Of a stretch of 64,000 nucleotides of DNA, positions 1 through 64,000 are shown piece by piece. Numbering within the stretch: the stretch's first letter is position 1; every line of letters starts with the position of its first letter. The notes under the pieces were generated by a model. The model ran no database searches, was not told the DNA's origin, and saw only the letters and a list, made by a program, of their open reading frames with translations. The DNA comes from Escherichia coli (GTDB lineage Bacteria; Pseudomonadota; Gammaproteobacteria; Enterobacterales; Enterobacteriaceae). The stretch is taken from assembly GCF_003991155.1 (NCBI RefSeq), contig NZ_CP031297.1, one strand, 5' to 3'. The position numbers and the translations under genes were made by a program.

Positions 1-400
1 TTTCCATCCAGTGAATGGCGTTGATGCCAGAACCACAGCAGGGCTCATAAAAGTCTGCCGAAGACTGTGAGCCAACAATGAGTGACATCAAGCGGCCAAT
101 CTCTGGAGGAGTGGGGAAGTAATTGGTGCCCTTCTTGTGGAAGCCAGACATGCTTAGGACGTAACCCAAAACATCGCTGGTGGGGTCGCGCTTAATGGCG
201 GCAGACAGGACGTGAGAGAGCTCGAAGGCGACCGGCTGAAGTTCTTCCGGGATCTCCTCCTTGGCTGGGTATAGGCCAGTCTGCAAGTATGCCCACTGGT
301 CAATAAAGGCCTCAACAAACCGAGATGTGCCCATTCTGTATCGGGACTGCTCGATGAGAGATAAAGCCTTGGATGTAAGTTGCTGTGTTTCTGGTGACAT
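1..400 (-). CDS. N6-adenine DNA methyltransferase, N-terminal part (gene continues beyond window start)
   Basis: Minus-strand translation from ATG at 400: MSPETQQL...NYFPTPPEIGRLMSLIVG...FYEPCCGSGINAIHW, matching the (F/Y)xTP and DPxCGSG region of N6 methyltransferases; SD GGAG upstream; not in ORF track because no stop falls in the window. Confidence 0.7.
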   Translation of the reverse strand, partial: MSPETQQLTSKALSLIEQSRYRMGTSRFVEAFIDQWAYLQTGLYPAKEEIPEELQPVAFELSHVLSAAIKRDPTSDVLGYVLSMSGFHKKGTNYFPTPPEIGRLMSLIVGSQSSADFYEPCCGSGINAIHWME

Positions 401-491
401 AAGCGCTCCAGTTTGTTCTGACGAAACATTCAAGAGGTAGAAACGAAGAACCCCGCCGAAGCGAGGTTCTTTGCTTTCCTGCCTGATCGCC

Positions 492-635
492 TTAATGCCG
501 AAGCAAAGACGTCTTGATAAAGTCGGGGCAACCGGACATTTCCCGGTCGATGAAGTCCTGACGTTTCGCCAGCGGCCATTTCATGAACGCCGCGAGCGGG
601 ATGCGCTTATTCGTGTTAGTATTGCCTTGCAGCAT
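492..635 (-). CDS. Small hypothetical protein (47 aa) upstream of the methyltransferase gene
   Basis: ATG at 635 preceded by AAGGAG at 7 nt spacing; MLQGNTNTNKRIPLAAFMKWPLAKRQDFIDREMSGCPDFIKTSLLRH. Confidence 0.3.
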   Translation of the reverse strand: MLQGNTNTNKRIPLAAFMKWPLAKRQDFIDREMSGCPDFIKTSLLRH

Positions 636-771
636 AACAAAGCTCCTTAATTGCTTGATTGTGTTGTAAGGGCTGCAACGAAGGTCGAAGAGCGATGCGG
701 CCCTTATTTATGATTATTACAGCATCATAAAATAATATCAAGAGACAATAAAACGATACCAAGAAACAAAA

Positions 772-787
772 CTTTCACATGTGAAAG
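772..787. promoter_or_regulatory. Perfect 16-bp palindrome CTTTCACATGTGAAAG (copy 1 of 4), putative operator
   Basis: Exact palindrome in an AT-rich divergent intergenic region; identical copies at 18191, 39250 and 54646. Confidence 0.5.
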
Positions 788-847
788 TCTCCCCGCTGTC
801 CACCTCGCACACTCCAAACGCCCAAACGCCCAAATAACTTGTCTATC

Positions 848-875
848 TGCCCAAAATGGGCGCGTAAGCGTCCGA
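848..875 (+). promoter_or_regulatory. Motif B (GCCC-AAAAT-GGGC dyad followed by TAAGCG), copy 1 of 8
   Basis: Recurring dyad/hairpin motif located upstream of plus-strand transcription units. Confidence 0.4.
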
Positions 876-961
876 TAGAAAGTAATTGTTAGTGAGATAT
901 TGACTACACGGAATATGGCTATATCATAGAATCATAAAATGATGCTGTAAAAGTGATATGT

Positions 962-1339
962 ATGCCAAAGCAAGCAAATCATCTCCGTTTGAAGAAACCT
1001 TGCGCCAACTGTCCATTCCGGAAGGAGGGCGCTATCGAGCTGGCCCCTGGGCGATTAGAAGGCATCATCAACGACATCGTTGAAAACGACATGACGACGT
1101 TTCATTGCCACAAGACCGTGCACTCAAAGTCAGGTGGTGAATGGGATGAAGAGGGTAACTATGCACCTTCGGGACAAGAGTCGATGTGTGCCGGTGCTGC
1201 GGCTTACTTGATGAAAATAGGCAGGCCGACAGTGGCTATGCGAATTGCCTTTGCGTTTGGTGATGCAAAGGTGTCCGACTGGGACGAAGCTCAAGAGCTG
1301 GTTGTCGAGCCTTTGGTACAAGGGGACCGAAATGAGTAA
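962..1339 (+). CDS. Hypothetical protein with Cys/His cluster (CANCPF...FHCHKT)
   Basis: ORF 953..1339; first ATG at 962; first gene of plus operon. Confidence 0.65.
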   Translation: MPKQANHLRLKKPCANCPFRKEGAIELAPGRLEGIINDIVENDMTTFHCHKTVHSKSGGEWDEEGNYAPSGQESMCAGAAAYLMKIGRPTVAMRIAFAFGDAKVSDWDEAQELVVEPLVQGDRNE

Positions 1340-1613
1340 GCGATATGCGGTAGTGCCGCATCCGAAACTGAAACGAGAGTACAAAGGTCGGCTGGTCAGA
1401 ACTACTCGGGTACTAAAAAACGGCTGGGGGTTGATCCCTCTAGGGGCTGTGGCAACGGTCACGCATCAGTCTCCCAAGGGATCAGAACTGACCTTTGAAC
1501 CATGCGACTGCTGCGGCCTGAAAGCCATTATCAGTCATGTAAGCATGGACTCCATTGAATTTATCGAACCGATTACTGAGGAAGAAGATGGACGAGAACA
1601 AGCTCAACATTGA
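1332..1613 (+). CDS. Hypothetical protein
   Basis: ATG at 1332 with AAGGGGA upstream, overlaps preceding stop; in-frame part of ORF 1245..1613. Confidence 0.55.
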   Translation: MSKRYAVVPHPKLKREYKGRLVRTTRVLKNGWGLIPLGAVATVTHQSPKGSELTFEPCDCCGLKAIISHVSMDSIEFIEPITEEEDGREQAQH

Positions 1614-2262
1614 AACGGTCGATGGGCACAACGAGCTGGTAGTCAGCTTTTTGTCCAGAATGGTAAGCCTGAGTGACGAGGAAAAGCAGACAGTATTGTC
1701 CTGCCTTCCGGACACCGGCAAACAAACAATCACCCAGCTCTATGAGGCGCTGCGTTCTCAAGGGCACCAGGATCTTGCAGAGAAAGTCGAACCATACCTC
1801 CAGCAGGGGGTGTTTGGGCCGATCTTCGATAACGCCAAGTCCAAGGTGTTCGTTCGGGACGAAGCGCCTTTTTTCCTCATGGATGAAAATCCTTTGAACT
1901 GGGATGACGCTAAAGCATTCAATCGCCTACGTATGAGTACGACCTGTGTTCTTGGCCGTGGCGGCTGGACTATCGGTGAGCGCTTTGATGACCGCTTTGA
2001 TACCGAGGTGGGCGGAACACAGCTTATCGTCACTCAGTCACTCAACGAAAAAGGTGAGATTGAAGGAGGACTTCCTACCTCGATGTCGCTGAATGACTTT
2101 GCTGAGTTCCCTAAACAGCCAAGGCCTCCTCAAATAGTCGATTACCAGGAAGACAAGCGATACACGCTTGAGGAAGCGGAAGCTATCCCTGAGCTCGCAC
2201 CAGTGGTTCAGCGTCTGAAAGAGCGCATCGAAGAGTATGAGGAGAGAAGAGCCCATGATTGA
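1588..2262 (+). CDS. Hypothetical protein
   Basis: ATG at 1588 with GAGGA upstream; ORF track start 1555 is TTG. Confidence 0.75.
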   Translation: MDENKLNIETVDGHNELVVSFLSRMVSLSDEEKQTVLSCLPDTGKQTITQLYEALRSQGHQDLAEKVEPYLQQGVFGPIFDNAKSKVFVRDEAPFFLMDENPLNWDDAKAFNRLRMSTTCVLGRGGWTIGERFDDRFDTEVGGTQLIVTQSLNEKGEIEGGLPTSMSLNDFAEFPKQPRPPQIVDYQEDKRYTLEEAEAIPELAPVVQRLKERIEEYEERRAHD

Positions 2263-2761
2263 CCTGACATGCCGCCTTTGTGCTGGTTCCGGTGTTTATG
2301 ACTTTTCCCCTTCCAAAGAAACCTGCGGTATGTGCCAAGGGCATGGGAAATTTGTTGACGCCAAAGCAATGCTGGTGGCTGCCATCGAGCTGGCAAAGAA
2401 GCAACGCGAGCCTGTCATTGAAGTGGTAATGGGGTTGGTGCTCCAGGGTGTGGATGTTAGAGGGAAGGAGCCTGGAGAGCGGTTCAAGGCTGCTCAGGCC
2501 TTTAACGCCCCAGGGCACAACCTATTACGATACGGGTGGGATGCTTGGGAGCTCTATGCCCTCCATGAGGGTGTAAGTCCAGAACTTGCATCGCTTGGCC
2601 GAAGTGTGATGCGCGAGTGGCATAGCCATTCATGGGGCCGGTTCAGTGGAGAGGTAGGCTTTAACGCCGCCGAGATCATGATCAAACAGGCCAAAGACAA
2701 CCCAGAAAAAGCAGAAGAGCGCTGGGCGTTCCTGCTTAGTGAAGAATGGATGGTGGAGTAA
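2255..2761 (+). CDS. Hypothetical protein with N-terminal zinc-ribbon (CRLCAGSG...CGMCQGHG)
   Basis: ATG at 2255 with GAGGAGAGAAGAG upstream; two CxxCxGxG repeats. Confidence 0.75.
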   Translation: MIDLTCRLCAGSGVYDFSPSKETCGMCQGHGKFVDAKAMLVAAIELAKKQREPVIEVVMGLVLQGVDVRGKEPGERFKAAQAFNAPGHNLLRYGWDAWELYALHEGVSPELASLGRSVMREWHSHSWGRFSGEVGFNAAEIMIKQAKDNPEKAEERWAFLLSEEWMVE

Positions 2762-3078
2762 TTGTCGTGACAGAACAAACCAATAAGAAATTGATGCTGG
2801 ATGAGTCTCCAGATATGCCCCTGCAATTCAAGTGGAGAAAGTTTGGTGGTGCGATTTTTACTGCCACGCAAACAATGGAGCACGTCAAGGAAGGACGTAA
2901 GCTCGGGCCGACTCCAGCAGGGATGCTACCTCAAGAAGTGTGGCTGAACCGCCTGATCGCTATGGAAGAAACCCTGCCACGAGGGAAGTTTTTTGACAGA
3001 TTCCGCCGCCGCGACAAAAACGAGCAGTATGACTTGGCCGCCGATCATCTCCGTCTTGTCGGACAGAAAAAGCGATAG
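2746..3078 (+). CDS. Hypothetical protein (alternative GTG start at 2767 with GGAG SD)
   Basis: ORF 2746..3078 in operon context. Confidence 0.6.
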   Translation: MDGGVIVVTEQTNKKLMLDESPDMPLQFKWRKFGGAIFTATQTMEHVKEGRKLGPTPAGMLPQEVWLNRLIAMEETLPRGKFFDRFRRRDKNEQYDLAADHLRLVGQKKR

Positions 3079-3086
3079 GGGGATAG

Positions 3087-3587
3087 ATGAAAGCCCAGGC
3101 ATACCCACCATCAGTCATTCGTAAAGGCGCTGTGTTGTACGCAGCCCTTTATTACATCTCTGATGATGATAAAGCAAAGGTCGAGGTTACAGAGTGGATA
3201 GTTCGCTCTATTCAGAAACGACGCAACTCAACCAGCGATCAACGCTATGTCAATCTTGCCCAAAAGTTAGATGGGATTACGTGGGGGAAAAGGTCACGGA
3301 AGAATGGGGACTTTGGTTGGTTGCCATCTATACCGAGCTGGTGCTTGAAGCAGTTCCGGGAAGGTGGCGAATTGCCTTTTGGCGTTTATACGACGCGACT
3401 GGCCGCTCTCAAGTTTGCGAAAGTCAGCTTGCAGGAAGAGGTCCAATATTGCGAGGCCGAGCTGAAAAAGGCTCAGACAGAAGAGGATACTCAGGAACTC
3501 CAAGAGGAGCTGGCGGAGAACCAGAGACTTCTGAAAGCTGCTGGAGCAATGGTGAAGCGCGAGCAAAACAAGAAGAAAAGAGGTTGA
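3087..3587 (+). CDS. Hypothetical protein, coiled-coil C-terminus
   Basis: ATG with AGGGGGA SD; ORF 166 aa. Confidence 0.75.
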   Translation: MKAQAYPPSVIRKGAVLYAALYYISDDDKAKVEVTEWIVRSIQKRRNSTSDQRYVNLAQKLDGITWGKRSRKNGDFGWLPSIPSWCLKQFREGGELPFGVYTTRLAALKFAKVSLQEEVQYCEAELKKAQTEEDTQELQEELAENQRLLKAAGAMVKREQNKKKRG

Positions 3588-3590
3588 CCA

Positions 3591-5018
3591 ATGTTACCGA
3601 TCGTCTCCCCCTCCGTAGTAACCAAACAACTTGCGTTCAATCGAGTAGGCGATAAACGCAAGGTTAGGGTTTCGTCCAACTTTTTGGATGTTATGGGGTT
3701 CAAGCCAGGTATGGGCATCGCCGTTGAGCCAGGGGAGGGGATGGGCGGTTTTTCGGTGATCCCAGCGACCGATGAACTACAGACACACCAGGTTTATCAG
3801 CGCCGGTATCAACCAAAGAGTCGCTCCAACAACCCGCTGGAAACCGTTATTGAGTTTTCTGGACAAGGGCTCATAGATAAGTGCTTCCCTCGCTATACAG
3901 AGCGTTTCCACGTCGAAATGCGAAAAGGTCGAGTAGTCTTCACTCCCGTCGCAAACAGAGCCTTTGCCATTGCTGATCGGTTCAGAAAAACCAGCCCTTT
4001 CCGTGCCTTTGTGGCATTGACTGGCGGGGTAGACATTCATGTTATGGAATCGCTTGGCTGGAAGGCTGAGATTGTTTTGGAACATCGTCCAGTTGAAGCC
4101 AGAGACAGAGCATCCGGGCGGAACCTGAGTGAAGTACATGCGCTCAATACGCTGGTGAACAGCTCCCCGCGTATCCTGCTGAATGAAGACATTCATCACC
4201 TGGAGCTGGATCGCCTTGGAGCCTTGCTGGCGGAGTGCCCACCAATTGGTTTGGCCCATTACTCGTTGGGGTGTGATGACCACTCAAACGCCAAAAGTCC
4301 AAGGGACAAAGAGCGTTCTCTTGAAGATCTCTCCACCATGCTCGACATGGTTTACCCGGCACTAAAACAGATCGAGGTCGTGAACCCTGCCGTCGTGCTG
4401 GTGGAAAACGTCCCGAACTTCAAAGCATCCGGAGCCGGGGCGATGATGGGAACGACACTGCGGCGGATGGGGTACTTCCTCACTGAGATGGTCTTGAACG
4501 GTCTGGATTTCGGCGCGTACCAGGGGCGAGAACGCTATTACATGGTGGCGTCGGTCTTCCCTGGGTTCGTTCCACCGAAACCTGAGCAGAGAGCTGGTGG
4601 ACGATTGTGGCCGGTGATCGAGAAGCACCTCGGGGATTGTGCAGACGTCACAGCGTTGAAGTCAATTCAGGCCAGAGAGTCAACTTCTCGCAGGATGCCT
4701 GCGTTCTTGACGAGAGAAAGCACCAGTTGCCCGACCATCCTCAAGTCTCAGGATCGTGGGGTAAAGGATGCAGTGTACATCCAAGACGGTGGCCGCATTT
4801 ACAAGCCATCGGTCGATCTGGTTCAGGAGTTGATGTCGATACCTGATAGCTTTGATATTTCGTGGATGGCAAAAGAACAAGCGACAGAAACACTTGGGCA
4901 GAGTGTGGATTACAGATTGCATTCAGCGGTCATGGCCGCAGTTCGGGATCACCTGAATGTGAATTGCGGTCGCCATACCGTGGTGCAGCACGGTATCAGA
5001 AGTAAGGAAGGTAAATAA
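3591..5018 (+). CDS. DNA (cytosine-5)-methyltransferase-like protein with N-terminal AbrB/MazE-like domain
   Basis: C5-methyltransferase motifs: LTGGVD (I-like), SLGCDDHS (PC-like), NPAVVLVENVPNF (ENV), QGRERYYMVA (QxRxR), LGQSVD (X-like); N-terminal ~110 aa with AbrB-like pattern; paralog of 55614..57239. Confidence 0.8.
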   Translation: MLPIVSPSVVTKQLAFNRVGDKRKVRVSSNFLDVMGFKPGMGIAVEPGEGMGGFSVIPATDELQTHQVYQRRYQPKSRSNNPLETVIEFSGQGLIDKCFPRYTERFHVEMRKGRVVFTPVANRAFAIADRFRKTSPFRAFVALTGGVDIHVMESLGWKAEIVLEHRPVEARDRASGRNLSEVHALNTLVNSSPRILLNEDIHHLELDRLGALLAECPPIGLAHYSLGCDDHSNAKSPRDKERSLEDLSTMLDMVYPALKQIEVVNPAVVLVENVPNFKASGAGAMMGTTLRRMGYFLTEMVLNGLDFGAYQGRERYYMVASVFPGFVPPKPEQRAGGRLWPVIEKHLGDCADVTALKSIQARESTSRRMPAFLTRESTSCPTILKSQDRGVKDAVYIQDGGRIYKPSVDLVQELMSIPDSFDISWMAKEQATETLGQSVDYRLHSAVMAAVRDHLNVNCGRHTVVQHGIRSKEGK

Positions 5019-5674
5019 TGGCAGTCATTTACTACGGCGAGGGAACCCATGACGCCGGTTTCGTCGGGTTCCGTGTCGCACGAACAGTTGGGGTGGCGGA
5101 TGATTACCGGCAGGAATACTTCTCCTTGAGAGAGTATTCCTACGCAACAGCTCACCGGCTGGCCTACAGCTTGGACCGAAAGTGGGAAGCTGAGGCAGAA
5201 GAGGTGAAGCGTCAGAATAAGACTTGTAAGCGGCGACGCAACTCCGGGCCAAATATCATTGCTGAGGGGCTGAGGGCTTATATCAGTATCGAGAACCGGA
5301 GCCGGATGGGGGTGAAGAGAACCTACTTCGCACCTTGTTTTCTCGTCACAAAGCCAGGCTACGGCAATGGGGATATTGTTTTCAGGATTTCCACTCATGG
5401 CTACGCAGAAGCCTACGAAAAGGCGGTGGAAAAATATTGTGAGATCCATGATTTGACGGATGAGCAGTATGTTGAGTTGCTTGACCGTATGCCGAGTACA
5501 GAGGTGTTCACTGGATACCTGCTGAATGCTCTTTTAATACGCGGTCATCGCGCCACAAAAGCTGAAATACTGAGTAAGCTGGGGGCTGCGAAGAATGAAG
5601 ATGACATCACCAATAGCAAAGGGAAAAGCGGCCACAACAGAGTGCGTTGCCCAGAGTATCGGTGGGCGCAATAA
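5018..5674 (+). CDS. Hypothetical protein
   Basis: ATG overlaps preceding stop (TAATG); AAGGAAGG upstream. Confidence 0.75.
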   Translation: MAVIYYGEGTHDAGFVGFRVARTVGVADDYRQEYFSLREYSYATAHRLAYSLDRKWEAEAEEVKRQNKTCKRRRNSGPNIIAEGLRAYISIENRSRMGVKRTYFAPCFLVTKPGYGNGDIVFRISTHGYAEAYEKAVEKYCEIHDLTDEQYVELLDRMPSTEVFTGYLLNALLIRGHRATKAEILSKLGAAKNEDDITNSKGKSGHNRVRCPEYRWAQ

Positions 5675-5729
5675 CAGCGCCAGATGTTCAAACCATGTTT
5701 TATAGCAACACCTCTTTGGGGGCGGAATT

Positions 5730-6347
5730 ATGTTTTTTGATAACAAAGTAGAATCTCACTCGCTCGTAATGGGAGCCAGCGGGAAGGGCAAATCGGTCTT
5801 GTCCGAACAAGTGCGGAAAAACGCGAGGCTGCGCGGTGATCTGCTGGTGGATACTGAGATGTACCGTGAAGGTCGAGGGTTGAAACCATACGAGCATGAG
5901 TACGCTCGTCGCTTAGTTCTGGGGCTAAGTGGACCGTTGCCGCGTGAACTGCGTGGGAAGCCGGTGACGGTTATCTCTGATGTGTCCAGACCAAAAAAGG
6001 TAAAGCGTCAGCCAAAGCAATTTGTTAAGACCGTAAATGGCGTCACCCTTGAACGCCAATTGGTGGCAGATGCAAGAGACCAGTTGGAAATGCAAACAGG
6101 CGTCTGGCTCAAACAACCTCAGCTCATCGAGCTGATGGAAGAGTCGGGCATAGACGAAACTCTAGCCGATTTTGGTGAGGCTGAAACACAGATCCGAGAA
6201 ATGCTGGCGGATGCGTTGGCGATGAAACTGGTAGGGCGCTCATGGCCCAAGTGTGGAGCCCTCTATAACGCGGCAGAAAAGTCCGACGTTAACTTTTCCT
6301 CCGAGCTTGATGCTGCGGCAAAAGAAGCTGGATACATGGTTCGCTGA
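5730..6347 (+). CDS. P-loop NTPase of unknown function (Walker A GASGKGKS at residues 15-22)
   Basis: ORF 205 aa; GGGGG SD; Walker A motif read from translation. Confidence 0.7.
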   Translation: MFFDNKVESHSLVMGASGKGKSVLSEQVRKNARLRGDLLVDTEMYREGRGLKPYEHEYARRLVLGLSGPLPRELRGKPVTVISDVSRPKKVKRQPKQFVKTVNGVTLERQLVADARDQLEMQTGVWLKQPQLIELMEESGIDETLADFGEAETQIREMLADALAMKLVGRSWPKCGALYNAAEKSDVNFSSELDAAAKEAGYMVR

Positions 6348-6554
6348 ATGGGATTTGGTGTGGACAAGATAGATCGGCAAAGTTGGCTCGTTAAATTCAG
6401 GCGAGCGAAGTGTCAGGACACTTTAGACACGATGCGGGATGCGGCCATTCGCAACTATGAAGGGAATATTCGTGTTATCGCGGATATTGTATTGGCCCAT
6501 GAGGCGAGAGAGACAGAAATTGAAAAAGGGATGTTTTGTCTAATAGTTAGATAG
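6348..6554 (+). CDS. Small hypothetical protein
   Basis: ATG adjacent to preceding stop (TGAATG); weak SD. Confidence 0.45.
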   Translation: MGFGVDKIDRQSWLVKFRRAKCQDTLDTMRDAAIRNYEGNIRVIADIVLAHEARETEIEKGMFCLIVR

Positions 6555-6579
6555 TCTGATGAGCTATCAGGTGGTGATT

Positions 6580-6858
6580 ATGAAAAAGAGAATACTTCAT
6601 CTGCCCGTAAAAAAGATTTACTTCGATCAGATCAAATCTGGAGAAAAACCAGATGAATATCGCCTCGTCACAGACTACTGGATAAAAAGACTAGAGGGGC
6701 GCGAGTATGATGAAGTCCATGTTAAGTGTGGCTACCCAAAGGCTGGAGATATGTCCAGGATAGAGATTCGTCCTTGGCGTGGCTTCTCAAGGAACGTCAT
6801 AACGCACCCGCACTTTGGAGATTATCCGGTTGAAGTATTCGCCATCCATGTGAATTGA
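6580..6858 (+). CDS. Small PUA/ASCH-like domain protein (tentative)
   Basis: ATG at 6580 with AGGTGG SD; resemblance to ASCH-type small proteins is from memory only. Confidence 0.6.
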   Translation: MKKRILHLPVKKIYFDQIKSGEKPDEYRLVTDYWIKRLEGREYDEVHVKCGYPKAGDMSRIEIRPWRGFSRNVITHPHFGDYPVEVFAIHVN

Positions 6859-6920
6859 TTTTGGTATTCTGATTTAAAACTATTGTAGCTCAGGTATCAA
6901 AAGAACTTGGGTAATTAAAG

Positions 6921-6950
6921 ATAAGGGGCCGACGGCCCCTTAATTGTTTT
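6921..6950. terminator. Bidirectional intrinsic terminator (GGGGCC-gacg-GGCCCC hairpin)
   Basis: GC hairpin flanked by A/T runs between convergent genes. Confidence 0.5.
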
Positions 6951-7437
6951 AGTTTGTGAATATTGAACAATCGAGGTGGGATAGCGCTTGTTCGTAGCTA
7001 CCTTTGTTGTTCGTCTTACGCAGTGCCACCAGCTCAACAATCAATTGGCTTAAAGCCAGTGATTGAGGCTCCCAGACGCGCTTGCATTTGTCAGCCATGT
7101 TGGCATTTACGTCTGTAATGACGTAGAGGAAATCAGGGACGTCTTTCAAGGTCCCCAGGCCTTTTGCCATATCAACAGCCTCAGGGTTTTGATAGCTTCG
7201 AGTGGCGCTCAGGTCATCGTGGGAAATATAGCTGGCAGATGTCTCAGCGAAACCTAACACCATGCCTTTTCCTGCGCTTTTTGCAATGGCCGAGCCGATA
7301 GCTAGAGTTGGCATGATGGCCTGACCTATTTGGCGGGTAGATGCAGTTGCCAAGCCTGAGGCGATGTTCTTCCCGGCATCTTCGGCAGTGGCAGAGCTGG
7401 TTGTGAGCATCGCAGTTAAAATGATTTTTCCAAACAT
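6949..7437 (-). CDS. Secreted Ala/Gly-rich protein (signal peptide MFGKIILTAMLTTSSATA)
   Basis: ATG at 7437 with GAGGA SD; in-frame part of ORF 6949..7497. Confidence 0.7.
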   Translation of the reverse strand: MFGKIILTAMLTTSSATAEDAGKNIASGLATASTRQIGQAIMPTLAIGSAIAKSAGKGMVLGFAETSASYISHDDLSATRSYQNPEAVDMAKGLGTLKDVPDFLYVITDVNANMADKCKRVWEPQSLALSQLIVELVALRKTNNKGSYEQALSHLDCSIFTN

Positions 7438-7451
7438 ACTTAATTCCTCTA

Positions 7452-9644
7452 TCAATCCATAAAGTCCGACTTTTTGAAGGGCATAGTGCCTTTGCAATCG
7501 GGATACGCTGTGCAGCCCCAGAACTTAGAGGCTCGTTTCTTGCCAGGGGCTTTTCCTTTCCTGAGACGCATCGGGCTACCGCAATCTGGGCAGTCTGGAC
7601 AATCCTCCGCCGCGATACGTTTCTCGGGTTTCCCTCGGTTGTCTGGGAACGTCTTCTTGCAAGCCTCGTTCTGGCAGCCCCAGAAAAAACCGTTCTTCCC
7701 TTTGATCCGGTGCATCTCTCCACCGCAGTTGAAGCATTCGTGTGAAGGAGGCTTCGCGCCCTCGAAGGCTTTAGCCATCGCGCCACCTTCTTTGGTCAGA
7801 ACCGGTGCGGCCACTTTGAGCTGCTCAACCATTTGGCAGATCCAGGTGGAAATCTGCTTCATGAAGACAGACATGTTCCCGGAGCCGGAGGCAACTTTCT
7901 CAAGCTCCTGCTCCCAAGCCGCAGTCATGCCGGGTGATTTGATGGCTGGTGGAAGCACTGCTATAAGCGCATGAGCCTTATCAGTTGCAAGCAGTACCTT
8001 TTTCTGACGCTTGAAGTAGCCTTTATCAACAGCGCCCTGGATGATGCTTGCGCGTGTTGCTGGAGTGCCTAAACCGGCTGTGTCTTTGAGGATTTGTTTG
8101 AACTTCTCCTCAGTCACGAACCGGGCAATGTTCTCCATCGCGGCAAGCAATGTGGCTTCGGTGAAGTGCGGTGCTGGCCGCGTCATTTTGTTTGCCAGCT
8201 CGGCCCCATTCAGCAAGGCAGGTTCGCCCTGGCTAACCCTGGGGAGCTTCTCTTGTTCAACCGGCGCGTCGGTGTCTTCCCCCTCGTCCTTGGGACTGCT
8301 TTCACTATCAGAAGCAAACAAAACCTTCCAGCCTTGTTTGGTAGGTGTCTTACCAGCGGACGCAAAGAGGTGACGCCCACACTGCACCTCGATGGAGGTT
8401 TTGGTGAACTCGAACTCGCTGTAGAACTGCGCGATGTAGAAACGACGGATGGCGTCGTAAAGATTGAACTCGATCTCAGACATGGCACTGATGTCTGTTC
8501 TGGCCGGTGTTGGAATGATCGCGTGGTGCGCGGTCACTTTGGCGTCATTGAATACCCTGGCCTTGCGATGAGGATCTGCGCCAGCCACCAGCCCAGAGAC
8601 GTTCTGATCGGACAAAATGAGCGCCTGGAGAATGTCCGGAATGTCTTCCTTTTGGCTCTCGGGTAGATAACGACTGTCAGTACGAGGGTAGGTGGTCGCT
8701 TTGTGCGTCTCGTACAGAGCTTGAGCTGCATCCAGTACCTGCTGAGCTGTGTATCCCCATCGTTTGCTCGCGTATTGTTGCAGCGACGTTAGATCGAAGG
8801 GGAGGGGGGCTGACTCTTTACCTGGTTTGGTTTCTGCTTTGCTGATAACAGCATTGGCACCATTGACCTGGGAGGCTACCTGCTCGGCATAGGCCTTATT
8901 GACGCACCGGCCTTGCTCGTCACTGCACTCTTCTGGTGGTATCCATTGGGCGGCAAACTGTCCATTCTGTACGGACACGTTCACACCCAGAGTCCAGTAT
9001 GGTGAGGGGGTGAAACCGGCGATCTCTCGGTCCCGTTGACAAACAAGAGCGACGGTTGGGGTGATAACCCTGCCAACGTGAAGAGTGTGGTTGAAGCCGA
9101 CATCTCGGGCCAGCACTGTGTAGAGGCGGCTCACGTTCATGCCTACCAACCAGTCAGCGCGTTGCCGTGCCAATGCGGCGTAGTAGAGTGAGACCGTATC
9201 CTTGCCATCCTTTACGTTGTTCAGCGCTTTCTTGATGCTTGACTCATCGAGAGCCGTCAAACAAACTCGGCGAATAGGGCCAGAGTAGCGGAATCGATCC
9301 AGAAGCGAACGGGCGATAGCCTCACCTTCTCGGTCGTAGTCCGTTGAGATGTAGATGGTGCTCGCCTTTTTGACCAGTCCCTCAACAATTTTGTACTGTT
9401 TGAACGCACTCTTGCGAACGTTGTACCGCCATGACTCTGGTGCAATAGGGAGGGTCTCCAGTGACCATGACTTGTAGCGTTCGTCATAATCGTCTGGCAT
9501 ATACAATTCCAGCAGGTGGCCGAACGCCCACGTAATAACGCGGTTTCCTCCATCATGGAGAAATCCATCACCTCGTTGGGAGGCCTTCATTACGCCAGCC
9601 AAATCTTTTGCCTGAGAAGGCTTCTCGCAGATATAAAGGTCCAT
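7452..9644 (-). CDS. topB: DNA topoisomerase III with C-terminal zinc-ribbon repeats
   Basis: 730 aa; Toprim N-terminus (ISTDYDREGEAIA), type IA topoisomerase core, C-terminal CxxC clusters; GAGGAG SD. Confidence 0.95.
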   Translation of the reverse strand: MDLYICEKPSQAKDLAGVMKASQRGDGFLHDGGNRVITWAFGHLLELYMPDDYDERYKSWSLETLPIAPESWRYNVRKSAFKQYKIVEGLVKKASTIYISTDYDREGEAIARSLLDRFRYSGPIRRVCLTALDESSIKKALNNVKDGKDTVSLYYAALARQRADWLVGMNVSRLYTVLARDVGFNHTLHVGRVITPTVALVCQRDREIAGFTPSPYWTLGVNVSVQNGQFAAQWIPPEECSDEQGRCVNKAYAEQVASQVNGANAVISKAETKPGKESAPLPFDLTSLQQYASKRWGYTAQQVLDAAQALYETHKATTYPRTDSRYLPESQKEDIPDILQALILSDQNVSGLVAGADPHRKARVFNDAKVTAHHAIIPTPARTDISAMSEIEFNLYDAIRRFYIAQFYSEFEFTKTSIEVQCGRHLFASAGKTPTKQGWKVLFASDSESSPKDEGEDTDAPVEQEKLPRVSQGEPALLNGAELANKMTRPAPHFTEATLLAAMENIARFVTEEKFKQILKDTAGLGTPATRASIIQGAVDKGYFKRQKKVLLATDKAHALIAVLPPAIKSPGMTAAWEQELEKVASGSGNMSVFMKQISTWICQMVEQLKVAAPVLTKEGGAMAKAFEGAKPPSHECFNCGGEMHRIKGKNGFFWGCQNEACKKTFPDNRGKPEKRIAAEDCPDCPDCGSPMRLRKGKAPGKKRASKFWGCTAYPDCKGTMPFKKSDFMD

Positions 9645-9877
9645 TAAGCAGCTCCTCTCATCTTTGATTCCAGATTCGCCAGCTCAGTCCAGCTTTGAGC
9701 CAGACCTTTGACTTCGGGGTAGTCTCTGGAGAGGTTTTCGAGGACTCCAGAAATGACATAGGCCGCTTCGCTGGAATTACCCCTCGAACCGGCCTCCTGG
9801 AGCATGATTAATAAAGCGTCGAAGAGCTCAGCCTTACGGCCTAGCTCTGTCTGGTTTCTTATTTCAGAGCTTTGCAT
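9644..9877 (-). CDS. Small hypothetical protein, translationally coupled to topB (TAATG overlap)
   Basis: ORF 77 aa ending 1 nt into topB start. Confidence 0.5.
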   Translation of the reverse strand: MQSSEIRNQTELGRKAELFDALLIMLQEAGSRGNSSEAAYVISGVLENLSRDYPEVKGLAQSWTELANLESKMRGAA

Positions 9878-10476
9878 GGGTTCACCACTGAATAGGGACG
9901 CACGGACTCGCGCACAATGCGGCGATCTGCGTCAGTTACAGCCTGACTGGTGCAAAAGTGCGTCCAGGCATTCAGATAATCTTTATAGGTGTGGGTAGGT
10001 GGTATGCAGCCGGTTACAACGTCCTTGGGGATGTTTGTGGTTCCCTCGGCTTCCACAAAGCGCCAATCGTGCTCGTCCATACCTTTGCCACCATCGCAAT
10101 AGCGTTCCCAGCGTGACAACTCGTACAGCGAGTAGCCTTTGCCTTTATTCATGGACTTGAAGGTATTGATGGCTTCGTTGACATCCCCGTGCTGTTTGAT
10201 CCCTGCTGGAGTTTTATCTGAACCAGCGGAGTCATCTTTGACCTTGTTCATCGTTGCGCTGACATTACCGTCGCCCAGCACATGGATATAACCAGGTTGA
10301 CGTAATGCAGCACCACCGCGCCCCATGTTGTCCCATGCCATCGACAGTTCCCGGCTAACTCGGGCAGGTTTGTCATTTTCGGCAGGGGCAGTCTGGGGCT
10401 GAGGCTTTTGCTCGGGGGCGTTAGAGGCACACCCGGCCAGAATTGCCACTCCCAGAATTGCTATCAGTTGTCTCAT
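9859..10476 (-). CDS. Lipoprotein (MRQLIAILGVAILAGCASN lipobox)
   Basis: ATG at 10476 (residue 55 of ORF 9859..10638); lipobox LAGC. Confidence 0.75.
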   Translation of the reverse strand: MRQLIAILGVAILAGCASNAPEQKPQPQTAPAENDKPARVSRELSMAWDNMGRGGAALRQPGYIHVLGDGNVSATMNKVKDDSAGSDKTPAGIKQHGDVNEAINTFKSMNKGKGYSLYELSRWERYCDGGKGMDEHDWRFVEAEGTTNIPKDVVTGCIPPTHTYKDYLNAWTHFCTSQAVTDADRRIVRESVRPYSVVNPCKALK

Positions 10477-10599
10477 CGTGTCGTTCCTCATAAAAAATTG
10501 TCGATGAGCCCATTCTAAAAGGGGGGGGATGGAAAGCTGGTTTCTCAAACTGCCCAAATTGGACAGATAGGCGTGTGTGCGATCTAAAGGTGTTTTGAG

Positions 10600-10648
10600 A
10601 GCATGTAGCGACGAGAAATACGATAGGAATATGGTCAACCTACATGCT
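10600..10648. promoter_or_regulatory. 9-bp inverted repeat AGCATGTAG / CTACATGCT spanning the relaxase start codon
   Basis: Arms at 10600-10608 and 10640-10648 in the divergent intergenic region. Confidence 0.3.
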
Positions 10649-13616
10649 GAAAGCCCTTAACAAGTTATTTGGTGGGCGAAGTGGAGTGATCGAGACCGCG
10701 CCGAGCGTCAGAGTGTTGCCGCTTAAAGACGTGGAAGATGAAGAAATCCCTCGATACCCACCTTTTGCCAAGGGCCTGCCAGTGGCCCCACTAGACAAGA
10801 TACTGGCAACCCAAGCTGAACTGATTGAGAAAGTGCGGAACTCTCTCGGTTTCACTGTGGACGACTTCAACCGGCTTGTTTTGCCGGTGATCCAGCGGTA
10901 TGCCGCGTTTGTTCACCTGTTGCCAGCTTCCGAATCACACCACCACCGTGGCGCTGGTGGTCTGTTCCGACATGGGCTTGAAGTGGCCTTCTGGGCAGCT
11001 CAGGCATCTGAGTCAGTTATCTTTTCCATCGAGGGGACGCCTCGTGAACGCCGTGACAATGAGCCGCGTTGGAGACTGGCGAGCTGTTTCTCCGGGCTGC
11101 TGCATGATGTGGGTAAACCGCTCTCGGATGTGTCCATTACGGACAAAGACGGGTCAATCACATGGAACCCGTATTCGGAGTCACTTCATGACTGGGCACA
11201 CCGTCACGAAATCGACCGTTACTTTATCCGGTGGCGCGACAAGCGACACAAAAGACATGAGCAATTCTCGCTGCTGGCGGTGGATCGAATTATTCCGGCT
11301 GAGACTCGGGAGTTTCTGTCCAAGTCTGGCCCGTCCATCATGGAAGCGATGCTGGAAGCTATCTCAGGAACCAGCGTCAATCAGCCTGTGACCAAGCTGA
11401 TGCTTCGCGCTGACCAAGAGAGCGTCTCACGGGACCTTCGCCAGAGTCGTCTCGATGTGGACGAGTTCTCCTATGGTGTGCCTGTCGAGCGGTACGTGTT
11501 CGATGCCATCCGCCGCCTGGTTAAAACCGGAAAATGGAAGGTCAATGAGCCAGGCGCGAAAGTCTGGCACCTCAACCAAGGTGTATTCATTGCCTGGAAA
11601 CAGCTTGGGGACCTTTATGACTTGATCAGCCACGACAAGATCCCCGGTATTCCACGAGACCCTGACACACTGGCCGACATTCTCATCGAACGTGGTTTTG
11701 CTGTACCAAACACGGTGCAGGAGAAGGGTGAACGTGCGTACTACCGCTACTGGGAAGTTTTGCCTGAGATGCTCCAGGAGGCGGCGGGATCGGTGAAGAT
11801 CTTGATGCTCCGACTCGAATCAAACGACCTGGTGTTTACGACTGAGCCTCCTGCGGCTGTTGCTGCGGAAGTTGTTGGTGATGTTGAGGACGCTGAGATT
11901 GAGTTCGTTGATCCTGAGGAAGTCGATGACGACCAAGAGGAAGATGTGTCAGCTCTGAACGATGACATGTTGGCCGCAGAGCAGGAAGCAGAGAAAGCTC
12001 TAGCTGGTCTTGGCTTTGGTGATGCGATGGAGATGCTGAAAAGCACCTCAGATGCTGTCGAGGAGAAACCAGAGCAAAAAGATGCTGGATCAACGGAATC
12101 ATCTAAGCCTGACGCTGGCAAGAAGGGTAAGCCGCAGAGCAAACCGGGCAAAGCAAAACCGAAGAGTGATACAGAGAAACAACCCCACAAACCAGAGGCA
12201 AAAGAGGATTTGTCCCCTCAGGACATTGCCAAAAACGCACCACCTTTGGCAAACGACAATCCGTTACAAGCACTCAAGGATGTTGGGGGTGGACTGGGGG
12301 ACATCGACTTTCCGTTTGACGCATTCAGCGCATCGGCAGAGACAGCCAGCACTGACGCAACAAACTCAGAAATCCCAGATGTGGCAATGCCCGGAAAGCA
12401 AGAGAAGCAGCCAAAACAGGACTTCGTTCCACAAGAACAAAACTCCCTGCAGGGCGATGACTTTCCAATGTTCGGTAGTTCTGATGAACCGCCATCATGG
12501 GCGATTGAGCCGCTCCCTATGCTGACTGACGCACCAGAACAAACAACACCAGCGCCAGCAATGCCACCTACGGACAAACCTAATCTGCATGAGAAAGACG
12601 CAAAGACCTTACTCGTTGAGATGTTAGCCGGGTACGGAGAAGCATCGGCGTTGCTTGAACAAGCGATCATGCCTGTTTTGGAAGGTAAAACGACGCTGGG
12701 CGAAGTCCTATGCCTGATGAAGGGTCAAGCCGTCATTTTGTACCCGGATGGCGCTCGGTCGCTGGGTGCGCCGTCAGAGGTTCTCTCGAAGCTGTCCCAC
12801 GCCAACGCGATTGTTCCAGACCCGATTATGCCAGGTCGCAAAGTTCGTGATTTCAGCGGAGTGAAGGCAATTGTACTGGCGGAGCAGCTTTCAGATGCAG
12901 TCGTAGCGGCCATTAAGGATGCCGAGGCGTCAATGGGGGGATACCAGGATGCCTTTGAGCTCGTCTCTCCCCCTGGCTTGGATGCAAGCAAGAATAAGTC
13001 TGCACCGAAACAACAAAGCCGAAAAAAGGCGCAGCAGCAGAAGCCTGAGGTTAACGCCGGTAAACCCTCGCCTGAACAAAAGGCGAAAGGTAAGGACTCC
13101 CAGCCACAGCAGAAGGAGAAGAAGGTCGATGTTACTTCTCCGGTTGAAGAGCCGCAGCGCCAGCCGGTCCAAGAAAAACAGAACGTGGCTCGCCTTCCTA
13201 AGCGGGAGGTTCAACCAGTGGCTCCTGAGCCCAAAGTTGAGCGTGAGAAGGAATTGGGACACGTCGAGGTGCGAGAAAGGGAAGAGCCAGAGGTTAGGGA
13301 GTTTGAGCCGCCTAAGGCGAAAACAAACCCGAAAGACATCAACGCGGAAGATTTCTTGCCGTCTGGTGTTACGCCTCAGAAAGCACTCCAGATGCTCAAG
13401 GACATGATCCAAAAACGCTCGGGCAGATGGCTCGTGACACCTGTCCTGGAAGAGGATGGCTGCTTAGTAACCAGTGACAAAGCCTTCGACATGATTGCCG
13501 GTGAAAACATCGGCATCAGCAAACACATCCTCTGCGGGATGCTGAGCCGGGCACAGAGACGGCCTTTGCTCAAGAAACGTCAGGGAAAACTGTATTTAGA
13601 GGTAAATGAAACATGA
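10644..13616 (+). CDS. traI: Conjugative relaxase with HD-type metal-binding motif (MOBH-like), long acidic/Lys-Pro-rich low-complexity middle region
   Basis: 990 aa; SESHHHRGAGGLFRHGLEVAFWAAQ motif; immediately upstream of and overlapping the coupling-protein gene. Confidence 0.85.
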   Translation: MLKALNKLFGGRSGVIETAPSVRVLPLKDVEDEEIPRYPPFAKGLPVAPLDKILATQAELIEKVRNSLGFTVDDFNRLVLPVIQRYAAFVHLLPASESHHHRGAGGLFRHGLEVAFWAAQASESVIFSIEGTPRERRDNEPRWRLASCFSGLLHDVGKPLSDVSITDKDGSITWNPYSESLHDWAHRHEIDRYFIRWRDKRHKRHEQFSLLAVDRIIPAETREFLSKSGPSIMEAMLEAISGTSVNQPVTKLMLRADQESVSRDLRQSRLDVDEFSYGVPVERYVFDAIRRLVKTGKWKVNEPGAKVWHLNQGVFIAWKQLGDLYDLISHDKIPGIPRDPDTLADILIERGFAVPNTVQEKGERAYYRYWEVLPEMLQEAAGSVKILMLRLESNDLVFTTEPPAAVAAEVVGDVEDAEIEFVDPEEVDDDQEEDVSALNDDMLAAEQEAEKALAGLGFGDAMEMLKSTSDAVEEKPEQKDAGSTESSKPDAGKKGKPQSKPGKAKPKSDTEKQPHKPEAKEDLSPQDIAKNAPPLANDNPLQALKDVGGGLGDIDFPFDAFSASAETASTDATNSEIPDVAMPGKQEKQPKQDFVPQEQNSLQGDDFPMFGSSDEPPSWAIEPLPMLTDAPEQTTPAPAMPPTDKPNLHEKDAKTLLVEMLAGYGEASALLEQAIMPVLEGKTTLGEVLCLMKGQAVILYPDGARSLGAPSEVLSKLSHANAIVPDPIMPGRKVRDFSGVKAIVLAEQLSDAVVAAIKDAEASMGGYQDAFELVSPPGLDASKNKSAPKQQSRKKAQQQKPEVNAGKPSPEQKAKGKDSQPQQKEKKVDVTSPVEEPQRQPVQEKQNVARLPKREVQPVAPEPKVEREKELGHVEVREREEPEVREFEPPKAKTNPKDINAEDFLPSGVTPQKALQMLKDMIQKRSGRWLVTPVLEEDGCLVTSDKAFDMIAGENIGISKHILCGMLSRAQRRPLLKKRQGKLYLEVNET

Positions 13617-15478
13617 CAATGAGTTATGACCCGCTCGCCTACGAGATGCCGTGGCGGCCCAACTATGAAAAAAATGCTGTAGCAGGCTGGCTTGCCGCCT
13701 CCGGCGCGGCTTTGGCCGTAGAGCAAGTCAGCACGATGCCTCCGGAGCCCTTCTATTGGATGACGGGGATCTGTGGCGTGATGGCGATGGCTCGTTTGCC
13801 AAAGGCTATCAAACTTCACCTGCTCCAAAAGCATTTGAAGGGGCGTGATCTGGAGTTTATTTCTATTGCGGAGCTCCAAAAGTACATCAAGGACACGCCG
13901 GACGATATGTGGCTTGGTAGTGGGTTCCTGTGGGAAAACCGCCATGCCCAGCGCGTGTTTGAGATCCTGAAACGCGACTGGACTTCCATCGTAGGGAGAG
14001 AGTCCACGGTCAAAAAGGTTGTCCGGAAGATACAGGGTAAGAAAAAGGAGCTGCCAATCGGCCAGCCCTGGATTCACGGGGTAGAACCCAAAGAAGAGAA
14101 GCTGATGCAGCCACTCAAGCACACTGAGGGGCATTCGCTGATCGTTGGGACCACCGGCTCGGGCAAGACCCGTATGTTCGACATCCTGATTTCACAGGCC
14201 ATTCTGCGTGGGGAAGCCGTGATCATCATAGACCCGAAAGGGGATAAGGAGATGCGGGACAATGCACGACGTGCCTGTGAAGCTATGGGGCAGCCGGAAA
14301 GATTCGTCTCATTTCATCCAGCATTCCCGGAAGAGTCGGTGCGTATCGACCCTCTGCGTAACTTCACCCGCGTGACTGAAATTGCAAGTCGTTTGGCAGC
14401 GTTGATCCCGTCCGAAGCAGGGGCCGACCCGTTCAAATCATTTGGATGGCAGGCACTGAACAACATCGCTCAGGGCTTGGTCATCACTCATGATCGTCCC
14501 AACCTGACAAAGCTCCGCCGATTCCTTGAAGGTGGCGCTGCTGGCTTGGTCATCAAGGCCGTTCAGGCTTACTCAGAGCGAGTTATGCCCGACTGGGAGG
14601 CAGAAGCAGCGGCTTATTTGGAGAAAGTCAAAAACGGTTCGCGTGAGAAGATCGCTTTCGCGTTGATGAAGTTCTACTACGACATCATCCAACCTGAGCA
14701 CCCAAACTCTGATCTGGAAGGCTTGCTGTCGATGTTCCAGCACGACCAAACCCACTTCTCCAAGATGGTGGCGAACCTCCTGCCGATCATGAATATGCTG
14801 ACGTCCGGGGAGCTAGGCCCTCTGCTGTCTCCAGACTCATCTGATCTGAGCGACGAACGCCAGATCACTGATTCCGCAAAAATCATCAACAACGCTCAAG
14901 TTGCTTATCTGGGGCTCGACTCCCTGACCGACAACATGGTTGGTAGTGCTATGGGGTCCATCTTCCTGTCAGACCTGACAGCGGTTGCCGGTGACAGATA
15001 CAACTACGGCGTCAACAACAGACCCGTAAATATCTTTGTTGATGAGGCTGCTGAGGTGATCAACGACCCGTTCATCCAGCTCCTGAACAAAGGTCGCGGT
15101 GCGAAACTTCGTCTTTTCGTTGCAACTCAGACTTTTGCTGACTTCGCAGCTCGACTGGGTAGCAAAGACAAAGCGCTCCAAGTGTTGGGGAACATCAACA
15201 ACACGTTTGCTCTGCGTATCGTCGATGGTGAAACACAGGAGTATATCGCAGATAACTTGCCGAAGACCCGGCTCAAGTACGTCATGCGGACTCAAGGCCA
15301 GAACTCGGATGGCAAGGAGCCCATTATGCACGGAGGCAACCAAGGCGAGCGTTTGATGGAGGAGGAAGCTGATCTGTTCCCAGCCCAGTTATTGGGAATG
15401 CTTCCGAACCTGGAATACATAGCCAAAATTTCAGGCGGAACAATCGTAAAAGGCCGTCTGCCCATATTGACCCAGTAA
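13613..15478 (+). CDS. traD: Type IV coupling protein (TraD/VirD4 family)
   Basis: 621 aa; N-terminal TM segments; Walker A GTTGSGKT; Walker B IFVDEAAE; ATGA overlap with relaxase. Confidence 0.9.
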   Translation: MTMSYDPLAYEMPWRPNYEKNAVAGWLAASGAALAVEQVSTMPPEPFYWMTGICGVMAMARLPKAIKLHLLQKHLKGRDLEFISIAELQKYIKDTPDDMWLGSGFLWENRHAQRVFEILKRDWTSIVGRESTVKKVVRKIQGKKKELPIGQPWIHGVEPKEEKLMQPLKHTEGHSLIVGTTGSGKTRMFDILISQAILRGEAVIIIDPKGDKEMRDNARRACEAMGQPERFVSFHPAFPEESVRIDPLRNFTRVTEIASRLAALIPSEAGADPFKSFGWQALNNIAQGLVITHDRPNLTKLRRFLEGGAAGLVIKAVQAYSERVMPDWEAEAAAYLEKVKNGSREKIAFALMKFYYDIIQPEHPNSDLEGLLSMFQHDQTHFSKMVANLLPIMNMLTSGELGPLLSPDSSDLSDERQITDSAKIINNAQVAYLGLDSLTDNMVGSAMGSIFLSDLTAVAGDRYNYGVNNRPVNIFVDEAAEVINDPFIQLLNKGRGAKLRLFVATQTFADFAARLGSKDKALQVLGNINNTFALRIVDGETQEYIADNLPKTRLKYVMRTQGQNSDGKEPIMHGGNQGERLMEEEADLFPAQLLGMLPNLEYIAKISGGTIVKGRLPILTQ

Positions 15479-15527
15479 GAGCAGAGCTATGTGTGACAAG
15501 AAGTATAGAAATTACGAGGTAGCCATC

Positions 15528-16073
15528 ATGGTCGATGTGAACCCTTTCGACAGGGTTATGAATGAATTGAAAAGTCGTGGCCGCAAGAACGCTCACATCC
15601 TGAGCATCCTCCAATTCGACTGGCCTGCATCGGAGGCCATCATCGAGAAGCTGAGCTGCTACATCACAGACGGGATTAAGGCTAATCAGGAGCCTGTGAT
15701 TTACCCGATCATTGAAGAAGCTCTGCATCGCTACAGCCAGCTCGTGTTTCATGAGCAGAGAGAGAAATATGAAGACCCGGCCAGAATTGGGGCATTTCTG
15801 GAAACCCTGATCACCGAAACCTGCCGGGCGTTGGAAGTGCAAATTGTCGATAGTGGCGGTGATTCATGGTCTGTCGATTCAGGAGAGTCGTTCTCACTGT
15901 GGCTTTCTTCCCATCCAGGAGAACTATCCATTAACCCGCAGCCCCATGAGGATGAGACCTCTTTGCGTGGCTTGCTGTATGAGCTCATCACCTGTGAGAG
16001 CGTGAAAACTGTTTTAAGGAGAACCGACTATGAAGAAGCCGTGGTTGCTGGTCGCATGGCTGCTGGTTATTGA
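15528..16073 (+). CDS. Conserved transfer-region protein, unknown function
   Basis: ATG at 15528 with GAGGT SD; in-frame part of ORF 15489..16073. Confidence 0.7.
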   Translation: MVDVNPFDRVMNELKSRGRKNAHILSILQFDWPASEAIIEKLSCYITDGIKANQEPVIYPIIEEALHRYSQLVFHEQREKYEDPARIGAFLETLITETCRALEVQIVDSGGDSWSVDSGESFSLWLSSHPGELSINPQPHEDETSLRGLLYELITCESVKTVLRRTDYEEAVVAGRMAAGY

Positions 16074-16659
16074 GTTGCTGGCAATATTGCTGCTGATCCC
16101 TGGCGACTGGACAGACAGAGCCATCAAAAGGGAATCCGAGCTGGTGGAACAGAGTCTTGGTGTCGAAGCAAGAGACTGGATACAGAACAAAGCATCTACC
16201 TGGTTCAGGTCGAGCGTTATTGATTCAGGATTCTATGAGGGGATGTACCAAACGCTGATCCCATCAGAAGAGGAGCGCCAGAAGTCCAAGGGGATGCAGG
16301 ACATGGGCAAGGGCTGGTTTGTGTGGGTCAAAGGCCGCATGGAAGCCTTTGTCAACGTCATTTACCAGTTCTACACAAGGTTGGCACTGTTAGCCGCGTG
16401 GGCTCCCTATATGCTGATCCTGTTCGTACCTGCGGTATATGACGGGATGATGACATGGCGAATTAAGCGGACCAACTTCGATTATGCGAGTCCGGTTCTC
16501 CATCGTTACAGCGTTCGCGGAACGATGTACCTGATGGCCGGATTGTTCATCGCGTTCTTCATCCCCATAGCGCTCGATCCGGTTGTCATCCCGATGACAA
16601 TGATGACGTGCTGTGTCCTGGTTGGCCTGACGTTCGGCAACCTCCAGAAACGGGTATAG
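16030..16659 (+). CDS. Integral membrane protein of the transfer cluster
   Basis: AAGGAG SD; several hydrophobic segments. Confidence 0.8.
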   Translation: MKKPWLLVAWLLVIELLAILLLIPGDWTDRAIKRESELVEQSLGVEARDWIQNKASTWFRSSVIDSGFYEGMYQTLIPSEEERQKSKGMQDMGKGWFVWVKGRMEAFVNVIYQFYTRLALLAAWAPYMLILFVPAVYDGMMTWRIKRTNFDYASPVLHRYSVRGTMYLMAGLFIAFFIPIALDPVVIPMTMMTCCVLVGLTFGNLQKRV

Positions 16660-16668
16660 GGAGGGAGG

Positions 16669-17115
16669 ATGAGCTACTCCGTTATAAATCAAGATGGGGT
16701 GCATCTGTGCGACATCCCATTGAACGTCTACCAGGTGATACGTCGCCAATCCTTGTCTGCGTTGTGGCTTTACTGGGCGCAGAGCTTGAATTTGGTGAAG
16801 GTGCTCATTGCTTGCGTCGGAAAGATGATCTTTGTGATGCCGGTAATGTGGTTCTGGGTGCTGGTGGTGTGCCGCTTGGTTGAACCAGAACGTATCTCAG
16901 ACGTGTCAGGACTTATCTCTCCGGACGTGATCGGGTGGGCCGCTGGTGCGGCCATCACCCTCATTATCTTTTCCGTATTTACACGCCCAGCGTTGTACGG
17001 ATACCACAACTTTTTCAAGCAGCATATTTGCTCAAGAGTAAAGCAAGTAACGCCGGAACTCAGAACAGTCACTGGGCCACTGTTCTTTTACCGAAACGAA
17101 ATTGGAACGATATAG
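16669..17115 (+). CDS. Integral membrane protein of the transfer cluster
   Basis: GGGAGGGAGG SD; hydrophobic segments. Confidence 0.8.
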   Translation: MSYSVINQDGVHLCDIPLNVYQVIRRQSLSALWLYWAQSLNLVKVLIACVGKMIFVMPVMWFWVLVVCRLVEPERISDVSGLISPDVIGWAAGAAITLIIFSVFTRPALYGYHNFFKQHICSRVKQVTPELRTVTGPLFFYRNEIGTI

Positions 17116-17124
17116 AGAGGAACC

Positions 17125-17502
17125 ATGAAAGTAACTAATAGACTCCAACTGCTGGCACTGGGGCTGTGTATAGCCGGTACTGCCATCGCGGCTCCTGATG
17201 TGCTCAATGACGACGCAAAGCTCAAGAACCTTGAGAAGGTGTGTCCCGACTGTCAGATGGTGGCAAAAGATGTACTCAATCTGCGGGTTGAAAACTGCCA
17301 GCTCAAAGACACTTCCAGTGCAATGATGATTGGCACCATGCAAAATGACCCTATGTTTTCGTTTATGCTGGCTGTACACACAGCGGCAGGCTCGGAGGCA
17401 TACAAAACGGTAGTTGGTGCCGCTGGCAACCATGTTGACTGTGAAAACCCGTTGAACTGGATCAAGCTGACCCAGCAAGCGATTAAAGGTGGCAAAGTCT
17501 AA
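17125..17502 (+). CDS. Small secreted protein (signal peptide MKVTNRLQLLALGLCIAGTAIA)
   Basis: GAGAGGAA SD; signal peptide. Confidence 0.8.
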   Translation: MKVTNRLQLLALGLCIAGTAIAAPDVLNDDAKLKNLEKVCPDCQMVAKDVLNLRVENCQLKDTSSAMMIGTMQNDPMFSFMLAVHTAAGSEAYKTVVGAAGNHVDCENPLNWIKLTQQAIKGGKV

Positions 17503-18164
17503 TGCGTAAGAGAGATTTCTTTTTTGGAGAGGTGTATGAGGGGAGTGGAGGAGCCACTCTACGACTGAGTGATATGGAACCATTGGCAAGAAAAGTGTCG
17601 GCAGAGTTCTTCACTGCACAACTGAACCGTATACTGAAAGAGCATGACGGTCAGTTGACGCTCAGCGATGGAACGTCGTACCCCAGCTTTTGGAGCTTCA
17701 TCGACAAGGTTGATCCAGAGCAGGTTGGTTTCGTGGAGATCTACGCTCGGCAGGATGTTAACGATAATGTTGAAGCGACACTGGCGTGTGACATCGTTTT
17801 GGTAAATGGTGTGATCACCGTTAAACCTCACTGGTGTGCTTACAAAGACATCAGGGCTGACGAAGTGATTTCCACCTTACTGGTGCCTTTGCATTTGAAG
17901 GCTCTCCAGGGTAAGGCTTACATTCGCTGGGATGATGGTGAAACCGAACCTCTGTTACAAAACGACGACTATCAGGCTGAACTTGAAAATGTGTTTAGTG
18001 TTTCCAAGTACCCATCAGCCATGAGCTGGGGCGATACAGCAGACCAGAAGGTTAAGCAGTACAAGATGGACCTTGAGTGCGCCACAGATGTTGGTCGTCG
18101 AGGTGTCTCATCAGAGCAAGCATGGGATGCTTATCGAGAACTCCGTTACAATAGAACAGTGTGA
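17502..18164 (+). CDS. Hypothetical protein of the transfer cluster
   Basis: TAATG overlap; AAAGGTGG SD. Confidence 0.8.
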   Translation: MRKRDFFFGEVYEGSGGATLRLSDMEPLARKVSAEFFTAQLNRILKEHDGQLTLSDGTSYPSFWSFIDKVDPEQVGFVEIYARQDVNDNVEATLACDIVLVNGVITVKPHWCAYKDIRADEVISTLLVPLHLKALQGKAYIRWDDGETEPLLQNDDYQAELENVFSVSKYPSAMSWGDTADQKVKQYKMDLECATDVGRRGVSSEQAWDAYRELRYNRTV

Positions 18165-18190
18165 AACAAGCGGCCATCGGCCGCTTTGAA

Positions 18191-18206
18191 CTTTCACATG
18201 TGAAAG
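18191..18206. promoter_or_regulatory. Palindrome CTTTCACATGTGAAAG (copy 2)
   Basis: Exact copy, intergenic. Confidence 0.5.
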
Positions 18207-18251
18207 TTTTTCGCCTCCCGCTCTTATCATCTCCTCGAATAAACCTCCATA

Positions 18252-18281
18252 AAGTGCCCAAAATGGGCCGTAACAGCACTG
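18252..18281 (+). promoter_or_regulatory. Motif B (GTGCCC-AAAAT-GGGC ... TAACAGCA), copy 2
   Basis: About 45 bp downstream of palindrome copy 2. Confidence 0.4.
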
Positions 18282-18344
18282 TTCCTAGATTGATCAATTA
18301 AGAGACGATTACTCCGTGATGACGACAAGTTATTTGGAGGGTCT

Positions 18345-18488
18345 ATGTCCGCACAAGCTCACGTCAGAGAAAGCGAAAGCTCATCTGGTTCATTCATCTC
18401 CTGGCAGTTCCTTGTCTGGCAGGTGATGTTCGTTATAGGTGTTGTTGCAGGGATGAACCTGGAACACGCATTCAATTTTCTAGGTTAA
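18345..18488 (+). CDS. Small hydrophobic protein (47 aa)
   Basis: ATG with GGAGGG SD; stop overlaps next start (TAATG); not in ORF track (below size cutoff). Confidence 0.35.
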   Translation: MSAQAHVRESESSSGSFISWQFLVWQVMFVIGVVAGMNLEHAFNFLG

Positions 18489-18865
18489 TGGGAGGAAGTG
18501 TGAACCTTAATAAACAATTTTTCTGGTTTTTGATGAACGCGGTGCTGATGTGCATCTTCATCGTTCCAGTGGCCGTCGCGTTTTGGCTGTCTGCTTTTGC
18601 GGCAGGTTTTGACTGGAGTCAGTGGGTTAAGTTGGCTGCTGATACGGCCAACAGAGCTGCAAGTGACCCGGCCAAGGCTCTGGGCACGGTTCAGACCTAC
18701 TGGGGCATTCTCAGCTTCTTCCTGCTGGCGGCGTACAGTCTGATGTTCAAGTTTAAAGCCAATGCTAACAAGGAAGTGAAAACTCTGGAGGTGGCCCGAC
18801 CAGCCAATGAAGTTAGCGTTGCGGCTTCGGAAAAACATTCGGAAGCGGTTCCTCAAAATCAATAA
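18488..18865 (+). CDS. Membrane protein of the transfer cluster
   Basis: ORF 125 aa with two hydrophobic segments. Confidence 0.75.
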   Translation: MGGSVNLNKQFFWFLMNAVLMCIFIVPVAVAFWLSAFAAGFDWSQWVKLAADTANRAASDPAKALGTVQTYWGILSFFLLAAYSLMFKFKANANKEVKTLEVARPANEVSVAASEKHSEAVPQNQ

Positions 18866-18882
18866 CCGATCCAGTAAACGCA

Positions 18883-18912
18883 AAAAAGGCGGCTTAGGCC
18901 GCCTTTTTTTAT
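18883..18912 (+). terminator. Intrinsic terminator (GGCGGC-ttag-GCCGCC + T-run)
   Basis: Perfect GC hairpin followed by TTTTTTT. Confidence 0.7.
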
Positions 18913-18920
18913 TTGTCGCT

Positions 18921-18952
18921 GGAAGTGCCCGAAAAGGGCGCGAAGCCGTGGC
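18921..18952 (+). promoter_or_regulatory. Motif B (GTGCCC-GAAAA-GGGC), copy 3
   Basis: 10 bp after terminator, 60 bp before next operon. Confidence 0.4.
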
Positions 18953-19009
18953 AGAAAATCAGTGACCCTGAATGAGAATACAGGCCACTAGGAAAAGAAG
19001 AGGGTTGCT

Positions 19010-19291
19010 ATGAAGCCTGTAAAGATACCGCGCCGGGTCGATGAGCCCCCGCATCTGCTGTTGTGGAGCGCAGATGAGTTGGCCCCGATGCTTTTGGGGC
19101 TAACGATAGGGGTCATCATCGGTAAGGCTCTGATCTGCTTTCTGGGGGGGTTACTTGTAACCAACCTTTATCGCCGATTCAGGGATAACCATCCGGATGG
19201 ATACCTGCTCCACATGATCTACTGGGCCGGGTTCATCATGACCAAGGCCAAATCTCTCAAGAACCCGTTTGTCCGGAGGTATTTGCCTTGA
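19010..19291 (+). CDS. Small membrane protein of the T4SS cluster
   Basis: AAGAGGG SD; hydrophobic core. Confidence 0.8.
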   Translation: MKPVKIPRRVDEPPHLLLWSADELAPMLLGLTIGVIIGKALICFLGGLLVTNLYRRFRDNHPDGYLLHMIYWAGFIMTKAKSLKNPFVRRYLP

Positions 19292-19914
19292 ACCTGAAAA
19301 AGTATCTCAAGACCTGGGAAGGGACCCAAACAGAAAATAAGTGGGGGCGAATCTTCCAGGGTGGTCTTATTGCTATCGTTTTCCTGCTGGTGGTCCAAGT
19401 ATTCAGCAAGGAAACCATCGTCACTATCCAGCCTTTCACGCTCACGGAAGAAGCCTGGGTGACGAAAAGTAACGCCTCTCAGTCCTATAAAGAGGCTTGG
19501 GGTTTCGCTTTTGCTCAGCTCCTTGGCAATGTGACGCCAGGAACCGTTGACTTTGTGAAAGAACGGATCACCCCGCTTCTCTCCCCGAGCATCTATCAGG
19601 ACGTGATTGATGCCATCGAAATTCAAGCTCAACAGATCAAGAACGACCGCGTAACCATGCGGTTTGAGCCGCGTTTTGTTGAGTACGAGCCCAAGAGCGA
19701 CAAGGTGTTTGTCTACGGATATTCCTACGTCAAAGGGGCTTCTTCTAACGAAGAGCGTAGCGAACGCTCCTACGAGTTCGCCATCAAGATTTCAAACTAC
19801 GCGCCCGTGCTGGACTACATCGACACCTATGTAGGAAAGCCACGCACCAAAACTGTTTTGGAGCAACTCCAGCGCAAAGAAGAAAACCGGAGAAAGCATG
19901 AAGAACAACGCTAA
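19288..19914 (+). CDS. Membrane-anchored T4SS protein (TTG start)
   Basis: TTG start with GGAGG SD overlapping preceding stop; single N-terminal TM. Confidence 0.7.
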   Translation: MNLKKYLKTWEGTQTENKWGRIFQGGLIAIVFLLVVQVFSKETIVTIQPFTLTEEAWVTKSNASQSYKEAWGFAFAQLLGNVTPGTVDFVKERITPLLSPSIYQDVIDAIEIQAQQIKNDRVTMRFEPRFVEYEPKSDKVFVYGYSYVKGASSNEERSERSYEFAIKISNYAPVLDYIDTYVGKPRTKTVLEQLQRKEENRRKHEEQR

Positions 19915-20815
19915 ACTTTCGCTCCTGGCGCTGTCCTTGGCGCTTGGAACTTCAATGGCCTATGCCTCGGATGACATTCCTGTTGTCCCGGCCAGTGTTA
20001 TGAAAAAGGATGTTCCTGCCCCTGTGACGTCAGGACAAAGCTCCCATGAGGTTGTGGGCAGCATGAATGAAAACCCCTTACTGACGATGAAGCCGGGGGT
20101 TAACCAGATCATCCCGATAGCCGTTGGTCATCCGAACCGAATCGTCACGCCTTTCAGCAATCCTGAGATCGTTTCAACATCTCTGACCGGGGCGACGGAT
20201 AACGGCCAGTGTGGTGAGGTCTGCATCAAAGAGAATGTGGTCTATGTCGCCACGGATAAGCAGTATCCGGTGACTATGTTCATTACTGAAAAAGGCTCGG
20301 AAGCCCAAGCTCTCAGCCTGACGATGGTTCCCCGTCGTATTCCGCCCAGAGAAGTCTTTCTCAAGCTCGATGGTGGTGTAGGTATCACTGGTGCTTTTGC
20401 CAATACCAAGGCTGAGACCTGGGAACAGAGCCAGCCTTATGTCGAAACCATCCGGTCGGTATTCCGCAAGATTGCTCTTGGTGAAGTCCCTCAAGGTTAC
20501 ACGTTGAACCGCATCCCTGCTGGTGCTGCGGTGCCGAGCTGCGCTCATCCTGGGGTAAAGGTGGATTTCAGCAAGGGGCAATACATGATGGGCCACCACC
20601 TTAACGTGTTCATCGGTGTCGCCCTGAACGTCTCTGATCAGCCTATTGAGTTCAAAGAGGCGTTGTGTGGGAGCTGGGATGTGGCTGCGGTGACTACGTG
20701 GCCGCTTAACGTGCTTGAGCCCGGCCAGAAGACGGAGATCTATGTGGCGAAGAAGCAGAAGCGTGGTCTCGCACCAACGTCTAAGCGTCCATCGCTGCTG
20801 GGAGGTGCCCAATGA
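19898..20815 (+). CDS. Secreted T4SS protein (signal peptide)
   Basis: Signal peptide MKNNAKLSLLALSLALGTSMAYA. Confidence 0.8.
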   Translation: MKNNAKLSLLALSLALGTSMAYASDDIPVVPASVMKKDVPAPVTSGQSSHEVVGSMNENPLLTMKPGVNQIIPIAVGHPNRIVTPFSNPEIVSTSLTGATDNGQCGEVCIKENVVYVATDKQYPVTMFITEKGSEAQALSLTMVPRRIPPREVFLKLDGGVGITGAFANTKAETWEQSQPYVETIRSVFRKIALGEVPQGYTLNRIPAGAAVPSCAHPGVKVDFSKGQYMMGHHLNVFIGVALNVSDQPIEFKEALCGSWDVAAVTTWPLNVLEPGQKTEIYVAKKQKRGLAPTSKRPSLLGGAQ

Positions 20816-22128
20816 TTAAGCGATTTTGGACACAGTTAGACCCCAACAAGAAGCGTTGGGTGTCTATCGCTGGCGGCGTCTTCGTTCTTTTTGCGGTCGT
20901 GACAATGTTCTCTGGTGAACCCAAGAAAGAAGAGAAGCGCGGTCGCCAAGAAACCATCAAGCACGTTCTCACAGACAAAAACACCCGTGAGATCGGGATA
21001 GATTCGTTGTCTGCCGATGTGAAGATGGTGTCTCGTGAAAACTCCGACCTGAAAAAGGAGCTGGAACGAGTCAAGAAAGAGCTGGAGGAAACCAAAACCA
21101 CTGCCGGGAAATCCAGTGATGTTGGCCGTGAGATGACCCGCCTTCGTCAAGATTTGGACCGCCTGACCCAGAAGAACATGGAATTGGCTAAGAAAGTCGA
21201 AACCGGCGCTGCTGGTGGAAAAACATCCTCTTCATCAGAGGATGCCAGAGCCGATGTTAATGGTGCATCTGGTGGTGATGGTCAGTTCATGGAGAAAAAG
21301 CTCGACTACAAAGATCCTGCATCCTTTTTTCGGGACGCACCGCTTCCTGACTCGAAGGGTGGGGCTCCTGCAACTGGCAAGGGAGACGGTCGTGATGCAA
21401 CTAAACCAGGCATCCAAATAGTGAGCTACTCGCAGAAAGCGCCAGAAGTTGAAGAGAAGGACAACAAGGATGATGAGTCTATCTACCTACCTTCTGGCTC
21501 CATCCTGACAGGGGTGCTCATCAACGGTATGGACGCACCAACATCTCAAGGTGCTCGTCGAGATCCGTTCCCTTCGACCCTCAGGATTCAGAAAGAGGCT
21601 ATTTTGCCTAACCGCTTCCGTGCGGATGTTCGTGAGTGCTTCCTGATTGTTTCAGGCTATGGAGATCTCAGTTCAGAGCGAGCGTACCTGCGTGGCGAGA
21701 CCTTCTCGTGCGTTCGGGATGATGGGGGTGTCATAGAAGCGAAGCTGGATTCCTATGCAGTGGGTGAAGACGGTAAGGCCGGTGTCCGTGGTCGCGTCGT
21801 ATCGAAGCAGGGGCAAATCATCGCCAAGAGCTTGATGGCAGGCTTCCTTGGTGGCGTTTCCGAAGCCTTTGACGTCAATCCTGTGCCGGTCGTTAGCACT
21901 AACCCTGGCTCAAATACCCAGTACCAGTCTGTGTTCTCCGACCAGATGTTGCAGGGAGCAGCAGTGAAGGGGGCCAGTAAGGCGCTAGATCGCATCGCTC
22001 AGTTCTATATCGACATGGCCGAAGGCATCTTCCCTGTTATCGAGGTCGATGCTGGCCGTCAGGTAGACATCATCGTGACCAAAGGAACCAAGCTACAAAT
22101 TCGTTCCACCGGGGGAACCAAGAAATGA
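20812..22128 (+). CDS. T4SS protein with N-terminal TM, coiled-coil and C-terminal domain (VirB10/TraB-like by architecture)
   Basis: ATGA overlap; GGGAGG SD; TM + coiled-coil + Gly-rich region. Confidence 0.8.
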   Translation: MIKRFWTQLDPNKKRWVSIAGGVFVLFAVVTMFSGEPKKEEKRGRQETIKHVLTDKNTREIGIDSLSADVKMVSRENSDLKKELERVKKELEETKTTAGKSSDVGREMTRLRQDLDRLTQKNMELAKKVETGAAGGKTSSSSEDARADVNGASGGDGQFMEKKLDYKDPASFFRDAPLPDSKGGAPATGKGDGRDATKPGIQIVSYSQKAPEVEEKDNKDDESIYLPSGSILTGVLINGMDAPTSQGARRDPFPSTLRIQKEAILPNRFRADVRECFLIVSGYGDLSSERAYLRGETFSCVRDDGGVIEAKLDSYAVGEDGKAGVRGRVVSKQGQIIAKSLMAGFLGGVSEAFDVNPVPVVSTNPGSNTQYQSVFSDQMLQGAAVKGASKALDRIAQFYIDMAEGIFPVIEVDAGRQVDIIVTKGTKLQIRSTGGTKK

Positions 22129-22703
22129 AAAATTTGAACATTTTGACCAGAAAGGGCAGTTCCAGAGGCGAGGCTCAAAAGGAACAGGCAGTAAGATCCG
22201 CAAAGATGTTGGGGGTGGGTGCAGCGCTACTTATTTTGTCGGGCTGTTCGACGTTCAACATCGGCAAGGATGAGTATAGCTGTCCGGGAATGCCGAATGG
22301 TGTTCAGTGTATGTCAGCGCGAGACGTTTACGCCGCAACCAATGACGGAAATGTCCCGCGTCCAATGAAACCAGAGGAAGTCGAGGCCAAAGCGGAAGCG
22401 GATGGCGAAGGTTCCTCAAACGTTTCAGCGAACTCATCTAGCTCCGGAGACCCGGTGATTGACAACTATGTCGCACCGCGTCTTCCGGATCGCCCGATTC
22501 CAATTCGTACACCAGCACAGGTTATGCGGATTTGGGTAGCTCCCTGGGAGGACACCAATGGTGATCTCATCGTGACAGGGTATGTCTATACCGAAATCGA
22601 ACCGCGCAGGTGGGTGATTGGGGATGGCACACCGCAAAGTGAGCCAGTTTTGAGACCGCTGCAAACGGTACAACACGAACCGAAGTCTGAAACAACCAAA
22701 TAG
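22125..22703 (+). CDS. T4SS lipoprotein (LILSGCS lipobox)
   Basis: ATGA overlap; lipobox. Confidence 0.8.
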   Translation: MKNLNILTRKGSSRGEAQKEQAVRSAKMLGVGAALLILSGCSTFNIGKDEYSCPGMPNGVQCMSARDVYAATNDGNVPRPMKPEEVEAKAEADGEGSSNVSANSSSSGDPVIDNYVAPRLPDRPIPIRTPAQVMRIWVAPWEDTNGDLIVTGYVYTEIEPRRWVIGDGTPQSEPVLRPLQTVQHEPKSETTK

Positions 22704-22715
22704 GAGATGTTCTTG

Positions 22716-23099
22716 ATGAACGCAAATCAGTTGGCGAATGCCTCAAGTAAAAACAACGCACTCTTCCTCTTCCTGGGGTTGATGGTGGTAGCCTTCCTGC
22801 TCGTGCCGGATCAGGCCCACGCTGGTACTGGTGGTACAGCGTTTGACGACGTATGGGTAACTCTCAAGGATTGGACCCAAGGTACTTTGGGTCGAATCGT
22901 TGCGGGTGCGATGATCCTGGTCGGTGTTGTTGGTGGTATCGCTCGCCAGAGCCTCATGGCTTTCGCTATGGGTATCGGTGGCGGTATGGGCCTGTACAAC
23001 TCCCCGACCGTAGTGGAATCCATCATGTCTGCTACTCTGGAACATGCAGAGAAGGTCATCCCGGCTGTTGTGCAACTCAGCAATGGCCTGGGGGTGTAA
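22716..23099 (+). CDS. Pilin-like protein (long signal peptide + two hydrophobic segments)
   Basis: ATG at 22716 (ORF 22707..23099); TrbC/VirB2-like topology. Confidence 0.7.
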   Translation: MNANQLANASSKNNALFLFLGLMVVAFLLVPDQAHAGTGGTAFDDVWVTLKDWTQGTLGRIVAGAMILVGVVGGIARQSLMAFAMGIGGGMGLYNSPTVVESIMSATLEHAEKVIPAVVQLSNGLGV

Positions 23100-23131
23100 A
23101 AGACACCTTGCCGTTAATCAACGGGTGATAG

Positions 23132-23160
23132 GGGCAGCCTAAAAGCTGCCCTTATTTTTT
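23132..23160 (+). terminator. Intrinsic terminator (GGGCAGC-ctaaaa-GCTGCCC + T-run)
   Basis: GC hairpin + TTATTTTTT. Confidence 0.7.
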
Positions 23161-23206
23161 GGCAAAAAGTCCAGTCATAACAAATTCCAACTATTTCCTT
23201 ATTTGC

Positions 23207-23236
23207 TCAAAAAGGGCACTTCCACAGCCCATGTTT
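23207..23236 (+). promoter_or_regulatory. Motif B variant (GCTC-AAAAA-GGGCAC ... CACAGCCC)
   Basis: Between terminator and giant gene. Confidence 0.3.
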
Positions 23237-23299
23237 ATGCACTCCCTCCCGTAACCTCCAGCATTGGGTTCTTGTAACTCAAAACGAATGGAGAATGCG

Positions 23300-26200
23300 A
23301 TGATCAATTTCAAGCCTAAAATTCCGGCGATGCTTGGGGCTCTGGCGGTTCTTACCGCTGGTGCTGCTCATGCAGAGCTGCTGGAATACACCTTTAAGGC
23401 TCCAGATGGTACGCAACGGTCTCTGACTCCGAATGCCAACTATGCCAACCCAACGGGCAATATCTCGTTTGCCTTGAGTGCCGGTATCGACCGAAAGGTA
23501 AAGATTTCGGTGCTTCGGTCGGATGGAACAGTGGTTTCGACAGCGACCAGCCACCTTCTTGGGGCTACTGATCGCATCACAGTGGGTGGAAAATCCTACT
23601 ATGGTGCGGAACTTCAACTACCAGCTCCAGTTGGTGGGGCATACACTATCAGGGCGGAAATTCTTGCCTCTGATGGTTCTACAGTACAGACGGATGAATA
23701 CCCTCTTACTGTCGATGTGACGCCGCCAACCTACTCTTCGCTTGCCCCGGTTTATAGTAACTATGGGCAGGTTACTAGCGGTGATGTTTGGAAACTGGGT
23801 CTAGGTGGCTCTGAGGATAATGCCTTTTTGCTGTCAGGAATCTCTGATGAGTCACCCATCAAAGGCGTCAAAGCAAAGCTGTATCGTCAAGACGGTTCAC
23901 TCTACAAAGATGTATCCGTGAACTACGATGACGCTAACGGACAAGCTAGACAGTCTTTCCAATCTGGCTTTTTCCCAGCCTCTGACTTGGATGAAGTGTT
24001 TACACTTCAGTTTGAGATAAGCGATAGCGCTGGAAATAGCTATCTTTCACCTCGTCAAAAAGTGATGTTTGATAGCATAACCAATGCTCCGTCTGCACCT
24101 TTTGGTGTTTATGACCCTTCAAGTACAAACAACTTAGGCCCTGGATTAACCGGATTTGTTGCTTACACTGAGGGCATGACAGTTAAAACTAACCCAATCA
24201 AGTTAGCTTGGCGTGTTCCGCGTGATAACTGGCATGAGTATAGAGAAGGTGGGATAAATATGACCAATGCCTTGGGAGAGATGTCCAAGGTAGGAGAAGA
24301 TGCCAGCTATGTTTATCTCGTCACAACCGCACCTTATGGCAATACCGACGGCAATTATTGGCGTTGGGTGAACTTCGGCCAGTGGGGGGGAGGCGGTATT
24401 GCTTATAACCTCACACTCTCTCCATCAGCGCCTAAAAGTCCCAGACTTTTGGGTGTGGACTACAATTACAGTGATATAGGATGGTCTAGTTTTTACCGCT
24501 ACTGGGTGAACAATTCTGTTCTTCCTGTCACTGTTAGTAGTATCCGTGTCAAAGTTGAACCAAGGCCTTACGTTCAAACTGCCGTTCACAGGGGAAGCTG
24601 TGAAATTCCTGTTGGTCAAGATAGCTGCGTGATTGCAAATAGCTTCACAATGGCTAAAGGCACAACAGGGTACGTCCACGATAATGCGACAGTTTTCAAT
24701 CCGGATAAATCTCTTCGCTCGAATCCTCTTTGGGCAGAGGTTAACTGGAACGATCAGCACTACCCTCAGCTAAGTCAGCAGTTCGATCAAAATAGCAAGG
24801 TATTTACCTTATTCGTTAACCAGCCAGGACGAGGCGCTTACTTTGATAGGCTGCGTCTGCGAAGTGCATGGATTGAAGATAGCAAAGGCAACAAGCTGTC
24901 TCCAACTGGTGGGTTAATAGCCAACAACTGGGAGAACTACACTTACCAGTGGGATCTTAAAACTCTCCCTGAGGGGCAATACAGTCTTGTTGCCGCAGCA
25001 GAGGAGATGCACGGGCCTTTAACGCGACAACCAATGTTCCAGATAACGTCTGATAGAACGCCACCAACCATGACACTCAGTGTGGCAGATGGAGCAGCTA
25101 TCCAGACTCTAGATGATGTTGTTATTACCTTGGCTGATGCTATCGACCCTTCACCTAAATTGACCTCTATTGCCCTTGTAGGGGGGCCTGCCAATGACAA
25201 GGTGCAGTTGTCTTGGCGTGAGGAGTCGAAAGGTCGATTCCGCCTTGAGTACCCGGTAATGTTCCCTTCTTTGAAGGAAGGGGAATCTTACACGCTGACT
25301 GTTTCCGGTGAGGATGCACAAGGCAATGCGGTTCAAAAGGCTGTTGGCTTCGAGTACAAACCTCGTCAGGTAATGCTGGCGGATGGGATGGATGGCAAGG
25401 TCATGGTCCCCGCTGTCACTCATGAATTTGTTCATGCAGATGGCAAACGGATCATCGAAACCAAGCCGCTGACGCTCAGTGATGGTGCTGTCGTGACAGG
25501 TTCATACGACGTGTTTGCGACCCTACGTTCTGATGCGAAAGTACCGCTGGTGGTTAATGGGGTGCGTATCGAGCCAGGCCAGACAATGGGGATCATGAGC
25601 CAACATGATTTCGGTGCGTCAGGTGGTCGTTTGAGCATTCCGGTTAAACCTGCTGTTCCTGATGTGGTCGGCTCTTCCAGCCTTCTTGTCATGACCTCCG
25701 CGCCGAACTCACCCATCTTGGTTGTGGACATCAATACCTGGAAAGGGACGGCTAAGCTCTCTGCTGAATCATGGACAATTCGCCAGGTCATTGACCCAGT
25801 GAAAATCTATGCCCTGCCAGAGTCGGGTGTGCCTTGCCGGTTCACCACGAAAGAGGATGTGGCTATGGCCGCAGACCCAATTCGTGACCCGGTGTGTTTG
25901 CTCCAGTGGGACAGAACTCCAGATGAGGCTGAACAAACTACGCAGGACAACAACGGGATGAAAGTTGCTGGGCTGGTGGGGCAGGCTGTGAGCATTGGTG
26001 AACAACCTGTCGAATACAGCCTGTACCTGTTCAGTGGTGACGGTTCCAAGGTAAAAGTTGGGTCTGGCTCTCAGAACCTGACGGTAACTACTGCCTATGG
26101 CTCTGTTGGCTACACCCCGATTGATGACATTGCTCAGGTGAATCGCGTCATTGAAGATTTTGATGTGAACTTCAAGCAGAGCAAGGGGCCAGACTGTTCT

Positions 26201-34841: not shown

Positions 34842-35845
34842 TGCAAAAAATTCTACGGATCATGGCCGTTAGCGCGGTCTTTTGGGTTGGTTCGGTATCG
34901 GCTGACCCTGGGTGCCAGAATGCGGAAGTGATCGGCGGAAAACTGATTACTGACATCTGCTGGAGCTGTATTTTCCCTATCAAAGTAGCAGGGGTTCCTA
35001 TAAGTGGTGGAGGCGGATCATTCCCGAGTGAAGCCGTAAGCAACCCTCTGTGTATGTGCAAGGATAATCTAGGGGTCCCTCGGCCTGGAGTCACCACTTC
35101 TATGTGGGAGCCAGCACGGCTCGTTGAATTTCAGAGAGTGCCTGGCTGCTCATCAGTCTTGAATGGTGTCAGGTTCCCGTTTGATAGGACTAACCAAGGG
35201 CATCATGGCATGGGAGACATGGATGGTGGTGATGGTTCTTTTATGCACTATCACTACTATGCGTTTCCTCTGTTGGTGATGCTCGATTTATTTATTAAGC
35301 AGACCTGTAATGCTGATGGGTATATGGATCTCGACATCATGTACATGTCGGAGCTCGACCCGACCTGGAACAATGATGAGCTCGCTTTTTTTACCAATCC
35401 AGAGGCGGCGGCAGTAGCAAACCCAATTGCGGCGGCTGCGTGTACTGCTGATGCTGTCTCATCAACCGCTGGAAAACCTTTAAAACAGCTTTTCTGGTGT
35501 GCTGGTTCATGGGGCACCCTGTATCCATTTAGTGGCAACCAGAATGGTGGAAAAGGTGTTATCCGCGATAGCAGTCTTCTTAGCACAAGGGTTCTGGCTG
35601 CTTTGCATCGCCGGGGGTTAGCGTGGAAGACAATGGGTTCTGAGGCTATGTGTAGAGGCGTTATTAGCCCAACACTACCCAAAACGCAGTACAAATTCAC
35701 GCTATTGCATCCGGTTCCAGAGACAAACTCATCTCACGTAATTGGCGAATCCACTCTTACGTGGGGTCTGGCGCGAACTATACCGGCAATTGGGCAAGAC
35801 CCTATTTACACCATCTGGCGATGGAATGATTGCTGTAACAATTGA
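34838..35845 (+). CDS. TraU-like periplasmic pilus-assembly protein (tentative)
   Basis: ATG at 34838 overlapping preceding stop (ATGA); signal peptide; Cys/Trp-rich; TraU assignment is by position and composition. Confidence 0.7.
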   Translation: MMQKILRIMAVSAVFWVGSVSADPGCQNAEVIGGKLITDICWSCIFPIKVAGVPISGGGGSFPSEAVSNPLCMCKDNLGVPRPGVTTSMWEPARLVEFQRVPGCSSVLNGVRFPFDRTNQGHHGMGDMDGGDGSFMHYHYYAFPLLVMLDLFIKQTCNADGYMDLDIMYMSELDPTWNNDELAFFTNPEAAAVANPIAAAACTADAVSSTAGKPLKQLFWCAGSWGTLYPFSGNQNGGKGVIRDSSLLSTRVLAALHRRGLAWKTMGSEAMCRGVISPTLPKTQYKFTLLHPVPETNSSHVIGESTLTWGLARTIPAIGQDPIYTIWRWNDCCNN

Positions 35846-35960
35846 GCAGACCCTAACGAATTTGCACGGGCATTTTAGATTATGCCCCAAAAGGGCCACT
35901 ACACGTACAGGTGGCCCTTGTCTTCTCAGATAGCATGGGAAGGTTGAAATGGAGAACACA

Positions 35961-38756
35961 ATGCGAAGTCATAATTACTTTATGAAAGCTGTGGCCTCGC
36001 TGTTGACAGTAACCATGTCTGCGCTGCCGATACATTCCTACGCTAACGGTAGCCAAGACCAGGACATCACAGCGGTGGGTAAAGAGGCCCAGGCTTTCGG
36101 ACAAAACCTCTCAAACTCATTCAAGTCGAGCTCGGGGACTGTGCAAGATGGCACAATCTCTATGCCGACGTTGAAAGACGGTCAATTCCAAATGAACGGG
36201 GGGAGTCAGATTAATGTCAATGATCTATTCCCCGGAACGAGCGGGACCAACAATAAACCTGATAGTTATTACTTCCCTGATGCCAATAAACCTGATGTGG
36301 GCGGTCTGCAAGGCATTTACGACTCTGGCGATGACATGGACAGCGTGGGGAATAATGCAAAAGGGTCGCTGTGGAGTGATGCCAATAGTGCTAATCCATC
36401 AATCTCTGGTGCGGCATACAAGGTTCTTCTCGATGCCTCTAATCGATCACGCCCTGATTTCAGTAATGACCCGGTACTAAATCTAAGCAAAAAGACCTAT
36501 GAGGATATGGACCTCATCGCAGGTGGCTTTGGGGATTGTTCTGCCGAAACAACCATCAATCAGAATACTATCAACGCCCACATTCCAGAGTATGAACGGT
36601 GTCAGCGTGTTGTAGATCAAAGCGCGGACTGTGAGGTTGTCCATGACTACGACGCCTCTGTGGTGAAGCACTATGATGGTCCATATAACCTCAAATCTTG
36701 TGGAGAAGGCTGTACTGAGTTGTGGATTGGTCGAGTGGGGGACAACTACTGGAGTGGTAACTGCAAGATTTATGAGGAGTACACGCGGGTCCAAGTCAGC
36801 AATCCAGATGCCATAGTGTCTGCAACGCTTGAATACGCCAAGTGGGATGACTACATGCAAGTGTGGGTCGGTAAGTCCGGCCAAGAGACTAAAGTGTGGT
36901 CTGGCCCAGATGGCAACTTCCCTCCAGAAACAGCCGGTAGATGTGAGCTCTCCACGAGTTGGGAGCGAAACCCTAATGTTGATGTCACTCCCTATTTTAA
37001 GAACGTGAAAGATGGTGATGTTGTTACGTTTAAGATCCGCGTTTCAGTAAGTGGCGAAGGTGAGGGTTTTGGCCGCATAAAACTCCGCTATGACCCATCG
37101 AAAGCCATTACCAAGGATGAGTGGGCTCCACAGAGCTGCATGGATTCAGCCAAAGGGGTGGTAGATGGTTTTGCGGAAGGCGAGATCACATGTATAGATG
37201 ACCCGACTGATGCTACTGGCTGCACAGTCATCAATGGGATCAAAGTTTGCGAATCTCAACTCAAGCCGTCACCTTTGCCTGGTATTCCAAAACTATGCAA
37301 AAAGGTTCGAGTTAAAGCTGACTATGACTTCTATAAGGGGCAAATGGACTGCTGGACAGACCCTCAAGGTGAAACGCACTGTCCGGTAAACACGGGCGGG
37401 AATCTCGATAGCTGTCAGAAATATGAAGAAAACCCTCAGTGCGGCTTCATCAGTTCCAAATGTGTTGATGGTGCTCAGGGAAGTTCTGGTACGTGCTACG
37501 TCCACGAGGATACTTATGACTGTGGTACAGATGTTTCTGTTCCGACCTTGGAAAAGGAAACTGAGTACCAGTGCGGTGGGCCTATACGCTGCATGGGAGA
37601 TGACTGCCTTGATTTGACCAAAACACAAAGCACTGATTTTGCTCGCGCTACTGCGTTGCTCAATGCAGCCCAATTCATGACGCAGGATATGAGCTGCACA
37701 GGCCAAGATGGGGATGACAATCCTACCGGGGATGAAAACGTTATTTGCTCTGCTTTTGCAGGGGAAGCTGGCGAATGCAAGATAGCTGTTGGGGGAGTTT
37801 CTGATTGCTGTGAAAAGCCAACCAATATATCTCTTGCCGATTATCTGAACCTAATAATGGCCGTTCCAAAGCTCGATGGCGCAGTGATGGGGCTGACTGA
37901 TGGTAATGCGCTTAAAGGTGCTTATCAGGTACTTAGGGAACCTGCCCTTCAAGGGTGGACAGAAGTCACAAAACCGTTCACAAGTTATATAGAGAACGTT
38001 TCAGGTGCTGTTGATTCGTTCTTCCAGCCTGTAGAGCAGTTTGTTGATCAACTCATTGACCAGCTCAAAGAGCAAGTCAAAGAAGTGATGATGGATGTCA
38101 TGAAATCAGCAGGCCAAGATGCAGCAACAGAGCAGGCGGCTGCCGCAGCATCTGAACAAGCTGCCGAAGCAATGATGGAGACTGCGACAACATGGCTTAG
38201 CACTGCCATGACGATATATACCGTCTATGTCGTTGCGATGGTGATGATCCAGATGATTTATAAGTGCGAGGAAGAAGAGTTCACTATGAACGCAAAAAGA
38301 GCGCTCAAGAATTGCACCTATGTAGGCTCTTATTGTAAATCTAAGGTGTTGGGCGCTTGTATTGAAAAAAGAGAAGCGTATTGCTGCTTCAATTCTCCGC
38401 TCTCTCGTATTATACAAGAACAGGTTCGCCCTCAATTGGGGCAGAACTTTGGAGACCCCAAAAATCCTCAGTGTGAAGGGATTCCACTAGATAAAATTGC
38501 CGAAATTGATTGGAGCAAAATTAATTTGGATGAGTGGCTTGGGATATTACAGCAGAACGGTAAATTCCCTGATCCGGCCTCAATAAATCTCGACTCGCTG
38601 ACTGGAGCAGGGAATGACTTCAATATTGACGGGACGCGGAAGAATGCTCAGGAAAGGGCGTTGGAGCGGTTGGAAGGGATTGATATTGACGCGAAGCGAA
38701 AAGAGGCGACAAACAGCATAGACCCTCAAACAGGCGCGCCAACTGGTGGTGGATAA
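35961..38756 (+). CDS. Cys-rich mating-pair stabilisation protein (TraG/TraN-like)
   Basis: ATG at 35961 with GGAGA SD; signal peptide; more than 30 Cys; C-terminal hydrophobic segment. Confidence 0.8.
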   Translation: MRSHNYFMKAVASLLTVTMSALPIHSYANGSQDQDITAVGKEAQAFGQNLSNSFKSSSGTVQDGTISMPTLKDGQFQMNGGSQINVNDLFPGTSGTNNKPDSYYFPDANKPDVGGLQGIYDSGDDMDSVGNNAKGSLWSDANSANPSISGAAYKVLLDASNRSRPDFSNDPVLNLSKKTYEDMDLIAGGFGDCSAETTINQNTINAHIPEYERCQRVVDQSADCEVVHDYDASVVKHYDGPYNLKSCGEGCTELWIGRVGDNYWSGNCKIYEEYTRVQVSNPDAIVSATLEYAKWDDYMQVWVGKSGQETKVWSGPDGNFPPETAGRCELSTSWERNPNVDVTPYFKNVKDGDVVTFKIRVSVSGEGEGFGRIKLRYDPSKAITKDEWAPQSCMDSAKGVVDGFAEGEITCIDDPTDATGCTVINGIKVCESQLKPSPLPGIPKLCKKVRVKADYDFYKGQMDCWTDPQGETHCPVNTGGNLDSCQKYEENPQCGFISSKCVDGAQGSSGTCYVHEDTYDCGTDVSVPTLEKETEYQCGGPIRCMGDDCLDLTKTQSTDFARATALLNAAQFMTQDMSCTGQDGDDNPTGDENVICSAFAGEAGECKIAVGGVSDCCEKPTNISLADYLNLIMAVPKLDGAVMGLTDGNALKGAYQVLREPALQGWTEVTKPFTSYIENVSGAVDSFFQPVEQFVDQLIDQLKEQVKEVMMDVMKSAGQDAATEQAAAAASEQAAEAMMETATTWLSTAMTIYTVYVVAMVMIQMIYKCEEEEFTMNAKRALKNCTYVGSYCKSKVLGACIEKREAYCCFNSPLSRIIQEQVRPQLGQNFGDPKNPQCEGIPLDKIAEIDWSKINLDEWLGILQQNGKFPDPASINLDSLTGAGNDFNIDGTRKNAQERALERLEGIDIDAKRKEATNSIDPQTGAPTGGG

Positions 38757-38783
38757 AAAAAGGGGCCTTTCGGCCCCTTTCTC
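38755..38783. terminator. Bidirectional terminator (GGGGCC-tttc-GGCCCC flanked by A and T runs)
   Basis: Between convergent genes. Confidence 0.6.
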
Positions 38784-38794
38784 ATGTAGATTGA

Positions 38795-39655
38795 TTACGC
38801 TTCTGGGTAAACAAATAACTCTGCTTTTCCCTGATCAAGAAGGTAAGGGAAAGCAACTTTTTCGCCATTATCCAGCTCAACCGATTTTGGAGCAAGGTAG
38901 AGGTAGGCCCAAGCTGGTAGCTGTTTGCTAATAGCTGCGTAGATCGCTTGCTGAGGAGCATGGCTTGCTGCCCCATTACCGACATTCACAAAGTTGTATG
39001 CGGTCTCATGGCCTGATGTGAAGGCATACGCTGTACCTTGAACGCCAGAGACAAAATTAGGAGCTGACCCTAGGCGAGGCTCCACGATTTTCACCTTAAC
39101 GGAACACATGTCAGCTACCTTACTTTGTCCGTTCACCCACGTCGGGCAACCCCATTCATTCTTGTAGAACTGATAGGTTAGGCGACCGTCTTTGTCATAC
39201 AGAAGCGTGAAATTGGCACCCAAATCAGTCAGCGCTGACTCAATGGAAACTTTCACATGTGAAAGAAATTTGGCCTGAGCGTCTGCCGGTGAAACTGCTT
39301 CGTTAGCAGGCATCCAAGCGATCAAGCTATTGCGAGCGCCATGCTGTTTGGGGCCGATAGCCCAGTTCGCAAGGTTGACCAAGCCACCTTGCCAGTCGGT
39401 CATTCCGAGCTGAGGGGACATGTAGCCAGACAGCACGTAGGCTGCCCCAAACGTTTTGGTGTCGGTCAGACGCTCCAGCTTGTCACGCGGAACAGAAGCG
39501 TCTTGGATGCCTGTTACCAGGCCACCGGCCTCCGCGATGTTGTAAGCGCGACTGTGATTGGTTTTGTACGCTGTGGGTTCGTAACTGCTGGTGGATGCAC
39601 AGCCAGATAGAGCTGCTACAGCCAGAGCCACGGTGGTGATTAAAGCCTTTTTCAT
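38795..39655 (-). CDS. Lipoprotein (LSGC lipobox)
   Basis: GGAGA SD; signal peptide + lipobox. Confidence 0.8.
   Translation of the reverse strand: MKKALITTVALAVAALSGCASTSSYEPTAYKTNHSRAYNIAEAGGLVTGIQDASVPRDKLERLTDTKTFGAAYVLSGYMSPQLGMTDWQGGLVNLANWAIGPKQHGARNSLIAWMPANEAVSPADAQAKFLSHVKVSIESALTDLGANFTLLYDKDGRLTYQFYKNEWGCPTWVNGQSKVADMCSVKVKIVEPRLGSAPNFVSGVQGTAYAFTSGHETAYNFVNVGNGAASHAPQQAIYAAISKQLPAWAYLYLAPKSVELDNGEKVAFPYLLDQGKAELFVYPEA
39250..39265. promoter_or_regulatory. Palindrome CTTTCACATGTGAAAG (copy 3), located inside the lipoprotein gene
   Basis: Exact copy within coding sequence. Confidence 0.35.
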
Positions 39656-39734
39656 GTTGTTCTCCGTTCTTACCTGAGTTGAATCTGATTTACTTCGATA
39701 ATATCACAGCATCAAAAAATGCAACCATAAAAGA

Positions 39735-39762
39735 CAAAAAAAAGCCCCTCGGGCGAGGGGCA
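39735..39762 (-). terminator. Intrinsic terminator for the minus-strand gene (GCCCCTCG-ggc-GAGGGGC + U-run on minus strand)
   Basis: Hairpin with A9 on plus strand immediately 3' of gene 39778..40419. Confidence 0.55.
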
Positions 39763-39777
39763 AAGGTTTGGGCTGGG

Positions 39778-40419
39778 TTATGCTGCTTTTGTTTTCTCGG
39801 CTTCGTCTGCGATTTCCTTGTCGCCGGTTGCAGATTCCGGAGCGGCTTCGGCCACTTCACCTTCTTTGCCTTTGCTGTGGGCGGAAATGCGAGCCCGTTT
39901 CTCGATGCCGATGATTCGACCGGCCAGCTTGATGAGGCGTTGCTGCCATTGGTAAGTGGCGTCGGTGCGCTGCTTGCTGGTCAGTACGGTGTTCAGCCAG
40001 AGAGTGTCAACGATCCCCATCAGGGTATCCAGTTTGCGGATCAGGTGTGCAAACTGAGCAACCTGAGGAGAGTTGATCTCGATGGTGTATTCATTCGGGT
40101 TGGTGTAGCCGGGCATCATGTCGATGCCGTTGTCTTCCATCAGCTTGTTGAGCTGGGCGGTAGCTTTGTCCAGGTCTTCGGAGACCTTGGAAATGTGTTC
40201 CAGGATGACGGTTTCAACCTGGTCGATTTCGTCCTGCTCACCGATGATGCGAAGGATCACGTCGATGGAGAACAGGGAGTTGGAAACTCGCTCAAAGCTG
40301 CGTTCCATGACGCGCTGAGCTTGGAGGCTGTTTACTTTCAGAACTTGCTTGAAAACAGGGCGAGAGTAGTGGTTGCTGCGGTCGTTGTTTGTGTCCAGTG
40401 CTACTTGTGCTTCTGCCAT
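39778..40419 (-). CDS. Hypothetical protein with Lys/Glu-rich C-terminus
   Basis: ATG at 40419 with AGGAG SD (residue 21 of ORF 39778..40479). Confidence 0.75.
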   Translation of the reverse strand: MAEAQVALDTNNDRSNHYSRPVFKQVLKVNSLQAQRVMERSFERVSNSLFSIDVILRIIGEQDEIDQVETVILEHISKVSEDLDKATAQLNKLMEDNGIDMMPGYTNPNEYTIEINSPQVAQFAHLIRKLDTLMGIVDTLWLNTVLTSKQRTDATYQWQQRLIKLAGRIIGIEKRARISAHSKGKEGEVAEAAPESATGDKEIADEAEKTKAA

Positions 40420-40497
40420 TAGAGATACTCCTAAATTTGAGGTACAGATAAACGCACTGGAAAGGATAAATGCGGTCAATCTGTAACCTGACCTCTC

Positions 40498-40530
40498 GAA
40501 GTGCCCAAAATGGACAGTTACAGCGTTTTC
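40498..40530 (+). promoter_or_regulatory. Motif B (GTGCCC-AAAAT-GGAC ... TTACAGCG), copy 6
   Basis: Divergent intergenic region before the array. Confidence 0.4.
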
Positions 40531-40565
40531 TGTTTAGCAAAGGTGAGCTATATTTGAATCATCTT

Positions 40566-40616
40566 AGTCGCTCTGCGGCTATAGGTGAGATAGCTGGTCT
40601 CCGAAAACAAACAGCA
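40566..40616 (+). promoter_or_regulatory. Conserved leader element C, copy 1 (hairpin GAGA-TAGCTGG-TCTC + CGAAAACAAACAGCA)
   Basis: Seven related copies, each before a gene block. Confidence 0.45.
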
Positions 40617-40713
40617 TCTAGTCTTATGCCGTATGGCATTACTTAACCCCAAGCCGGGGGCTTCTCCCGGTTTTCGGGTGTTGCCCCTGTTTTTTTTACA
40701 TAGGAGCAACACC

Positions 40714-41034
40714 ATGCACATCATCACTTTCATTGTAGTTCTGCTTGCATCTCTGGGCGCACTGTACGTAGGCGCGAAGGCATTTGCTTTTTCCTTCATC
40801 GTTCTCGCTAAAGTGTTCCAGCGTATCGGTTTGTTCCTTTGGAACAAATTCGCAGTTCCTGCAATGCGGTCTGTACAGGCCGTCATCAAAGAACGTGCTG
40901 CCAAGGCTGAACAAGCCAAAGCAGTCGTTGAACCTGAGGTAACTCAAGTTCAAGAAGTCGCTAAACAAGAACCTGACTGGGATTATCTCGAAATCCCGAC
41001 TTACCTTCGTAAGGGCAAGGAACTTGTTTGGTAA
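40714..41034 (+). CDS. Small membrane protein carrying an FtsZ C-terminal-peptide-like tail (EPDWDYLEIPTYLRK)
   Basis: ATG at 40714 with AGGAG SD; N-terminal hydrophobic 35 aa; C-terminus matches the FtsZ conserved C-terminal peptide (E. coli ...EPDYLDIPAFLRKQAD, from memory). Confidence 0.75.
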   Translation: MHIITFIVVLLASLGALYVGAKAFAFSFIVLAKVFQRIGLFLWNKFAVPAMRSVQAVIKERAAKAEQAKAVVEPEVTQVQEVAKQEPDWDYLEIPTYLRKGKELVW

Positions 41035-41073
41035 TAACTGTCGCTGAGTAATCTTCGACACTTTCAAACCCAT

Positions 41074-41113
41074 CGGGGCAACCATACCCCGACGGGGATG
41101 TTGCCCCTTTTTG
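41074..41113 (+). terminator. Terminator-like hairpin (GGGGCAAC ... GTTGCCCC + TTTTT)
   Basis: GC stem + T-run after gene 40714..41034. Confidence 0.45.
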
Positions 41114-41128
41114 CTTAGGAGCAACATC

Positions 41129-41221
41129 ATGGAAATCGCTATCATCGCTTTGTGTATCCCTGCTGGTTGGGCAATCTCTCGTCCTTTCGTGAGAATCGCT
41201 GAATCGTTCGGTTACTGCTGA
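41129..41221 (+). CDS. Tiny hydrophobic peptide (30 aa)
   Basis: Same TAGGAGCAACAYCATG context as the preceding gene; MEIAIIALCIPAGWAISRPFVRIAESFGYC. Confidence 0.35.
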   Translation: MEIAIIALCIPAGWAISRPFVRIAESFGYC

Positions 41222-41337
41222 TAGTCAACGCAAAGGGAGGGGGCAACCCCTCTCTTTCTGGTCAAGCCTCTGTGGCTTGTCCTCAAAGTCTTCTGGTGTC
41301 AGTTGGCTTTGACGACAAGCTACAGGGGGAATGTCGA

Positions 41338-41523
41338 ATGCAACAGAATCTTCATGTTTACGACGATCACGCAGGCATCATCTATCTGGCTGATGGACGC
41401 GAGGTGAAATTTGATCCGAAACTGTATTCCAGCTCCTACCAGGCGCACAGTGAAGCAGTGAAGTGGGCCAAAGAAACCGGGGTCATTGGTCAAAACGACG
41501 ATGTGGTGATGTTCGTCCATTGA
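41338..41523 (+). CDS. Small hypothetical protein (61 aa)
   Basis: ATG at 41338 with AGGGGGA SD. Confidence 0.5.
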   Translation: MQQNLHVYDDHAGIIYLADGREVKFDPKLYSSSYQAHSEAVKWAKETGVIGQNDDVVMFVH

Positions 41524-41600
41524 GGGAGTAGCCTCCAGGAGAGGCTACTCTCCTCGCTCCTTAAAAGTCTTCTTACTCATGGTGAATACCATCAGTAAGC

Positions 41601-41660
41601 AGATTTTGTTCTCTTCGGAGAGCGAAAAGTGCGATAGCTGGTCGCCAAAAACAAACAGCA
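41601..41660 (+). promoter_or_regulatory. Leader element C, copy 2 (hairpin CTCTTCGGAGAG, hairpin GCGA-TAGCTGG-TCGC, CAAAAACAAACAGCA)
   Basis: Part of a 121-bp block identical to 46436..46556. Confidence 0.5.
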
Positions 41661-41742
41661 AATTAACGTTAATTTACTAGCCCAACCGGGCGCATCCGCC
41701 CGGTTCGGGACGTGGTGCGCCTGTCACAATAGGAGCGCACCT

Positions 41743-42711
41743 ATGTCTCAATACTCTCAATTCTCAGTAAGCAAGGTTTTCGGTATGCCCAGCATTCCGG
41801 AGAAGGTAACGGCCATCGGCTACGCTGACGGTTCAAACCCTTTCATCCCTGCCACTGATACCAACTACGTTTTCCGCAAAGAGTTTCTGCGAGAGGTCTT
41901 GGCCTATCTCAAAGAGCCTGGCGGTGACGCATTGTTCGTAACCGGCCCTACCGGGTCTGGCAAAACCTCAGGTATCACCGAGATCGCTGGTCGTCTCAAC
42001 TGGCCTGTTCAGCAAATCACTGCCCACGGGCGGATGGAGCTGACAGATCTGATTGGACATCACGCTCTGGTCGCGGAAAAGCCTGGTCAACCACCTGTCA
42101 TGAAGTTCATGTATGGACCTCTGGCAGTCGCTATGCGTGAAGGTCATCTGCTCCTCATCAACGAGGTGGATTTGGCCGACCCTGCCGAGCTGGCTGGTCT
42201 CAACGATGTCCTTGAAGGGCGTCCCCTTGTGATCGCTCAGAATGGCGGGGAAATCATCAAGCCGCACCCGATGTTTCGTGTGGTCGTTACTGGTAACTCT
42301 ACGGGGTCCGGTGATGCTTCTGGTTTGTACCAGGGGGTGATGATGCAGAACCTCGCAGCTATGGATCGCTATCGTTTCACCAAAGTAGGGTATGCGGATG
42401 AGGAAGCTGAACTCAGCATTCTTGGCCGTGCTACTCCGAAACTTCCGGAAAATGTGCGGAAGGGAATGGTTCGGATTGCTAATCAGGTCCGCAAACTGTT
42501 TCTTGGCGAAAACGGTGAAGATGGTCAGATCAGCGTCACCATGTCCACTCGGACGTTGGTGCGTTGGGCGAAACTGTCTCTAGCGTTCCGTGGTGCCCCA
42601 AATGCTCTTGAATACGCCTTGGATCAAGCTCTGCTTATCCGTGCGGCCAAAGAGGAGCGTGAAGCCATCCTGCGTGTTGCGAAGGATGTGTTCGGGGACC
42701 AATGGCGCTAA
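41743..42711 (+). CDS. AAA+ ATPase, MoxR/CobS-like
   Basis: Walker A GPTGSGKTS; Walker B LLLINEVD; 322 aa. Confidence 0.85.
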   Translation: MSQYSQFSVSKVFGMPSIPEKVTAIGYADGSNPFIPATDTNYVFRKEFLREVLAYLKEPGGDALFVTGPTGSGKTSGITEIAGRLNWPVQQITAHGRMELTDLIGHHALVAEKPGQPPVMKFMYGPLAVAMREGHLLLINEVDLADPAELAGLNDVLEGRPLVIAQNGGEIIKPHPMFRVVVTGNSTGSGDASGLYQGVMMQNLAAMDRYRFTKVGYADEEAELSILGRATPKLPENVRKGMVRIANQVRKLFLGENGEDGQISVTMSTRTLVRWAKLSLAFRGAPNALEYALDQALLIRAAKEEREAILRVAKDVFGDQWR

Positions 42712-42721
42712 GAGGTGACGC

Positions 42722-43630
42722 ATGAAGAAAAATGACTGTTTGTGCCGTCGTTACACTGCTAAAGAGTGGGGCAATGACGAAACCACAATAGAAGTCTTCA
42801 TTGGCTACAAGTTGCTCCGGGAGCCCAGCTCCTCGGAGCCAGGCCAATTCACGATGGTCGAGCTACGCCGAACCGTCACTGATGGGAAAGCTGAAAATTG
42901 GTCTGAGACAAAGCTCGAAGGACCTTTTGAAGCTAACGGCCCAGACACGATCCCAATGTCCTACAAGGACAAAGAAAGCCAGTATGTGTCACAGTTTCTC
43001 AGCCAGGGGTACACCTTTCTGGATGAGGTGCTGGTAAACGCAGAGACACAGACGGTGCTGGAAGGGGGGAATGTTTCAGCCGGACAAACAGCCAGCTTGG
43101 GATCTCTCAACTGGCTGTTATCTCCGCCCTCTGAGTTACCTCCAGGTGACATAAACCTCTTCAAAGGTTTTGTTGCTGGGGTTTTTGCCAAAGGAGCCGG
43201 TTTAATCGGCTTTGAGGTTGCTCGGAGCGAAGGCTCAAATGACTTGCTACCCAGTGTGCTGATGCGTACTGACAGCGGTTATGAGCTTGGGGTTAGCACT
43301 GGACTAGGCGAAAACACTATCCATCCAGCTACGCTGGAAGGCGCTGGTGAACTCCGCCCGGAACATGGTCACAAACCCCTGCTGATGTTGGTTTACCTGC
43401 AACAGCGTTTCGCGGATGACTTTTCAAACGTAGAGAAGCCGCTGGTGGCATTCTGTGATGAACAGGGTGATACCTTCGACTACGAGCGTTTTGATTCACT
43501 AAAACCCCTCATTGAACGGTTTGGTTTCAGCTACGACGAAGTAAGAGCAGATGCAGAAAGGCTTGGCCTTGTATCTGAGCTGATTCGCCTGGCAGAGATC
43601 GACGCCGAACAAGAGGATCACTTTTTTTAA
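42722..43630 (+). CDS. Hypothetical protein
   Basis: AGAGGTGA SD; 302 aa. Confidence 0.8.
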   Translation: MKKNDCLCRRYTAKEWGNDETTIEVFIGYKLLREPSSSEPGQFTMVELRRTVTDGKAENWSETKLEGPFEANGPDTIPMSYKDKESQYVSQFLSQGYTFLDEVLVNAETQTVLEGGNVSAGQTASLGSLNWLLSPPSELPPGDINLFKGFVAGVFAKGAGLIGFEVARSEGSNDLLPSVLMRTDSGYELGVSTGLGENTIHPATLEGAGELRPEHGHKPLLMLVYLQQRFADDFSNVEKPLVAFCDEQGDTFDYERFDSLKPLIERFGFSYDEVRADAERLGLVSELIRLAEIDAEQEDHFF

Positions 43631-43675
43631 CCCTTACGGGGGCTTGCTCCCCGAAAGGGGCGTTGGCCCTCTCCA
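43629..43675 (+). repeat. Intercistronic GC-hairpin element (AACCC-N-CGGGGG...CCCCG type), example 1
   Basis: Starts at the preceding stop codon; one of at least 17 similar elements between genes from 43.6 to 63.8 kb. Confidence 0.6.
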
Positions 43676-43693
43676 AATAACTTGGAGGTCATG

Positions 43694-44221
43694 ATGTCTA
43701 AAGGCGTCAACAAAGTAATTCTGGTCGGTAATCTCGGTTCTGACCCGGAAATTCGCTACATGCCAAGCGGCACTGCCGTTGCCAACTTCAACGTTGCAAC
43801 AACGGATACGTGGCGCGATAAGCAGTCTGGCGAGCAAAGAGAGCATACTGAGTGGCACCGTATTGTGCTTAAAGGTCGTTTGGCGGAAGTCGCTGGTGAG
43901 TACCTGAAAAAGGGCTCCCAAGTCTATCTCGAAGGGAGCAACCGCACCCGGAAGTGGACTGACAGCCAACAAATCGAGCGCTACACCACCGAAGTACACT
44001 GCGTTGAAATGCAGATGCTTGGTGGTCGTGGAAATGCACCTCAGGACAACTCTCAACGTGCAGCGCCCCAAAAAGGGCAACGTACAGGAGCCGGTACGCA
44101 ATCTGCTCCTGTGCAGCAATCAGCACCGCAAGGTGGTATGGGCGGAGGCTATGGTCCCGCTCCTGATGGCTGGGATGATGACATCCCGTTCATGCGGCTG
44201 CACCACTTGGCTGGCGGGTAA
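43694..44221 (+). CDS. ssb: Single-stranded DNA-binding protein
   Basis: OB-fold N-terminus, Gly/Gln-rich linker, acidic tail DDDIPF. Confidence 0.95.
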
Positions 44222-44238
44222 CACCGCCAACTCTTACT

Positions 44239-44284
44239 AAACCCCACGGGGGCACTCATGCCCCGAGGGGGTCATGGTGTCCTC
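44239..44284 (+). repeat. Intercistronic GC-hairpin element, example 2 (CATGGTGT pairs with ACACCATG at the recT start)
   Basis: Upstream segment is complementary to the SD/start region. Confidence 0.6.
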
Positions 44285-44315
44285 AAACCGTTCATTCGTG
44301 AATTGGAGAAACACC

Positions 44316-45305
44316 ATGTCTGATAACAAATCTCTTGTAACCCGTATCGCAAGCCGGTTTGGCGTGGACACCCGAAAGTTCTATGAAACTTTGAAGGCGA
44401 CCGCATTCAAGCAGCGAGATGGAAGTGCCCCGACCGATGAGCAGATGATGACGCTCCTGATCGTGGCTGAACAGTACGGTTTGAACCCTTTCACTCGGGA
44501 AATCTATGCGTTTCCTGACAAGCAAAATGGGATCATTCCGGTAGTAGGTGTTGATGGTTGGAGCCGCATCATCAACGAGCATCCCCAGTATGATGGCGTC
44601 GAGTTCGTGTATTCGGACAAGATGGTCAGAATGCAGGGGGCGAAAGTTGACTGCCCTGAGTGGATTGAATGCGTGATTTACCGTAAGGACAGATCTCGCC
44701 CTATCCGCATCAAGGAGTTCATTGATGAGGTGTACCGTGAACCGTTTCAGGGTCAAGGTCGCAATGGTGCTTACACTGTTGATGGCCCCTGGCAAACGCA
44801 CACCAAGCGTCAACTCCGGCACAAGTCGCTGATCCAGTGTTCTCGTGTCGCATTTGGTTTCTCTGGTATTTATGACCAGGATGAAGCTGAACGCATCCGT
44901 GAAATGGAGCAGGCATCGGCCATTAACCCGGCTATTGCCAATCTCCCTTCACCATCTCAAGTTCAAAGCCAAGAGCCTTTGGCTATTGAGCACAAAGAGC
45001 TTGACCCGATCCTAACCAAACTCGCAAATCGCGCCATTGCTGAAAACGCATGGTCTGCGGCGCATGAGTATGTGAAGGGACGGTATGAAGGTTCGGAACT
45101 GCAATATGCGACTCAATTCCTTCGTGACAAGGAGATGGATCAAATGGAGCCTCCGAAACCTGACTACCAGGAAGCGCACGAGCAAGAGTCCGCCGCTGGT
45201 GGTTCTGCAAATGCTGAACCTGGTGCCGAAGAAATGCCGCCTTTGAGTGACGAGGACATGATCCCTGTTACAGAAGAGGAGGGCGCGGAAGGCAGTTACT
45301 ACTAA
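44316..45305 (+). CDS. recT: RecT/Red-beta-like single-strand annealing protein (tentative family assignment)
   Basis: ATG at 44316 with GGAGA SD; followed by YqaJ-type exonuclease; acidic C-terminus. Confidence 0.7.
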   Translation: MSDNKSLVTRIASRFGVDTRKFYETLKATAFKQRDGSAPTDEQMMTLLIVAEQYGLNPFTREIYAFPDKQNGIIPVVGVDGWSRIINEHPQYDGVEFVYSDKMVRMQGAKVDCPEWIECVIYRKDRSRPIRIKEFIDEVYREPFQGQGRNGAYTVDGPWQTHTKRQLRHKSLIQCSRVAFGFSGIYDQDEAERIREMEQASAINPAIANLPSPSQVQSQEPLAIEHKELDPILTKLANRAIAENAWSAAHEYVKGRYEGSELQYATQFLRDKEMDQMEPPKPDYQEAHEQESAAGGSANAEPGAEEMPPLSDEDMIPVTEEEGAEGSYY

Positions 45306-45346
45306 CCCCAACGGGGGGGACTCCCCCGCTGGGGGAGATCTCCCTC
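45303..45346 (+). repeat. Intercistronic GC-hairpin element, example 3
   Basis: CGGGGGG-act-CCCCCG hairpin then GGAGATCTCC palindrome. Confidence 0.6.
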
Positions 45347-45367
45347 CTAACCATTGGAGAGAGGTCC

Positions 45368-46378
45368 ATGAAAATAGTCAACCTATCGCAACGCGAGGAA
45401 GATTGGCTTGATTGGCGGCGTCAAGGTGTAACAGCCACTGACGCCGCTATCCTGCTCAATCGGTCTCCGTACAAAACACGATGGAGACTGTGGGCCGAGA
45501 AGACTGGGTATGCGCGTGAAGTCGATCTGAGTCTTAATCCGCTGGTTCGCCGGGGGATAGAAAACGAAGATGCTGCAAGACGCGCTTTCGAGGAGAAGTA
45601 TGATGACATGCTGCTCCCCGCCTGTGTCGAATCGGTTCAATACCCGCTCATGAGGGCCTCCCTGGATGGCCTGAGAGATAACGGGGAGCCCGTCGAGCTG
45701 AAAAGCCCGAGTGCGACTGTCTGGGAAGATGTTTGTGCTGAGAAAGCAAACAGCAAGGCATACCAGCTTTATTACCCGCAGGTGCAACACCAGCTCCTGG
45801 TAACGGGGGCCAAGCAAGGCTGGTTAGTCTTCTACTTTGAAGGTCAGATTCAGGAGTTTCCAATACTCCGAGACGAAGCCATGATTCAAGAAATCTTGGC
45901 CGAGGCTAAAAAGTTCTGGCAACAGGTAGTAGACAAGAAGGAGCCCGACAAAGATCCAGAGAGAGACCTGTACATACCGCAAGGTGAAGAGGTCAACCGT
46001 TGGATTGCTGCTGCTGAGGAATACCGCCTCTATGATGCAGAGATTCAGGAGCTGAAACAGCGACTGTCTGAGCTTCAAGAAAGGCAAAAGCCTCATCTCG
46101 ACACCATGAAGTCCCTCATGGGGGAATACTTCCATGCCGACTACTGCGGTGTGATGGTAACGAGATACAAAGCGGCTGGCCGGGTAGACTACAAAAAGCT
46201 GTTGGCTGATAAGGCGTCAGGCGTGAAGCCTGAGGATGTTGACCAGTACAGAGAGAAGTCATCAGAGCGGTGCCGTGTAACGGTTACTGGCTCTGTGAAG
46301 CCACGGTACATTGTTGATGAGGACGTGCTTGCTCCTCTTGATGATTTGCCGGAAGAAGTAGAGACGTTCTACTGGTGA
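45368..46378 (+). CDS. YqaJ-like recombination exonuclease
   Basis: N-terminal TATDAAILLNRSPYKTRWRLW pattern; 336 aa. Confidence 0.8.
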   Translation: MKIVNLSQREEDWLDWRRQGVTATDAAILLNRSPYKTRWRLWAEKTGYAREVDLSLNPLVRRGIENEDAARRAFEEKYDDMLLPACVESVQYPLMRASLDGLRDNGEPVELKSPSATVWEDVCAEKANSKAYQLYYPQVQHQLLVTGAKQGWLVFYFEGQIQEFPILRDEAMIQEILAEAKKFWQQVVDKKEPDKDPERDLYIPQGEEVNRWIAAAEEYRLYDAEIQELKQRLSELQERQKPHLDTMKSLMGEYFHADYCGVMVTRYKAAGRVDYKKLLADKASGVKPEDVDQYREKSSERCRVTVTGSVKPRYIVDEDVLAPLDDLPEEVETFYW

Positions 46379-46435
46379 GTGGGGGATTTTCCCCCGCTTT
46401 CCCTTGGGGATTCTGGGAGTCTCCAACGGAAAGCA

Positions 46436-46495
46436 AGATTTTGTTCTCTTCGGAGAGCGAAAAGTGCGATAGCTGGTCGCCAAAAACAAACAGCA
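46436..46495 (+). promoter_or_regulatory. Leader element C, copy 3 (identical to copy 2)
   Basis: 121-bp identity with 41601..41721. Confidence 0.5.
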
Positions 46496-46577
46496 AATTA
46501 ACGTTAATTTACTAGCCCAACCGGGCGCATCCGCCCGGTTCGGGACGTGGTGCGCCCCCAACTTTTTGGAGTGCATC

Positions 46578-47855
46578 ATGACTAAAGTGAACCATCTACA
46601 AAGCCTCTGTGTTATCCACGTAGACTTTGACATCTGGAGTGGACAAACCCGTTTGTCTGCATCTGATCTCAAGCTGGGCGAGGGTGGTGAAATTCCACCT
46701 GAGAAAGTAGCTCAACTGGGAAGTAAGAAGATCTGTGATCCGGCTAAGCTGAAAGGCTTTCATCGCCTGAAAACAGAAACTCGTCGCCTCCTGCTGAAAT
46801 TCGGTATGCCGTTCATGAACGGATTTGCCGTACCCGTCAGCAAGACCGATGAAATCTGTAACAAGCTGAATGACATCAACTTTCAGTTTAACCAACTGAA
46901 ACAGGATTTCATCAAAGGTTACAACAAAGCCGTGGATGAATGGTGTCAGGAGAACCCTGAGTATGAACGAGCTATCCGTGCCGGAGCCCTTCCAAAGGAA
47001 ACGGTCGAGGAGCGGATTGGCTTTGAGTACCAGGTGTTCATGATCCAGCCTGTGAACGAAGATGAGGCCAACGCCAAACGCCTTAACCGCAAGGTTGAGC
47101 GCCTGGGTGACGATCTCATCTCCGAAGTGGTTCAGGAAGCGAATAAGTTCTATATGGAACGTTTGGCCGGTCGAGACCAATGTGCGGTCACTACTCGGCA
47201 GACACTCCGTAACATCCGCGACAAGGTGGATGGGCTTAGCTTCCTGAACAGCGCTTTTAACCCTCTGGTCAAGCTGCTCGACCAAACCCTCCGGGGATAC
47301 GAGCAACATGCCGATGGCCGAAACATCGTTGCGCCTTTCTTTTATCAGGTCGTGGCCGCAGTGCTGATCATGAGCGAGAGGGACCGCATCGAGCAGTATG
47401 CCAATGGCTCGATTACTGTAGAGGGCATGGCTAATGACATTGGCGGTTCGGGAGCCCAGATGGGGGACCGTTCTAAAGATGAAAAGGCCGAACAGAAAAG
47501 CGATAAAGCCGGTGAGCTTATCCCTGCAACAGAGGGTGGCGAAACCAAGCAGCAACAGGTAGGTGGTACTGAATCTGTTCAATCAGAACAGACTAACAGC
47601 GGTGGTAACTCTGTTGACCTGGATGAAGACATCGACAACTTCTTCAAGAGTTTTGCAGAACGAGGCGAGGGTGAATCGGAAGATGAATCCAATGCCGGTG
47701 ATGTGGTTCGAGAAGAGCGTGTTGATGTTGAGGATGAGCTGGTTTTGCCTGAGGAAACTCCGGTAGAGCAAGAGCCTGTCCAAGAGGAGACGACAGAGGA
47801 GCCTCTCAACCAGGAGCTGCCTAAAACTGACGACGATGGCGACTATTTCTTCTAA
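46578..47855 (+). CDS. Hypothetical protein with acidic C-terminal tail
   Basis: ATG at 46578 with GGAG SD; 425 aa. Confidence 0.8.
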   Translation: MTKVNHLQSLCVIHVDFDIWSGQTRLSASDLKLGEGGEIPPEKVAQLGSKKICDPAKLKGFHRLKTETRRLLLKFGMPFMNGFAVPVSKTDEICNKLNDINFQFNQLKQDFIKGYNKAVDEWCQENPEYERAIRAGALPKETVEERIGFEYQVFMIQPVNEDEANAKRLNRKVERLGDDLISEVVQEANKFYMERLAGRDQCAVTTRQTLRNIRDKVDGLSFLNSAFNPLVKLLDQTLRGYEQHADGRNIVAPFFYQVVAAVLIMSERDRIEQYANGSITVEGMANDIGGSGAQMGDRSKDEKAEQKSDKAGELIPATEGGETKQQQVGGTESVQSEQTNSGGNSVDLDEDIDNFFKSFAERGEGESEDESNAGDVVREERVDVEDELVLPEETPVEQEPVQEETTEEPLNQELPKTDDDGDYFF

Positions 47856-47939
47856 TAGTCACTTCAACTAAACCGACCCGGAGGGGATAGCCATTCCCTC
47901 CAGGGGTGGACTATCTCCTTCCCTACCAGGAGAAAAGAT

Positions 47940-49736
47940 ATGTCCAAAAAACGCACCATTTACAGCGCTCTACCAATCGTGGCCGCAGCCTATGGTGAAA
48001 AACTCGGTGTCAAAGTCGCCATCGGTAACGATGACGCATACACCGATGGTAAGACCATCGTGGTTCCGAATATCCCCGACGACTATCCTCACATGGATGC
48101 TGTCTGGGGGTATTTGGCCCATGAAGCAGCCCATGTCCGGTTTACGGACTTTGGTGTTGAGCGCCGCAGAGGTCTTCATGCTGAGTTGTCCAACGTTTTG
48201 GAGGACTGCCGCATAGAACGGGCCATGATGGAACTCTTCCCCGGTACGTCGCAGACCCTGAATGAGGTTGCTCGCTATATGGCTCAAGCTGGTCATTACG
48301 AGCACGTCACAGACAAAGAGGCCCCTGCCTCCATTCTGACAGGGTTTTGTTTGTACTGGTTGCAAACCAAGGCTGTAGGGCAATCCGTCCTTCAACCCTA
48401 TCTCGATTCGGCTACCCCCGTATTCGAGCGCGTGTTCCCTCAGGGTGTTGTTGTTCGGCTGAACGCTTTACTGCGTAAGGCTGTGAACACTAAGTCAACC
48501 GCAGAGGTGACATCCTTGGCCGACCAAATCATCAAGATGATCGAGGAGGAAAAGGAGAAAGAAGAGCAAAAGCCCCAGAATGGTCAGGATGGTAACAACC
48601 AGCAGAATGCTGGTGGCAACCAACCTCAGAACAGTCAGGGCGGAAGTGGTAACGATCAAAACCAAGGGCCTGATGCCAATGGTGGTGATCAGCAAGGTAA
48701 AGACCAGAAGCAAGACGATGCTAACGGGAAATCTGATCCGAAAGGACAGGGCGACCAAGGCAAGTCGGATACTGATGGTGGCAGCAAGGCAGGACAAAGC
48801 CAGGCTGGTGGCAATTCTGACGCGGCGAAACAAGACGCGGCCAAAATGCTCCAGCAGGTTCTGAATGCCGGTGCCGGTGATTTGCGTGGTGACGCGCATG
48901 ATGCACTTAAAGCCGAGCTCAACCGGGTGGCTCAAGATAAGGGGGACAGTAGCTATATGACTGTTCGCTCTGCTGTGAACACCCAGGACAACCCTGCTGT
49001 TGGCAAAAGCCTGGTAGGGGATGTGAAGAGCACCACTTCAAAGATAAGAACGCAGCTCTACGGATTGGTCCAGGCCAGCCAGCGAGTTGCTCACCGTAAC
49101 CAACGATCAGGGAAGCGTGTGGATGCTCGGAAACTACATCGTGTAGTGACGGGTGATACCCGCGTATTCCTCAAGCCAGAAGCCAAGAAACGCCCTAATA
49201 CGGCGGTTCACATCCTGGTTGATATGAGCTCCTCGATGGCCTACAAGGCCGCCAATGGAAAGGAGCGTCAAGACATTGCGCGGGAAGCGTCCTTGGCTAT
49301 TTCGATGGCTCTGGAAGCAATACCCGGCGTAAACCCGGCAGTCACCTTTTTTGGTGGCAACCGGAACCAGCCAGTGTTCAGTGTCGTGAAGCATGGAGAT
49401 ACGGTTCAGAATCGGGCCGGTCGGTTTGGGTTCAAAGCAACTGGCGGTACGCCTATGGCGGAAGCTATGTGGTATGCAGCTTTTGAACTCACCAAGACCC
49501 GTGAAGAGCGAAAAATGTTGATCGTAGTGACTGACGGGCAGCCTCAAAGAGCCCCGGCATGTCGCTCAGTGATTGACCTCTGTGAACGAAGCGATGTTGA
49601 GGTGATCGGCATAGGGGTAGAGACTACCGCAGTGTCAGGACTGTTCCAAAAGAACATTGTCATTGATGATGCGGCAGCTCTGCAACGCACACTGTTTAAG
49701 TTGATGGAGCGGTCATTGACTGCTTTTGCAGCTTAA
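47940..49736 (+). CDS. VWA-domain protein, CobT-like architecture (N-domain, Gln/Gly/Asp-rich linker, C-terminal VWA)
   Basis: MIDAS motif VDMSSSM, then GGTPM and VTDGQP. Confidence 0.85.
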   Translation: MSKKRTIYSALPIVAAAYGEKLGVKVAIGNDDAYTDGKTIVVPNIPDDYPHMDAVWGYLAHEAAHVRFTDFGVERRRGLHAELSNVLEDCRIERAMMELFPGTSQTLNEVARYMAQAGHYEHVTDKEAPASILTGFCLYWLQTKAVGQSVLQPYLDSATPVFERVFPQGVVVRLNALLRKAVNTKSTAEVTSLADQIIKMIEEEKEKEEQKPQNGQDGNNQQNAGGNQPQNSQGGSGNDQNQGPDANGGDQQGKDQKQDDANGKSDPKGQGDQGKSDTDGGSKAGQSQAGGNSDAAKQDAAKMLQQVLNAGAGDLRGDAHDALKAELNRVAQDKGDSSYMTVRSAVNTQDNPAVGKSLVGDVKSTTSKIRTQLYGLVQASQRVAHRNQRSGKRVDARKLHRVVTGDTRVFLKPEAKKRPNTAVHILVDMSSSMAYKAANGKERQDIAREASLAISMALEAIPGVNPAVTFFGGNRNQPVFSVVKHGDTVQNRAGRFGFKATGGTPMAEAMWYAAFELTKTREERKMLIVVTDGQPQRAPACRSVIDLCERSDVEVIGIGVETTAVSGLFQKNIVIDDAAALQRTLFKLMERSLTAFAA

Positions 49737-49753
49737 CAGGAAGTGAAACGACA

Positions 49754-49787
49754 AACGGCTATCCCTTCGGGGGTGGCCGTTTTTATT
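49754..49787 (+). terminator. Possible intrinsic terminator
   Basis: ACGGC...GCCGT stem with inner CCCTTCGGGG, followed by TTTTTATTT. Confidence 0.4.
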
Positions 49788-49797
49788 TGGAGAGTCT

Positions 49798-50133
49798 ATG
49801 AACCAATTCCATTCATCTTTGGATTTGTATCATCGGAACAAAGGTAGAAGGGCTACAGTGCCGGAGACGCCTTTTTTACTGCTTGCTAAGCGCATTCCTC
49901 CGATGTACTGGAGACTGTTCCAGGGTGTTACTTTGGATAGTCGTATGGGATACACAGGCAGGCGGCAGTTCCACCGTCTTGGGCAAGCAATCGACTGGGC
50001 AAAGTCATCAGTTGGCGATTCCTGGTCAAATAAGCGCTTTCACAAGCCGGTAGGCCTCGATGTATTGCTGGCCTGTACTGCGAGTAAGGTGCCTGAACAT
50101 CTGGTCGAAGAACTGAAAAGACGGGGCAGTTGA
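49798..50133 (+). CDS. Hypothetical protein
   Basis: GGAGA SD; 111 aa. Confidence 0.7.
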   Translation: MNQFHSSLDLYHRNKGRRATVPETPFLLLAKRIPPMYWRLFQGVTLDSRMGYTGRRQFHRLGQAIDWAKSSVGDSWSNKRFHKPVGLDVLLACTASKVPEHLVEELKRRGS

Positions 50134-50145
50134 TGCGTCTTTGAG

Positions 50146-50178
50146 CTTTGCACCCGAAAAGGGCAGTTTGAGCGTTCC
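50146..50178 (+). promoter_or_regulatory. Motif B (GCACCC-GAAAA-GGGC ... TTTGAGCG), copy 7
   Basis: Stem GCCC/GGGC with GAAAA loop. Confidence 0.4.
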
Positions 50179-50267
50179 TGTTCACACAGCTCTCGTGGAA
50201 CAATCAAAGTGAGGAGGGAATACCCTCCCACTTTCTCAGAGGCCTTCATTGAGGGTTGCTGAGAAAG

Positions 50268-50327
50268 TGAATTTTGTCCTCTCTGAGGGCGAAACGTGCG
50301 ATAGCTGGTCGCCAAAAACAAACAGCA
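50268..50327 (+). promoter_or_regulatory. Leader element C, copy 4
   Basis: CCTCTCTGAGGG hairpin, GCGATAGCTGGTCGC hairpin, CAAAAACAAACAGCA. Confidence 0.5.
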
Positions 50328-50397
50328 TTCAACCTCAGCCTAAGGGCGCACTGCGCCTGACAGGCTCTGTGTGCCCAAGTTACTTTAAGGAGCACAC

Positions 50398-50937
50398 ATG
50401 TCTCATCTGAACAATCTCAAATCCGTAATGATCTCTCTCGCCGCCGAACATAAGCTGCCTGAAATCTACCAGGATGACATCACTACCGATGTGGAGTCTC
50501 TGGATCGATTCGATGGTTTACGTCTGGTCTGGCTGTTGCGGTCTTGCGGCAGCGTATTGGTGCCAGCGGAAGTTGGCGTTAATCCGATCTATATCACCCA
50601 TTGGTTGTGGTCTAACCACGGTCAACAGGTGGTTCCATTCTCTGTGGATACCCGCACGGGGTTGATTGAAAAAATCGACTTCGAGCAAGCTGAAAAGCTG
50701 ATCATGCAGATGCCTTGCAACCTCTCTTCATTGCAGAACAAGGAATACTTGGTTGACCAGGTAAACCGAGTATTGCAACGAGGTTGTGAAATGCGTATCT
50801 GGGGTATCTTCGAGTCTCCAAGCTCGGTGGAATCCGTTGGTGGTTGGAAAGAGTGGCAGAGCTATTTCAGCTCTACTGGGAATCGACTGATGGCCGATTT
50901 CGTTGGTAAAGCCATTCGATTCACCAACCCTCGATAA
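50398..50937 (+). CDS. Hypothetical protein
   Basis: AAGGAG SD; 179 aa. Confidence 0.75.
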   Translation: MSHLNNLKSVMISLAAEHKLPEIYQDDITTDVESLDRFDGLRLVWLLRSCGSVLVPAEVGVNPIYITHWLWSNHGQQVVPFSVDTRTGLIEKIDFEQAEKLIMQMPCNLSSLQNKEYLVDQVNRVLQRGCEMRIWGIFESPSSVESVGGWKEWQSYFSSTGNRLMADFVGKAIRFTNPR

Positions 50938-51027
50938 ATCGCCGTTCAACCATTAACCCTAATTAACCCTATGGGGCTCCGATAGCCCTGAGGGGACGGG
51001 GCTCCGCAATCGCAATAAGGAGTCCCT

Positions 51028-51528
51028 ATGAAAAACCTATCAGCTTTGGAAGCAGTTCTTGACTACGACAAACCTTCTCGACGTTTTCTTGATGAGCTCA
51101 ACGAAAACCAGATGAAGGATTTGTCCGGGGAAATCTTCGCCAAGCTCTACTGGAGCAAGCGTAATCCCCAGTGGTACGAGAAAGACACCAATCGGCTGTT
51201 TGCACGACTTCGTTGGGTTCAGCGCATCATCAAGAAGCGCTTGAAAACCGGCAAGGTTAAACCTGAACTGACAGAAAATGGTTCAGTGATGGAGCGCTTC
51301 AACTTCCCTTATGGTGACACTCTCGATTTCTTCCATCGGTACTTGCGACATCCCAAATGGGAGGTTGTGTATCAAGAATCGGGGTGCAGTGCCTTTTGGA
51401 AAAATGAAGCAACGCTTGAGCTATGCACCTACTGCGAAGGTGATGTGGTCATGATGAAGGCTCCTGATGAAGCAACCTTCTTTCGTGATTGCAATCGCCT
51501 TAGCTGGTGGTATGCAGATAACGCTTGA
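51028..51528 (+). CDS. Hypothetical protein
   Basis: AAGGAG SD; 166 aa. Confidence 0.75.
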   Translation: MKNLSALEAVLDYDKPSRRFLDELNENQMKDLSGEIFAKLYWSKRNPQWYEKDTNRLFARLRWVQRIIKKRLKTGKVKPELTENGSVMERFNFPYGDTLDFFHRYLRHPKWEVVYQESGCSAFWKNEATLELCTYCEGDVVMMKAPDEATFFRDCNRLSWWYADNA

Positions 51529-51601
51529 TCTTAATCCCTAACCAGGGGCGAACCGGCCCCTGATGGGAGCATGGTGCGCCCCATCTATGATGGAGGACGC
51601 C

Positions 51602-52486
51602 ATGTTCAAATCATCAGTATGCTCCTACGAAAACAGGGGGCCTTACGGAAACAACAAGTACCGAGGCAACTGCTCGGGCTTTATCGTTAAAGACTTCATT
51701 GAGTCTTACATGAGAAAGCCGAACGGGCTGGTGGCAGACCCAAGTGTTGGGGGTGGCTCTAGCATCGACGTTGCCAATGAACTTGGTGTCCGTTTCAAAG
51801 GGACAGACTTGCATCAGGGGTTCAACCTGTTGCGGGATGACTTCCTTTCGTTCCTCGGAGAGCCTGCACACCTGATCTGGTGGCACCCTCCTTACTGGGA
51901 CATGATCCAGTATTCAGGTAAGCAGTGGGGCGAGCCCAACAAATGGGATATGAGCCGCATGAATTTGCCTGAGTTCGTTGAAGCCCTTGAGCTGGCCGTT
52001 ATGAATATTCATGACGCCTGTGAGCGAGGAGGGCATTACGGAATCCTCATGGGAAACCTGAGGCGCGATGGGGATTATTTCAACCTGTCCAGCCTTGTGG
52101 AACGTATCGCACCTGGGAAGCTGGTGGATGAGATCATCAAAACACAGCACAACTGTGTGAGTGACCGAACTCAGTATTCCGGGAAGCTGGTGCGTATCGC
52201 CCATGAAAAGCTGTTGGTGTTTCGTCGTAACGACGTTGCCTCATCGCTCTGTCTTCTTGCTGCCGTACACCGTCGAGCAACCAATATGGTTTCGACTACG
52301 TGGAAAGCTGCAATACGCCGAACCCTACAGGGGAAAACGTTGAAGCTGGAGCAGATTTACAAAGAGATTGAACCCTACGCAAAGCATCGAGAGAACAACC
52401 ACTGGCAAGCAAAGGTCAGGCAAGTTCTTCAAGATGCCAGGTTCTTTATTCGCATCGAGGTAGGTGTCTATGCACTTGCTGAGTAG
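51602..52486 (+). CDS. Putative DNA methyltransferase (motif I-like ADPSVGGGSS, motif IV-like HPPY)
   Basis: ATG at 51602 with GGAGGA SD; motif order I then IV about 50 aa apart. Confidence 0.65.
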   Translation: MFKSSVCSYENRGPYGNNKYRGNCSGFIVKDFIESYMRKPNGLVADPSVGGGSSIDVANELGVRFKGTDLHQGFNLLRDDFLSFLGEPAHLIWWHPPYWDMIQYSGKQWGEPNKWDMSRMNLPEFVEALELAVMNIHDACERGGHYGILMGNLRRDGDYFNLSSLVERIAPGKLVDEIIKTQHNCVSDRTQYSGKLVRIAHEKLLVFRRNDVASSLCLLAAVHRRATNMVSTTWKAAIRRTLQGKTLKLEQIYKEIEPYAKHRENNHWQAKVRQVLQDARFFIRIEVGVYALAE

Positions 52487-52551
52487 CCCAACCGGGGCGT
52501 GACATCCCGGAGGGGATTGGTCGCGCTCATCAACAACAAAGGAGCGTGACC

Positions 52552-52776
52552 ATGAACGTACAACTTCAAGCCAGCAACAATGTGCTGTTGGCGCAAATCG
52601 AAAGCAAAGGCCTCACTGTTGAAACGCATTGTCGCAGTGGCTTTTGTGGCATGTGCCGGGTTCGTCTACTCGAAGGTCAAGTGGCTTATGACGAGACGCC
52701 CATCGCATTTGTCAAAGAAGGGGAAGTGTTGGTTTGCTGCGCTAAAGCAAAAACCGATGTGACCTTGGAAATTTAA
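52552..52776 (+). CDS. YfaE-like 2Fe-2S ferredoxin
   Basis: 74 aa; C-x4-C-x2-C ... C pattern (HCRSGFCGMCRVRL...VLVCCAK). Confidence 0.8.
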   Translation: MNVQLQASNNVLLAQIESKGLTVETHCRSGFCGMCRVRLLEGQVAYDETPIAFVKEGEVLVCCAKAKTDVTLEI

Positions 52777-52837
52777 CCCATCCGGAGGAGCCTTTCCTGC
52801 GGGTGGGGCTCCTCTATCCATTACGAGGAGAAACACT

Positions 52838-53227
52838 ATGTCTATCAATACCAAAGTTGAACAAATCGCATACGGTCATGCTACCGCTCTAGTGCTCAGT
52901 GAACTGGGCCAACAAGAGAATTGGTGCAAGGCTTATGAGTATTTGTCTGAGTGTGTAGAACGGGGAGACGAACCTGAGGATCTGGTCGTTTGGCAACCGT
53001 TTGAGCACTGGGAATGGAAAGACATTCTGGAGCAGATCGAGAGCGAAGCCGAGTCTCTGCTTTCGACTATTAAGTCGGTTTTAGGCTTGGCCCACAAAGG
53101 CATCATTCAGTCAGCAATTGACTGCTCTCTGGATTCGGACATGACCCAGCTTGACCTGATTGGAATGGTCGAGCTCGGAAGTGAAATCGAAGATGGGGAG
53201 TGTGCTGGAGGTGGCTATGCAGCTTAA
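52838..53227 (+). CDS. Small highly acidic protein
   Basis: GAGGAGA SD; about 20% Asp+Glu. Confidence 0.7.
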   Translation: MSINTKVEQIAYGHATALVLSELGQQENWCKAYEYLSECVERGDEPEDLVVWQPFEHWEWKDILEQIESEAESLLSTIKSVLGLAHKGIIQSAIDCSLDSDMTQLDLIGMVELGSEIEDGECAGGGYAA

Positions 53228-53669
53228 CCGATACACGGCCAGGGAGTCTGACAAAAGTCGGATACTTCGGACCATAGGCTGGTGCAAGCGCAACCACCTT
53301 ACACTTGCCGGTCTTCCATACGAGGACAATCTTGCAGGAAGTGATGGGATCAGCATAGAGATCATCACTCCTCCTGGTATGTCGCGGGAAATGTTGGAGC
53401 AAGCCGTCAGAGAGGGGTATTCAGAGCGAGATGTCGTAAGGCATCGCATTCTGGAGTGCCCTGTCGGTTGGTTCATGGAAGCTGATGGCAAGGCATTTGA
53501 TCATGAAGTGTTCCACGATTACGTGGTGGCTCATGGTTATGGCGAACCTTCCAGCGAAGCCTATGAGCTGGCGGAGCGGTGGTTCTGGCAGGGCAACGAT
53601 TATGCGTTGATAGCTGCGGAAATAGTTGCTCGTGATCTTTGTGTTCGTGATGACGAAGATGAGGACTGA
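53217..53669 (+). CDS. Hypothetical acidic protein
   Basis: ATG at 53217 with GGAGG SD; C-terminal DDEDED. Confidence 0.7.
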   Translation: MQLNRYTARESDKSRILRTIGWCKRNHLTLAGLPYEDNLAGSDGISIEIITPPGMSREMLEQAVREGYSERDVVRHRILECPVGWFMEADGKAFDHEVFHDYVVAHGYGEPSSEAYELAERWFWQGNDYALIAAEIVARDLCVRDDEDED

Positions 53670-53673
53670 TCCT

Positions 53674-53949
53674 ATGGATGCTGTAGCGCATATAGCAGCA
53701 GATAACCTTGTACCGGCATGTGGAGGTGCAGAGAAGCCGTTTACCGTTAGTGGTAGACAGTGGCTTTACTGCTATCACCCAGCCAGTGGGAGGCACTGCT
53801 ACTTAGACCTCGATAATGACCGTCCAGTCTGGCATCGAGGATTTCATCCTGCTTTTCATCCTGAGCTTGAGTTCGCTGATGAAGCTGAGTTGCTTCGACC
53901 AGTTGAGCGAAAGCCTGACCATGAAGAGCTGGAGGATTTTTACTTTTAA
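53674..53949 (+). CDS. Small hypothetical protein
   Basis: ATG at 53674 with GAGGA SD. Confidence 0.6.
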   Translation: MDAVAHIAADNLVPACGGAEKPFTVSGRQWLYCYHPASGRHCYLDLDNDRPVWHRGFHPAFHPELEFADEAELLRPVERKPDHEELEDFYF

Positions 53950-54006
53950 CCCACGGGGCCGCTCTTCCTGATGGGAGACGGTCCTCCATTCTCAAAGGAG
54001 AAGACC

Positions 54007-54198
54007 ATGAAAGATCACAGTCAAACGATTGTGTTCCCTGGGAACAATGTTGAATCACTTGCTGAGGCTAACGCCATGTTGAGCGCTGTGTCGGAAGATG
54101 CACGTAAAGCCAGCAATACGGAAGACAAACGTGACCTTGAATCGCTTCAAGGCTGGCTGGAAGAGAACATCAATTCTCAACTGGCAGGCGTGAAGTAA
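54007..54198 (+). CDS. Small hypothetical protein (63 aa)
   Basis: ATG at 54007 with AAGGAG SD. Confidence 0.6.
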   Translation: MKDHSQTIVFPGNNVESLAEANAMLSAVSEDARKASNTEDKRDLESLQGWLEENINSQLAGVK

Positions 54199-54266
54199 CT
54201 ATGACTGTAACCCCACTGGGGGCTTCATGCCCCTGTGGGGGCATGGTGCCCGTAAAAGGAGTCACC

Positions 54267-54620
54267 ATGAATGCAGTGAAGATGATCCAGAAGGAAAACC
54301 AGCTTGAGCTGCCGCTTTTCTTCCTGGATGAAGAGCCGAAGACCGCAGAAGTCATTCCATTTGAGCCAAAGCCTGAATGGACTGATGATGAGGTAAGGCA
54401 GTTACGTGATGGGCTTTTATGGCATAGCCTTAGAGTCCTTGCTGATGGTCGAGCTGGAAGTGAAATCAAGCAGGAAACGATGGCTTGGGTGATGTCCGAT
54501 GAGGTACATCCATTCTCATTTGTGGTCTGCTGCGATGAAGCAGGTTACGATCCATCTGGAGTAAGGGAAGGCGTGAAGTCTATCCTAAACCGCTTAGCGC
54601 GGGTTAAAGCGGGGGGTTAA
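54267..54620 (+). CDS. Hypothetical protein
   Basis: ATG at 54267 with AAGGAG SD. Confidence 0.7.
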   Translation: MNAVKMIQKENQLELPLFFLDEEPKTAEVIPFEPKPEWTDDEVRQLRDGLLWHSLRVLADGRAGSEIKQETMAWVMSDEVHPFSFVVCCDEAGYDPSGVREGVKSILNRLARVKAGG

Positions 54621-54645
54621 CCCCCTGCTTTCCCAGTGGCATCGA

Positions 54646-54661
54646 CTTTCACATGTGAAAG
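54646..54661. promoter_or_regulatory. Palindrome CTTTCACATGTGAAAG (copy 4)
   Basis: Exact copy 20 bp upstream of leader element C copy 5. Confidence 0.5.
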
Positions 54662-54681
54662 TTTGTGCCCCTCGGAAAGCA

Positions 54682-54741
54682 AGATTTTGCTCTCTGTCGA
54701 GAGTGAATAGTGAGGTAGCTGGCCTCCCCAAACAAACAGCA
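54682..54741 (+). promoter_or_regulatory. Leader element C, copy 5 (stems CTCTC/GAGAG and GAGG/CCTC)
   Basis: Stem sequences differ from other copies while base pairing is kept. Confidence 0.5.
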
Positions 54742-54811
54742 TTCTACATAACCCTTGGGGGATCACTGCCCCTCGGGCTGGTGGTTCCCTGACAAACATG
54801 GAGCCACAACT

Positions 54812-55156
54812 ATGACTACTCTTGCCAGCTTTGCGAATCCGATTTCTGTTATTCAACGCTCACCAACCAGTGGGGTGTTTGGCACAAATCAGTTCGTAGG
54901 AGACAAAGAGGGATTTGTACAAAAGGTGCTCGGAAAGTGGTACTGCAATCCAGGGAATACCATTCCCGTTGAGAGCATGTCCCACCTTGAGCAGGCGGAG
55001 AAACTGTATGACTTCTATGTCAAGTATCTCCAAGTGAAAGAAAAGATCTCTGTGAACCTTGGCCGGGTGCTGCATAAGCTGTACAGCACTGGTTCTATCA
55101 AGGAAGCAGAGATCGTGCTTGAAGCAATAAAGGCTCAGGCTGGCGTAACAGCTTGA
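54812..55156 (+). CDS. Hypothetical protein
   Basis: ATG at 54812 with GGAG SD. Confidence 0.7.
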   Translation: MTTLASFANPISVIQRSPTSGVFGTNQFVGDKEGFVQKVLGKWYCNPGNTIPVESMSHLEQAEKLYDFYVKYLQVKEKISVNLGRVLHKLYSTGSIKEAEIVLEAIKAQAGVTA

Positions 55157-55164
55157 GCAATCTA

Positions 55165-55233
55165 CTAACCCTAAACCGGGTGCATCCGCCCGGTTCGGGA
55201 CGTGGTGCGCCCCCAAACTATTTGGAGTGCATC
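55165..55233 (+). repeat. Intercistronic hairpin/leader identical over about 60 bp to the leader at 46498..46577
   Basis: CCGGGYGCATCCGCCCGGTTCGGGACGTGGTGCGCCCCCAA...TTGGAGTGCATC shared. Confidence 0.6.
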
Positions 55234-55536
55234 ATGGAAAAACATAACCTCAAATCCGGATTCAGCATCTATTTCGCTGACGTCCATTTCGAGAAACAAG
55301 TCTACGCATTCGGCTCAGGACTTGGCTTCACCTCTGTGATTTACGCCTACTCGCTGGGCCGAGATCCGGAAGAAGCTGAGAAGCTGGCGCTTGAAAAGTA
55401 CGACTCTGACGAAACGAAGGTGAAGAAGGTGCATGTCAATCTGGCTCGCAGCCAGGACATCAACCGCTACACCTTCCCTGAACAAATGGCTGGCTTTGCT
55501 AATGCCATTCAGTCTCACGGCATCGCTGTGAACTGA
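55234..55536 (+). CDS. Hypothetical protein
   Basis: ATG at 55234 with GGAG SD. Confidence 0.7.
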   Translation: MEKHNLKSGFSIYFADVHFEKQVYAFGSGLGFTSVIYAYSLGRDPEEAEKLALEKYDSDETKVKKVHVNLARSQDINRYTFPEQMAGFANAIQSHGIAVN

Positions 55537-55613
55537 GAACCACTTTAAACCCATCGGGGCCATTACTTCCCGATTGGGACGGTAGTGGCCTCTCAACCGA
55601 AAGGAGAGAGCTC

Positions 55614-57239
55614 ATGGCTACTATCGTAAACACCAAGTTAGGAGAACATCGAGGCAAGAAGCGCGTCTGGCTGGAAGGCCAAAAGCTACTGCGTGAAGGT
55701 TACTATCCTGGCATGAAGTATGATCTGGAGCTGAAAGATTCCCAGGTTGTGCTTCGCGTCAAAGAGGAGGGTAAGTTCACCATCAGTAAGCGTGAGCGCA
55801 ATGGCCGGGTGTCTCCAATCATCGATCTGACCGTGCAGGAGCTTGCTACCGTTTTTGACGGTGTAGAGATGCTCCGCGTGTTCATCCGTAACGGCGCAAT
55901 TGTGATCTCTGCTCACCATCAACAAGAGCGAGTGATCGAGCGCGTCAACCGGCTTATCAGTAAGCTGGAGAATGGAGAATCGCTTTCGGTATGCAGCCTC
56001 TTTCATGGGGGTGGTGTGCTTGATAAAGCGATTCACGCCGGTTTTCACAAGGCGGGAATTGCCAGTGCCATATCTGTGGCCGTGGAGATGGAAGGGAAAT
56101 ATCTCGATTCGTCTTTGGCAAATAACCCGGAGCTTTGGAACGAAGATTCTATTGTTATCGAATCGCCAATCCAGGCTGTGAATCTCAGCAAACGCCCACC
56201 ACAGGTGGATGTTTTGATGGGGGGCATACCGTGTACCGGCGCGTCAAAGTCAGGTCGCAGTAAGAACAAGTTGGAGTTTGCCGAATCGCATGAGGCGGCA
56301 GGTGCCATGTTCTTCAACTTCCTGCAATTCGTAGAAGCGCTAAACCCAGCCGTTGTGCTGATTGAGAACGTGCCTGAGTACCAGAACACCGCTTCGATGG
56401 AAGTGATTCGTTCGGTGCTCTCTTCGTTGGGTTACTCCCTACAAGAGCGCATTCTCGACGGCAATGAGTTTGGGGTTATTGAGCGCCGCAAGCGTCTTTG
56501 TGTTGTTGCGCTTTCCCACGGGATCGACGGGTTTGAACTTGAGAAGGTTCAGCCTGTTCGCACCAAGGAAAGTCGCATACAGGACATCCTGGAGCCAGTT
56601 CCGCTCGATTCTGAACGTTGGAAGTCATTTGACTATCTGGCTGAGAAGGAGTTGAGAGACAAAGCTGCTGGCAAGGGGTTCTCTCGCCAGCTTCTGACTG
56701 GCGACGATGAGTTTTGCGGCACCATAGGTAAGGACTATGCAAAATGCAGAAGTACCGAACCTTTCATTGTTCATCCAGAACAGCCGGAGTTGTCTCGCAT
56801 CTTTACACCGACAGAACATTGTCGAGTGAAAGGGATACCAGAGGAACTCATCCAAGGTCTGTCGGACACTATTGCCCACCAGATTCTCGGGCAATCGGTA
56901 GTCTTTCCCGCGTTCGAGGCTTTAGCCCTCGCATTAGGGAACAGCCTGTGGAGCTGGGTTGGAATGATGCCAATCATGGTCGAAGTCGTGGATGAATCAC
57001 AGCCGGTGATCGGTGGTGAAGACTTCCATTGGGCAACGGCATTGGTTGACGCAAAGGGCACTCTCAAGCTGTCACCGGCAGCGAAAAAACAGGGGATGCC
57101 CTTCAACATTATGGATGGTCAATTGGCTGTCTATTCACCTAACGGAACTAAAAAGAGCTGCGGCCATGAGCCTTGCGAATATCTCCCGGTAATGATGTCC
57201 GGAGACGCAATCATGGTCACTTCATCTTTGGTTCATTAG
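55614..57239 (+). CDS. DNA (cytosine-5)-methyltransferase-like protein with N-terminal AbrB/MazE-like domain (paralog of 3591..5018)
   Basis: Motifs LFHGGG (I), GGIPCTGAS (PC), ENVPEY (ENV), RRKRLCVVA (VIII), LGQSVV (X). Confidence 0.85.
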   Translation: MATIVNTKLGEHRGKKRVWLEGQKLLREGYYPGMKYDLELKDSQVVLRVKEEGKFTISKRERNGRVSPIIDLTVQELATVFDGVEMLRVFIRNGAIVISAHHQQERVIERVNRLISKLENGESLSVCSLFHGGGVLDKAIHAGFHKAGIASAISVAVEMEGKYLDSSLANNPELWNEDSIVIESPIQAVNLSKRPPQVDVLMGGIPCTGASKSGRSKNKLEFAESHEAAGAMFFNFLQFVEALNPAVVLIENVPEYQNTASMEVIRSVLSSLGYSLQERILDGNEFGVIERRKRLCVVALSHGIDGFELEKVQPVRTKESRIQDILEPVPLDSERWKSFDYLAEKELRDKAAGKGFSRQLLTGDDEFCGTIGKDYAKCRSTEPFIVHPEQPELSRIFTPTEHCRVKGIPEELIQGLSDTIAHQILGQSVVFPAFEALALALGNSLWSWVGMMPIMVEVVDESQPVIGGEDFHWATALVDAKGTLKLSPAAKKQGMPFNIMDGQLAVYSPNGTKKSCGHEPCEYLPVMMSGDAIMVTSSLVH

Positions 57240-57299
57240 TAACTCACCGGGGCAATGCCGAAAGGCCTTTGCTCCGGCCTATCCGAAAGGAGAGTAATC

Positions 57300-57731
57300 A
57301 TGAAAATCGAAACTGTTGTGCCTTTACCTCCCGAGGATTCAGGCCTTCAACACTGCATTGCCAGGTTCCATAACCGCAACATGGATTCCAAGCGAAAAGA
57401 CAAGACCCGTTTTTTCAGGAGGGAGCCGGTTATGATCGTAAACCCAGAGACCAAAGCAAAGGTTCTCCGGTATGCGATGGGCAACCCTGGGAATTTATCC
57501 ATCACAAAGCTGGCGGTCGCGCTGGATTACGATGCGGTAGATGCTCTGGGTGTTCGTTTTAAAGACACTGTAAATCTTGAGGTTCGCAGAGCCAGGCGCT
57601 GGGAAGTCTGGCAGTGGTTCTGGAACCATCCGGATCAAAGTGTCCAACTGTCAATCAAATTGGGCGTGGTTGGCGCTGTGTTGGGAGTCATGGGCTTCCT
57701 GACTGGCGTAGCTCCGTACCTCTTGGGATAA
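57300..57731 (+). CDS. Hypothetical protein with C-terminal TM helix
   Basis: ATG at 57300 with AAGGAGAG SD. Confidence 0.7.
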   Translation: MKIETVVPLPPEDSGLQHCIARFHNRNMDSKRKDKTRFFRREPVMIVNPETKAKVLRYAMGNPGNLSITKLAVALDYDAVDALGVRFKDTVNLEVRRARRWEVWQWFWNHPDQSVQLSIKLGVVGAVLGVMGFLTGVAPYLLG

Positions 57732-57804
57732 ACCAATAAAGCCGTTAACGGGCAATGTAAGTCCGGAGACGGCTTGCATTGCTCTCTCGAAAGTGGAGAG
57801 TCAA

Positions 57805-58359
57805 ATGAACACATTAGAACAACTTGTAAATCAGAGAGTGCTTGAGGAAGGTCTGAAAAAGGCGAAGCCATTGGCCGCGCAAATGGGGCTTGAATCTGTA
57901 CCTGATGAGATGCTTGAAATGATCTGCCCAAACTTGAACTACTCTGGGCAGTTTACGCCAGCTCTGTACGCGAGATTTCAAAGCGTAAAGCGATTACTGA
58001 AAGAGTTGTCGGAACAAACCTCACCTAAGCACGGGCATATTGTGAAGTTTACCAACCAATATGGGAGCTACGATGAGTCAGCTTTGCTGTTCAAAGAAGG
58101 CGACGTCAGAAACCAGAACTTGGTTGCTTGTGTGGGCGGGAAGACGATAAATCTCGGAGAGCTAGAGCTTCGAGATTATGGGCTCAATATGCACATCGGT
58201 TGCGGTGGACCATTTGAGCCGATCTCAGAAGCGCAGATTCAGTCCTTGTCTGAGTTTGACTTCTATGAGACGACCTACAGATTCTGGGGCCAGAATCCAT
58301 GTGGAAACGGGATGATAGACATCACCGTCCCTATGAAACGTTGGTTCTTGACTGTGTAG
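57805..58359 (+). CDS. Hypothetical protein
   Basis: ATG at 57805 with GGAGA SD. Confidence 0.75.
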   Translation: MNTLEQLVNQRVLEEGLKKAKPLAAQMGLESVPDEMLEMICPNLNYSGQFTPALYARFQSVKRLLKELSEQTSPKHGHIVKFTNQYGSYDESALLFKEGDVRNQNLVACVGGKTINLGELELRDYGLNMHIGCGGPFEPISEAQIQSLSEFDFYETTYRFWGQNPCGNGMIDITVPMKRWFLTV

Positions 58360-58454
58360 CTTCAACCTGAGTGCGCCGAGAAATCGGCGTACCGGCCCCT
58401 TAAAAAGGGTAATCAGCGCAGGGGGAAACCCCGCGCTTTCCCAAGCATCTCGGT

Positions 58455-58523
58455 TTCCCAGGGTGCTTCGGAAAGTGCCTTAGGCGCTCAAGTGCGGTAG
58501 CTGGCTGCCAAAAACAAACAGCA
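58455..58523 (+). promoter_or_regulatory. Leader element C, copy 6
   Basis: GCGGTAGCTGGCTGCCAAAAACAAACAGCA. Confidence 0.45.
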
Positions 58524-58591
58524 AATTATCAACCCTGACGGGAGCACCTCCTGTTAGGGGGGCTCCGTCATAAACTGAACGGAGATATAGC

Positions 58592-58978
58592 ATGTCTAAA
58601 AACGTCAACGATGTTTTTTCAAACCGAACTTCTTTGGAATGTACTGTGAATGCAGCGCTGGATCGTCGTATCGGTCTGCGTGTCGGGTTCCCTCATTACA
58701 GAGAAGGAGCAAACGGTGTGGTTTGTGAGATCGAAGCAGAGTACCCATTGCTCAACACTCATTCGAGTGTTGCATGGCCCCTGCTCGATGAACTCAACAG
58801 TTACACCATCCAAAAAAACCAATCGCTCATTGATCACATTGATAATGCGGTCGCTGAACTGTTGAAACACAAGGCTCGTCTACAGCTTGATATTCAAAAG
58901 CTGCAAGACGGTGACATTGATCTGGTGAAACAGGCCAAGCAGCAATACGAAGACAACCAGATGTCGAGTAGCAGCTAG
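58592..58978 (+). CDS. Hypothetical protein
   Basis: GGAGA SD; 128 aa. Confidence 0.75.
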   Translation: MSKNVNDVFSNRTSLECTVNAALDRRIGLRVGFPHYREGANGVVCEIEAEYPLLNTHSSVAWPLLDELNSYTIQKNQSLIDHIDNAVAELLKHKARLQLDIQKLQDGDIDLVKQAKQQYEDNQMSSSS

Positions 58979-59065
58979 TTCAGGTCTGATAGCCAGGATT
59001 CAATTTTAACCCTACCGGGGTGCTTTCCCGGAAGGGATGGGCACCCTGCTAATCCAGGAGGCCCT

Positions 59066-61519
59066 ATGCAACAAACATTAAACTTTGATCTATCAGAACA
59101 ACCCATCCCAGTGCTTTTGCGTGGGGATAAGTGGGATTCTGTTTGGTCAGAACTGACTGATAACGAGGATTTGAACTTCGTTGATGCCAGTAGAGGAACC
59201 AGTCTGTCATCGTTGATCACGTCATCGGTTGAGTCCATTCACACGGCCTTAATTGATGGGTGGACCATGATGATCGGCTATTCCAGTGGTAAAGATTCTG
59301 AAACGGTCTTGCACCTGTTCCTGATGGCCCTGATCCGGGCTGTAAGGAGTGGGGCGACCATCAGCCAGCACCACTTCATCTTGCACACTGACACACTGAT
59401 CGAAAGCCCAGAGGTAAGGTGGCTGGCGGATCAGAAACTGGCCGAGCTGGAGCGTTTCATTGCGAAGGAAAACCTTCCTCTGACCATCGTTCTAGCAAAG
59501 CCTGGGATCTCGCAGAGTTGGACGGGCCGAATCCTTACTGGGAGGGGGTTGCCTACGTTTTCCAACTCCACGGCCCGCCAGTGTAGCCAGGATTTAAAAA
59601 TCACCTCTGCCAAAAGAGCGAAGGCAGCTTATATGCGAGAGCTTCCCAAAGAGGTTCGACAGAAAGTCTGCCTTTTGCTGGGCAGTCGTGATGCTGAAAG
59701 CACTATTCGTGCGGCCAACATTGCAAAACAGCGAGGAAGCTCAGATCGCGTCATTAAGACGAAAGATGGGGGTGAGCTGTATGTGGTGAAAAACTGGTTG
59801 GCGAGTGATGTCTGGGAGTTCTTACTATCCGCTGGCATGGGCTCAGCATATCCTCTGCCAAGTTACTTGGAGAGCAATGTCACTACGGCAGAGCTTTACA
59901 AGGCGGCAACAGGGGAGTGCGTGTGGTCGGCAACAGAGAAGAAGGCCAGTGACGCCTGTGGCGCTCGCTTCGGTTGCTGGGCTTGCCAGGCTGTTGGGTT
60001 GGATAAGTCAATGGAGACGTTGCTTGCCACGGACCCTGAAAGGCATGGCTATATGTCGGGGCTGAACCGCATCCAGCGCTACTTGGCAAAACGCCGGTAC
60101 GCATGGGAAGACCGCCATCCCGTAGGTCGAACGATTTACGAGGGCGGATACATCAAAATACAGCCGGACGTTTACAGTCCTGTTTTCCTAGAACGATTGC
60201 TTCATGTCTGTTGCAGCATGGACTACATGGAGCAAAAGAGAGCTGATGAGCTGGCATACAAGCTGGCTACTGGTCAAGCAGAGGATAACGACTGGAACCG
60301 TCGAATGGCAGAGCCACAATTCCGGATCATATCGGAAGAGGCTTTAGTCCATATCGACTTCATGTGGGCCTTCCATCATTTCAATGATAAGCCTTTCCAT
60401 GCCCTGGAGATTTACCACAGGGTTTGGTCGATGGGTGATCTGGACTTGCTGGAAGACGAGCCGCAGTGTGAAACCGTTCCTCAGTCACCAATTCCGAAGC
60501 CATTGTGGTTGAAGGTTGGTCGCTGGGGCGATGGTTCGCTTTCTGATGGCTTGGCCGATCCGTTAGCGGAAATGGCTTACTTTGACGGCGGGGATGACCC
60601 GTTGGCAGCGCAAGTGATCAATACCGCAGACGGAAAGAGAAGGGTGGTTTGCTTCGCAGAAGATGATGAAGTGAAAGTCGATCCCGACTCCGCTGCGTTC
60701 ATCATCTGGAACGAATACCCGCGACTAAGGGAGTCTGTACTAAAGGGACATTATACGCCCGGTAGTGCAGCGCAGTTCTACCTTCGGTTCGGAGCAATCC
60801 AGCTTGCGAAAGGAAAAGGCGCTTTGTATCACCGTATGATGCAAAGAGGTCAAACCTACCACCAGATGGGCCTTACAGGGCTACAGACGATGGAAGGAAT
60901 CCAACAGCGCAAGGATGTCAAAGTGCTTAGCGATGCTAAGTACAAAGATCTGGTGAAGCGAAAAATCAAGGGAAGACTGGCAACGGTACGCTGGTGGGTC
61001 AACTTGCACTTAACGTTCAAGTACCATCTGCACCACCGTACTCCGACGGGGTTGTTCATCGAGAAGCAACTTGACCAGGAAGCAATGGAAGAACAGAAAC
61101 GGCATCAGGAGCGATGGTTTAACTACGTGACTGACGCGATGCTTTGTTACTCCAGCGCATTCTGTATGAGCGTCATGGAAGGGCGAGAGGGGAGCGGAAA
61201 CGCCAACATTCGTCGTTACATGGCCGCGACCAGAAGGAAGGCTTATACGGCCCTCTGCGAGCTCTTGGACAATACTGACGCCCAGTGGATGAATGATGTG
61301 GTCCAGAGTGCCGTAGGGCAGTATGAGGCGATACAGGCAGCCCTAACCGAAGGTTCCGCGCTTGCTATCTATCTCGACTGGATCAACCTACTGTCAAAAC
61401 GCCATCCAGCCTCTTTGGAGCGACATGTCAGAACGATGATCAAGGCGGTTCAACGCTTACATCGCCGCGACGACACAGAGTTGCAAAGAGGACAGCAAGG
61501 CTTGTCCTTGGCCGCATAA
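59066..61519 (+). CDS. PP-loop ATP pyrophosphatase family protein (PAPS reductase/DndC-like N-domain) with long C-terminal extension
   Basis: 817 aa; PP-loop IGYSSGKDS; Cys cluster CGARFGCWAC; AGGAGG SD. Confidence 0.85.
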   Translation: MQQTLNFDLSEQPIPVLLRGDKWDSVWSELTDNEDLNFVDASRGTSLSSLITSSVESIHTALIDGWTMMIGYSSGKDSETVLHLFLMALIRAVRSGATISQHHFILHTDTLIESPEVRWLADQKLAELERFIAKENLPLTIVLAKPGISQSWTGRILTGRGLPTFSNSTARQCSQDLKITSAKRAKAAYMRELPKEVRQKVCLLLGSRDAESTIRAANIAKQRGSSDRVIKTKDGGELYVVKNWLASDVWEFLLSAGMGSAYPLPSYLESNVTTAELYKAATGECVWSATEKKASDACGARFGCWACQAVGLDKSMETLLATDPERHGYMSGLNRIQRYLAKRRYAWEDRHPVGRTIYEGGYIKIQPDVYSPVFLERLLHVCCSMDYMEQKRADELAYKLATGQAEDNDWNRRMAEPQFRIISEEALVHIDFMWAFHHFNDKPFHALEIYHRVWSMGDLDLLEDEPQCETVPQSPIPKPLWLKVGRWGDGSLSDGLADPLAEMAYFDGGDDPLAAQVINTADGKRRVVCFAEDDEVKVDPDSAAFIIWNEYPRLRESVLKGHYTPGSAAQFYLRFGAIQLAKGKGALYHRMMQRGQTYHQMGLTGLQTMEGIQQRKDVKVLSDAKYKDLVKRKIKGRLATVRWWVNLHLTFKYHLHHRTPTGLFIEKQLDQEAMEEQKRHQERWFNYVTDAMLCYSSAFCMSVMEGREGSGNANIRRYMAATRRKAYTALCELLDNTDAQWMNDVVQSAVGQYEAIQAALTEGSALAIYLDWINLLSKRHPASLERHVRTMIKAVQRLHRRDDTELQRGQQGLSLAA

Positions 61520-61520
61520 A

Positions 61521-61550
61521 AAGCCCTCCTTCGGGAGGGCTTTTTCTTTT
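61521..61550 (+). terminator. Intrinsic terminator (AGCCCTCC-ttcg-GGAGGGCT + T-run)
   Basis: Perfect hairpin + TTTTTCTTTT. Confidence 0.75.
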
Positions 61551-61580
61551 GCACCCCAAAAGGGCAATTACAGCGTTTTA
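61547..61580 (+). promoter_or_regulatory. Motif B (GCACCCC-AAAA-GGGC ... TTACAGCG), copy 8
   Basis: Immediately after terminator. Confidence 0.4.
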
Positions 61581-61599
61581 CCCTTTTAGGTGGCTGTCA

Positions 61600-61657
61600 T
61601 ACTCTTTGTTCATTGTCAGCGCTTGCTGGCTATAACGGTAGCTGGCCCAAAACAGCA
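61600..61657 (+). promoter_or_regulatory. Leader element C, copy 7 (divergent)
   Basis: GGTAGCTGGCCCAAAACAGCA. Confidence 0.35.
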
Positions 61658-61720
61658 ATAACCTAACCCCTCGGGAGGAAACCCCTCCTGGGTTCTCTCC
61701 CACAAACAAAGGAGAGAAGC

Positions 61721-61924
61721 ATGAGCCTAGACAAGTTAAGTCGGCTGGTGGACCAACAACGAAAGATCCAGGATGAAATCGACAATGAAATCATTCTGGC
61801 CGTCAAAGAGGTGTTGGCTACAAACTCAGTCGGTTTAGCCCGTGAGCTTGTTGGGGGTGTCCCGCAAGATCATCCATTCCATCCGTTTTTACTCGCTATA
61901 GCTAAGCAGCTTGACCCGAGATAA
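61721..61924 (+). CDS. Small hypothetical protein (67 aa)
   Basis: AAGGAGAGAAG SD. Confidence 0.65.
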   Translation: MSLDKLSRLVDQQRKIQDEIDNEIILAVKEVLATNSVGLARELVGGVPQDHPFHPFLLAIAKQLDPR

Positions 61925-61995
61925 CTAAGTAACCCAACCGGGTACACCAAGGCCCGGTCGGCTTTGGTGTACCTCCAACCAATTTTGGAGGCACT

Positions 61996-62601
61996 ATGTC
62001 TAATTCAAATTTCGGCTTTCTAGCTCTGGCCTTGCGCCAACGCCTGATCAAACGCTGGTCACTGATGCACTCTGTTCAACCGGAGTCTGTGTTGGAACAC
62101 AGCGCTGTTGTTACCCTGCTTTCCTACCTGGCTGGCAATATTGCCATTCAGCAAGGGAAGTCGGTGGATCTGGCAGTCATGCTTGCTCATGCTTCGTTGC
62201 ATGATGCAGCCGAGGTTCTCTGTTCGGATGTTGTAACACCGGTCAAGAAAGCAAACGCTGTTTTGCAGCGTGAGTTTGAACGACTGGAAAAGGCCGCAGA
62301 GGACAAACTCATCCAGACTCTTCCCGAAGAACTCCAGGATGCAGTCGCCATAGCCTTCGCTCCCGGTGGCTATGAACAATCACTGGTTAAGGCCTGTGAT
62401 ACCTACTCCGCTTACATCAAGTGCAAACTTGAGGTGGCCGCAGGTAATGGCCTTGAGTTCCAGGATGCTCTCAGCAAAATGGAACGTGTTGTTGCTCAGG
62501 TGAAATCGGACTTCCCGGAAATCGACGCTCTGGACAAATGGTTTGGTAACGGACTCGGCCATTCAGTAGATAAACTGCTGGCAGGGGGTAACGATGACTA
62601 A
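61996..62601 (+). CDS. HD-domain 5'-deoxynucleotidase, YfbR-like
   Basis: Aligns along its length with E. coli YfbR as recalled: RWSLM...SVLEHS...SLHDAAEVL...TPVKK...LVKACDTYSAYIKC. Confidence 0.85.
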   Translation: MSNSNFGFLALALRQRLIKRWSLMHSVQPESVLEHSAVVTLLSYLAGNIAIQQGKSVDLAVMLAHASLHDAAEVLCSDVVTPVKKANAVLQREFERLEKAAEDKLIQTLPEELQDAVAIAFAPGGYEQSLVKACDTYSAYIKCKLEVAAGNGLEFQDALSKMERVVAQVKSDFPEIDALDKWFGNGLGHSVDKLLAGGNDD

Positions 62602-62863
62602 TCCAATCCCTGGCGACATCAAGATTAAGGACTTTGGCCGCGACCGGAAATTCCGTTCGGTTGATGAGCTTCAAAGCACTTTGTCAGAACAGTACAAAGG
62701 TCAGCATGTCAGCATCGTTTACCCTGCAAAGCCCAGCGGTTTACTCCGCACGGTTTTTGTCAGTGTCGATGATGCTGGTGGCGTGAATCGAACCTATGGG
62801 GACCAGTCTCCTGTCGATTTTTCTGCCATCAAAGATGACCTGTATGTACCAAGTGACCTGTAG
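62594..62863 (+). CDS. Hypothetical protein
   Basis: GGGGGTAA SD; overlaps preceding stop. Confidence 0.65.
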   Translation: MTNPIPGDIKIKDFGRDRKFRSVDELQSTLSEQYKGQHVSIVYPAKPSGLLRTVFVSVDDAGGVNRTYGDQSPVDFSAIKDDLYVPSDL

Positions 62864-62876
62864 GAGAGCACTAGCT

Positions 62877-63095
62877 ATGGTGGTGATCATCGTAAACACA
62901 GGACACTATGAGTTTATCGGCCTTGGTGAGACCCACGGACAAGCCACAGAAGGGCTTTTGAAACGCTGGGACGAACACTGCGAACGTAATCCGGATGCTG
63001 AGTCTGGTTACATGCAGGAGCTGATAGAAGAAGGAAGCGCACAAGTTGTCGAGATGGAGCCCGGCTCCGCCGTAATTTACGGACTTGACGGCTAA
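62877..63095 (+). CDS. Small hypothetical protein (72 aa)
   Basis: ATG at 62877 with AGGAGA SD. Confidence 0.5.
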   Translation: MVVIIVNTGHYEFIGLGETHGQATEGLLKRWDEHCERNPDAESGYMQELIEEGSAQVVEMEPGSAVIYGLDG

Positions 63096-63168
63096 GCCTT
63101 CTCAACTAACCCACTCGGGCGCATCATCCCGAGAGGGTGTGGTGCGTCCTAACCAAAAGGAATGCACT

Positions 63169-64000: not shown

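What the first reader, a model, noticed from the sequence alone, without database searches (positions are those of the whole stretch)
44316..46378. RecT/YqaJ-type recombination pair next to ssb
A single-strand annealing protein and an exonuclease with the YqaJ N-terminal pattern follow ssb in the same block. Together they form a recombineering-type module that could repair or circularise incoming single-stranded DNA, or promote recombination between related elements. The RecT assignment is tentative; the YqaJ motif is clearer.
Basis: partly seen in the sequence, partly recalled or inferred. Interest (0 to 1): 0.45.

Follow-up and report, generated by a model that had tools for sequence, protein, structure and literature searches.

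The report
IncC plasmid Bet/Exo break-repair pair
This is the known ssb-bet-exo recombination module of IncC multidrug-resistance plasmids, which repairs plasmid DNA cut by the new host's CRISPR or restriction enzymes; it is real, but it has already been characterised experimentally.

Summary
Coordinates 44316-45305 and 45368-46378 are exactly the RefSeq-annotated bet and lambda-exonuclease-family genes, directly downstream of ssb (43691-44221). The window is IncC conjugative plasmid backbone, and this stretch is 100% identical to more than 700 deposited plasmids.

The 'tentative RecT' is a strong call. Its N-terminal domain matches lambda Redβ (PDB 7UJL, E 2.8e-57) and it passes NCBI's bet_lambda equivalog cut-off. 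More precisely it is a Bet/Redβ-type annealase, not a Rac RecT. Exo has the lambda-Exo fold and an invariant D100/E110/K112 catalytic triad.

Exo is 336/336 identical, and Bet 322/329 identical, to Vcrx093 and Vcrx092 of pVCR94. Roy et al. 2020 showed that ssb-bet-exo of that plasmid rescues CRISPR-cut plasmids in the recipient, by RecA-independent single-strand annealing between short intergenic repeats. Novelty: already known.

One thing may be new. Exo, Bet, Vcrx090, the DUF3150 protein and an unannotated 99-aa ORF all end in an acidic stretch plus an aromatic pair. This tail is family-wide in DUF3150 (106 of 138 representatives) and in Exo homologues (97 of 110). It appears to co-vary within loci and travels with a CobS-like AAA+/CobT-like VWA pair. 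That suggests a shared docking receptor, which I could not test.

The parts
40503..40515 (.). AcaCD-box-like palindrome (GCCCAAAATGGAC, 12 of 13 positions matching GCCCNDWWWGGGC). It lies in the divergent region between acaB (39778-40419, minus strand) and vcrx087 and is the likely activator site for the operon's promoter.
   Evidence: Motif search, (29 matches in the window against 5.9 expected). The motif and the acaB-vcrx087 divergent AcaCD-dependent promoters are named in PMC8373056. RT-PCR in pVCR94 places the operon start at Pvcrx087.
40714..41034 (+). vcrx087 homologue (106 aa), first gene of the transcript
   Evidence: RefSeq annotation mapped from L001; sequence; operon data.
41592..41721 (+). 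Structured intergenic repeat (rptI-type) immediately upstream of vcrx089. Positions 41601-41721 are 100% identical to 46436-46556.
   Evidence: the repeat finder families D1, D2, D3 and D7. Roy et al. describe the rptI repeats as the single-strand annealing substrates, and an RBS-sequestering structure at vcrx089.
41743..42711 (+). vcrx089: CobS/CbbQ-like MoxR-type AAA+ ATPase (AAA_5 + CbbQ_C). Together with vcrx090 it gives anti-type-I-restriction activity.
   Evidence: Pfam; 320/322 identical to pVCR94; function.
42722..43630 (+). vcrx090: 302-aa protein with no known domain, ending in the tail ..EQEDHFF
   Evidence: No Pfam, NCBIfam or PHROG hit; tail.
43691..44221 (+). ssb (vcrx091). The canonical DDDIPF tip is followed by a 9-aa extension, MRLHHLAGG.
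   Evidence: Pfam SSB 6.8e-37; annotation; 172/176 identical to pVCR94; the extension defines a clade.
44316..45305 (+). bet (vcrx092), a lambda Redβ-type single-strand annealing protein. It has an annealing domain (aa 1-196), a disordered linker (200-223), a three-helix bundle (230-276) and a disordered acidic tail (282-329) ending in SYY.
   Evidence: alignment A2; 322/329 identical to pVCR94.
45368..46378 (+). exo (vcrx093), a lambda-Exo/YqaJ-family 5'-3' exonuclease. It has a PD-(D/E)XK core (aa 1-190; D100, E110, K112) and a conserved C-terminal extension: a long helix (207-251), a small beta domain (256-306) and the tail ..EEVETFYW.
   Evidence: 336/336 identical to pVCR94 Vcrx093.
46427..46556 (+). 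Second copy of the structured intergenic repeat, between exo and vcrx094. Its last hairpin pairs with the vcrx094 RBS.
   Evidence: The RNA fold of 46379-46590 is -95 kcal/mol, z = -6.85.
46578..47855 (+). vcrx094: DUF3150 protein, ending in the tail ..DDDGDYFF
   Evidence: Pfam DUF3150 4.4e-91; family-wide tail.
47940..49736 (+). vcrx095: CobT-like VWA protein, with no such tail
   Evidence: Pfam VWA/CobT; PHROG CobT-like.
50259..50332 (+). Further rptI-type repeat copy, a potential annealing partner
   Evidence: families D1 and D2. Additional copies lie at 40583-40621, 54673-54746 and 58490-58528.
53650..53949 (+). Conserved 99-aa ORF, unannotated in RefSeq, carrying the same acidic-aromatic tail (..EELEDFYF)
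   Evidence: The stretch is an annotation gap in NZ_CP027679. tblastn gives 93% identity in pVCR94 and 58% in the Eoetvoesiella element L002.

Best explanation
The two genes are bet (vcrx092) and exo (vcrx093) of the IncC plasmid 'host defence evasion' operon. They are transcribed with ssb (vcrx091) and the anti-restriction genes vcrx089-090, from the AcaCD-activated promoter upstream of vcrx087.

The mechanism is as follows. After the plasmid enters a new cell, the recipient's CRISPR-Cas or restriction enzymes may cut it. Exo, a lambda-Exo-type PD-(D/E)XK exonuclease, resects the 5' strands of the broken ends. Ssb coats the resulting 3' overhangs. Bet, a Redβ-type annealase, pairs complementary copies of short direct repeats scattered through the intergenic regions of this block. 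Host functions then trim and ligate. The plasmid recircularises without RecA and loses one repeat copy and everything between the repeats, including the targeted site.

What is shown here by computation: the family, the fold, the catalytic residues, identity to the tested proteins, and the presence of the repeats. What is shown in the literature for the same proteins: the genetic requirement, action in the recipient, RecA independence and the deletion scars. What is inferred by analogy with lambda Red and SXT-Exo/Bet biochemistry: the order of the biochemical steps and the Exo trimer.
For: Identity of the element: the region is 100% identical to 715 IncC plasmids. Exo is 336/336, Bet 322/329 and Ssb 172/176 identical to pVCR94.

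Family assignment: Pfam RecT and YqaJ, and NCBIfam bet_lambda and lambda-exonuclease, all score above their curated cut-offs. The Bet N-terminal domain matches lambda Redβ 7UJL at E 2.8e-57 by sequence, 3.5e-77 by profile and 1.7e-15 by Foldseek. The Exo model (pLDDT 89) matches lambda Exo at 2.4e-11 and LHK-Exo at 1.9e-10 by Foldseek. The profile search gives LHK-Exo 6.4e-13 and lambda Exo 1.7e-8, aligning SLDG..PVELK to lambda's SPDG..GLELK. D100, E110 and K112 are invariant in 31 homologues.

Repair substrates: six copies of an intergenic repeat are present.

Experiments in the literature: Tn-seq, deletions, complementation in the recipient only, RecA independence and sequenced scars between rptI-IV repeats (PMC7498323). 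Deleting vcrx093 sensitises the IncC plasmid pKAZ3 to several restriction-modification systems (PMC11602122). The SXT homologues, which are 48% and 61% identical, have 5'-3' processive exonuclease activity, form a trimer and support recombineering (PMC3118119).
Against: Nothing in the sequence contradicts this explanation. Several limits remain. No biochemistry exists for the IncC proteins themselves. Roy et al. found Ssb to be helpful but not essential. The role of the conserved C-terminal extension of Exo, the three-helix domain of Bet and the acidic-aromatic tails is unexplained by the lambda Red analogy. I could not match my repeat copies one-to-one to the published rptIa-f names. The AcaCD box at 40503 has one mismatch to the published motif.
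Confidence: 0.93

Rival explanations
1. The pair's primary function is to generate diversity by recombining co-resident related elements, producing hybrid plasmids or ICEs, rather than to repair breaks.
For: SXT/R391 bet and exo promote RecA-independent hybrid ICE formation (PMC2786100, abstract; discussed).
Against: [quoted passage not shown] Complementation worked only in the recipient. Roy et al. argue that diversity is a by-product of repair.
Confidence: 0.1
2. The pair works on the incoming single strand, circularising or establishing it.
For: The genes sit next to ssb and are controlled by the transfer activator.
Against: Deleting ssb-exo had no effect on transfer of an untargeted pVCR94. 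In conjugation the relaxase recircularises the transferred strand (established knowledge). Lambda-Exo-type enzymes prefer 5'-phosphorylated double-stranded ends.
Confidence: 0.03
3. Bet and Exo are not a free-standing Red-like pair. They are clients of a larger machine built around the CobS-like AAA+ ATPase (vcrx089) and the CobT-like VWA protein (vcrx095). They would be recruited through a shared C-terminal acidic-aromatic tail that Vcrx090, the DUF3150 protein and a 99-aa ORF also carry. This reading is compatible with the best explanation and extends it.
For: Only 5 of 278 six-frame ORFs in the window have the tail, and four of them are consecutive genes in this operon. The tail is present in 97 of 110 Exo homologues, 49 of 115 Bet homologues and 106 of 138 DUF3150 representatives, against about 2% expected by chance. 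It is conserved in syntenic loci at 50-68% identity, while the AAA+ and VWA proteins never carry it. The core AAA+ - hypothetical - DUF3150 - VWA module exists without bet and exo, so ssb-bet-exo looks like a cassette inserted into it. Tails appear to co-vary within a locus: WFF on three proteins in L011, Y-L variants in L004, and FYF/YYF in the SXT type. In true CobST, CobT acts as an adaptor between the motor and a client (bioRxiv 10.64898/2026.07.21.739949, abstract).
Against: No binding was tested and no complex model could be run. Tn-seq flagged only vcrx089-093, not vcrx094-095. Roy et al. complemented the Δ(ssb-exo) plasmid, which still carried vcrx089-090 and vcrx094-095, with ssb-bet-exo in the recipient, so that test does not settle whether those genes are needed. 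Deleting vcrx089-090 acts on restriction even where ssb-exo is dispensable. SXT-type Bet lacks the tail. The tail could instead mimic the SSB C-terminal tip and bind host SSB partners, or it could be a degradation tag.
Confidence: 0.3

Closest known systems
pVCR94 (IncC) hde operon: vcrx091 ssb, vcrx092 bet, vcrx093 exo (Roy, Huguet, Grenier and Burrus 2020, NAR, PMC7498323)
   Same: It is the same genes. Exo is 100%, Bet 97.9% and Ssb 97.7% identical. The gene order vcrx087 to vcrx095 is the same and the same intergenic repeats are present.
   Different: There are only a few substitutions: seven in Bet and four in Ssb. Vcrx090 and Vcrx094 are more variable.
SXT/R391 ICE S064-S065-S066 (Ssb, SXT-Bet, SXT-Exo; Chen et al. 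2011, PMC3118119; Garriss et al. 2009, PMC2786100)
   Same: These are orthologous families with Exo 48% and Bet 61% identical. They include the Exo C-terminal extension and its aromatic tail (..SFYF), and they have the same associated AAA+/DUF3150/VWA genes.
   Different: In the SXT-type locus examined, the gene order is Bet-Exo-AAA+-hypothetical-DUF3150-x-VWA. SXT-type Bet is 272 aa and lacks the acidic-aromatic tail. According to Roy et al., the rptI and rptIII repeats are not shared.
Bacteriophage lambda Red (Redβ, lambda Exo, Gam)
   Same: It has the same two protein families and the same RecA-independent single-strand annealing logic. The Bet N-terminal domain aligns closely over about 180 residues to the lambda Redβ structure 7UJL (E 2.8e-57; about 52% identity in the Foldseek alignment). 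Exo shares the lambda Exo fold and catalytic triad.
   Different: There is no Gam; an ssb gene is present instead. Exo is 336 aa against 226 aa, with a roughly 140-aa C-terminal extension. The Bet C-terminal region gave no sequence or fold match to the solved Redβ C-terminal domain. Both proteins carry acidic-aromatic tails. Expression is controlled by a conjugation activator.
Rac prophage RecET
   Same: It is a functional analogue, a two-component annealase-plus-exonuclease recombinase of the SynExo type. RecT shares the Pfam RecT family.
   Different: The NCBIfam RecT model was not hit and the best family is Bet. RecE is only a weak fold match (3h4r, E 3.3e-3, rank 26).

Membership tests
Lambda Red-type two-component recombinase (Bet/Redβ annealase + lambda-Exo/YqaJ exonuclease) | A single-strand annealing protein with the Redβ/RecT N-terminal annealing domain | tested here: met
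   PF03837 scores 98.6 bits (cut-off 24). TIGR01913 bet_lambda, an equivalog model, scores 88.6 (cut-off 76.95). 7UJL matches at E 2.8e-57 by sequence and 1.7e-15 by Foldseek with target TM-score 0.73.
Lambda Red-type two-component recombinase (Bet/Redβ annealase + lambda-Exo/YqaJ exonuclease) | An exonuclease with the lambda-Exo PD-(D/E)XK fold and the D...E-x-K catalytic residues | tested here: met
   PF09588 scores 92.6 bits and TIGR03033 scores 133.8 bits. Foldseek matches lambda Exo at 2.4e-11 and LHK-Exo at 1.9e-10. The profile alignment places D100, E110 and K112 on lambda's SPDG..ELK motif. These residues are invariant in 31 homologues.
Lambda Red-type two-component recombinase (Bet/Redβ annealase + lambda-Exo/YqaJ exonuclease) | The two genes are adjacent, co-oriented and co-transcribed | tested here: met
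   The genes are separated by a 62-nt gap on the same strand, each with its own RBS, and no terminator-like site lies on the + strand between them. Co-transcription was shown by RT-PCR in pVCR94.
Lambda Red-type two-component recombinase (Bet/Redβ annealase + lambda-Exo/YqaJ exonuclease) | 5'-3' dsDNA exonuclease activity, ssDNA annealing activity and RecA-independent recombination | not testable with these tools
   The literature provides genetics for the identical Exo and the 98%-identical Bet, and biochemistry for the SXT homologues.
Lambda Red-type two-component recombinase (Bet/Redβ annealase + lambda-Exo/YqaJ exonuclease) | A Gam-type inhibitor of host nucleases. This belongs to the lambda module but is not required for the SynExo class. 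| tested here: not met
   None of the neighbouring ORFs hits a Gam family. Roy et al. state that IncC and SXT lack gam and carry ssb instead.
IncC / SXT-R391 hde operon (vcrx089-093) | Orthology with the experimentally tested pVCR94 genes, and the same gene order | tested here: met
   Protein identities are 96-100% and DNA identity is 97.7% over 9.7 kb. The gene order matches.
IncC / SXT-R391 hde operon (vcrx089-093) | An AcaCD-responsive promoter upstream of vcrx087 | tested here: inconclusive
   A 12-of-13 match to GCCCNDWWWGGGC lies at 40503-40515, in the acaB-vcrx087 divergent region. Binding was not tested here.
IncC / SXT-R391 hde operon (vcrx089-093) | Dispersed intergenic direct repeats (rptI type) that serve as annealing substrates | tested here: met
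   Six copies sharing a 39-nt core are present, including a 121-nt pair that is 100% identical. I did not resolve how they correspond to the published rptIa-f names.
   Only bet_lambda was hit in NCBIfam at E <= 0.01. The best PHROG is 'Bet-like' at 4e-75. Listeria phage RecT 7UB2 matches at only E 1.2e-3, against 1.7e-15 for Redβ. RecE 3h4r is a weak fold match. The Pfam family named 'RecT' covers both branches.

The most novel reading that the evidence does not exclude
Bet and Exo of IncC-type elements carry the same C-terminal docking peptide as Vcrx090, the DUF3150 protein and a small unannotated protein. The peptide is an acidic stretch ending in an aromatic pair. The motif is family-wide in DUF3150 and appears to co-vary within loci. 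It is always accompanied by a CobS-like AAA+ ATPase and a CobT-like VWA adaptor, which lack it. The most novel reading is that the ssb-bet-exo cassette was inserted into, and is physically wired to, an uncharacterised AAA+/VWA remodelling machine of plasmids, or alternatively to an SSB-tail-binding hub. Under that reading the repair and anti-restriction functions of the hde operon are parts of one tail-organised complex.
Probability: 0.3. Interest if true: 0.6.

Novelty: already known. Interest (0 to 1): 0.15.

Why it matters
IncC plasmids are major carriers of multidrug resistance, and this module is one reason they cross host-defence barriers. It also undermines CRISPR-based 'plasmid-curing' strategies, because cut plasmids are repaired with loss of the target. 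That significance is already established in the literature, so the finding adds no new biology. The shared C-terminal tail, which I could not find described in the papers searched, would matter if it proves to be a docking motif. It would link the recombination pair to the unexplained AAA+/DUF3150/VWA genes found on many plasmids and ICEs, and it would offer a simple handle (tail truncation) for dissecting the whole operon.

Tried and rejected
1. A plain sequence search of Exo against the PDB found nothing meaningful. A profile search and a fold search were needed.

2. I looked for a match of the Bet C-terminal three-helix domain to the solved Redβ C-terminal domain (6M9K). Neither the profile search nor Foldseek on the full-length model found one. 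Homology of the C-terminal domains therefore remains open.

3. I tried to identify the Exo C-terminal extension. Pfam at E <= 10 gave only noise and no PDB fold match appeared for it. PHROG 434 shows that phage exonucleases share the extension to about residue 306.

4. An Rfam search of 40-60 kb found no known RNA family for the structured intergenic repeats.

5. The promoter and terminator consensus scans were uninformative, at or below shuffled expectation.

6. I tried to map my repeat copies onto the published rptIa-f names using the published deletion sizes. The spacings fit only approximately, so I dropped this.

7. Protein translocation from the donor as the role of the tails is unlikely, because donor-side expression did not complement.

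8. A beta-clamp-binding motif was considered for the tails and rejected, because they lack the Q-L-x-L-F pattern. This rests on my own knowledge.

9. The accession KF551948 was not in the collection. NC_023291 was used instead.
Full report
**1. The observation**

The window carries two adjacent + strand ORFs, 44274/44316-45305 and 45368-46378, directly after an SSB gene. A 2.9-kb query spanning them is 100% identical to 715 plasmids in PLSDB. Nearly all are conjugative and typed IncC / MOBH / MPF_F, from Klebsiella, Escherichia, Salmonella, Vibrio and others. RefSeq annotation of one identical plasmid gives these genes:
- ssb at window 43691-44221
- bet at 44316-45305
- a lambda-exonuclease family gene at 45368-46378

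The 44316 ATG has a GGAG 8 nt upstream, whereas the upstream in-frame ATG at 44274 sits inside a GC-rich hairpin with no RBS. The exo ATG also has a GGAG upstream.

**2. Family assignment**

Bet evidence:
- Pfam RecT scores 98.6 bits (cut-off 24).
- NCBIfam TIGR01913 'phage recombination protein Bet', an equivalog model, scores 88.6 bits (cut-off 76.95). The NCBIfam RecT model was not hit.
- PHROGs ranks 'Bet-like' first (4e-75).
- Plain phmmer against the PDB finds the lambda Redβ N-terminal domain 7UJL at E 2.8e-57. A profile of 29 homologues raises this to 3.5e-77.
- An AlphaFold model built on that alignment matches 7UJL at Foldseek E 1.7e-15. Listeria phage RecT matches only at 1.2e-3, and Rad52 is weaker still.

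The protein belongs to the lambda Bet/Redβ branch of the superfamily.

Exo evidence:
- Pfam YqaJ scores 92.6 bits and TIGR03033 scores 133.8 bits.
- Plain sequence search against the PDB fails.
- A 31-sequence profile reaches LHK-Exo (6.4e-13) and lambda Exo (1.7e-8). It aligns SLDG...PVELK with lambda's SPDG...GLELK.
- D100, E110 and K112 are invariant across homologues down to 50% identity.
- The AlphaFold model (mean pLDDT 89) matches lambda Exo (2.4e-11) and LHK-Exo (1.9e-10) over the first ~200 residues.

**3. What it is**

pVCR94ΔX (NC_023291) is the IncC model plasmid used by the Burrus laboratory. Compared with it, the window's Exo is 336/336, Bet 322/329, Ssb 172/176 and Vcrx089 320/322 identical. 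The DNA is 97.7% identical over 9.7 kb. The genes are therefore vcrx091 (ssb), vcrx092 (bet) and vcrx093 (exo) of the 'host defence evasion' (hde) operon.

Roy et al. 2020 (PMC7498323) established the following:
- They found the five genes vcrx089-093 by Tn-seq.
- RT-PCR showed co-transcription from Pvcrx087.
- vcrx089-090 protect against a type I restriction system.
- Deleting ssb, bet or exo reduces transfer of a CRISPR-targeted plasmid 6- to more than 200-fold. The same deletions leave transfer of an untargeted plasmid unchanged.
- Complementation works only in the recipient.
- Rescue is RecA-independent.
- Rescued plasmids carry deletions whose ends lie in short direct repeats (rptI-IV), some with as little as 7 bp of identity.

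Dimitriu et al. 2024 (PMC11602122) showed that deleting vcrx093 also sensitises the IncC plasmid pKAZ3 to several E. coli restriction systems. The SXT homologues are 48% (Exo) and 61% (Bet) identical to the window's proteins. They have been purified: SXT-Exo is a trimeric, processive 5'-3' alkaline exonuclease stimulated by Bet and Ssb, and the pair supports recombineering (PMC3118119).

**4. How it works**

After conjugative entry, the operon is expressed de novo. A likely activator site is the 12-of-13 match to the AcaCD motif at 40503-40515, in the divergent acaB-vcrx087 region named as AcaCD-dependent in PMC8373056. If host nucleases break the plasmid, the steps are:
- Exo resects the 5' ends.
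- Ssb covers the 3' tails.
- Bet anneals complementary repeat copies.
- Host enzymes finish the job.

The plasmid recircularises minus the interval between the repeats.

The substrates are visible in the window. Six copies of an intergenic repeat lie at about 40583, 41592-41721, 46427-46556, 50259, 54673 and 58490. The biochemical order of events is inferred from lambda Red and SXT. The genetics is shown for the same proteins.

**5. Anatomy beyond the lambda paradigm**

Exo is 336 aa, against 226 aa for lambda Exo. The extra C-terminal region is conserved: P193, K195, D200, P204, W212, M251, G261, T265, G271, R301 and R303 are invariant. It is predicted with good confidence as a 45-residue helix plus a small beta domain. 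It has no Pfam or PDB match, but phage exonucleases of phrog_434 share it.

Bet has four parts: the annealing domain (aa 1-196), a disordered linker, a confidently predicted three-helix bundle (230-276) and a disordered acidic tail. I could not link the bundle to the solved Redβ C-terminal domain.

**6. An unexpected regularity**

Four consecutive proteins of the operon end in an acidic stretch followed by an aromatic pair at the very C-terminus:
- Vcrx090: ..EQEDHFF
- Bet: ..EGAEGSYY
- Exo: ..EEVETFYW
- Vcrx094 (DUF3150): ..DDDGDYFF

Only five of 278 six-frame ORFs in the 64-kb window have such an end. The fifth is a 99-aa ORF at 53650-53949 (..EELEDFYF). RefSeq does not annotate it, yet it is 93% conserved in pVCR94 and 58% in a betaproteobacterial element.

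How widespread the tail is, against about 2% expected by chance:

| Protein set | With tail |
|---|---|
| Exo homologues | 97 of 110 |
| Bet homologues | 49 of 115 |
| DUF3150 representatives, down to ~30% identity | 106 of 138 |
| SSB homologues | 0 of 120 |

Further observations:
- Syntenic loci show the tail on the same four proteins. These are Eoetvoesiella, Comamonas, Pseudomonas luteola, Pseudoalteromonas and an SXT-type Vibrio element. The AAA+ and VWA proteins never carry it.
- Distant DUF3150 loci keep the core AAA+ - (hypothetical) - DUF3150 - CobT/VWA module without bet and exo. The ssb-bet-exo cassette therefore looks like an insertion into that module.
- Tails look coordinated within a locus, by inspection of 11 loci: three proteins ending WFF in L011, Y-L variants in L004, and FYF/YYF in the SXT type.

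This suggests a common receptor. From my own knowledge, the design recalls two precedents: the SSB C-terminal tip (DDDIPF), and the interchangeable acidic tails ending in phenylalanine on T7 gp2.5 and gp4. The CobS/CobT analogy, a motor plus an adaptor that docks a client, makes the AAA+/VWA pair a candidate receptor.

None of this is tested. Tn-seq did not flag vcrx094-095. The published recipient-side complementation used a Δ(ssb-exo) plasmid that kept those genes, so it does not decide the question. I found no description of the tails, and only one irrelevant mention of DUF3150, in the literature held.

**7. Verdict**

The finding is real, correctly located and correctly interpreted in outline. 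It is already known and experimentally characterised, so I score it low for interest. The annealase should be called Bet/Redβ-type. The function is repair of defence-inflicted double-strand breaks in the recipient, not handling of incoming single-stranded DNA. The shared C-terminal tail is the only item here that might be new; it is recorded as the novel case and under things noticed in passing.

Noticed in passing
window 42722-43630, 44316-45305, 45368-46378, 46578-47855 and 53650-53949; loci L002-L005 and L008-L013: Five proteins of this block end in an acidic stretch plus an aromatic pair at the C-terminus (HFF, SYY, FYW, YFF, FYF). The motif is family-wide in DUF3150 (106 of 138) and in Exo homologues (97 of 110). 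It is conserved on the same proteins in divergent syntenic loci and looks coordinated within loci. It is absent from the accompanying AAA+ and VWA proteins.
   Followed up: partly
window 43691-44221 (ssb C-terminus): The plasmid SSB has the canonical DDDIPF tip followed by a conserved 9-aa extension, MRLHHLAGG. Related elements carry the same extension (MRLH[HP]L[AE]GG, or ARLHYMAGG in Comamonas). Of the 120 best SSB hits, 24 carry some extension after the IPF tip. From my own knowledge, the tip normally needs its free terminal carboxylate to bind partner proteins, so this SSB may be masked or retargeted.
   Followed up: partly
window 53650-53949 (+): A 99-aa ORF lies in an annotation gap of RefSeq IncC records, and pVCR94 annotates a different frame there. 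It is conserved at 93% in pVCR94 and 58% in a betaproteobacterial element. It ends in the same tail, ..EELEDFYF.
   Followed up: partly
window 41601-41721 and 46436-46556; related copies at 40583, 50259, 54673 and 58490: A 121-nt perfectly identical direct repeat brackets the vcrx089-exo cassette with 4835-bp spacing. Annealing between these two copies would delete the repair genes themselves. The element is strongly structured as RNA (-95 kcal/mol, z = -6.85) and its last hairpin pairs with the RBS of the downstream gene. It has no Rfam family.
   Followed up: partly
loci L011, L012 and L013 (distant DUF3150 loci): A conserved four-gene core occurs on other plasmids and islands without bet, exo or ssb, often followed by a Toprim primase. 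The core is a CobS-like AAA+ gene, a small hypothetical gene, a DUF3150 gene and a CobT-like VWA gene. The recombination cassette therefore appears to be an insertion into this uncharacterised module.
   Followed up: partly
window 45935-46378 (Exo residues 190-336): This is a conserved C-terminal extension of about 140 aa, predicted as a long helix plus a small beta domain. It has no Pfam or PDB match, phage exonucleases of phrog_434 share it, and its function is unknown.
   Followed up: partly
window-wide, for example 849-861, 18256-18268, 18927-18939 and 35884-35896: Matches to the AcaCD-box motif GCCCNDWWWGGGC are strongly enriched (29 with up to one mismatch, against 5.9 expected). This is consistent with the window covering much of the AcaCD-regulated transfer region of an IncC plasmid.
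   Followed up: no
window 44240-44270, 45305-45345, 41063-41098 and others (repeat families D4 and D6): Short GC-rich hairpins of the form CCCCACGGGGG...CCCCGAGGGG recur in the gaps between cistrons of the operon. They may stabilise the mRNA or act as processing sites.
   Followed up: no

What the first reader, a model, noticed from the sequence alone, without database searches (positions are those of the whole stretch)
52838..53669. Two small highly acidic proteins as candidate DNA mimics
The products of 52838..53227 (about 20% Asp+Glu) and 53217..53669 (C-terminal DDEDED) are small and strongly acidic, in the same block as a methyltransferase. This composition is typical of DNA-mimic anti-restriction proteins, but no specific family motif was recognised.
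Basis: inference. Interest (0 to 1): 0.4.

Follow-up and report, generated by a model that had tools for sequence, protein, structure and literature searches.

The report
Coupled acidic gene pair, IncC plasmid
Two overlapping small genes on a multidrug-resistance IncC conjugative plasmid are real, conserved and switched on together with the transfer genes, and the first defines an unnamed family of very acidic helical proteins on mobile elements, but whether either blocks restriction enzymes by mimicking DNA remains untested.

Summary
The window is IncC (IncA/C2) plasmid backbone. The two ORFs are vcrx102 (A, 52838..53227) and vcrx103 (B, 53217..53669) of pVCR94, annotated "hypothetical" everywhere.

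- A is 129 aa, 20% Asp+Glu, net -20, pI 4.06, the most acidic of 42 backbone proteins.
- B is 150 aa and ends in DDEDED.
- Both lie in one published AcaCD-activated operon (vcrx098-103) with the dcm3 methyltransferase.
- Both are under purifying selection (dN/dS 0.03-0.17).

New here:
- A founds an undescribed family (104 clusters) whose acidity is conserved (mean net -15).
- A's model is confident (pLDDT 95), a four-helix fold matching no solved structure.
- B is bipartite: a net-neutral N-domain (basic first 28 residues) and an acidic C-domain plus tail.
- A and B are functionally linked. An 11-nt overlap is conserved, a marine element fuses A to B's C-domain, and pAQU-type plasmids pair A with B's N-domain alone.
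- Neighbours elsewhere include hde-like, ArdB/KlcA, RadC and orphan-methylase genes. One A-domain sits in an ART polyvalent protein.

Most likely this is a conjugation-induced establishment or anti-defence module, with A as an acidic decoy. DNA mimicry is plausible for A, weak for B and untestable here. Published genetics argue against a major anti-type-I role.

The parts
50146..50174 (+). AcaCD-binding motif (promoter of the vcrx098-vcrx103 operon); contains TTTGCACCCGAAAAGGGCAG
   Evidence: Position transferred from pVCR94 75267-75295 (Table S3 of PMC4207636) using the offset of the vcrx098 start. The sequence was read. A similar TTTTGCACCCCAAAAG box lies at the predicted vcrx114 site.
50398..50937 (+). 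vcrx098, first gene of the operon (179 aa, no family)
   Evidence: Identical to the pVCR94 protein.
51028..51528 (+). vcrx099 (166 aa, no family)
   Evidence: Homologue kept in the Vibrio element L020.
51563..52486 (+). dcm3/vcrx100 DNA methyltransferase (N6_N4_Mtase + DpnI_C-like wHTH). RefSeq starts it at 51602.
   Evidence: Pfam hits. Named dcm3 = vcrx100 in PMC7498323. RefSeq CDS.
52552..52776 (+). vcrx101, YfaE-like 2Fe-2S ferredoxin (74 aa)
   Evidence: Fer2 E=1.5e-10. RefSeq 'yfaE'. Syntenic in pAsa4 and pAQU2.
52838..53227 (+). ORF A = vcrx102: 129-aa acidic four-helix protein, founding member of an undescribed family
   Evidence: Composition. pVCR94 coordinates 77949..78338. Family of 104 representatives. 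AF2 pLDDT 95.4. dN/dS 0.12-0.17.
53217..53227 (+). 11-nt overlap ATGCAGCTTAA (B start inside A stop region): translational coupling
   Evidence: Read. Identical junction in pAsa4 and the Edwardsiella plasmid.
53217..53477 (+). ORF B = vcrx103, N-terminal domain (aa 1-87): net charge 0, basic first helix. Cys23, His76 and Cys81 are invariant among the six full-length orthologues aligned.
   Evidence: Occurs alone after A in pAQU2 and Vibrio elements.
53478..53645 (+). ORF B C-terminal domain (aa 88-143): acidic three-helix domain, motif FHDYVVAHGYGEPS...DYA.IAAEIV
   Evidence: pLDDT 85-91 for this part. Fused to an A domain in P0125, E=1.8e-14. Stand-alone in P0139.
53646..53669 (+). ORF B acidic tail RDDEDED plus stop
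   Evidence: An acidic tail is kept in the full-length orthologues aligned: DDDDDD, DDDED, EDNDD, EDEDDD.

Best explanation
vcrx102 (A) and vcrx103 (B) are a translationally coupled, co-functioning pair. They form the distal end of the AcaCD-activated vcrx098-vcrx103 operon of IncC plasmids. They are silent without the conjugation master activator and strongly induced with it.

I infer that they are made in a burst in transfer-competent donors and in new transconjugants. This follows the published behaviour of the neighbouring hde operon.

The most likely role is an accessory establishment or anti-defence function. A is a compact, soluble, very acidic four-helix protein. It probably acts as a stoichiometric decoy or inhibitor that occupies a positively charged, probably nucleic-acid-binding, surface of a host protein. 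B, through its C-terminal domain, works with A. B's Cys/His-bearing N-domain with its basic first helix supplies a second activity or target contact.

Shown here or in published work: gene reality, selection, regulation, conserved acidity of A, a fold with no match among solved structures, the A-B linkage, and mobile-element-restricted neighbourhoods.

Inferred: expression in the recipient, protein-protein inhibition, an anti-defence role, the identity of the target, and DNA mimicry.
For: - Identity and regulation. The window is IncC backbone: 703 plasmid hits, 624 at 99% identity or more. vcrx102 and vcrx103 coordinates match exactly. The AcaCD ChIP peak and motif lie upstream of vcrx098, and the predicted operon is vcrx098-vcrx103. 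Expression in wild type, delta-acaCD and complemented strains was 541 / 2 / 2377 for vcrx102 and 396 / 14 / 2104 for vcrx103 (PMC4207636 Table S3 and Dataset S1).
- Precedent. The adjacent AcaCD-dependent hde operon must be expressed in the recipient for anti-restriction (PMC7498323).
- Real genes. dN/dS is 0.03-0.17.
- Acidity of A is conserved across 60 homologues, and A is the extreme among plasmid proteins.
- Structure. The A model is confident (pLDDT 95.4) and has no PDB neighbour.
- A-B linkage. The 11-nt overlap is conserved in IncC, pAsa4 and the Edwardsiella plasmid. P0125 fuses an A domain to B's C-domain. A is followed by B's N-domain alone in pAQU2 and Vibrio elements. A-B stay adjacent in the Edwardsiella plasmid, which lacks the methylase and ferredoxin.
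- Neighbourhoods of distant A homologues include vcrx089-like AAA_5/CbbQ_C, DUF3150, VWA, RadC and Toprim. Others include PF03230 Antirestrict, TraT, RadC and Topo III. A B-C-domain protein lies next to a methylase and a weak DarA_C hit.
- One A-domain lies inside a 627-aa protein with ART-PolyVal. That class is proposed to be delivered early against host defences (PMC5512222).
Against: - There is no experimental phenotype for either gene.
- The TnSeq screen for entry into a type I R-M+/CRISPR+ V. cholerae strain reported only vcrx089-093. Delta(vcrx089-090) alone lowers transfer 25-fold with vcrx102-103 present.
- IS elements interrupt ORF A in at least two natural plasmids, so the pair is dispensable for maintenance.
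- No sequence or fold relationship to any known anti-defence protein was found.
- Guilt by association in mobile-element cargo regions is weak evidence.
- The most conserved part of A is a specific motif, WxPFE ... AKxGIxxxAIDxxLDSDxNxLDMxxMVExG, rather than a diffuse charge pattern.
- B is not uniformly acidic.
Confidence: 0.4

Rival explanations
1. The strict first-reader reading. [quoted passage not shown]
For: - A has 26 acidic and 6 basic residues, net -20, pI 4.06. Ocr has 34 acidic and 6 basic in 116 aa (PMC4872106 abstract).
- The acidity is conserved in the family.
- A is co-regulated with a methylase and lies near the hde anti-restriction genes.
- An ArdB/KlcA gene is a neighbour of a homologue.
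Against: - No ArdA, Ocr or Antirestrict profile match.
- No fold match to any solved mimic.
- B's conserved N-domain is neutral overall and basic at its start.
- vcrx089-090 account for type I evasion in pVCR94 and pKAZ3, with vcrx102-103 unable to substitute.
- The charge geometry was not testable.
Confidence: 0.15
2. A and B are accessory subunits of the operon's DNA-modification machinery (dcm3 methyltransferase plus YfaE-like ferredoxin). They could, for example, regulate or target modification of incoming DNA.
For: - The gene order methylase - ferredoxin - A - B is conserved in IncC, pAsa4 and pAQU2. Methylase - A - B is conserved in Vibrio chromosomal elements.
- All lie in a single AcaCD operon.
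- B has invariant Cys23, His76, Cys81 and Cys142 among six orthologues.
Against: - The Edwardsiella IncC-like plasmid keeps vcrx098-A-B but lacks vcrx099, the methylase and the ferredoxin.
- Most distant A homologues have no adjacent methylase.
- The A-B(C-domain) fusion lies beside an MvaT-like gene, not a methylase.
Confidence: 0.2
3. The A-domain is a delivery or adaptor module, for example a T4SS recruitment or chaperone domain, that carries variable partner domains or proteins such as B into the recipient during conjugation.
For: - A-domains are fused to many different unannotated N- or C-terminal extensions. Of the ten fused proteins scanned, only ART-PolyVal (P0081) was a confident Pfam hit, with one weak NNH2 hit (P0096) besides.
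- One fusion is the ART-PolyVal polyvalent protein. Polyvalent proteins are proposed to travel with the DNA.
- A belongs to the AcaCD transfer regulon.
Against: - No similarity to known T4SS signals or adaptor domains.
- Known T4SS C-terminal signals are typically basic rather than acidic. This rests on my own knowledge and was not tested.
- Several fusion calls may be gene-calling artefacts in metagenomes.
Confidence: 0.12
4. A-B is a toxin-antitoxin-like pair, with acidic upstream A neutralising downstream B, that contributes to plasmid stability.
For: Two small overlapping genes. The upstream product is acidic. The downstream product is more conserved.
Against: - Expression is essentially off without AcaCD (2 and 14 units), unlike autoregulated TA loci.
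- B is itself acidic overall.
- No TA family hit.
- A natural A to B-C-domain fusion exists.
- An IS3 insertion disrupts A while B stays intact in pVA833-165.
Confidence: 0.05

Closest known systems
ArdA (PF07275) and T7 Ocr (PF08684): DNA-mimic inhibitors of type I R-M
   Same: Small, soluble and strongly net-negative with very few basic residues. Encoded on mobile elements and expressed around the time of entry.
vcrx089-vcrx090 (hde) anti-restriction genes of the same plasmid (Roy et al. 2020, PMC7498323)
   Same: Same backbone and same AcaCD regulon. Homologues co-occur on other elements. Unknown mechanism and no known anti-restriction domain.
   Different: Unrelated proteins: an AAA_5/CbbQ_C ATPase plus a 302-aa partner. 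They have a demonstrated phenotype, whereas vcrx102-103 have none.
Domains of polyvalent proteins of phages and conjugative elements (Iyer et al. 2017, PMC5512222)
   Same: An A-like domain is embedded after an ART-PolyVal domain in P0081. The family is restricted to mobile elements and shows modular fusion behaviour.
   Different: In IncC, A is a stand-alone gene. I found no mention of a matching domain in the passages of that paper I searched. Only one such fusion was found.
ArdB/KlcA (PF03230 Antirestrict)
   Same: Small conjugative-element protein. A gene of this family lies about 2.5 kb from a fused A homologue.
   Different: No homology. ArdB/KlcA is not a DNA mimic and has a different fold.

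Membership tests
ArdA (PF07275) | Match to the family sequence profile | tested here: not met
   No Pfam hit at E<=0.1 for A or B, nor for any of 60 A-family members.
ArdA / Ocr / other solved DNA mimics | Fold similarity to a solved mimic structure | tested here: not met
DNA-mimic proteins (functional class) | Strong net negative charge with few basic residues | tested here: met
   A has net -20 and pI 4.06, and this is conserved in the family at mean net -15. For B it is met only in residues 88-150. Residues 1-87 are net 0.
DNA-mimic proteins (functional class) | Surface carboxylates spaced like the phosphates of B-DNA | not testable with these tools
   Structure prediction returns no coordinates and no multimer prediction is available.
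DNA-mimic proteins (functional class) | Competes with DNA for the binding site of a DNA-binding protein; alleviates restriction in vivo | not testable with these tools
   This needs experiments. Indirect published data do not show a role.
ArdB/KlcA (PF03230), ArdC, DarA, Gam and other Pfam/PHROG/NCBIfam anti-defence families | Match to the family profile | tested here: not met
   no hits. PADLOC, a library of defence systems, also gave none.
AcaCD regulon of IncA/C plasmids | AcaCD box upstream of the operon and AcaCD-dependent transcription | tested here: met
   The box sequence is present at window 50146-50174. ChIP-exo peak, operon call and RNA-seq values come from PMC4207636.
Type II toxin-antitoxin pair | Known toxin or antitoxin domain; constitutive autoregulated expression | tested here: not met
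   No family hit. Expression depends on AcaCD. A fused to the B C-domain exists.
Polyvalent-protein domain repertoire | Occurs as one domain of a multidomain effector protein with hallmark PolyVal domains | tested here: inconclusive
   One case: P0081 has ART-PolyVal at residues 7-132 and the A-like domain at 152-263. It comes from a single soil-metagenome contig whose neighbours are unannotated.

The most novel reading that the evidence does not exclude
The A-domain defines a new, widespread family of mobile-element proteins with a fold that matches no solved structure. It acts as an acidic decoy against a host nucleic-acid-binding defence or nucleoid protein. It is deployed either alone, with the bipartite partner B, or fused to variable effector domains, including in polyvalent proteins. 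On this reading vcrx102-103 would be a second, mechanistically new anti-defence module of IncC plasmids alongside hde.
Probability: 0.2. Interest if true: 0.65.

Novelty: new variant of a known kind. Interest (0 to 1): 0.4.

Why it matters
IncC plasmids are major vehicles of multidrug resistance with a very broad host range. Only part of their ability to evade host defences has been explained, by hde (vcrx089-093) and the dcm methylases.

If this pair is a second anti-defence or establishment module, induced by the conjugation master activator and conserved in the related MOBH plasmid families examined here (IncC, pAsa4 and pAQU2), it would help explain that host range. It would also add a new protein family to the small list of acidic decoy inhibitors.

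Even without a function, three results are usable for annotating several hundred sequenced plasmids. A belongs to an un-named family of at least 100 clusters. B is a two-domain protein. The two are linked by a Rosetta-stone fusion.

Tried and rejected
- Sequence families. Pfam, PHROGs, NCBIfam, PADLOC and PDB sequence searches gave nothing for A, B or the neighbours.
- Fold searches.
  - BFVD gave only weak matches (E of 0.016 or worse) to roughly 80-aa uncharacterised phage proteins.
  - The afdb50 library was unavailable.
- B homologues. Two searches, one protein and one profile, found only 14-16 close relatives. The B model is therefore shallow (pLDDT 68) and its N-domain fold is not interpretable.
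- Metal-binding and clamp motifs, both checked by eye and both dropped.
  - The conserved loop D95-CSLDSDMTQL-D106 looked EF-hand-like. It fails the PROSITE EF-hand pattern as I recall it at either register, and the Edwardsiella orthologue reads ANGALDTNLTQLD.
  - 'QLDLI' resembles a beta-clamp motif, but the Q is not conserved in the family consensus.
- Collection scans.
  - The genome-contig scan returned only 6 loci.
  - The IMG/VR scan returned none.
  - tblastn against cultured phages returned only a misfiled IncC plasmid.
- Literature.
  - The TnSeq table of Roy et al. 2020 is not held, so per-gene insertion indices for vcrx102/103 could not be read.
  - No paper mentions vcrx101-104 or the RefSeq accessions.
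- Leading region. I could not establish whether this block enters the recipient early. oriT lies elsewhere on the plasmid, and I found no statement of transfer polarity.

Full report
**What the window is**

The 1.9 kb around the finding matches 703 plasmids. Of these, 624 match at 99% identity or more, and nearly all are typed IncC, MOBH, MPF_F and conjugative. The window runs from traI/traD through traN and the hde operon (AAA ATPase, ssb, bet, exo). It continues through DUF3150/VWA, the block of interest and a 541-aa cytosine methyltransferase.

In the reference plasmid pVCR94 the two ORFs are vcrx102 (77949..78338) and vcrx103 (78328..78774). The 307-aa methyltransferase two genes upstream is dcm3 = vcrx100. 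The 541-aa one downstream is dcm1 = vcrx109 (PMC7498323).

**Checking the observation**

| | ORF A (52838..53227) | ORF B (53217..53669) |
|---|---|---|
| Length | 129 aa | 150 aa |
| Asp+Glu | 26 | 30 |
| Lys+Arg | 6 | 16 |
| Net charge | -20 | -14 |
| pI | 4.06 | 4.68 |

B ends in RDDEDED.

- A is the most negatively charged per residue of 42 annotated backbone proteins. B ranks third, about level with a 283-aa backbone protein.
- Both genes have good ribosome-binding sites and overlap by 11 nt.
- Against the pVCR94 and Edwardsiella orthologues, dN/dS is 0.12-0.17 for A and 0.03-0.09 for B. Both are therefore real, constrained proteins.

B's charge is not uniform. Residues 1-87 are net 0, with the first 28 at +5. 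Residues 88-143 are net -9, and the 7-residue tail is net -5.

**Regulation (published data, read here)**

Carraro et al. 2014 (PMC4207636) mapped an AcaCD ChIP-exo peak and motif at pVCR94 75267-75295. They predicted one operon, vcrx098-vcrx103 (Table S3). The same sequence, TTTGCACCCGAAAAGGGCAG, lies at window 50146-50174, about 225 bp upstream of vcrx098.

Their Dataset S1 gives these expression values:

| Gene | Wild type | delta-acaCD | Complemented |
|---|---|---|---|
| vcrx102 | 541 | 2 | 2377 |
| vcrx103 | 396 | 14 | 2104 |

The pair is therefore expressed, and only when the conjugation master activator is present. No terminator-like site follows B.

For the neighbouring AcaCD-dependent hde operon, Roy et al. 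2020 showed that expression in the recipient, not the donor, is what matters. That vcrx098-103 behaves in the same way is my inference.

**ORF A**

A has no hit in Pfam, PHROGs, NCBIfam, PADLOC or PDB sequences. This holds even when all 60 aligned family members are scanned one by one.

An exhaustive HMMER search of 1.84 billion cluster representatives found 104 relatives, 45 of them at E<=1e-10.
- Across 60 full-length members (24-91% identity) the acidity is maintained. The means are 19% D+E, net -15 and pI 4.28.
- The best-conserved sequence is WxPFE plus AKxGIxxxAIDxxLDSDxNxLDMxxMVExG.

With this alignment AlphaFold2 gives a confident model: pLDDT 95.4, pTM 0.82. It has helices at residues 6-19, 26-42, 60-94 and 107-124, plus a minimal hairpin.
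- BFVD gives only weak matches to small uncharacterised phage proteins.

So A has a fold with no match among solved structures and belongs to an undescribed family.

**ORF B**

Two searches found only 14-16 relatives, all from IncA/C-like elements. The model is mediocre overall (pLDDT 68), but residues 80-147 are good. There is no informative fold match.

Comparative data show that B has two domains.
- An HMM of B detects its C-terminal domain (positions 88-143) fused directly after an A domain in P0125. This is a 187-aa protein on TARA marine contigs (E=1.8e-14).
- The same C-domain stands alone in P0139.
- In pAQU2 and in Vibrio albus, V. sinensis and V. mytili chromosomal elements, the gene after A encodes only B's N-domain (94 aa, pI 5.9).
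- Cys23, His76, Cys81 and Cys142 are invariant among the six full-length orthologues aligned.
- The acidic tail is present in the full-length orthologues.

**A-B linkage and synteny**

The junction ATGCAGCTTAA is identical in IncC, pAsa4 and an Edwardsiella plasmid. The order methylase - YfaE-like ferredoxin - A - B - small ORF - vcrx106-like is conserved in three plasmids:
- IncC
- pAsa4, with A at 58% and B at 75% identity
- pAQU2

All three are MOBH/MPF_F plasmids. The Edwardsiella IncC-like plasmid has vcrx098 - A - B without vcrx099, the methylase or the ferredoxin. The pair is therefore a unit in its own right. Together with the Rosetta-stone fusion, this supports the view that A and B work together.

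**Neighbourhoods of distant A homologues**
- One contig carries a vcrx089-like AAA_5/CbbQ_C ATPase, DUF3150, VWA, RadC and a Toprim primase-like gene.
- Another carries topoisomerase III, CsrA, TraT, a PF03230 Antirestrict (ArdB/KlcA) gene and RadC.
- The A-B(C-domain) fusion follows an MvaT-like gene in an island with DUF4942 and VRR_NUC.
- The stand-alone B-C-domain protein lies by an N6_N4 methylase and a weak DarA_C hit.
- One member is in a phage-like contig with a small terminase.
- One A-like domain follows an ART-PolyVal domain in a 627-aa protein. Polyvalent proteins are proposed to be early effectors delivered with the invading DNA (PMC5512222).
- No relatives were found in IMG/VR or in cultured phages.

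**Evidence against a major anti-type-I role**
- In pVCR94, deleting vcrx089-090 alone lowers transfer into type I R-M+ V. cholerae 25-fold. Removing hsdR restores it. The TnSeq screen reported only the hde locus.
- pKAZ3 behaves similarly.
- vcrx102-103 were intact in those experiments and did not compensate.
- Two natural plasmids carry IS elements inside ORF A.

**Interpretation**

The best-supported reading (confidence about 0.4) is a conjugation-induced, dispensable establishment or anti-defence module. In it the acidic A protein is a decoy or inhibitor, and B is its two-domain partner.

| Rival reading | Confidence |
|---|---|
| Accessory role for the co-transcribed methylase and ferredoxin | about 0.2 |
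| Strict DNA mimicry of type I R-M substrates (possible for A, unlikely for B) | about 0.15 |
| Delivery or adaptor domain | about 0.12 |
| Toxin-antitoxin pair | about 0.05 |

The defining test for mimicry is the charge geometry on a monomer or dimer surface, together with restriction alleviation. Neither could be run here.

**Novelty and score**

The genes themselves are catalogued as hypothetical, and their regulation is published. The following appear to be new:
- the size of the A family and its conserved acidity
- a fold for A that matches no solved structure
- the two-domain nature of B
- the fusion evidence linking A and B

If the decoy reading is right, this is a new variant of a known kind, namely acidic inhibitor proteins of mobile elements. 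I score interest at 0.4.

Noticed in passing
window 53674..53949 (+): An intact 91-aa ORF starts 5 nt after the stop of ORF B. It reads MDAVAHIAADNL... and ends in the acidic, aromatic tail ...EELEDFYF. RefSeq does not annotate it on several IncC plasmids, and pVCR94 instead annotates vcrx104 on the opposite strand, which is barely expressed. The ORF is intact in pVCR94 but absent from the Edwardsiella plasmid. The tail resembles the acidic C-terminal tips of SSB-type proteins; that resemblance rests on my own knowledge and was not tested.
   Followed up: partly
window 62877..63095 (+): A second small, very acidic backbone protein: 72 aa, net -11, pI 4.25, charge per residue -0.153, almost equal to ORF A. 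It lies downstream of the yfbR-like 5'-deoxynucleotidase and was not examined further.
   Followed up: no
window 52552..52776, 59066..61519 and 61996..62601; L029 7688..7918: The backbone carries a YfaE-like 2Fe-2S ferredoxin inside the methylase operon, an 817-aa 'PAPS reductase' protein and a YfbR-like 5'-deoxynucleotidase. pAQU2 additionally has a TusA-like sulfurtransferase in the syntenic block. Together these hint at an uncharacterised redox- or sulfur-dependent nucleotide or DNA-modification activity.
   Followed up: no
L001 9439..11060 (CP093454.1); NZ_CP132625.1 (H1): Natural IncC plasmids carry an IS3-family element (pVA833-165) or ISVsa5 inserted in this stretch. In pVA833-165 the IS3 splits ORF A and leaves ORF B intact. 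ORF A is therefore dispensable for plasmid persistence.
   Followed up: partly
L020 7392..8057 (also L021, L022): Vibrio chromosomal elements carry a second, diverged A-like paralogue (HMM positions 1-93) fused to an unannotated C-terminal domain of about 100 aa. It lies about 1 kb downstream of the A / B-N-domain pair. In the same elements the first A copy has an 85-aa N-terminal extension.
   Followed up: partly
window 50205..50232: A GC-rich hairpin (GGAGGGAATACCCTCCC) lies between the AcaCD box and the vcrx098 start codon, in what is presumably the 5' UTR. The terminator scan picked it up only on the minus strand.
   Followed up: no
AB571791.1 in the 'phages' collection: A 127.7-kb Salmonella Typhimurium record filed among phages carries an identical copy of ORF A. 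It looks like an IncC plasmid or island sequence rather than a phage.
   Followed up: no

What the first reader, a model, noticed from the sequence alone, without database searches (positions are those of the whole stretch)
59066..61519. Lone 817-aa PP-loop (PAPS reductase/DndC-like) protein with no visible partner genes
The N-terminal domain has the PP-loop motif IGYSSGKDS and a Cys cluster CGARFGCWAC of the kind seen in DndC-type and PAPS-reductase-like enzymes. It carries a roughly 500-aa C-terminal extension without recognisable motifs. No DndA/B/D/E-like genes were recognised by motif in the window. It ends at a strong terminator and is followed by a block containing the YfbR-like nucleotidase. 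It could catalyse a DNA or nucleotide modification.
Basis: partly seen in the sequence, partly recalled or inferred. Interest (0 to 1): 0.7.

Follow-up and report, generated by a model that had tools for sequence, protein, structure and literature searches.

The report
Lone DndC-like sulfur enzyme on IncC plasmid
This backbone gene of IncC antibiotic-resistance plasmids encodes an uncharacterised enzyme related to the sulfur-inserting subunit (DndC) of bacterial DNA phosphorothioation systems. It has none of that subunit's usual partners and is switched on together with the plasmid's transfer genes, so it may mark plasmid DNA to help it survive in new hosts.

Summary
Window 59066..61519 (+) is an intact 817-aa ORF with a good ribosome-binding site and a strong terminator. 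It is gene vcrx113 of the IncC plasmid backbone, found in about 700 plasmid records.

Residues ~53-464 are DndC-like, with the PP-loop SSGKDS and five Cys in the DndC pattern. All tested family members score 110-147 bits on the DndC-type NCBIfam models, well below the curated cut-offs. No DndA/B/D/E gene lies next to it in IncC. Apart from one DndB-annotated gene in one lineage, none lies next to it in the nine other elements examined.

A quarter of divergent members end in a QLxLF peptide that resembles the sliding-clamp-binding motif, and a third end in Ala-Ala. Published RNA-seq shows vcrx113 depends on the conjugation activator AcaCD (expression 6 versus 298 and 979).

Best reading: a self-sufficient, conjugation-linked DNA sulfur-modification enzyme acting as counter-defence. 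The chemistry, the substrate and the clamp binding are inferred, not shown.

The parts
59056..59061 (+). Shine-Dalgarno AGGAGG, 4 nt before the ATG. It is partly paired in a predicted leader hairpin.
   Evidence: Sequence read. Fold (-32.7 kcal/mol, z -2.2).
59066..61519 (+). CDS of the 817-aa solo DndC-like protein (vcrx113 of pVCR94; WP_001187969.1, annotated 'phosphoadenosine phosphosulfate reductase').
   Evidence: Mapped to vcrx113 by length and by neighbours vcrx112, vcrx114 and vcrx115.
59222..60457 (+). DndC-like PP-loop ATP-pyrophosphatase / Fe-S region, aa ~53-464.
   Evidence: PADLOC DndC 1.4e-41. TIGR03183 1.3e-34 and PRK06850 5.8e-41. Foldseek matches to the PAPS-reductase-like domain of FAD synthase, CysH, APS reductase and TtuA. 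AF2 pLDDT mostly above 95.
59282..59299 (+). PP-loop motif SSGKDS (aa 73-78).
   Evidence: S73, D77 and S78 are invariant, and G75 and K76 are conserved in at least 90% of 135 family sequences.
59582..59584 (+). Cys173 (RQCS), the counterpart of DndC Cys146.
   Evidence: Invariant. Aligned with RWCT of the genuine DndC P0100. Residue role taken from PMC12193691.
59918..59986 (+). Cys cluster C285 (GEC), C298, C304 and C307 (CGARFGCWAC), the predicted [4Fe-4S] and sulfur-relay site.
   Evidence: C304 and C307 are invariant, and C285 and C298 are conserved in at least 90%. The order matches DndC Cys262/273/280/283 and the spacing is similar. This loop has low pLDDT, as expected when the cluster is absent from the model.
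60383..60949 (+). Family-specific alpha/beta domain (aa 440-628), conserved across the whole family, with no solved structural relative.
60932..61465 (+). Variable helical bundle (aa 623-800). It is present in the ~800-aa classes (IncC, an IncHI-type plasmid protein, Vibrio) and absent from the ~570-670-aa members.
61466..61516 (+). Low-confidence, probably disordered C-terminal tail ending in QQGLSLAA (61493-61516). This is a degenerate Q-x-x-L-x-L clamp-binding-like peptide plus a terminal Ala-Ala.
   Evidence: pLDDT 53 and 46 for the last two blocks. Family statistics.
61518..61551 (+). Intrinsic terminator (12-bp stem, UUCG loop, T-run).

Best explanation
SHOWN:
- The gene encodes a member of a large, uncharacterised sister family of DndC.
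- The family is carried mainly by conjugative plasmids, and the loci examined in detail are all mobile-element-like.
- It keeps the PP-loop and the five DndC-pattern cysteines. The DndC models stop matching before their C-terminal parts, where DndC is predicted to bind DndD; in its place the family has a domain of its own.
- It has no DndD or DndE gene nearby.
- In IncC it is expressed only when the conjugation master activator AcaCD is present.

INFERRED:
- It is a self-sufficient DNA sulfur transferase. By analogy with DndC, a [4Fe-4S] cluster on C173/C298/C304/C307 takes sulfur from the host cysteine desulfurase IscS, possibly relayed through C285.
- The PP-loop uses ATP to adenylate a backbone phosphate, and sulfur then displaces AMP to leave a phosphorothioate.
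- DNA targeting is supplied by the family-specific C-terminal domain instead of by DndD/DndE. In many members it may also come from tethering to the beta sliding clamp through a terminal QLxLF peptide, which would act on newly replicated plasmid DNA.
- The biological role would match that of the orphan DNA methyltransferases encoded beside it: marking plasmid DNA around the time of transfer so that it escapes restriction or nucleases in new hosts.
- The frequent terminal Ala-Ala may make the protein short-lived through a ClpXP-type degron.
For: Homology: DndC models are the best hits. All five Cys align with a genuine DndC, P0100, which scores 364.8 bits and sits next to DndD-like and DndE-like genes.

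Conservation: the catalytic residues are invariant or conserved in at least 90% of 135 sequences that share down to 24% identity with the query. This argues for an active enzyme.

Solo status: there is no Dnd partner in IncC. Nine other elements have no DndD or DndE either. Only SSB is shared between the IncC neighbourhood and those loci.

DNA context: neighbours are recurrently orphan C5 and N6 DNA methyltransferases, SSB, ArdA antirestriction, primases and nucleotide-metabolism genes. A PADLOC type II methyltransferase model matches the PP-loop domain at 1.6e-24, which is most simply explained by fusions of this domain to DNA methyltransferases; I did not inspect that model.

Clamp motif: 32 of 121 representatives (at most 50% identical to one another) have Q[LMIV]x[LMIF][FLMWY] in their last 15 residues. 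That compares with 0.5% of internal windows, a mean of 1.1 in shuffled tails (maximum 5 in 1,000 shuffles) and 1 of 216 background ORFs (Fisher 7e-15). The motif sits at the extreme C-terminus whatever the tail length.

Regulation: vcrx113 expression is 298 in wild type, 6 in the acaCD deletion and 979 when complemented, q=0, like the whole vcrx098-125 block and the tra genes (PMC4207636 Dataset S1).

Literature: DndC is an ATP pyrophosphatase that depends on its [4Fe-4S] cluster (PMC6435447). A 2026 preprint reports DndC/SspD-like PAPS reductases in phage anti-defence operons.
Against: - No modification of IncC DNA, and no phenotype of a vcrx113 mutant, was found in the searchable literature.
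- According to Roy et al. 2020, Tn-seq for transfer into V. cholerae O395 singled out only vcrx089-093. I could not see the per-gene table.
- In every known phosphorothioation system (Dnd, Ssp, BREX type 4) the DndC-like subunit needs an ATPase and a DNA-recognition subunit. A solo enzyme would be unprecedented.
- The window's own tail (QQGLSLAA) is only a degenerate form of the clamp motif. The five ~790-805-aa members shown in alignment A1 (P0041-P0055) and the ~650-670-aa class lack it.
- The C-terminal domain is acidic overall (net charge -6) and resembles no known DNA-binding fold.
- The gene is interrupted by an IS3-family element in one plasmid, so it is dispensable for maintenance there.
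Confidence: 0.4

Rival explanations
1. It thiolates or otherwise modifies RNA (tRNA) or a free nucleotide rather than DNA, as the PP-loop/[4Fe-4S] enzymes TtuA, TtcA and NcsA do. That could tune translation or nucleotide pools during transfer.
For: The PP-loop domain resembles TtuA and LarE sulfur transferases in structure (Foldseek 1.6e-3 and weaker). Nucleotide-metabolism genes are near it in IncC (YfbR) and in L007 (ThyA, dUTPase). No DNA-binding fold was recognised.
Against: No tRNA-thiolation family matched in NCBIfam at E<=0.1. The best and only strong matches are DndC models. The DndC-specific Cys pair is present. The neighbourhoods are rich in DNA methyltransferases and antirestriction genes. 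A clamp-binding-like terminal peptide makes sense only for a DNA-acting protein.
Confidence: 0.15
2. It is not solo. It works with host or unlinked partners, for example by plugging into a resident DndDE, SspBC or BREX type 4 machinery to raise modification of the incoming plasmid. Alternatively it blocks such systems by titrating IscS or their subunits, as an anti-Dnd/Ssp decoy.
For: One lineage (MOBF/MPF_T plasmid NZ_CP149824.1) has a DndB-annotated gene two genes upstream. A preprint states that a phage PAPS reductase helps evade Dnd; I could not see the source it cites.
Against: The DndC models stop matching at positions 370/447 and 375/505. By my reckoning that is before the part of E. 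coli B7A DndC predicted to bind DndD (residues 433-482 and the terminal helix). A different conserved domain takes its place. The catalytic residues are invariant across the family, which a decoy would not need. IncC and IncHI-type plasmids occur in many hosts, and to my knowledge most of those hosts have no dnd or ssp genes.
Confidence: 0.12
3. The terminal QLxLF-like peptide and Ala-Ala are not clamp-binding and degron signals. They may be another kind of signal, for example for recognition by the conjugative coupling protein so that the enzyme is exported to the recipient, or a different partner-binding peptide.
For: Plasmid proteins are known to be translocated through conjugative type IV secretion systems (cited in PMC11541004). 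The family is mostly on conjugative elements. Binding to DnaN was not tested.
Against: The consensus recovered (QLSLF, QLDLF, QLALF, QLELF, QLxLPL) is, from my knowledge of the literature, the published beta-clamp-binding consensus, and it sits at the extreme C-terminus as in Pol II and Pol IV. I know of no secretion signal of this form.
Confidence: 0.1
4. It is what the annotation says: a PAPS/APS reductase of sulfate assimilation.
For: The database name and superfamily-level structural similarity to CysH.
Against: No CysH model matched at E<=0.1. Pfam's PAPS_reduct model does not even match this copy. The protein is 817 aa with extra domains, whereas the solved CysH chains are 212-231 residues. 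It sits on a plasmid under conjugation control.
Confidence: 0.02

Closest known systems
DndC / DptC (sulfurtransferase subunit of the DndABCDE DNA phosphorothioation system; TIGR03183)
   Same: PP-loop SGGKDS-type motif. Five cysteines in the same order and with similar spacing, including the two that are DndC-specific (Cys262 and Cys273 of E. coli B7A DndC). It is the best HMM match over ~380-410 residues. It presumably has the same ATP-pyrophosphatase / Fe-S sulfur-transfer chemistry.
   Different: It scores 120 bits against a 290-bit cut-off. The models' C-terminal parts, where DndD is predicted to bind, are not matched; instead there is a 190-aa domain of unknown fold, a helical bundle and a terminal short peptide. 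It is never next to dndD or dndE. It is plasmid- or ICE-borne and controlled by a conjugation activator.
SspD and BrxP (PAPS-reductase-like subunits of SspABCD and BREX type 4 phosphorothioation)
   Same: Same superfamily and the same presumed role as sulfur donor to DNA. Both are also found with variable extra C-terminal modules.
   Different: No SspD- or BrxP-named PADLOC model matched at E<=0.1. BrxP is reported to lack the DndC-specific Cys pair that this protein has (PMC12839542). Those proteins work with SspB/DUF4007 and SspC/BrxC, which are absent here.
Orphan DNA methyltransferases of conjugative plasmids (for example dcm1/vcrx109 in the same AcaCD-dependent block)
   Same: Single-gene DNA-modification functions in plasmid accessory or establishment regions. 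In IncC they are co-regulated with transfer genes and are thought to protect incoming DNA from restriction.
   Different: Different chemistry (sulfur and ATP versus methyl and SAM), and the protective role is unproven for this gene.
TtuA / TtcA-type [4Fe-4S] PP-loop tRNA thiolases
   Same: A PP-loop fold with a [4Fe-4S] cluster used for sulfur insertion after adenylation of the target.
   Different: Only weak structural similarity, confined to the PP-loop domain. No sequence-family match. Different accessory domains.
Phage PAPS-reductase-like proteins in anti-defence loci (PHROG 424 / 12882 / 2302)
   Same: Mobile-element-borne, DndC/SspD-like, and placed among anti-defence genes.
   Different: Only weak matches (2.7e-11 at best). 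The family-specific C-terminal domain has no real phage match: the single hit in the phage collection is a Salmonella record.

Membership tests
DndC (TIGR03183, Dnd phosphorothioation) | PP-loop ATP-pyrophosphatase motif SGGKDS | tested here: met
   SSGKDS at aa 73-78. S73, D77 and S78 are invariant across 135 family sequences.
DndC (TIGR03183, Dnd phosphorothioation) | Cysteines for the [4Fe-4S] cluster plus the DndC-specific Cys pair (B7A Cys146, 262, 273, 280, 283) | tested here: met
   C173, C285, C298, C304 and C307 align column by column with the genuine DndC P0100 and are conserved in at least 90% of the family. Residue roles come from PMC12193691. Cluster binding itself was not tested.
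DndC (TIGR03183, Dnd phosphorothioation) | Score at or above the curated equivalog cut-off | tested here: not met
   119.9 bits versus 290.4. Seven other family members score 110-138 bits, and the control P0100 scores 364.8.
DndC (TIGR03183, Dnd phosphorothioation) | Encoded in a cluster with dndD and dndE (often also dndB and dndA) | tested here: not met
   None in the window or in the part of a reference IncC plasmid that I read, about four-fifths of it. No DndD or DndE in nine other family loci. The control DndC has DndD-like and DndE-like neighbours. One lineage has a DndB-annotated gene nearby.
DndC (TIGR03183, Dnd phosphorothioation) | C-terminal DndD-binding region | tested here: not met
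   The HMM alignments end at model positions 370/447 and 375/505. The sequence beyond is a family-specific domain with no Pfam or PDB relative. Mapping this to B7A residues 433-482 is my inference.
DndC (TIGR03183, Dnd phosphorothioation) | Produces phosphorothioate linkages in DNA | not testable with these tools
   Needs LC-MS/MS or iodine-cleavage sequencing.
Assimilatory PAPS/APS reductase (CysH) | Match to CysH family models, and a single ~245-aa domain | tested here: not met
   No CysH model matched at E<=0.1, and there was no Pfam PF01507 hit for this copy. Only fold-level similarity of the PP-loop domain. The protein is 817 aa.
SspD / BrxP | Match to SspD or BrxP models, and a neighbouring SspB/DUF4007 and SspC/BrxC | tested here: not met
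   Only DndC and one methyltransferase model matched in PADLOC. No such neighbours were found. I did not check whether PADLOC v2 actually holds SspD and BrxP models.
tRNA-thiolating PP-loop enzymes (TtuA/TtcA/ThiI/MnmA) | Match to the family models | tested here: not met
   None matched in NCBIfam at E<=0.1. Foldseek to TtuA gave 1.6e-3, on the PP-loop domain only.
Beta sliding-clamp-binding proteins | QL[SD]LF or QLxLxL peptide on a flexible terminus | tested here: inconclusive
   At family level the motif is strongly enriched at the extreme C-terminus: 32 of 121 versus ~1 expected. The window copy has the degenerate QQGLSLAA on a low-pLDDT tail. Binding to DnaN was not tested.

The most novel reading that the evidence does not exclude
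A single polypeptide carries out DNA phosphorothioation, or another DNA thio-modification, without any DndD/E- or SspB/C-type partner. It is recruited to freshly replicated DNA by the beta sliding clamp, and the major multidrug-resistance plasmids (IncC, IncHI-type and others) use it as a conjugation-timed, broad-spectrum counter-defence.
Probability: 0.25. Interest if true: 0.85.

Novelty: new variant of a known kind. Interest (0 to 1): 0.6.

Why it matters
IncC and IncHI-type plasmids are among the main vehicles of multidrug resistance in Enterobacteria and Vibrio. How they enter so many hosts despite restriction systems is only partly understood.

This family matches 2,807 of 72,556 plasmid records and is part of the IncC conjugation regulon, yet no function has been assigned to it.

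If it modifies DNA on its own, it would be the minimal phosphorothioation enzyme. It would be a new kind of plasmid anti-restriction function alongside orphan methyltransferases. It might also be the first bacterial DNA-modifying enzyme coupled to the replisome through the sliding clamp. It would be a simple tool for installing phosphorothioates in vivo as well.

If it does not modify DNA, a conserved Fe-S/PP-loop enzyme co-expressed with transfer genes still needs an explanation.

Tried and rejected
- Pfam scan of the full protein: no hit even at E<=10. The DndC-specific libraries were needed.
- PDB sequence search: only the PAPS-like domain of FAD synthase, and no DndC structure matched.
- Foldseek against PDB and AFDB50: only PP-loop domains and unannotated family members.
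- PHROGs: only weak generic PAPS-reductase families. The phage collection has no true phage copy of the C-domain.
- Conserved partner genes: tblastn of 27 IncC neighbours against 13 loci from other elements found only SSB. This rejects YfaE, YfbR, vcrx112 and vcrx114 as conserved partners.
- PADLOC and NCBIfam scans of neighbours: only methyltransferases, YfaE and YfbR.
- Literature: no paper links IncC to this gene's function. The supplements of Roy et al. 2020 with per-gene Tn-seq data are not held. The source for 'a phage PAPS reductase evades Dnd' could not be traced.
- The promoter scan gave no sigma-70-like site. The terminator scan missed the obvious terminator, so I verified it by folding.
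Full report
**1. The observation**

Window 59066..61519 (+) is an uninterrupted 817-codon ORF with an ATG start. AGGAGG lies 4 nt upstream of the start. Immediately after the stop codon there is a 12-bp GC-rich hairpin with a UUCG loop and a T-run. It folds at -19.8 kcal/mol, z = -4.4, and none of 200 shuffles folds as well. The consensus scan missed it.

The YfbR-like gene (61996..62601) and the YfaE-like ferredoxin (52546..52776) both pass their curated NCBIfam cut-offs.

One correction is needed. The DndC-like region runs to about aa 440-464, so the 'extension' is about 355-375 aa rather than about 500.

**2. Where it comes from**

The window is the backbone of an IncC (IncA/C2) conjugative plasmid.
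- The gene matches 700 plasmid records, 623 of them at 99% identity or more. They come from Klebsiella, Escherichia, Salmonella, Vibrio, Aeromonas and others, and 692 are typed as conjugative.
- In pSN254b it is WP_001187969.1, annotated 'phosphoadenosine phosphosulfate reductase'.
- By length and neighbours it is vcrx113 of the model plasmid pVCR94. vcrx112 (387 nt), vcrx114 (204 nt) and vcrx115 (606 nt, = yfbR) correspond to window ORFs 58592..58978, 61721..61924 and 61996..62601.
- In one plasmid the gene is split by an IS3-family element.

**3. What the protein is**

Pfam gives no hit, even at E<=10. The best matches are DndC models:
- PADLOC DndC, 1.4e-41 over aa 53-464.
- NCBIfam PRK06850, 5.8e-41.
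- NCBIfam TIGR03183 (DndC), 1.3e-34 over aa 66-441.

These scores are far below the curated cut-offs: 119.9 versus 290.4 bits, and 140.8 versus 536. No CysH model and no tRNA-thiolase model matched at E<=0.1, and CysD (sulfate adenylyltransferase) models matched only marginally (E 0.0035 and 0.082).

A PADLOC 'type II methyltransferase' model also matches the PP-loop region at 1.6e-24. The simplest reason is that this domain occurs fused to DNA methyltransferases, though I did not inspect the model.

As a positive control I took P0100, a distant hit. It scores 364.8 bits on TIGR03183 and sits directly upstream of a DndD-like SMC/AAA_23 ATPase and a DndE-FtsK fusion.

In the alignment, the window protein's C173, C285, C298, C304 and C307 fall in the same columns as the five cysteines of P0100. 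Published modelling and mutagenesis assign DndC Cys146/273/280/283 to the [4Fe-4S] cluster and note Cys262 as DndC-specific (PMC12193691). The order is the same here and the spacing is similar.

Across 135 family sequences sharing down to 24% identity with the query:
- Invariant: S73, D77, S78 (PP-loop), C173, K178, R208, E211, R215, Y278, R301, G303, C304 and C307.
- Conserved in at least 90%: C285 and C298.

This pattern is what one expects of an active enzyme with DndC-type chemistry.

**4. The family and its architecture**

An exhaustive phmmer search of 1.84 billion cluster representatives found 1,073 clusters at E<=1e-3 and 239 at E<=1e-30. Typical members are 570-650 aa and align with query residues ~50 to ~600-640. 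Seven members from across the family score 110-138 bits on TIGR03183. The family is thus a coherent sister group of DndC rather than a set of degenerate DndCs.

AlphaFold2 with a 135-sequence alignment gave a very confident model (mean pLDDT 93.5, pTM 0.83). It shows four parts:
- A PP-loop / DndC-like part up to about aa 440. The Cys-cluster loop has low confidence, as expected without the cofactor.
- A compact alpha/beta domain at aa ~440-628.
- A bundle of long helices at aa 623-800.
- A low-confidence tail.

Foldseek against the PDB finds only PP-loop domains: the PAPS-like domain of FAD synthase, CysH, APS reductase, TtuA and LarE. No DndC chain matched in either PDB search.

The helical bundle is variable and is absent from the shorter classes.

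**5. A terminal short peptide**

The tails of family members cannot be aligned with one another. Yet many end in QLSLF, QLDLF, QLALF, QLELF or QLxLPL, often followed by AA. From my knowledge of the literature, this matches the beta sliding-clamp-binding consensus QL[SD]LF / QLxLxL, as in Pol II, Pol IV and Hda.

| Feature in the last 15 residues | 121 representatives (at most 50% identical) | Controls |
|---|---|---|
| Q[LMIV]x[LMIF][FLMWY] | 32 | 0.5% of internal 15-residue windows; shuffled tails mean 1.1, maximum 5 in 1,000; 1 of 216 background ORFs (Fisher 7e-15) |
| Q[LMIV]x[LMI]F | 23 | 0.23 expected from shuffles |
| Ends in Ala-Ala | 39 | AA dipeptide frequency 1%; 14 of 216 background ORFs (Fisher 1e-9) |

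The window copy ends in RGQQGLSLAA, a degenerate Q-x-x-L-x-L plus AA. Close relatives end in QVVLSLAA, QLALPLVA and QPSLPL. The five ~790-805-aa members shown in alignment A1 (P0041-P0055) and the ~650-670-aa class lack the Q-motif.

I read this as a family-level short linear motif, most likely for clamp binding. The terminal Ala-Ala may be an ssrA-like ClpXP degron. Both readings are inferences, and neither was tested.

**6. Genomic context**

*In IncC.* The gene sits in a long co-directional array of small unknown genes. The array also contains the host-defence-evasion operon (vcrx089-093: an AAA ATPase, ssb, bet, exo), the methyltransferases dcm3 and dcm1, a YfaE-like ferredoxin and a YfbR-like 5'-deoxynucleotidase. 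I read the annotation for positions 1-120,594 of the 152,216-bp reference plasmid, and no DndA/B/D/E is annotated there.

*In other elements.*
- An RctB-type plasmid with a giant methyltransferase-helicase and SSB (L004).
- Elements with the PRTRC ThiF/E2/JAB cassette, a methyltransferase and a primase (L005/L006, L013).
- A 318-kb element with C5 and N6/N4 methyltransferases, ThyA and dUTPase (L007).
- A ParM/ParA plasmid (L009).
- A 241-kb E. coli plasmid (L012).
- A 54.7-kb MOBF/MPF_T plasmid. There the gene lies between a DndB-annotated gene and an N6 methylase, with ArdA antirestriction further downstream (L014/L015).

DndD and DndE never appear. A tblastn of 27 IncC neighbours against these loci found only SSB in common.

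A tblastn search with a family member matched 2,807 of 72,556 plasmid records, of which 2,162 are typed conjugative. The weakest of these matches, such as those in Bacillus plasmids, cover only the PP-loop region. The family-specific domain has no true phage copy.

The protein is therefore genuinely solo, and it is characteristic of plasmids, mostly conjugative ones, and of other mobile-element-like contigs.

**7. Regulation**

Published RNA-seq for pVCR94 (Carraro et al. 2014, PMC4207636, Dataset S1) gives these vcrx113 expression values:

| Condition | Expression |
|---|---|
| Wild type | 298 |
| acaCD deletion | 6 |
| Deletion complemented with AcaCD | 979 |

The gene is called differentially expressed (q = 0) in both comparisons. 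Most of the + strand block vcrx098-vcrx125 behaves the same way, including dcm1 (501 / 4 / 2,677), and so do the tra genes.

ChIP-exo sites are listed upstream of vcrx098 and vcrx114, but not upstream of vcrx112. vcrx113 is therefore probably reached by read-through or by an unmapped promoter.

By my coordinate mapping, which is uncertain by about 3 nt, the vcrx114 AcaCD box lies at about window 61545-61575, right after the vcrx113 terminator. The stretch 55000-63000 has no sigma-70-like promoter match, against 6.3 +/- 2.3 in shuffles. This fits promoters that depend on an activator.

The leaders of vcrx113 and vcrx114 are predicted to pair their Shine-Dalgarno sequences in hairpins (z -2.2 and -3.1). 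This is like the structure Roy et al. described for vcrx089.

**8. Mechanism proposed**

Shown: a DndC-type catalytic core is conserved; the gene is solo; it is carried mostly by conjugative plasmids; in IncC it is expressed with the transfer regulon.

Inferred:
- As in DndC, the host desulfurase IscS loads sulfur onto a [4Fe-4S]/Cys site. DndC is an ATP pyrophosphatase whose activity needs its [4Fe-4S] cluster, and it has been proposed to adenylate the target phosphate before sulfur attack (PMC6435447).
- The PP-loop then adenylates a DNA backbone phosphate, and sulfur replaces AMP.
- DNA engagement comes from the family-specific domain. In many members it may also come from the sliding clamp, so that nascent plasmid DNA is marked.
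- The mark protects the plasmid in new hosts, in parallel with the neighbouring orphan methyltransferases.

I put this at about 0.4. The main weaknesses are:
- No modification or phenotype has been reported.
- Every known phosphorothioation system needs an ATPase and a DNA reader.
- The IncC tail motif is degenerate.
- The new domain is acidic and resembles no DNA-binding fold.

**9. Rivals**

- An RNA or nucleotide substrate (0.15).
- Dependence on, or interference with, host Dnd/Ssp machinery (0.12).
- The terminal peptide serving another purpose, such as T4SS export (0.1).
- Genuine sulfate assimilation (0.02).

The evidence for and against each is given in the rival-explanations section.

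**10. Comparison and novelty**

The protein works most like DndC, but it fails three tested membership criteria: the curated score, the dndDE neighbourhood and the C-terminal region. It should not be filed as DndC, CysH, SspD/BrxP or a tRNA thiolase.

It is best described as a new variant of a known kind: a solo, mobile-element DndC-like family with its own C-terminal domain and terminal peptide. The gene itself is a catalogued locus, but I found no functional study of it.

A 2026 preprint independently notes DndC/SspD-like PAPS reductases in phage anti-defence operons. This supports the general counter-defence idea but concerns different proteins.

**11. Verdict**

This is a real and well-defined feature. 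Its classification as a lone DndC-like enzyme is sound, and its function is unknown but testable with standard assays. Interest is 0.6: the gene is widespread in clinically important plasmids, tied to conjugation, and has an unprecedented architecture for this chemistry, but the key claims are still inference.

Noticed in passing
pSN254b NZ_KJ909290.1 2554..3669 (-) (L010); vcrx007 of pVCR94. It was not located in the window and probably lies outside it.: The IncC backbone carries a second, shorter (371-aa) PAPS-reductase-family gene near the replication region. In the published RNA-seq it is essentially silent (expression 4 / 0 / 0).
   Followed up: partly
window 55000..63000: There are no sigma-70-like promoter matches in 8 kb, against 6.3 +/- 2.3 in shuffles. 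This fits a block transcribed from activator-dependent (AcaCD) promoters.
   Followed up: partly
window ~61545..61575 (mapped from pVCR94 86650-86678, uncertain by about 3 nt): The published AcaCD-binding site that drives the vcrx114-119 operon (which includes yfbR) lies immediately after the vcrx113 terminator. The two units are therefore insulated from each other but co-regulated.
   Followed up: partly
window 58990..59075 and 61650..61730: The 5' leaders of vcrx113 and vcrx114 both contain GC-rich hairpins predicted to pair the Shine-Dalgarno sequence (z -2.2 and -3.1). They resemble the RBS-sequestering structure reported upstream of vcrx089. This may be a recurring translational control in this block.
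   Followed up: partly
C-termini of family proteins (for example window 61511..61516): About a third of family members end in Ala-Ala: 39 of 121 distant and 35 of 92 close members, against an AA dipeptide frequency of 1%. They do so whether or not they carry the QLxLF motif. This may be an ssrA-like ClpXP degron. The background plasmid ORFs also showed an unexpectedly high 6.5%.
   Followed up: partly
NZ_CP141561.1 62179..65984 (hit H1): In one Klebsiella IncC plasmid the gene is interrupted by an IS3-family transposase, so it is dispensable for plasmid maintenance there.
   Followed up: no
L015 (NZ_CP149824.1) 10470..11558, and 19180..19611: In a 54.7-kb MOBF/MPF_T plasmid, the 669-aa family member has a DndB-annotated gene two genes upstream, and an N6 methylase and ArdA antirestriction gene downstream. 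This is the only Dnd-named neighbour seen in any locus.
   Followed up: partly
L005 798..4425; L013 2414..4013: Family members in two unrelated elements lie next to the PRTRC cassette (prokaryotic ubiquitin-like, E2-like, JAB and ThiF genes) that is typical of conjugative elements.
   Followed up: no
window protein aa 31-339 versus PADLOC PDLC03333: A 'type II methyltransferase' defence model matches the PP-loop region at 1.6e-24. This suggests that PAPS-reductase-like domains occur fused to DNA methyltransferases.
   Followed up: no

What the first reader, a model, noticed from the sequence alone, without database searches (positions are those of the whole stretch)
61996..62601. YfbR-like HD-domain 5'-deoxynucleotidase on the element
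The product aligns along its whole length with E. coli YfbR as I recall it, including the metal ligands (EHS, HD, and the ACD/QAD position). A dNMP phosphatase is not part of conjugation or DNA methylation machinery. It may process nucleotides produced by host defence or by the neighbouring PP-loop enzyme, or adjust dNTP pools.
Basis: partly seen in the sequence, partly recalled or inferred. Interest (0 to 1): 0.55.

Follow-up and report, generated by a model that had tools for sequence, protein, structure and literature searches.

The report
Plasmid copy of YfbR deoxynucleotidase
The gene is a real and almost certainly active 5'-deoxynucleotidase of the YfbR family on the backbone of IncC resistance plasmids, where public annotation already names it yfbR and published data show it is switched on with the conjugation genes, but its role for the plasmid is untested.

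Summary
ORF 61996..62601 (+, 201 aa) matches Pfam YfbR-like (E 1e-37) and passes NCBIfam's YfbR equivalog cut-off. It keeps all eight catalytic and substrate residues of E. coli YfbR, and its model superposes on PDB 2PAQ at 1.5 Å.

It is not new. The window is IncC plasmid backbone, and the gene is pVCR94 vcrx115 (WP_000071870.1), annotated yfbR in hundreds of plasmid records.

- It lies in the vcrx114-119 operon, behind its own AcaCD (master conjugation activator) box at 61547-61575. Published RNA-seq gives expression 50 without AcaCD and 6412 with it.
- An intrinsic terminator separates it from the neighbouring DndC-like enzyme. A Vibrio sister plasmid keeps yfbR intact while that enzyme has decayed, so the proposed coupling is unlikely.
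- Related MOBH elements keep it under purifying selection. Three of five compared also carry a YfaE-like ferredoxin (a ribonucleotide reductase maintenance protein), adjacent to it in one element.

Most likely it is a captured housekeeping dNMP phosphatase that adjusts deoxynucleotide pools during transfer or establishment. An anti-defence role has a precedent in phage T5 Dmp but is untested. Interest is low to moderate.

The parts
61520..61551 (+). Intrinsic terminator directly after the stop codon of the DndC-like gene vcrx113. It has a GCCCUCC/GGAGGGC stem, a UUCG loop and a U-tract.
   Evidence: Read from the sequence. The fold has dG -20.4 kcal/mol and z -4.2. The sub-threshold Rfam hits here are caused by this hairpin.
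61547..61575 (+). AcaCD-binding box of the vcrx114 promoter. The core CCCCAAAAGGGCAATTACAG lies at 61554-61573.
   Evidence: Carraro 2014 Table S3 places a motif at pVCR94 86650-86678 (p 3e-12) under a ChIP-exo peak. The coordinate offset of -25103 is fixed by vcrx114/vcrx115. The motif CCCNAAANGGGCANNNNCAG occurs 7 times on the + strand against 0.62 expected, and this copy is the only perfect match.
61598..61612 (+). -10 element CATACT (61598-61603) and the transcription start site at 61610-61612.
   Evidence: The 5'-RACE start site is at pVCR94 86713-86715, mapped with the same offset. The -10 element is read from the sequence. No sigma-70 -35/-10 pair was found by the consensus scan, which is consistent with an activator-dependent promoter.
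61721..61924 (+). vcrx114, a 67-aa protein of unknown function and the first gene of the operon. Its Shine-Dalgarno sequence is paired in a 5'UTR hairpin.
   Evidence: ORF. No family hit in NCBIfam, PADLOC or PHROGs. The 5'UTR fold has dG -42.3 and z -4.0. Operon assignment vcrx114-vcrx119.
61941..61993 (+). Two intercistronic hairpins. The second pairs CCUCCAA with UUGGAGG, which is the Shine-Dalgarno sequence of yfbR.
   Evidence: The fold of 61925-61998 has dG -33.1 and z -3.7. A regulatory role is inferred.
61996..62601 (+). yfbR-like gene (pVCR94 vcrx115, WP_000071870.1). It encodes a 201-aa HD-domain 5'-deoxynucleotidase.
   Evidence: Family, residue and structure evidence. Annotated yfbR in plasmid records. 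Published RNA-seq expression values are WT 1178, ΔacaCD 50 and AcaCD-induced 6412.
62594..62863 (+). vcrx116, an 89-aa protein of unknown function. Its start overlaps the yfbR stop (ATGACTAA), which suggests translational coupling.
   Evidence: No family hit. It is not a conserved neighbour of yfbR elsewhere.
62877..63095 (+). vcrx117, a 72-aa protein of unknown function in the same operon.
   Evidence: RefSeq CDS in L001 mapped to the window. No family hit. AcaCD-dependent.
63169..63726 (+). vcrx118, a 185-aa protein of unknown function in the same operon. The operon continues to vcrx119, beyond the end of the window.
52552..52776 (+). YfaE-like 2Fe-2S ferredoxin (vcrx101) in the AcaCD-activated operon vcrx098-103. 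I propose it as a functional companion in deoxynucleotide supply; this link is inferred, not shown.
   Evidence: NCBIfam NF007985 YfaE, 93.3 bits against a cut-off of 75. Annotated yfaE. AcaCD-dependent: 1 rising to 3151. Homologues exist in L002 and in L009, where it directly follows yfbR.
59066..61519 (+). vcrx113, the 817-aa DndC-like 'PAPS reductase' upstream. It is a neighbour in a separate transcription unit and not part of the yfbR unit.
   Evidence: PADLOC DndC E 1.4e-41 over residues 53-464. PHROG PAPS reductase. No Pfam hit. Terminator after its stop. Decayed in L002.

Best explanation
The gene encodes an active, metal-dependent 5'-deoxyribonucleotidase (dNMP to deoxynucleoside plus phosphate) of the YfbR family. 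An ancestor of the IncC/pAQU/MOBH plasmid group took it from a chromosomal yfbR lineage of marine Gammaproteobacteria. On IncC plasmids it is the second gene of the vcrx114-119 operon. That operon is silent without the master activator AcaCD and strongly induced with the transfer genes.

Most likely it adjusts the deoxynucleotide pool around conjugative DNA synthesis, in the donor or in the new transconjugant. It could do so by draining or rebalancing dNMPs, for instance by feeding the dCMP -> dC -> dU -> dUMP route to thymidylate as E. coli YfbR does. The plasmid's YfaE-like ferredoxin, which would sustain ribonucleotide reductase, may act alongside it.

Shown: family membership by sequence and model, active-site conservation, promoter and regulon membership, purifying selection, and independence from the DndC-like neighbour. 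Inferred: enzyme activity, substrate range, and the physiological role.
For: Identity:
- Pfam PF12917, E 1e-37.
- NCBIfam equivalog above its cut-off.
- PDB YfbR, E 1.6e-26.
- All of R18, W19, H33, H68, D69, E72, D77 and D137 are conserved and invariant in 43 homologues. PMC8177086 reports that substituting R18, W19, D77 or a metal ligand inactivates YfbR.
- The model matches 2PAQ at rmsd 1.5 Å.

Origin:
- The protein is 57% identical to Ferrimonas chromosomal YfbR, which sits next to alaA as in E. coli. The two AlaA proteins are 70% identical.

Regulation:
- ChIP-exo peak, AcaCD motif, 5'-RACE start site and RNA-seq in pVCR94.
- The motif was confirmed in the window.

Selection and conservation:
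- dN/dS is 0.11-0.20 against the 95-97% identical Photorhabdus and Edwardsiella copies. Against pAQU-type copies pN is 0.135 and pS is 0.77.
- The gene is present in divergent MOBH/MPF_F elements.

Nucleotide-pool link:
- The YfaE-like ferredoxin is AcaCD-regulated on the same plasmid, present in L002, and immediately downstream of yfbR in L009.
- The known role of E. coli YfbR in the deoxycytidine pathway to thymidylate is described in PMC8475336.
Against: - No enzymology or mutant phenotype exists for the plasmid protein. I found no paper that discusses vcrx115.
- The NCBIfam score clears the cut-off by only 6.5 bits, and identity to the characterised enzyme is 36%, so substrate range could differ.
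- H65 is invariant in all ten non-E. coli sequences of alignment A1, and C134, next to the metal ligand D135, is conserved in at least 90% of sequences. E. coli YfbR has neither.
- The YfaE link is co-occurrence in 3 of 5 element types examined, not a universal pairing. YfaE-like genes also occur on many plasmids that lack yfbR.
- A dNMP-destroying enzyme does not obviously help a plasmid that needs dNTPs.
Confidence: 0.55

Rival explanations
1. It is an anti-defence factor. By removing dNMPs early after entry it would starve nucleotide-derived immune signalling, as phage T5 Dmp removes dAMP and so blocks dITP synthesis and the Kongming system. It might otherwise blunt defences that act through the deoxynucleotide pool.
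For: T5 Dmp, a 5'-dNMP phosphatase expressed from the first DNA to enter the cell, is a proven anti-Kongming factor that acts through its catalytic activity. The neighbouring AcaCD-controlled hde operon of IncC acts in the recipient against restriction and CRISPR. yfbR sits in the same accessory gene block as the hde homologues in L009.
Against: In the cited study Kongming is triggered by phage deoxynucleotide kinases, and none is annotated in the IncC stretches I examined. The TnSeq screen into V. cholerae found only vcrx089-093 to be differentially required. There is no hit to PADLOC, though that library covers defence rather than anti-defence. T5 Dmp shows no detectable sequence similarity (BLASTP E 9.5, no Pfam domain), so the precedent is an analogy only.
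Confidence: 0.13
2. It is not a monophosphatase. It would be a dNTP or dNDP (tri)phosphohydrolase like DatZ or OxsA, lowering one or all dNTPs.
For: It matches PHROG 7076 'dATP triphosphohydrolase' at E 5e-17. OxsA is the second-best sequence and structure match. OxsA shows that this scaffold can remove phosphates stepwise from a triphosphate. Clade-specific conserved residues lie beside the metal site.
Against: The matches to YfbR are far stronger: E 1e-37 and 1.6e-26 against 1e-12 for OxsA and 1.6e-3 for DatZ. All the residues that define deoxyribose-monophosphate recognition in YfbR are kept. The closest chromosomal relatives are syntenic yfbR orthologues.
Confidence: 0.1
3. It works with the neighbouring DNA-modification genes (the DndC-like PP-loop enzyme vcrx113 and dcm1). 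It would clear modified nucleotides such as 5-methyl-dCMP or thio-nucleotides, or process their products.
For: The genes are close on IncC, and all are AcaCD-dependent in RNA-seq. A fragment of the DndC-like gene lies just upstream of yfbR in L002, so the adjacency is old.
Against: A terminator and an independent promoter separate the genes. In L002, dcm1 and the DndC-like gene are reduced to fragments covering 14% and 7% of their length, while yfbR stays intact and conserved. L003, L008 and L009 carry yfbR with neither gene nearby. PMC8177086 reports that YfbR makes no significant contacts with the base.
Confidence: 0.07
4. It is a passenger. It would be a captured housekeeping gene with no plasmid-specific role, retained by linkage.
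For: No phenotype has been reported. Hosts already have their own yfbR.
Against: It shows purifying selection and an invariant active site across elements whose synonymous sites are saturated. It is retained in a compact element that lacks many other IncC accessory genes in the region fetched. It has a dedicated activator-dependent promoter and high induced expression.
Confidence: 0.1
5. It benefits the host as a phage defence. It would divert dNMPs released from degraded host DNA away from phages that salvage them.
For: notes that T4 and T7 recycle nucleotides from host DNA, and that overexpressing a dNMP phosphatase perturbs DNA metabolism.
Against: There is no PADLOC match. Expression is tied to the conjugation activator rather than to infection. 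No data exist.
Confidence: 0.05

Closest known systems
E. coli YfbR (b2291; dCMP phosphohydrolase / 5'-deoxynucleotidase; PDB 2PAQ, 2PAR, 2PAU)
   Same: Same Pfam and NCBIfam family and nearly the same length (201 vs 199 aa). Same H...HD...D metal site, E72 equivalent, and R18/W19/D77 deoxyribose-recognition residues. The predicted fold superposes at 1.5 Å.
   Different: Only 36% identical. It is plasmid-borne, not next to alaA, and under the conjugation activator AcaCD rather than housekeeping control. It has conserved H65 and C134 near the metal site that E. coli lacks. Its activity is untested.
Chromosomal YfbR of Ferrimonas (alaA-yfbR locus)
   Same: The closest chromosomal relatives I found, at 55-57% identity, with the same active site.
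   Different: They sit in a housekeeping context. Oddly, they are only 30% identical to E. coli YfbR although the adjacent AlaA proteins are 70% identical.
Phage T5 Dmp (deoxynucleoside-5'-monophosphatase, pre-early gene T5.001)
   Same: Same reaction (dNMP to deoxynucleoside), carried by a mobile element, and expressed at the start of invasion. It has a proven effect on host nucleotide pools and on the Kongming defence.
   Different: No detectable sequence similarity: BLASTP E 9.5 and no Pfam domain in Dmp. It is a functional analogue only. T5 also encodes the nuclease that produces the dNMPs and the kinase that triggers Kongming.
DatZ (cyanophage S-2L dATP triphosphohydrolase) and OxsA (plasmid-borne oxetanocin phosphohydrolase)
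   Same: Same HD-domain subfamily and fold, and both are carried on mobile elements. OxsA E 1.4e-12 and TM 0.81; DatZ E 1.6e-3 and TM 0.65. PHROG 7076 E 5e-17.
   Different: Both are much more distant than YfbR. They act on triphosphates or a nucleoside analogue within dedicated pathways (Z-genome synthesis, antibiotic biosynthesis) that are absent here.

Membership tests
YfbR-like 5'-deoxynucleotidase (Pfam PF12917 / NCBIfam NF003009) | Significant full-length match to the family profile, above the curated cut-off | tested here: met
   PF12917 E 9.7e-38 over residues 8-177. NF003009 scores 128.5 bits against a cut-off of 122, a narrow pass.
YfbR-like 5'-deoxynucleotidase (Pfam PF12917 / NCBIfam NF003009) | Mononuclear metal site H33...H68 D69...D137 | tested here: met
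   H35, H69, D70 and D135 align to these residues and are invariant in 43 homologues. The ligands are as listed in PMC8177086.
YfbR-like 5'-deoxynucleotidase (Pfam PF12917 / NCBIfam NF003009) | Deoxyribose-monophosphate specificity residues R18, W19 and D77, plus E72 | tested here: met
   R20, W21, D78 and E73 are present and invariant. The roles of R18, W19 and D77 are from PMC8177086. The PDB entries 2PAR and 2PAU are E72A mutants.
YfbR-like 5'-deoxynucleotidase (Pfam PF12917 / NCBIfam NF003009) | All-helical HD-domain fold of YfbR | tested here: met
   The AlphaFold model has pLDDT 94.7. Its best PDB match is 2PAQ, with TM 0.80/0.91 and rmsd 1.5 Å.
YfbR-like 5'-deoxynucleotidase (Pfam PF12917 / NCBIfam NF003009) | Co2+/Mn2+-dependent hydrolysis of 2'-deoxyribonucleoside 5'-monophosphates but not ribonucleotides; dimeric | not testable with these tools
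   This needs purified protein. No publication on the plasmid protein was found.
AcaCD regulon of IncC plasmids | AcaCD-binding motif at class II distance upstream of the transcription start site | tested here: met
   A perfect core motif lies at 61554-61573, one of 7 + strand hits against 0.62 expected. It lies 35-37 nt upstream of the mapped start site.
AcaCD regulon of IncC plasmids | AcaCD occupancy and AcaCD-dependent transcription | not testable with these tools
   Taken from the literature for pVCR94: ChIP-exo peak height 6039, and vcrx115 expression 50 (ΔacaCD) against 6412 (induced). The promoter was also cloned as a reporter in PMC8373056.
T5 Dmp-type phage dNMP phosphatase (anti-Kongming) | Sequence homology to T5 Dmp | tested here: not met
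   BLASTP E 9.5. Dmp has no Pfam domain. This is an analogy of reaction only.
DatZ/OxsA-type HD (tri)phosphohydrolases | Closer to these than to YfbR in sequence or structure | tested here: not met
   OxsA E 1.4e-12 and DatZ E 1.6e-3, against YfbR E 1.6e-26. Foldseek ranks YfbR first.
Known anti-phage defence proteins (PADLOC-DB) | Match to any defence-system profile | tested here: not met
   No family at E <= 0.01.

The most novel reading that the evidence does not exclude
The AcaCD-induced YfbR-type dNMP phosphatase, possibly with the plasmid's YfaE-like ferredoxin, is an establishment or anti-defence module. On this reading it rewires the recipient's deoxynucleotide pool on entry: it removes dNMP precursors of nucleotide-derived immune signals, or offsets dNTP-targeting defences, while ribonucleotide reductase activity is sustained. 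That would make it the plasmid counterpart of phage T5 Dmp, arrived at from an unrelated protein fold.
Probability: 0.12. Interest if true: 0.6.

Novelty: already known. Interest (0 to 1): 0.22.

Why it matters
IncC plasmids are major carriers of multidrug resistance, including blaNDM, and most of their backbone genes have no assigned role. This one has a confident biochemical prediction and tight co-regulation with conjugation. A YfaE-like ferredoxin, a second gene of deoxynucleotide metabolism, recurs with it. Together these point to plasmid control of the host's DNA precursor supply during transfer, which has hardly been studied for plasmids. The recent finding that a phage dNMP phosphatase defeats a nucleotide-signalling defence makes the gene a cheap and well-defined candidate to test. 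As a sequence observation, however, it adds nothing to existing annotation.

Tried and rejected
- **Homology to T5 Dmp:** none (BLASTP E 9.5; Dmp has no Pfam domain). The weak PHROG 318/8467 hits are not evidence of relatedness to T5 Dmp itself.
- **Defence-system membership:** no PADLOC hit for YfbR or the small neighbouring ORFs.
- **A conserved protein partner next to yfbR:** vcrx116 overlaps the yfbR stop codon, but its only homologues, in L003 and L004, are not adjacent to yfbR. vcrx114 has no homologues in the compared loci.
- **Coupling to the DndC-like enzyme:** rejected on the terminator, the separate promoter, and the decay of that gene in L002.
- **An RNA family in the leader:** only sub-threshold Rfam hits, caused by the terminator hairpin.
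- **Leading-region placement:** this cannot be decided. oriT lies next to mobI, outside the window, and the nic site and transfer polarity of IncA/C plasmids were not determined.
- **Literature searches:** searches for yfbR with IncC and for vcrx115 returned nothing specific, and the search for the TraDIS study of pMS6198A returned nothing. The per-gene TnSeq table of Roy et al. 2020 is not held.
- **Genome scan:** the genome-contig scan with the single protein returned only 6 close loci. The chromosomal-versus-mobile distribution therefore rests on a handful of contexts.
- **Pfam on vcrx113:** no result at all, despite clear DndC and PAPS-reductase hits in PADLOC and PHROGs.

Full report
**1. 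What is there**

It has a GGAGG Shine-Dalgarno sequence four bases before the ATG.
- It matches Pfam PF12917 'YfbR-like' at E 9.7e-38.
- It matches the NCBIfam equivalog model for 5'-deoxynucleotidase at 128.5 bits, against a curated cut-off of 122.
- It matches the crystal-structure sequences of E. coli YfbR at E 1.6e-26.
- OxsA (E 1.4e-12) and DatZ (E 1.6e-3) are much more distant.

**2. Active site**

A review of HD-domain enzymes (PMC8177086) gives the residues that matter in YfbR. H33, H68, D69 and D137 bind the metal. R18, W19 and D77 give specificity for deoxyribose. Mutating any of these inactivates the enzyme.

Aligned with E. coli YfbR taken from MG1655, the plasmid protein has R20, W21, H35, H69, D70, E73, D78 and D135 at the corresponding positions. 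All eight are invariant in an alignment of 43 homologues. An AlphaFold model built on that alignment is confident (pLDDT 94.7). Its best match among solved structures is YfbR 2PAQ (TM 0.80/0.91, rmsd 1.5 Å), followed by OxsA.

**3. Where the window comes from, and whether this is new**

The 6 kb around the gene is at least 99% identical to 720 plasmid records in PLSDB. These are mostly conjugative IncC plasmids of Klebsiella, Escherichia, Salmonella, Providencia and Vibrio.
- In those records the gene is already annotated 'yfbR: 5'-deoxynucleotidase' (WP_000071870.1).
- In the model plasmid pVCR94 it is vcrx115, at 87099-87704.

So the sequence observation is already public annotation. I found no paper that discusses the gene's function.

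**4. Regulation**

Carraro et al. [quoted passage not shown]
- Their Table S3 lists a ChIP-exo peak, an AcaCD motif at pVCR94 86650-86678 (p 3e-12), a 5'-RACE start at 86713-86715, and the predicted operon vcrx114-vcrx119.
- Their Dataset S1 gives vcrx115 expression of 1178 in the wild type, 50 in ΔacaCD and 6412 with AcaCD induced. The other operon genes behave alike.

With the offset fixed by the gene coordinates, the box is at window 61547-61575 and the start site at 61610-61612.

I checked this in the window. The motif CCCNAAANGGGCANNNNCAG occurs seven times, all on the + strand, against 0.62 expected by chance. The copy at 61554-61573 is the only perfect one. The spacing of the seven hits matches the published boxes of vcrx068, traV, vcrx076, traN, vcrx087, vcrx098 and vcrx114. 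No sigma-70 -35/-10 pair was found by the consensus scan, as expected for an activator-dependent promoter. The gene is thus not part of the transfer machinery, but it is part of the transfer regulon.

**5. Relation to the neighbouring PP-loop enzyme**

The 817-aa protein upstream (vcrx113) is DndC-like (PADLOC E 1.4e-41). Pfam finds nothing in it. Several observations argue against coupling with yfbR.
- Its stop codon is followed at once by a strong intrinsic terminator at 61520-61551 (dG -20.4 kcal/mol, z -4.2). The AcaCD box of the yfbR operon starts within the terminator's U-tract. The two genes are therefore separate transcription units, although both are AcaCD-dependent in RNA-seq.
- In a pAQU-type Vibrio plasmid (L002), yfbR is intact at 79% identity. 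The DndC-like gene and dcm1 survive there only as fragments covering 7% and 14% of their lengths.
- Three other element types (L003/L004, L008, L009) carry yfbR with neither gene nearby.

The suggested functional coupling is therefore unlikely.

**6. Conservation and origin**

The protein has homologues at 45-90% identity in many contigs. Those I inspected are mobile elements of the same broad kind.
- L003 carries VWA/CobT and primase genes.
- L008 carries a Rep3 replicon.
- L009 carries homologues of the IncC hde genes (CbbQ-type ATPase, RecT, YqaJ), DUF3150, VWA, a primase and TraF/H/G.

Selection is purifying. dN/dS is 0.11-0.20 against the 95-97% identical Photorhabdus and Edwardsiella copies. 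Against the pAQU-type copy, pN is 0.135 with pS 0.77, so synonymous sites are saturated.

The closest chromosomal relatives I found are in Ferrimonas, at 55-57% identity. There the gene follows alaA exactly as in E. coli, and the two AlaA proteins are 70% identical. The plasmid gene therefore looks like a captured housekeeping yfbR of a marine gammaproteobacterial type, only 36% identical to the enterobacterial enzyme.

**7. A recurring companion**

The same plasmid carries a 74-76-aa 2Fe-2S ferredoxin at 52552-52776 (vcrx101). It passes the NCBIfam equivalog for YfaE, the protein that maintains the class Ia ribonucleotide reductase cofactor (93.3 bits against a cut-off of 75). It too is AcaCD-dependent, rising from 1 to 3151. 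A homologue is present in L002, and in L009 it lies directly downstream of yfbR.

Two deoxynucleotide-metabolism genes under the conjugation activator suggest that the element manages DNA precursor supply during transfer or establishment. This is an inference. The pairing is seen in three of five element types, and YfaE-like genes also occur on many plasmids without yfbR.

**8. Mechanism**

The best-supported reading is an active dNMP phosphatase induced with conjugation that drains or rebalances dNMPs. E. coli YfbR feeds the dCMP -> deoxycytidine route to thymidylate (PMC8475336), and the plasmid enzyme could do the same during the burst of conjugative DNA synthesis.

The anti-defence reading has a real precedent. 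T5 Dmp is a dNMP phosphatase made from the first DNA to enter the cell. It removes dAMP and so prevents dITP signalling by the Kongming system, and it perturbs host nucleotide balance. Three things weaken the parallel:
- Dmp shows no detectable sequence similarity to YfbR.
- The only TnSeq screen for defence evasion by pVCR94 singled out vcrx089-093.

A triphosphohydrolase activity like that of DatZ or OxsA cannot be excluded by sequence alone, but it is less likely given the conserved YfbR specificity residues.

**9. Verdict**

It is already annotated, and its regulation is already in published supplementary data.

- independence from the DndC-like neighbour;
- the link to the AcaCD promoter in the window;
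- evidence of selection across related elements;
- the likely chromosomal origin;
- the recurring YfaE-like companion.

The function for the plasmid remains untested. Interest is low to moderate. It would rise if the gene proved to be an establishment or anti-defence factor.

Noticed in passing
window 52552-52776 (+): A YfaE-like 2Fe-2S ferredoxin (class I ribonucleotide reductase maintenance protein; NCBIfam 93.3 bits against a cut-off of 75) sits on the plasmid backbone. It is AcaCD-dependent (vcrx101). Homologues lie in L002 and directly after yfbR in L009. tblastn finds YfaE-like genes on about 1,500 plasmids, including about 840 at under 60% identity, many of them large Klebsiella plasmids.
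   Followed up: partly
window 61551/61552; L001 15553-17469: In other IncC plasmids the vcrx113-vcrx114 spacer is an insertion hot spot for IS3, IS4 and IS66 elements and a group II intron. In L001 a 1917-bp group II intron (ltrA) is inserted exactly after the terminator U-tract. That point is at the 5' edge of the 29-nt AcaCD motif, and the motif core stays next to the promoter.
   Followed up: partly
window 61610-61720 and 61925-61998 (+): Both leaders fold better than shuffled controls (z -4.0 and -3.7). In each, a hairpin pairs the Shine-Dalgarno sequence, of vcrx114 (GGAGAGA) and of yfbR (GGAGG) respectively. Roy et al. describe a similar RBS-sequestering structure for vcrx089. This may be a shared layer of translational control in AcaCD operons.
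   Followed up: no
L002 9001-9840, 8304-8642 and 4403-4648: The pAQU-type Vibrio plasmid YfbR is 279 aa, with an 80-aa C-terminal extension that is not obviously similar by eye to vcrx116. Upstream lie pseudogene remnants of the DndC-like gene and of dcm1. A tusA sulfurtransferase gene is annotated nearby.
   Followed up: partly
window 59066-61519 (+): vcrx113 is DndC-like over residues 53-464 (PADLOC E 1.4e-41) but has no Pfam hit at all. It carries a C-terminal half of about 350 aa with no match. It is an orphan DndC-like enzyme without DndA, DndD or DndE partners nearby.
   Followed up: no
L005 10001-10600 vs L007 5863-6462: Ferrimonas chromosomal YfbR, next to alaA, is 57% identical to the plasmid protein but only 30% identical to E. 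coli YfbR. The adjacent AlaA proteins are 70% identical. Either yfbR evolves much faster than alaA, or the Ferrimonas copy was replaced in place by the plasmid-type gene.
   Followed up: no
window 61996-62601, residues H65 and C134: H65 lies one helical turn before the metal ligand H69 and is invariant in all ten non-E. coli sequences of alignment A1. C134 lies next to the metal ligand D135 and is conserved in at least 90% of sequences. E. coli YfbR has L and A at these positions, so metal preference or substrate range might differ.
   Followed up: no
window 18257, 22146, 23206, 35885, 40504, 50153 and 61554 (+): Seven copies of the AcaCD core motif are present, against 0.62 expected by chance. 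All are on the + strand. Their spacing matches the published boxes of vcrx068, traV, vcrx076, traN, vcrx087, vcrx098 and vcrx114.
   Followed up: yes
phage records H63-H65: Distant homologues (25-28% identity) occur in Yersinia phage YerA41, its relative vB_Yru_GN1, and Cobetia phage Carin-5. From my own knowledge, YerA41 DNA is reported to be heavily modified. This may point to HD phosphohydrolases of this subfamily in phage nucleotide-modification pathways.
   Followed up: no
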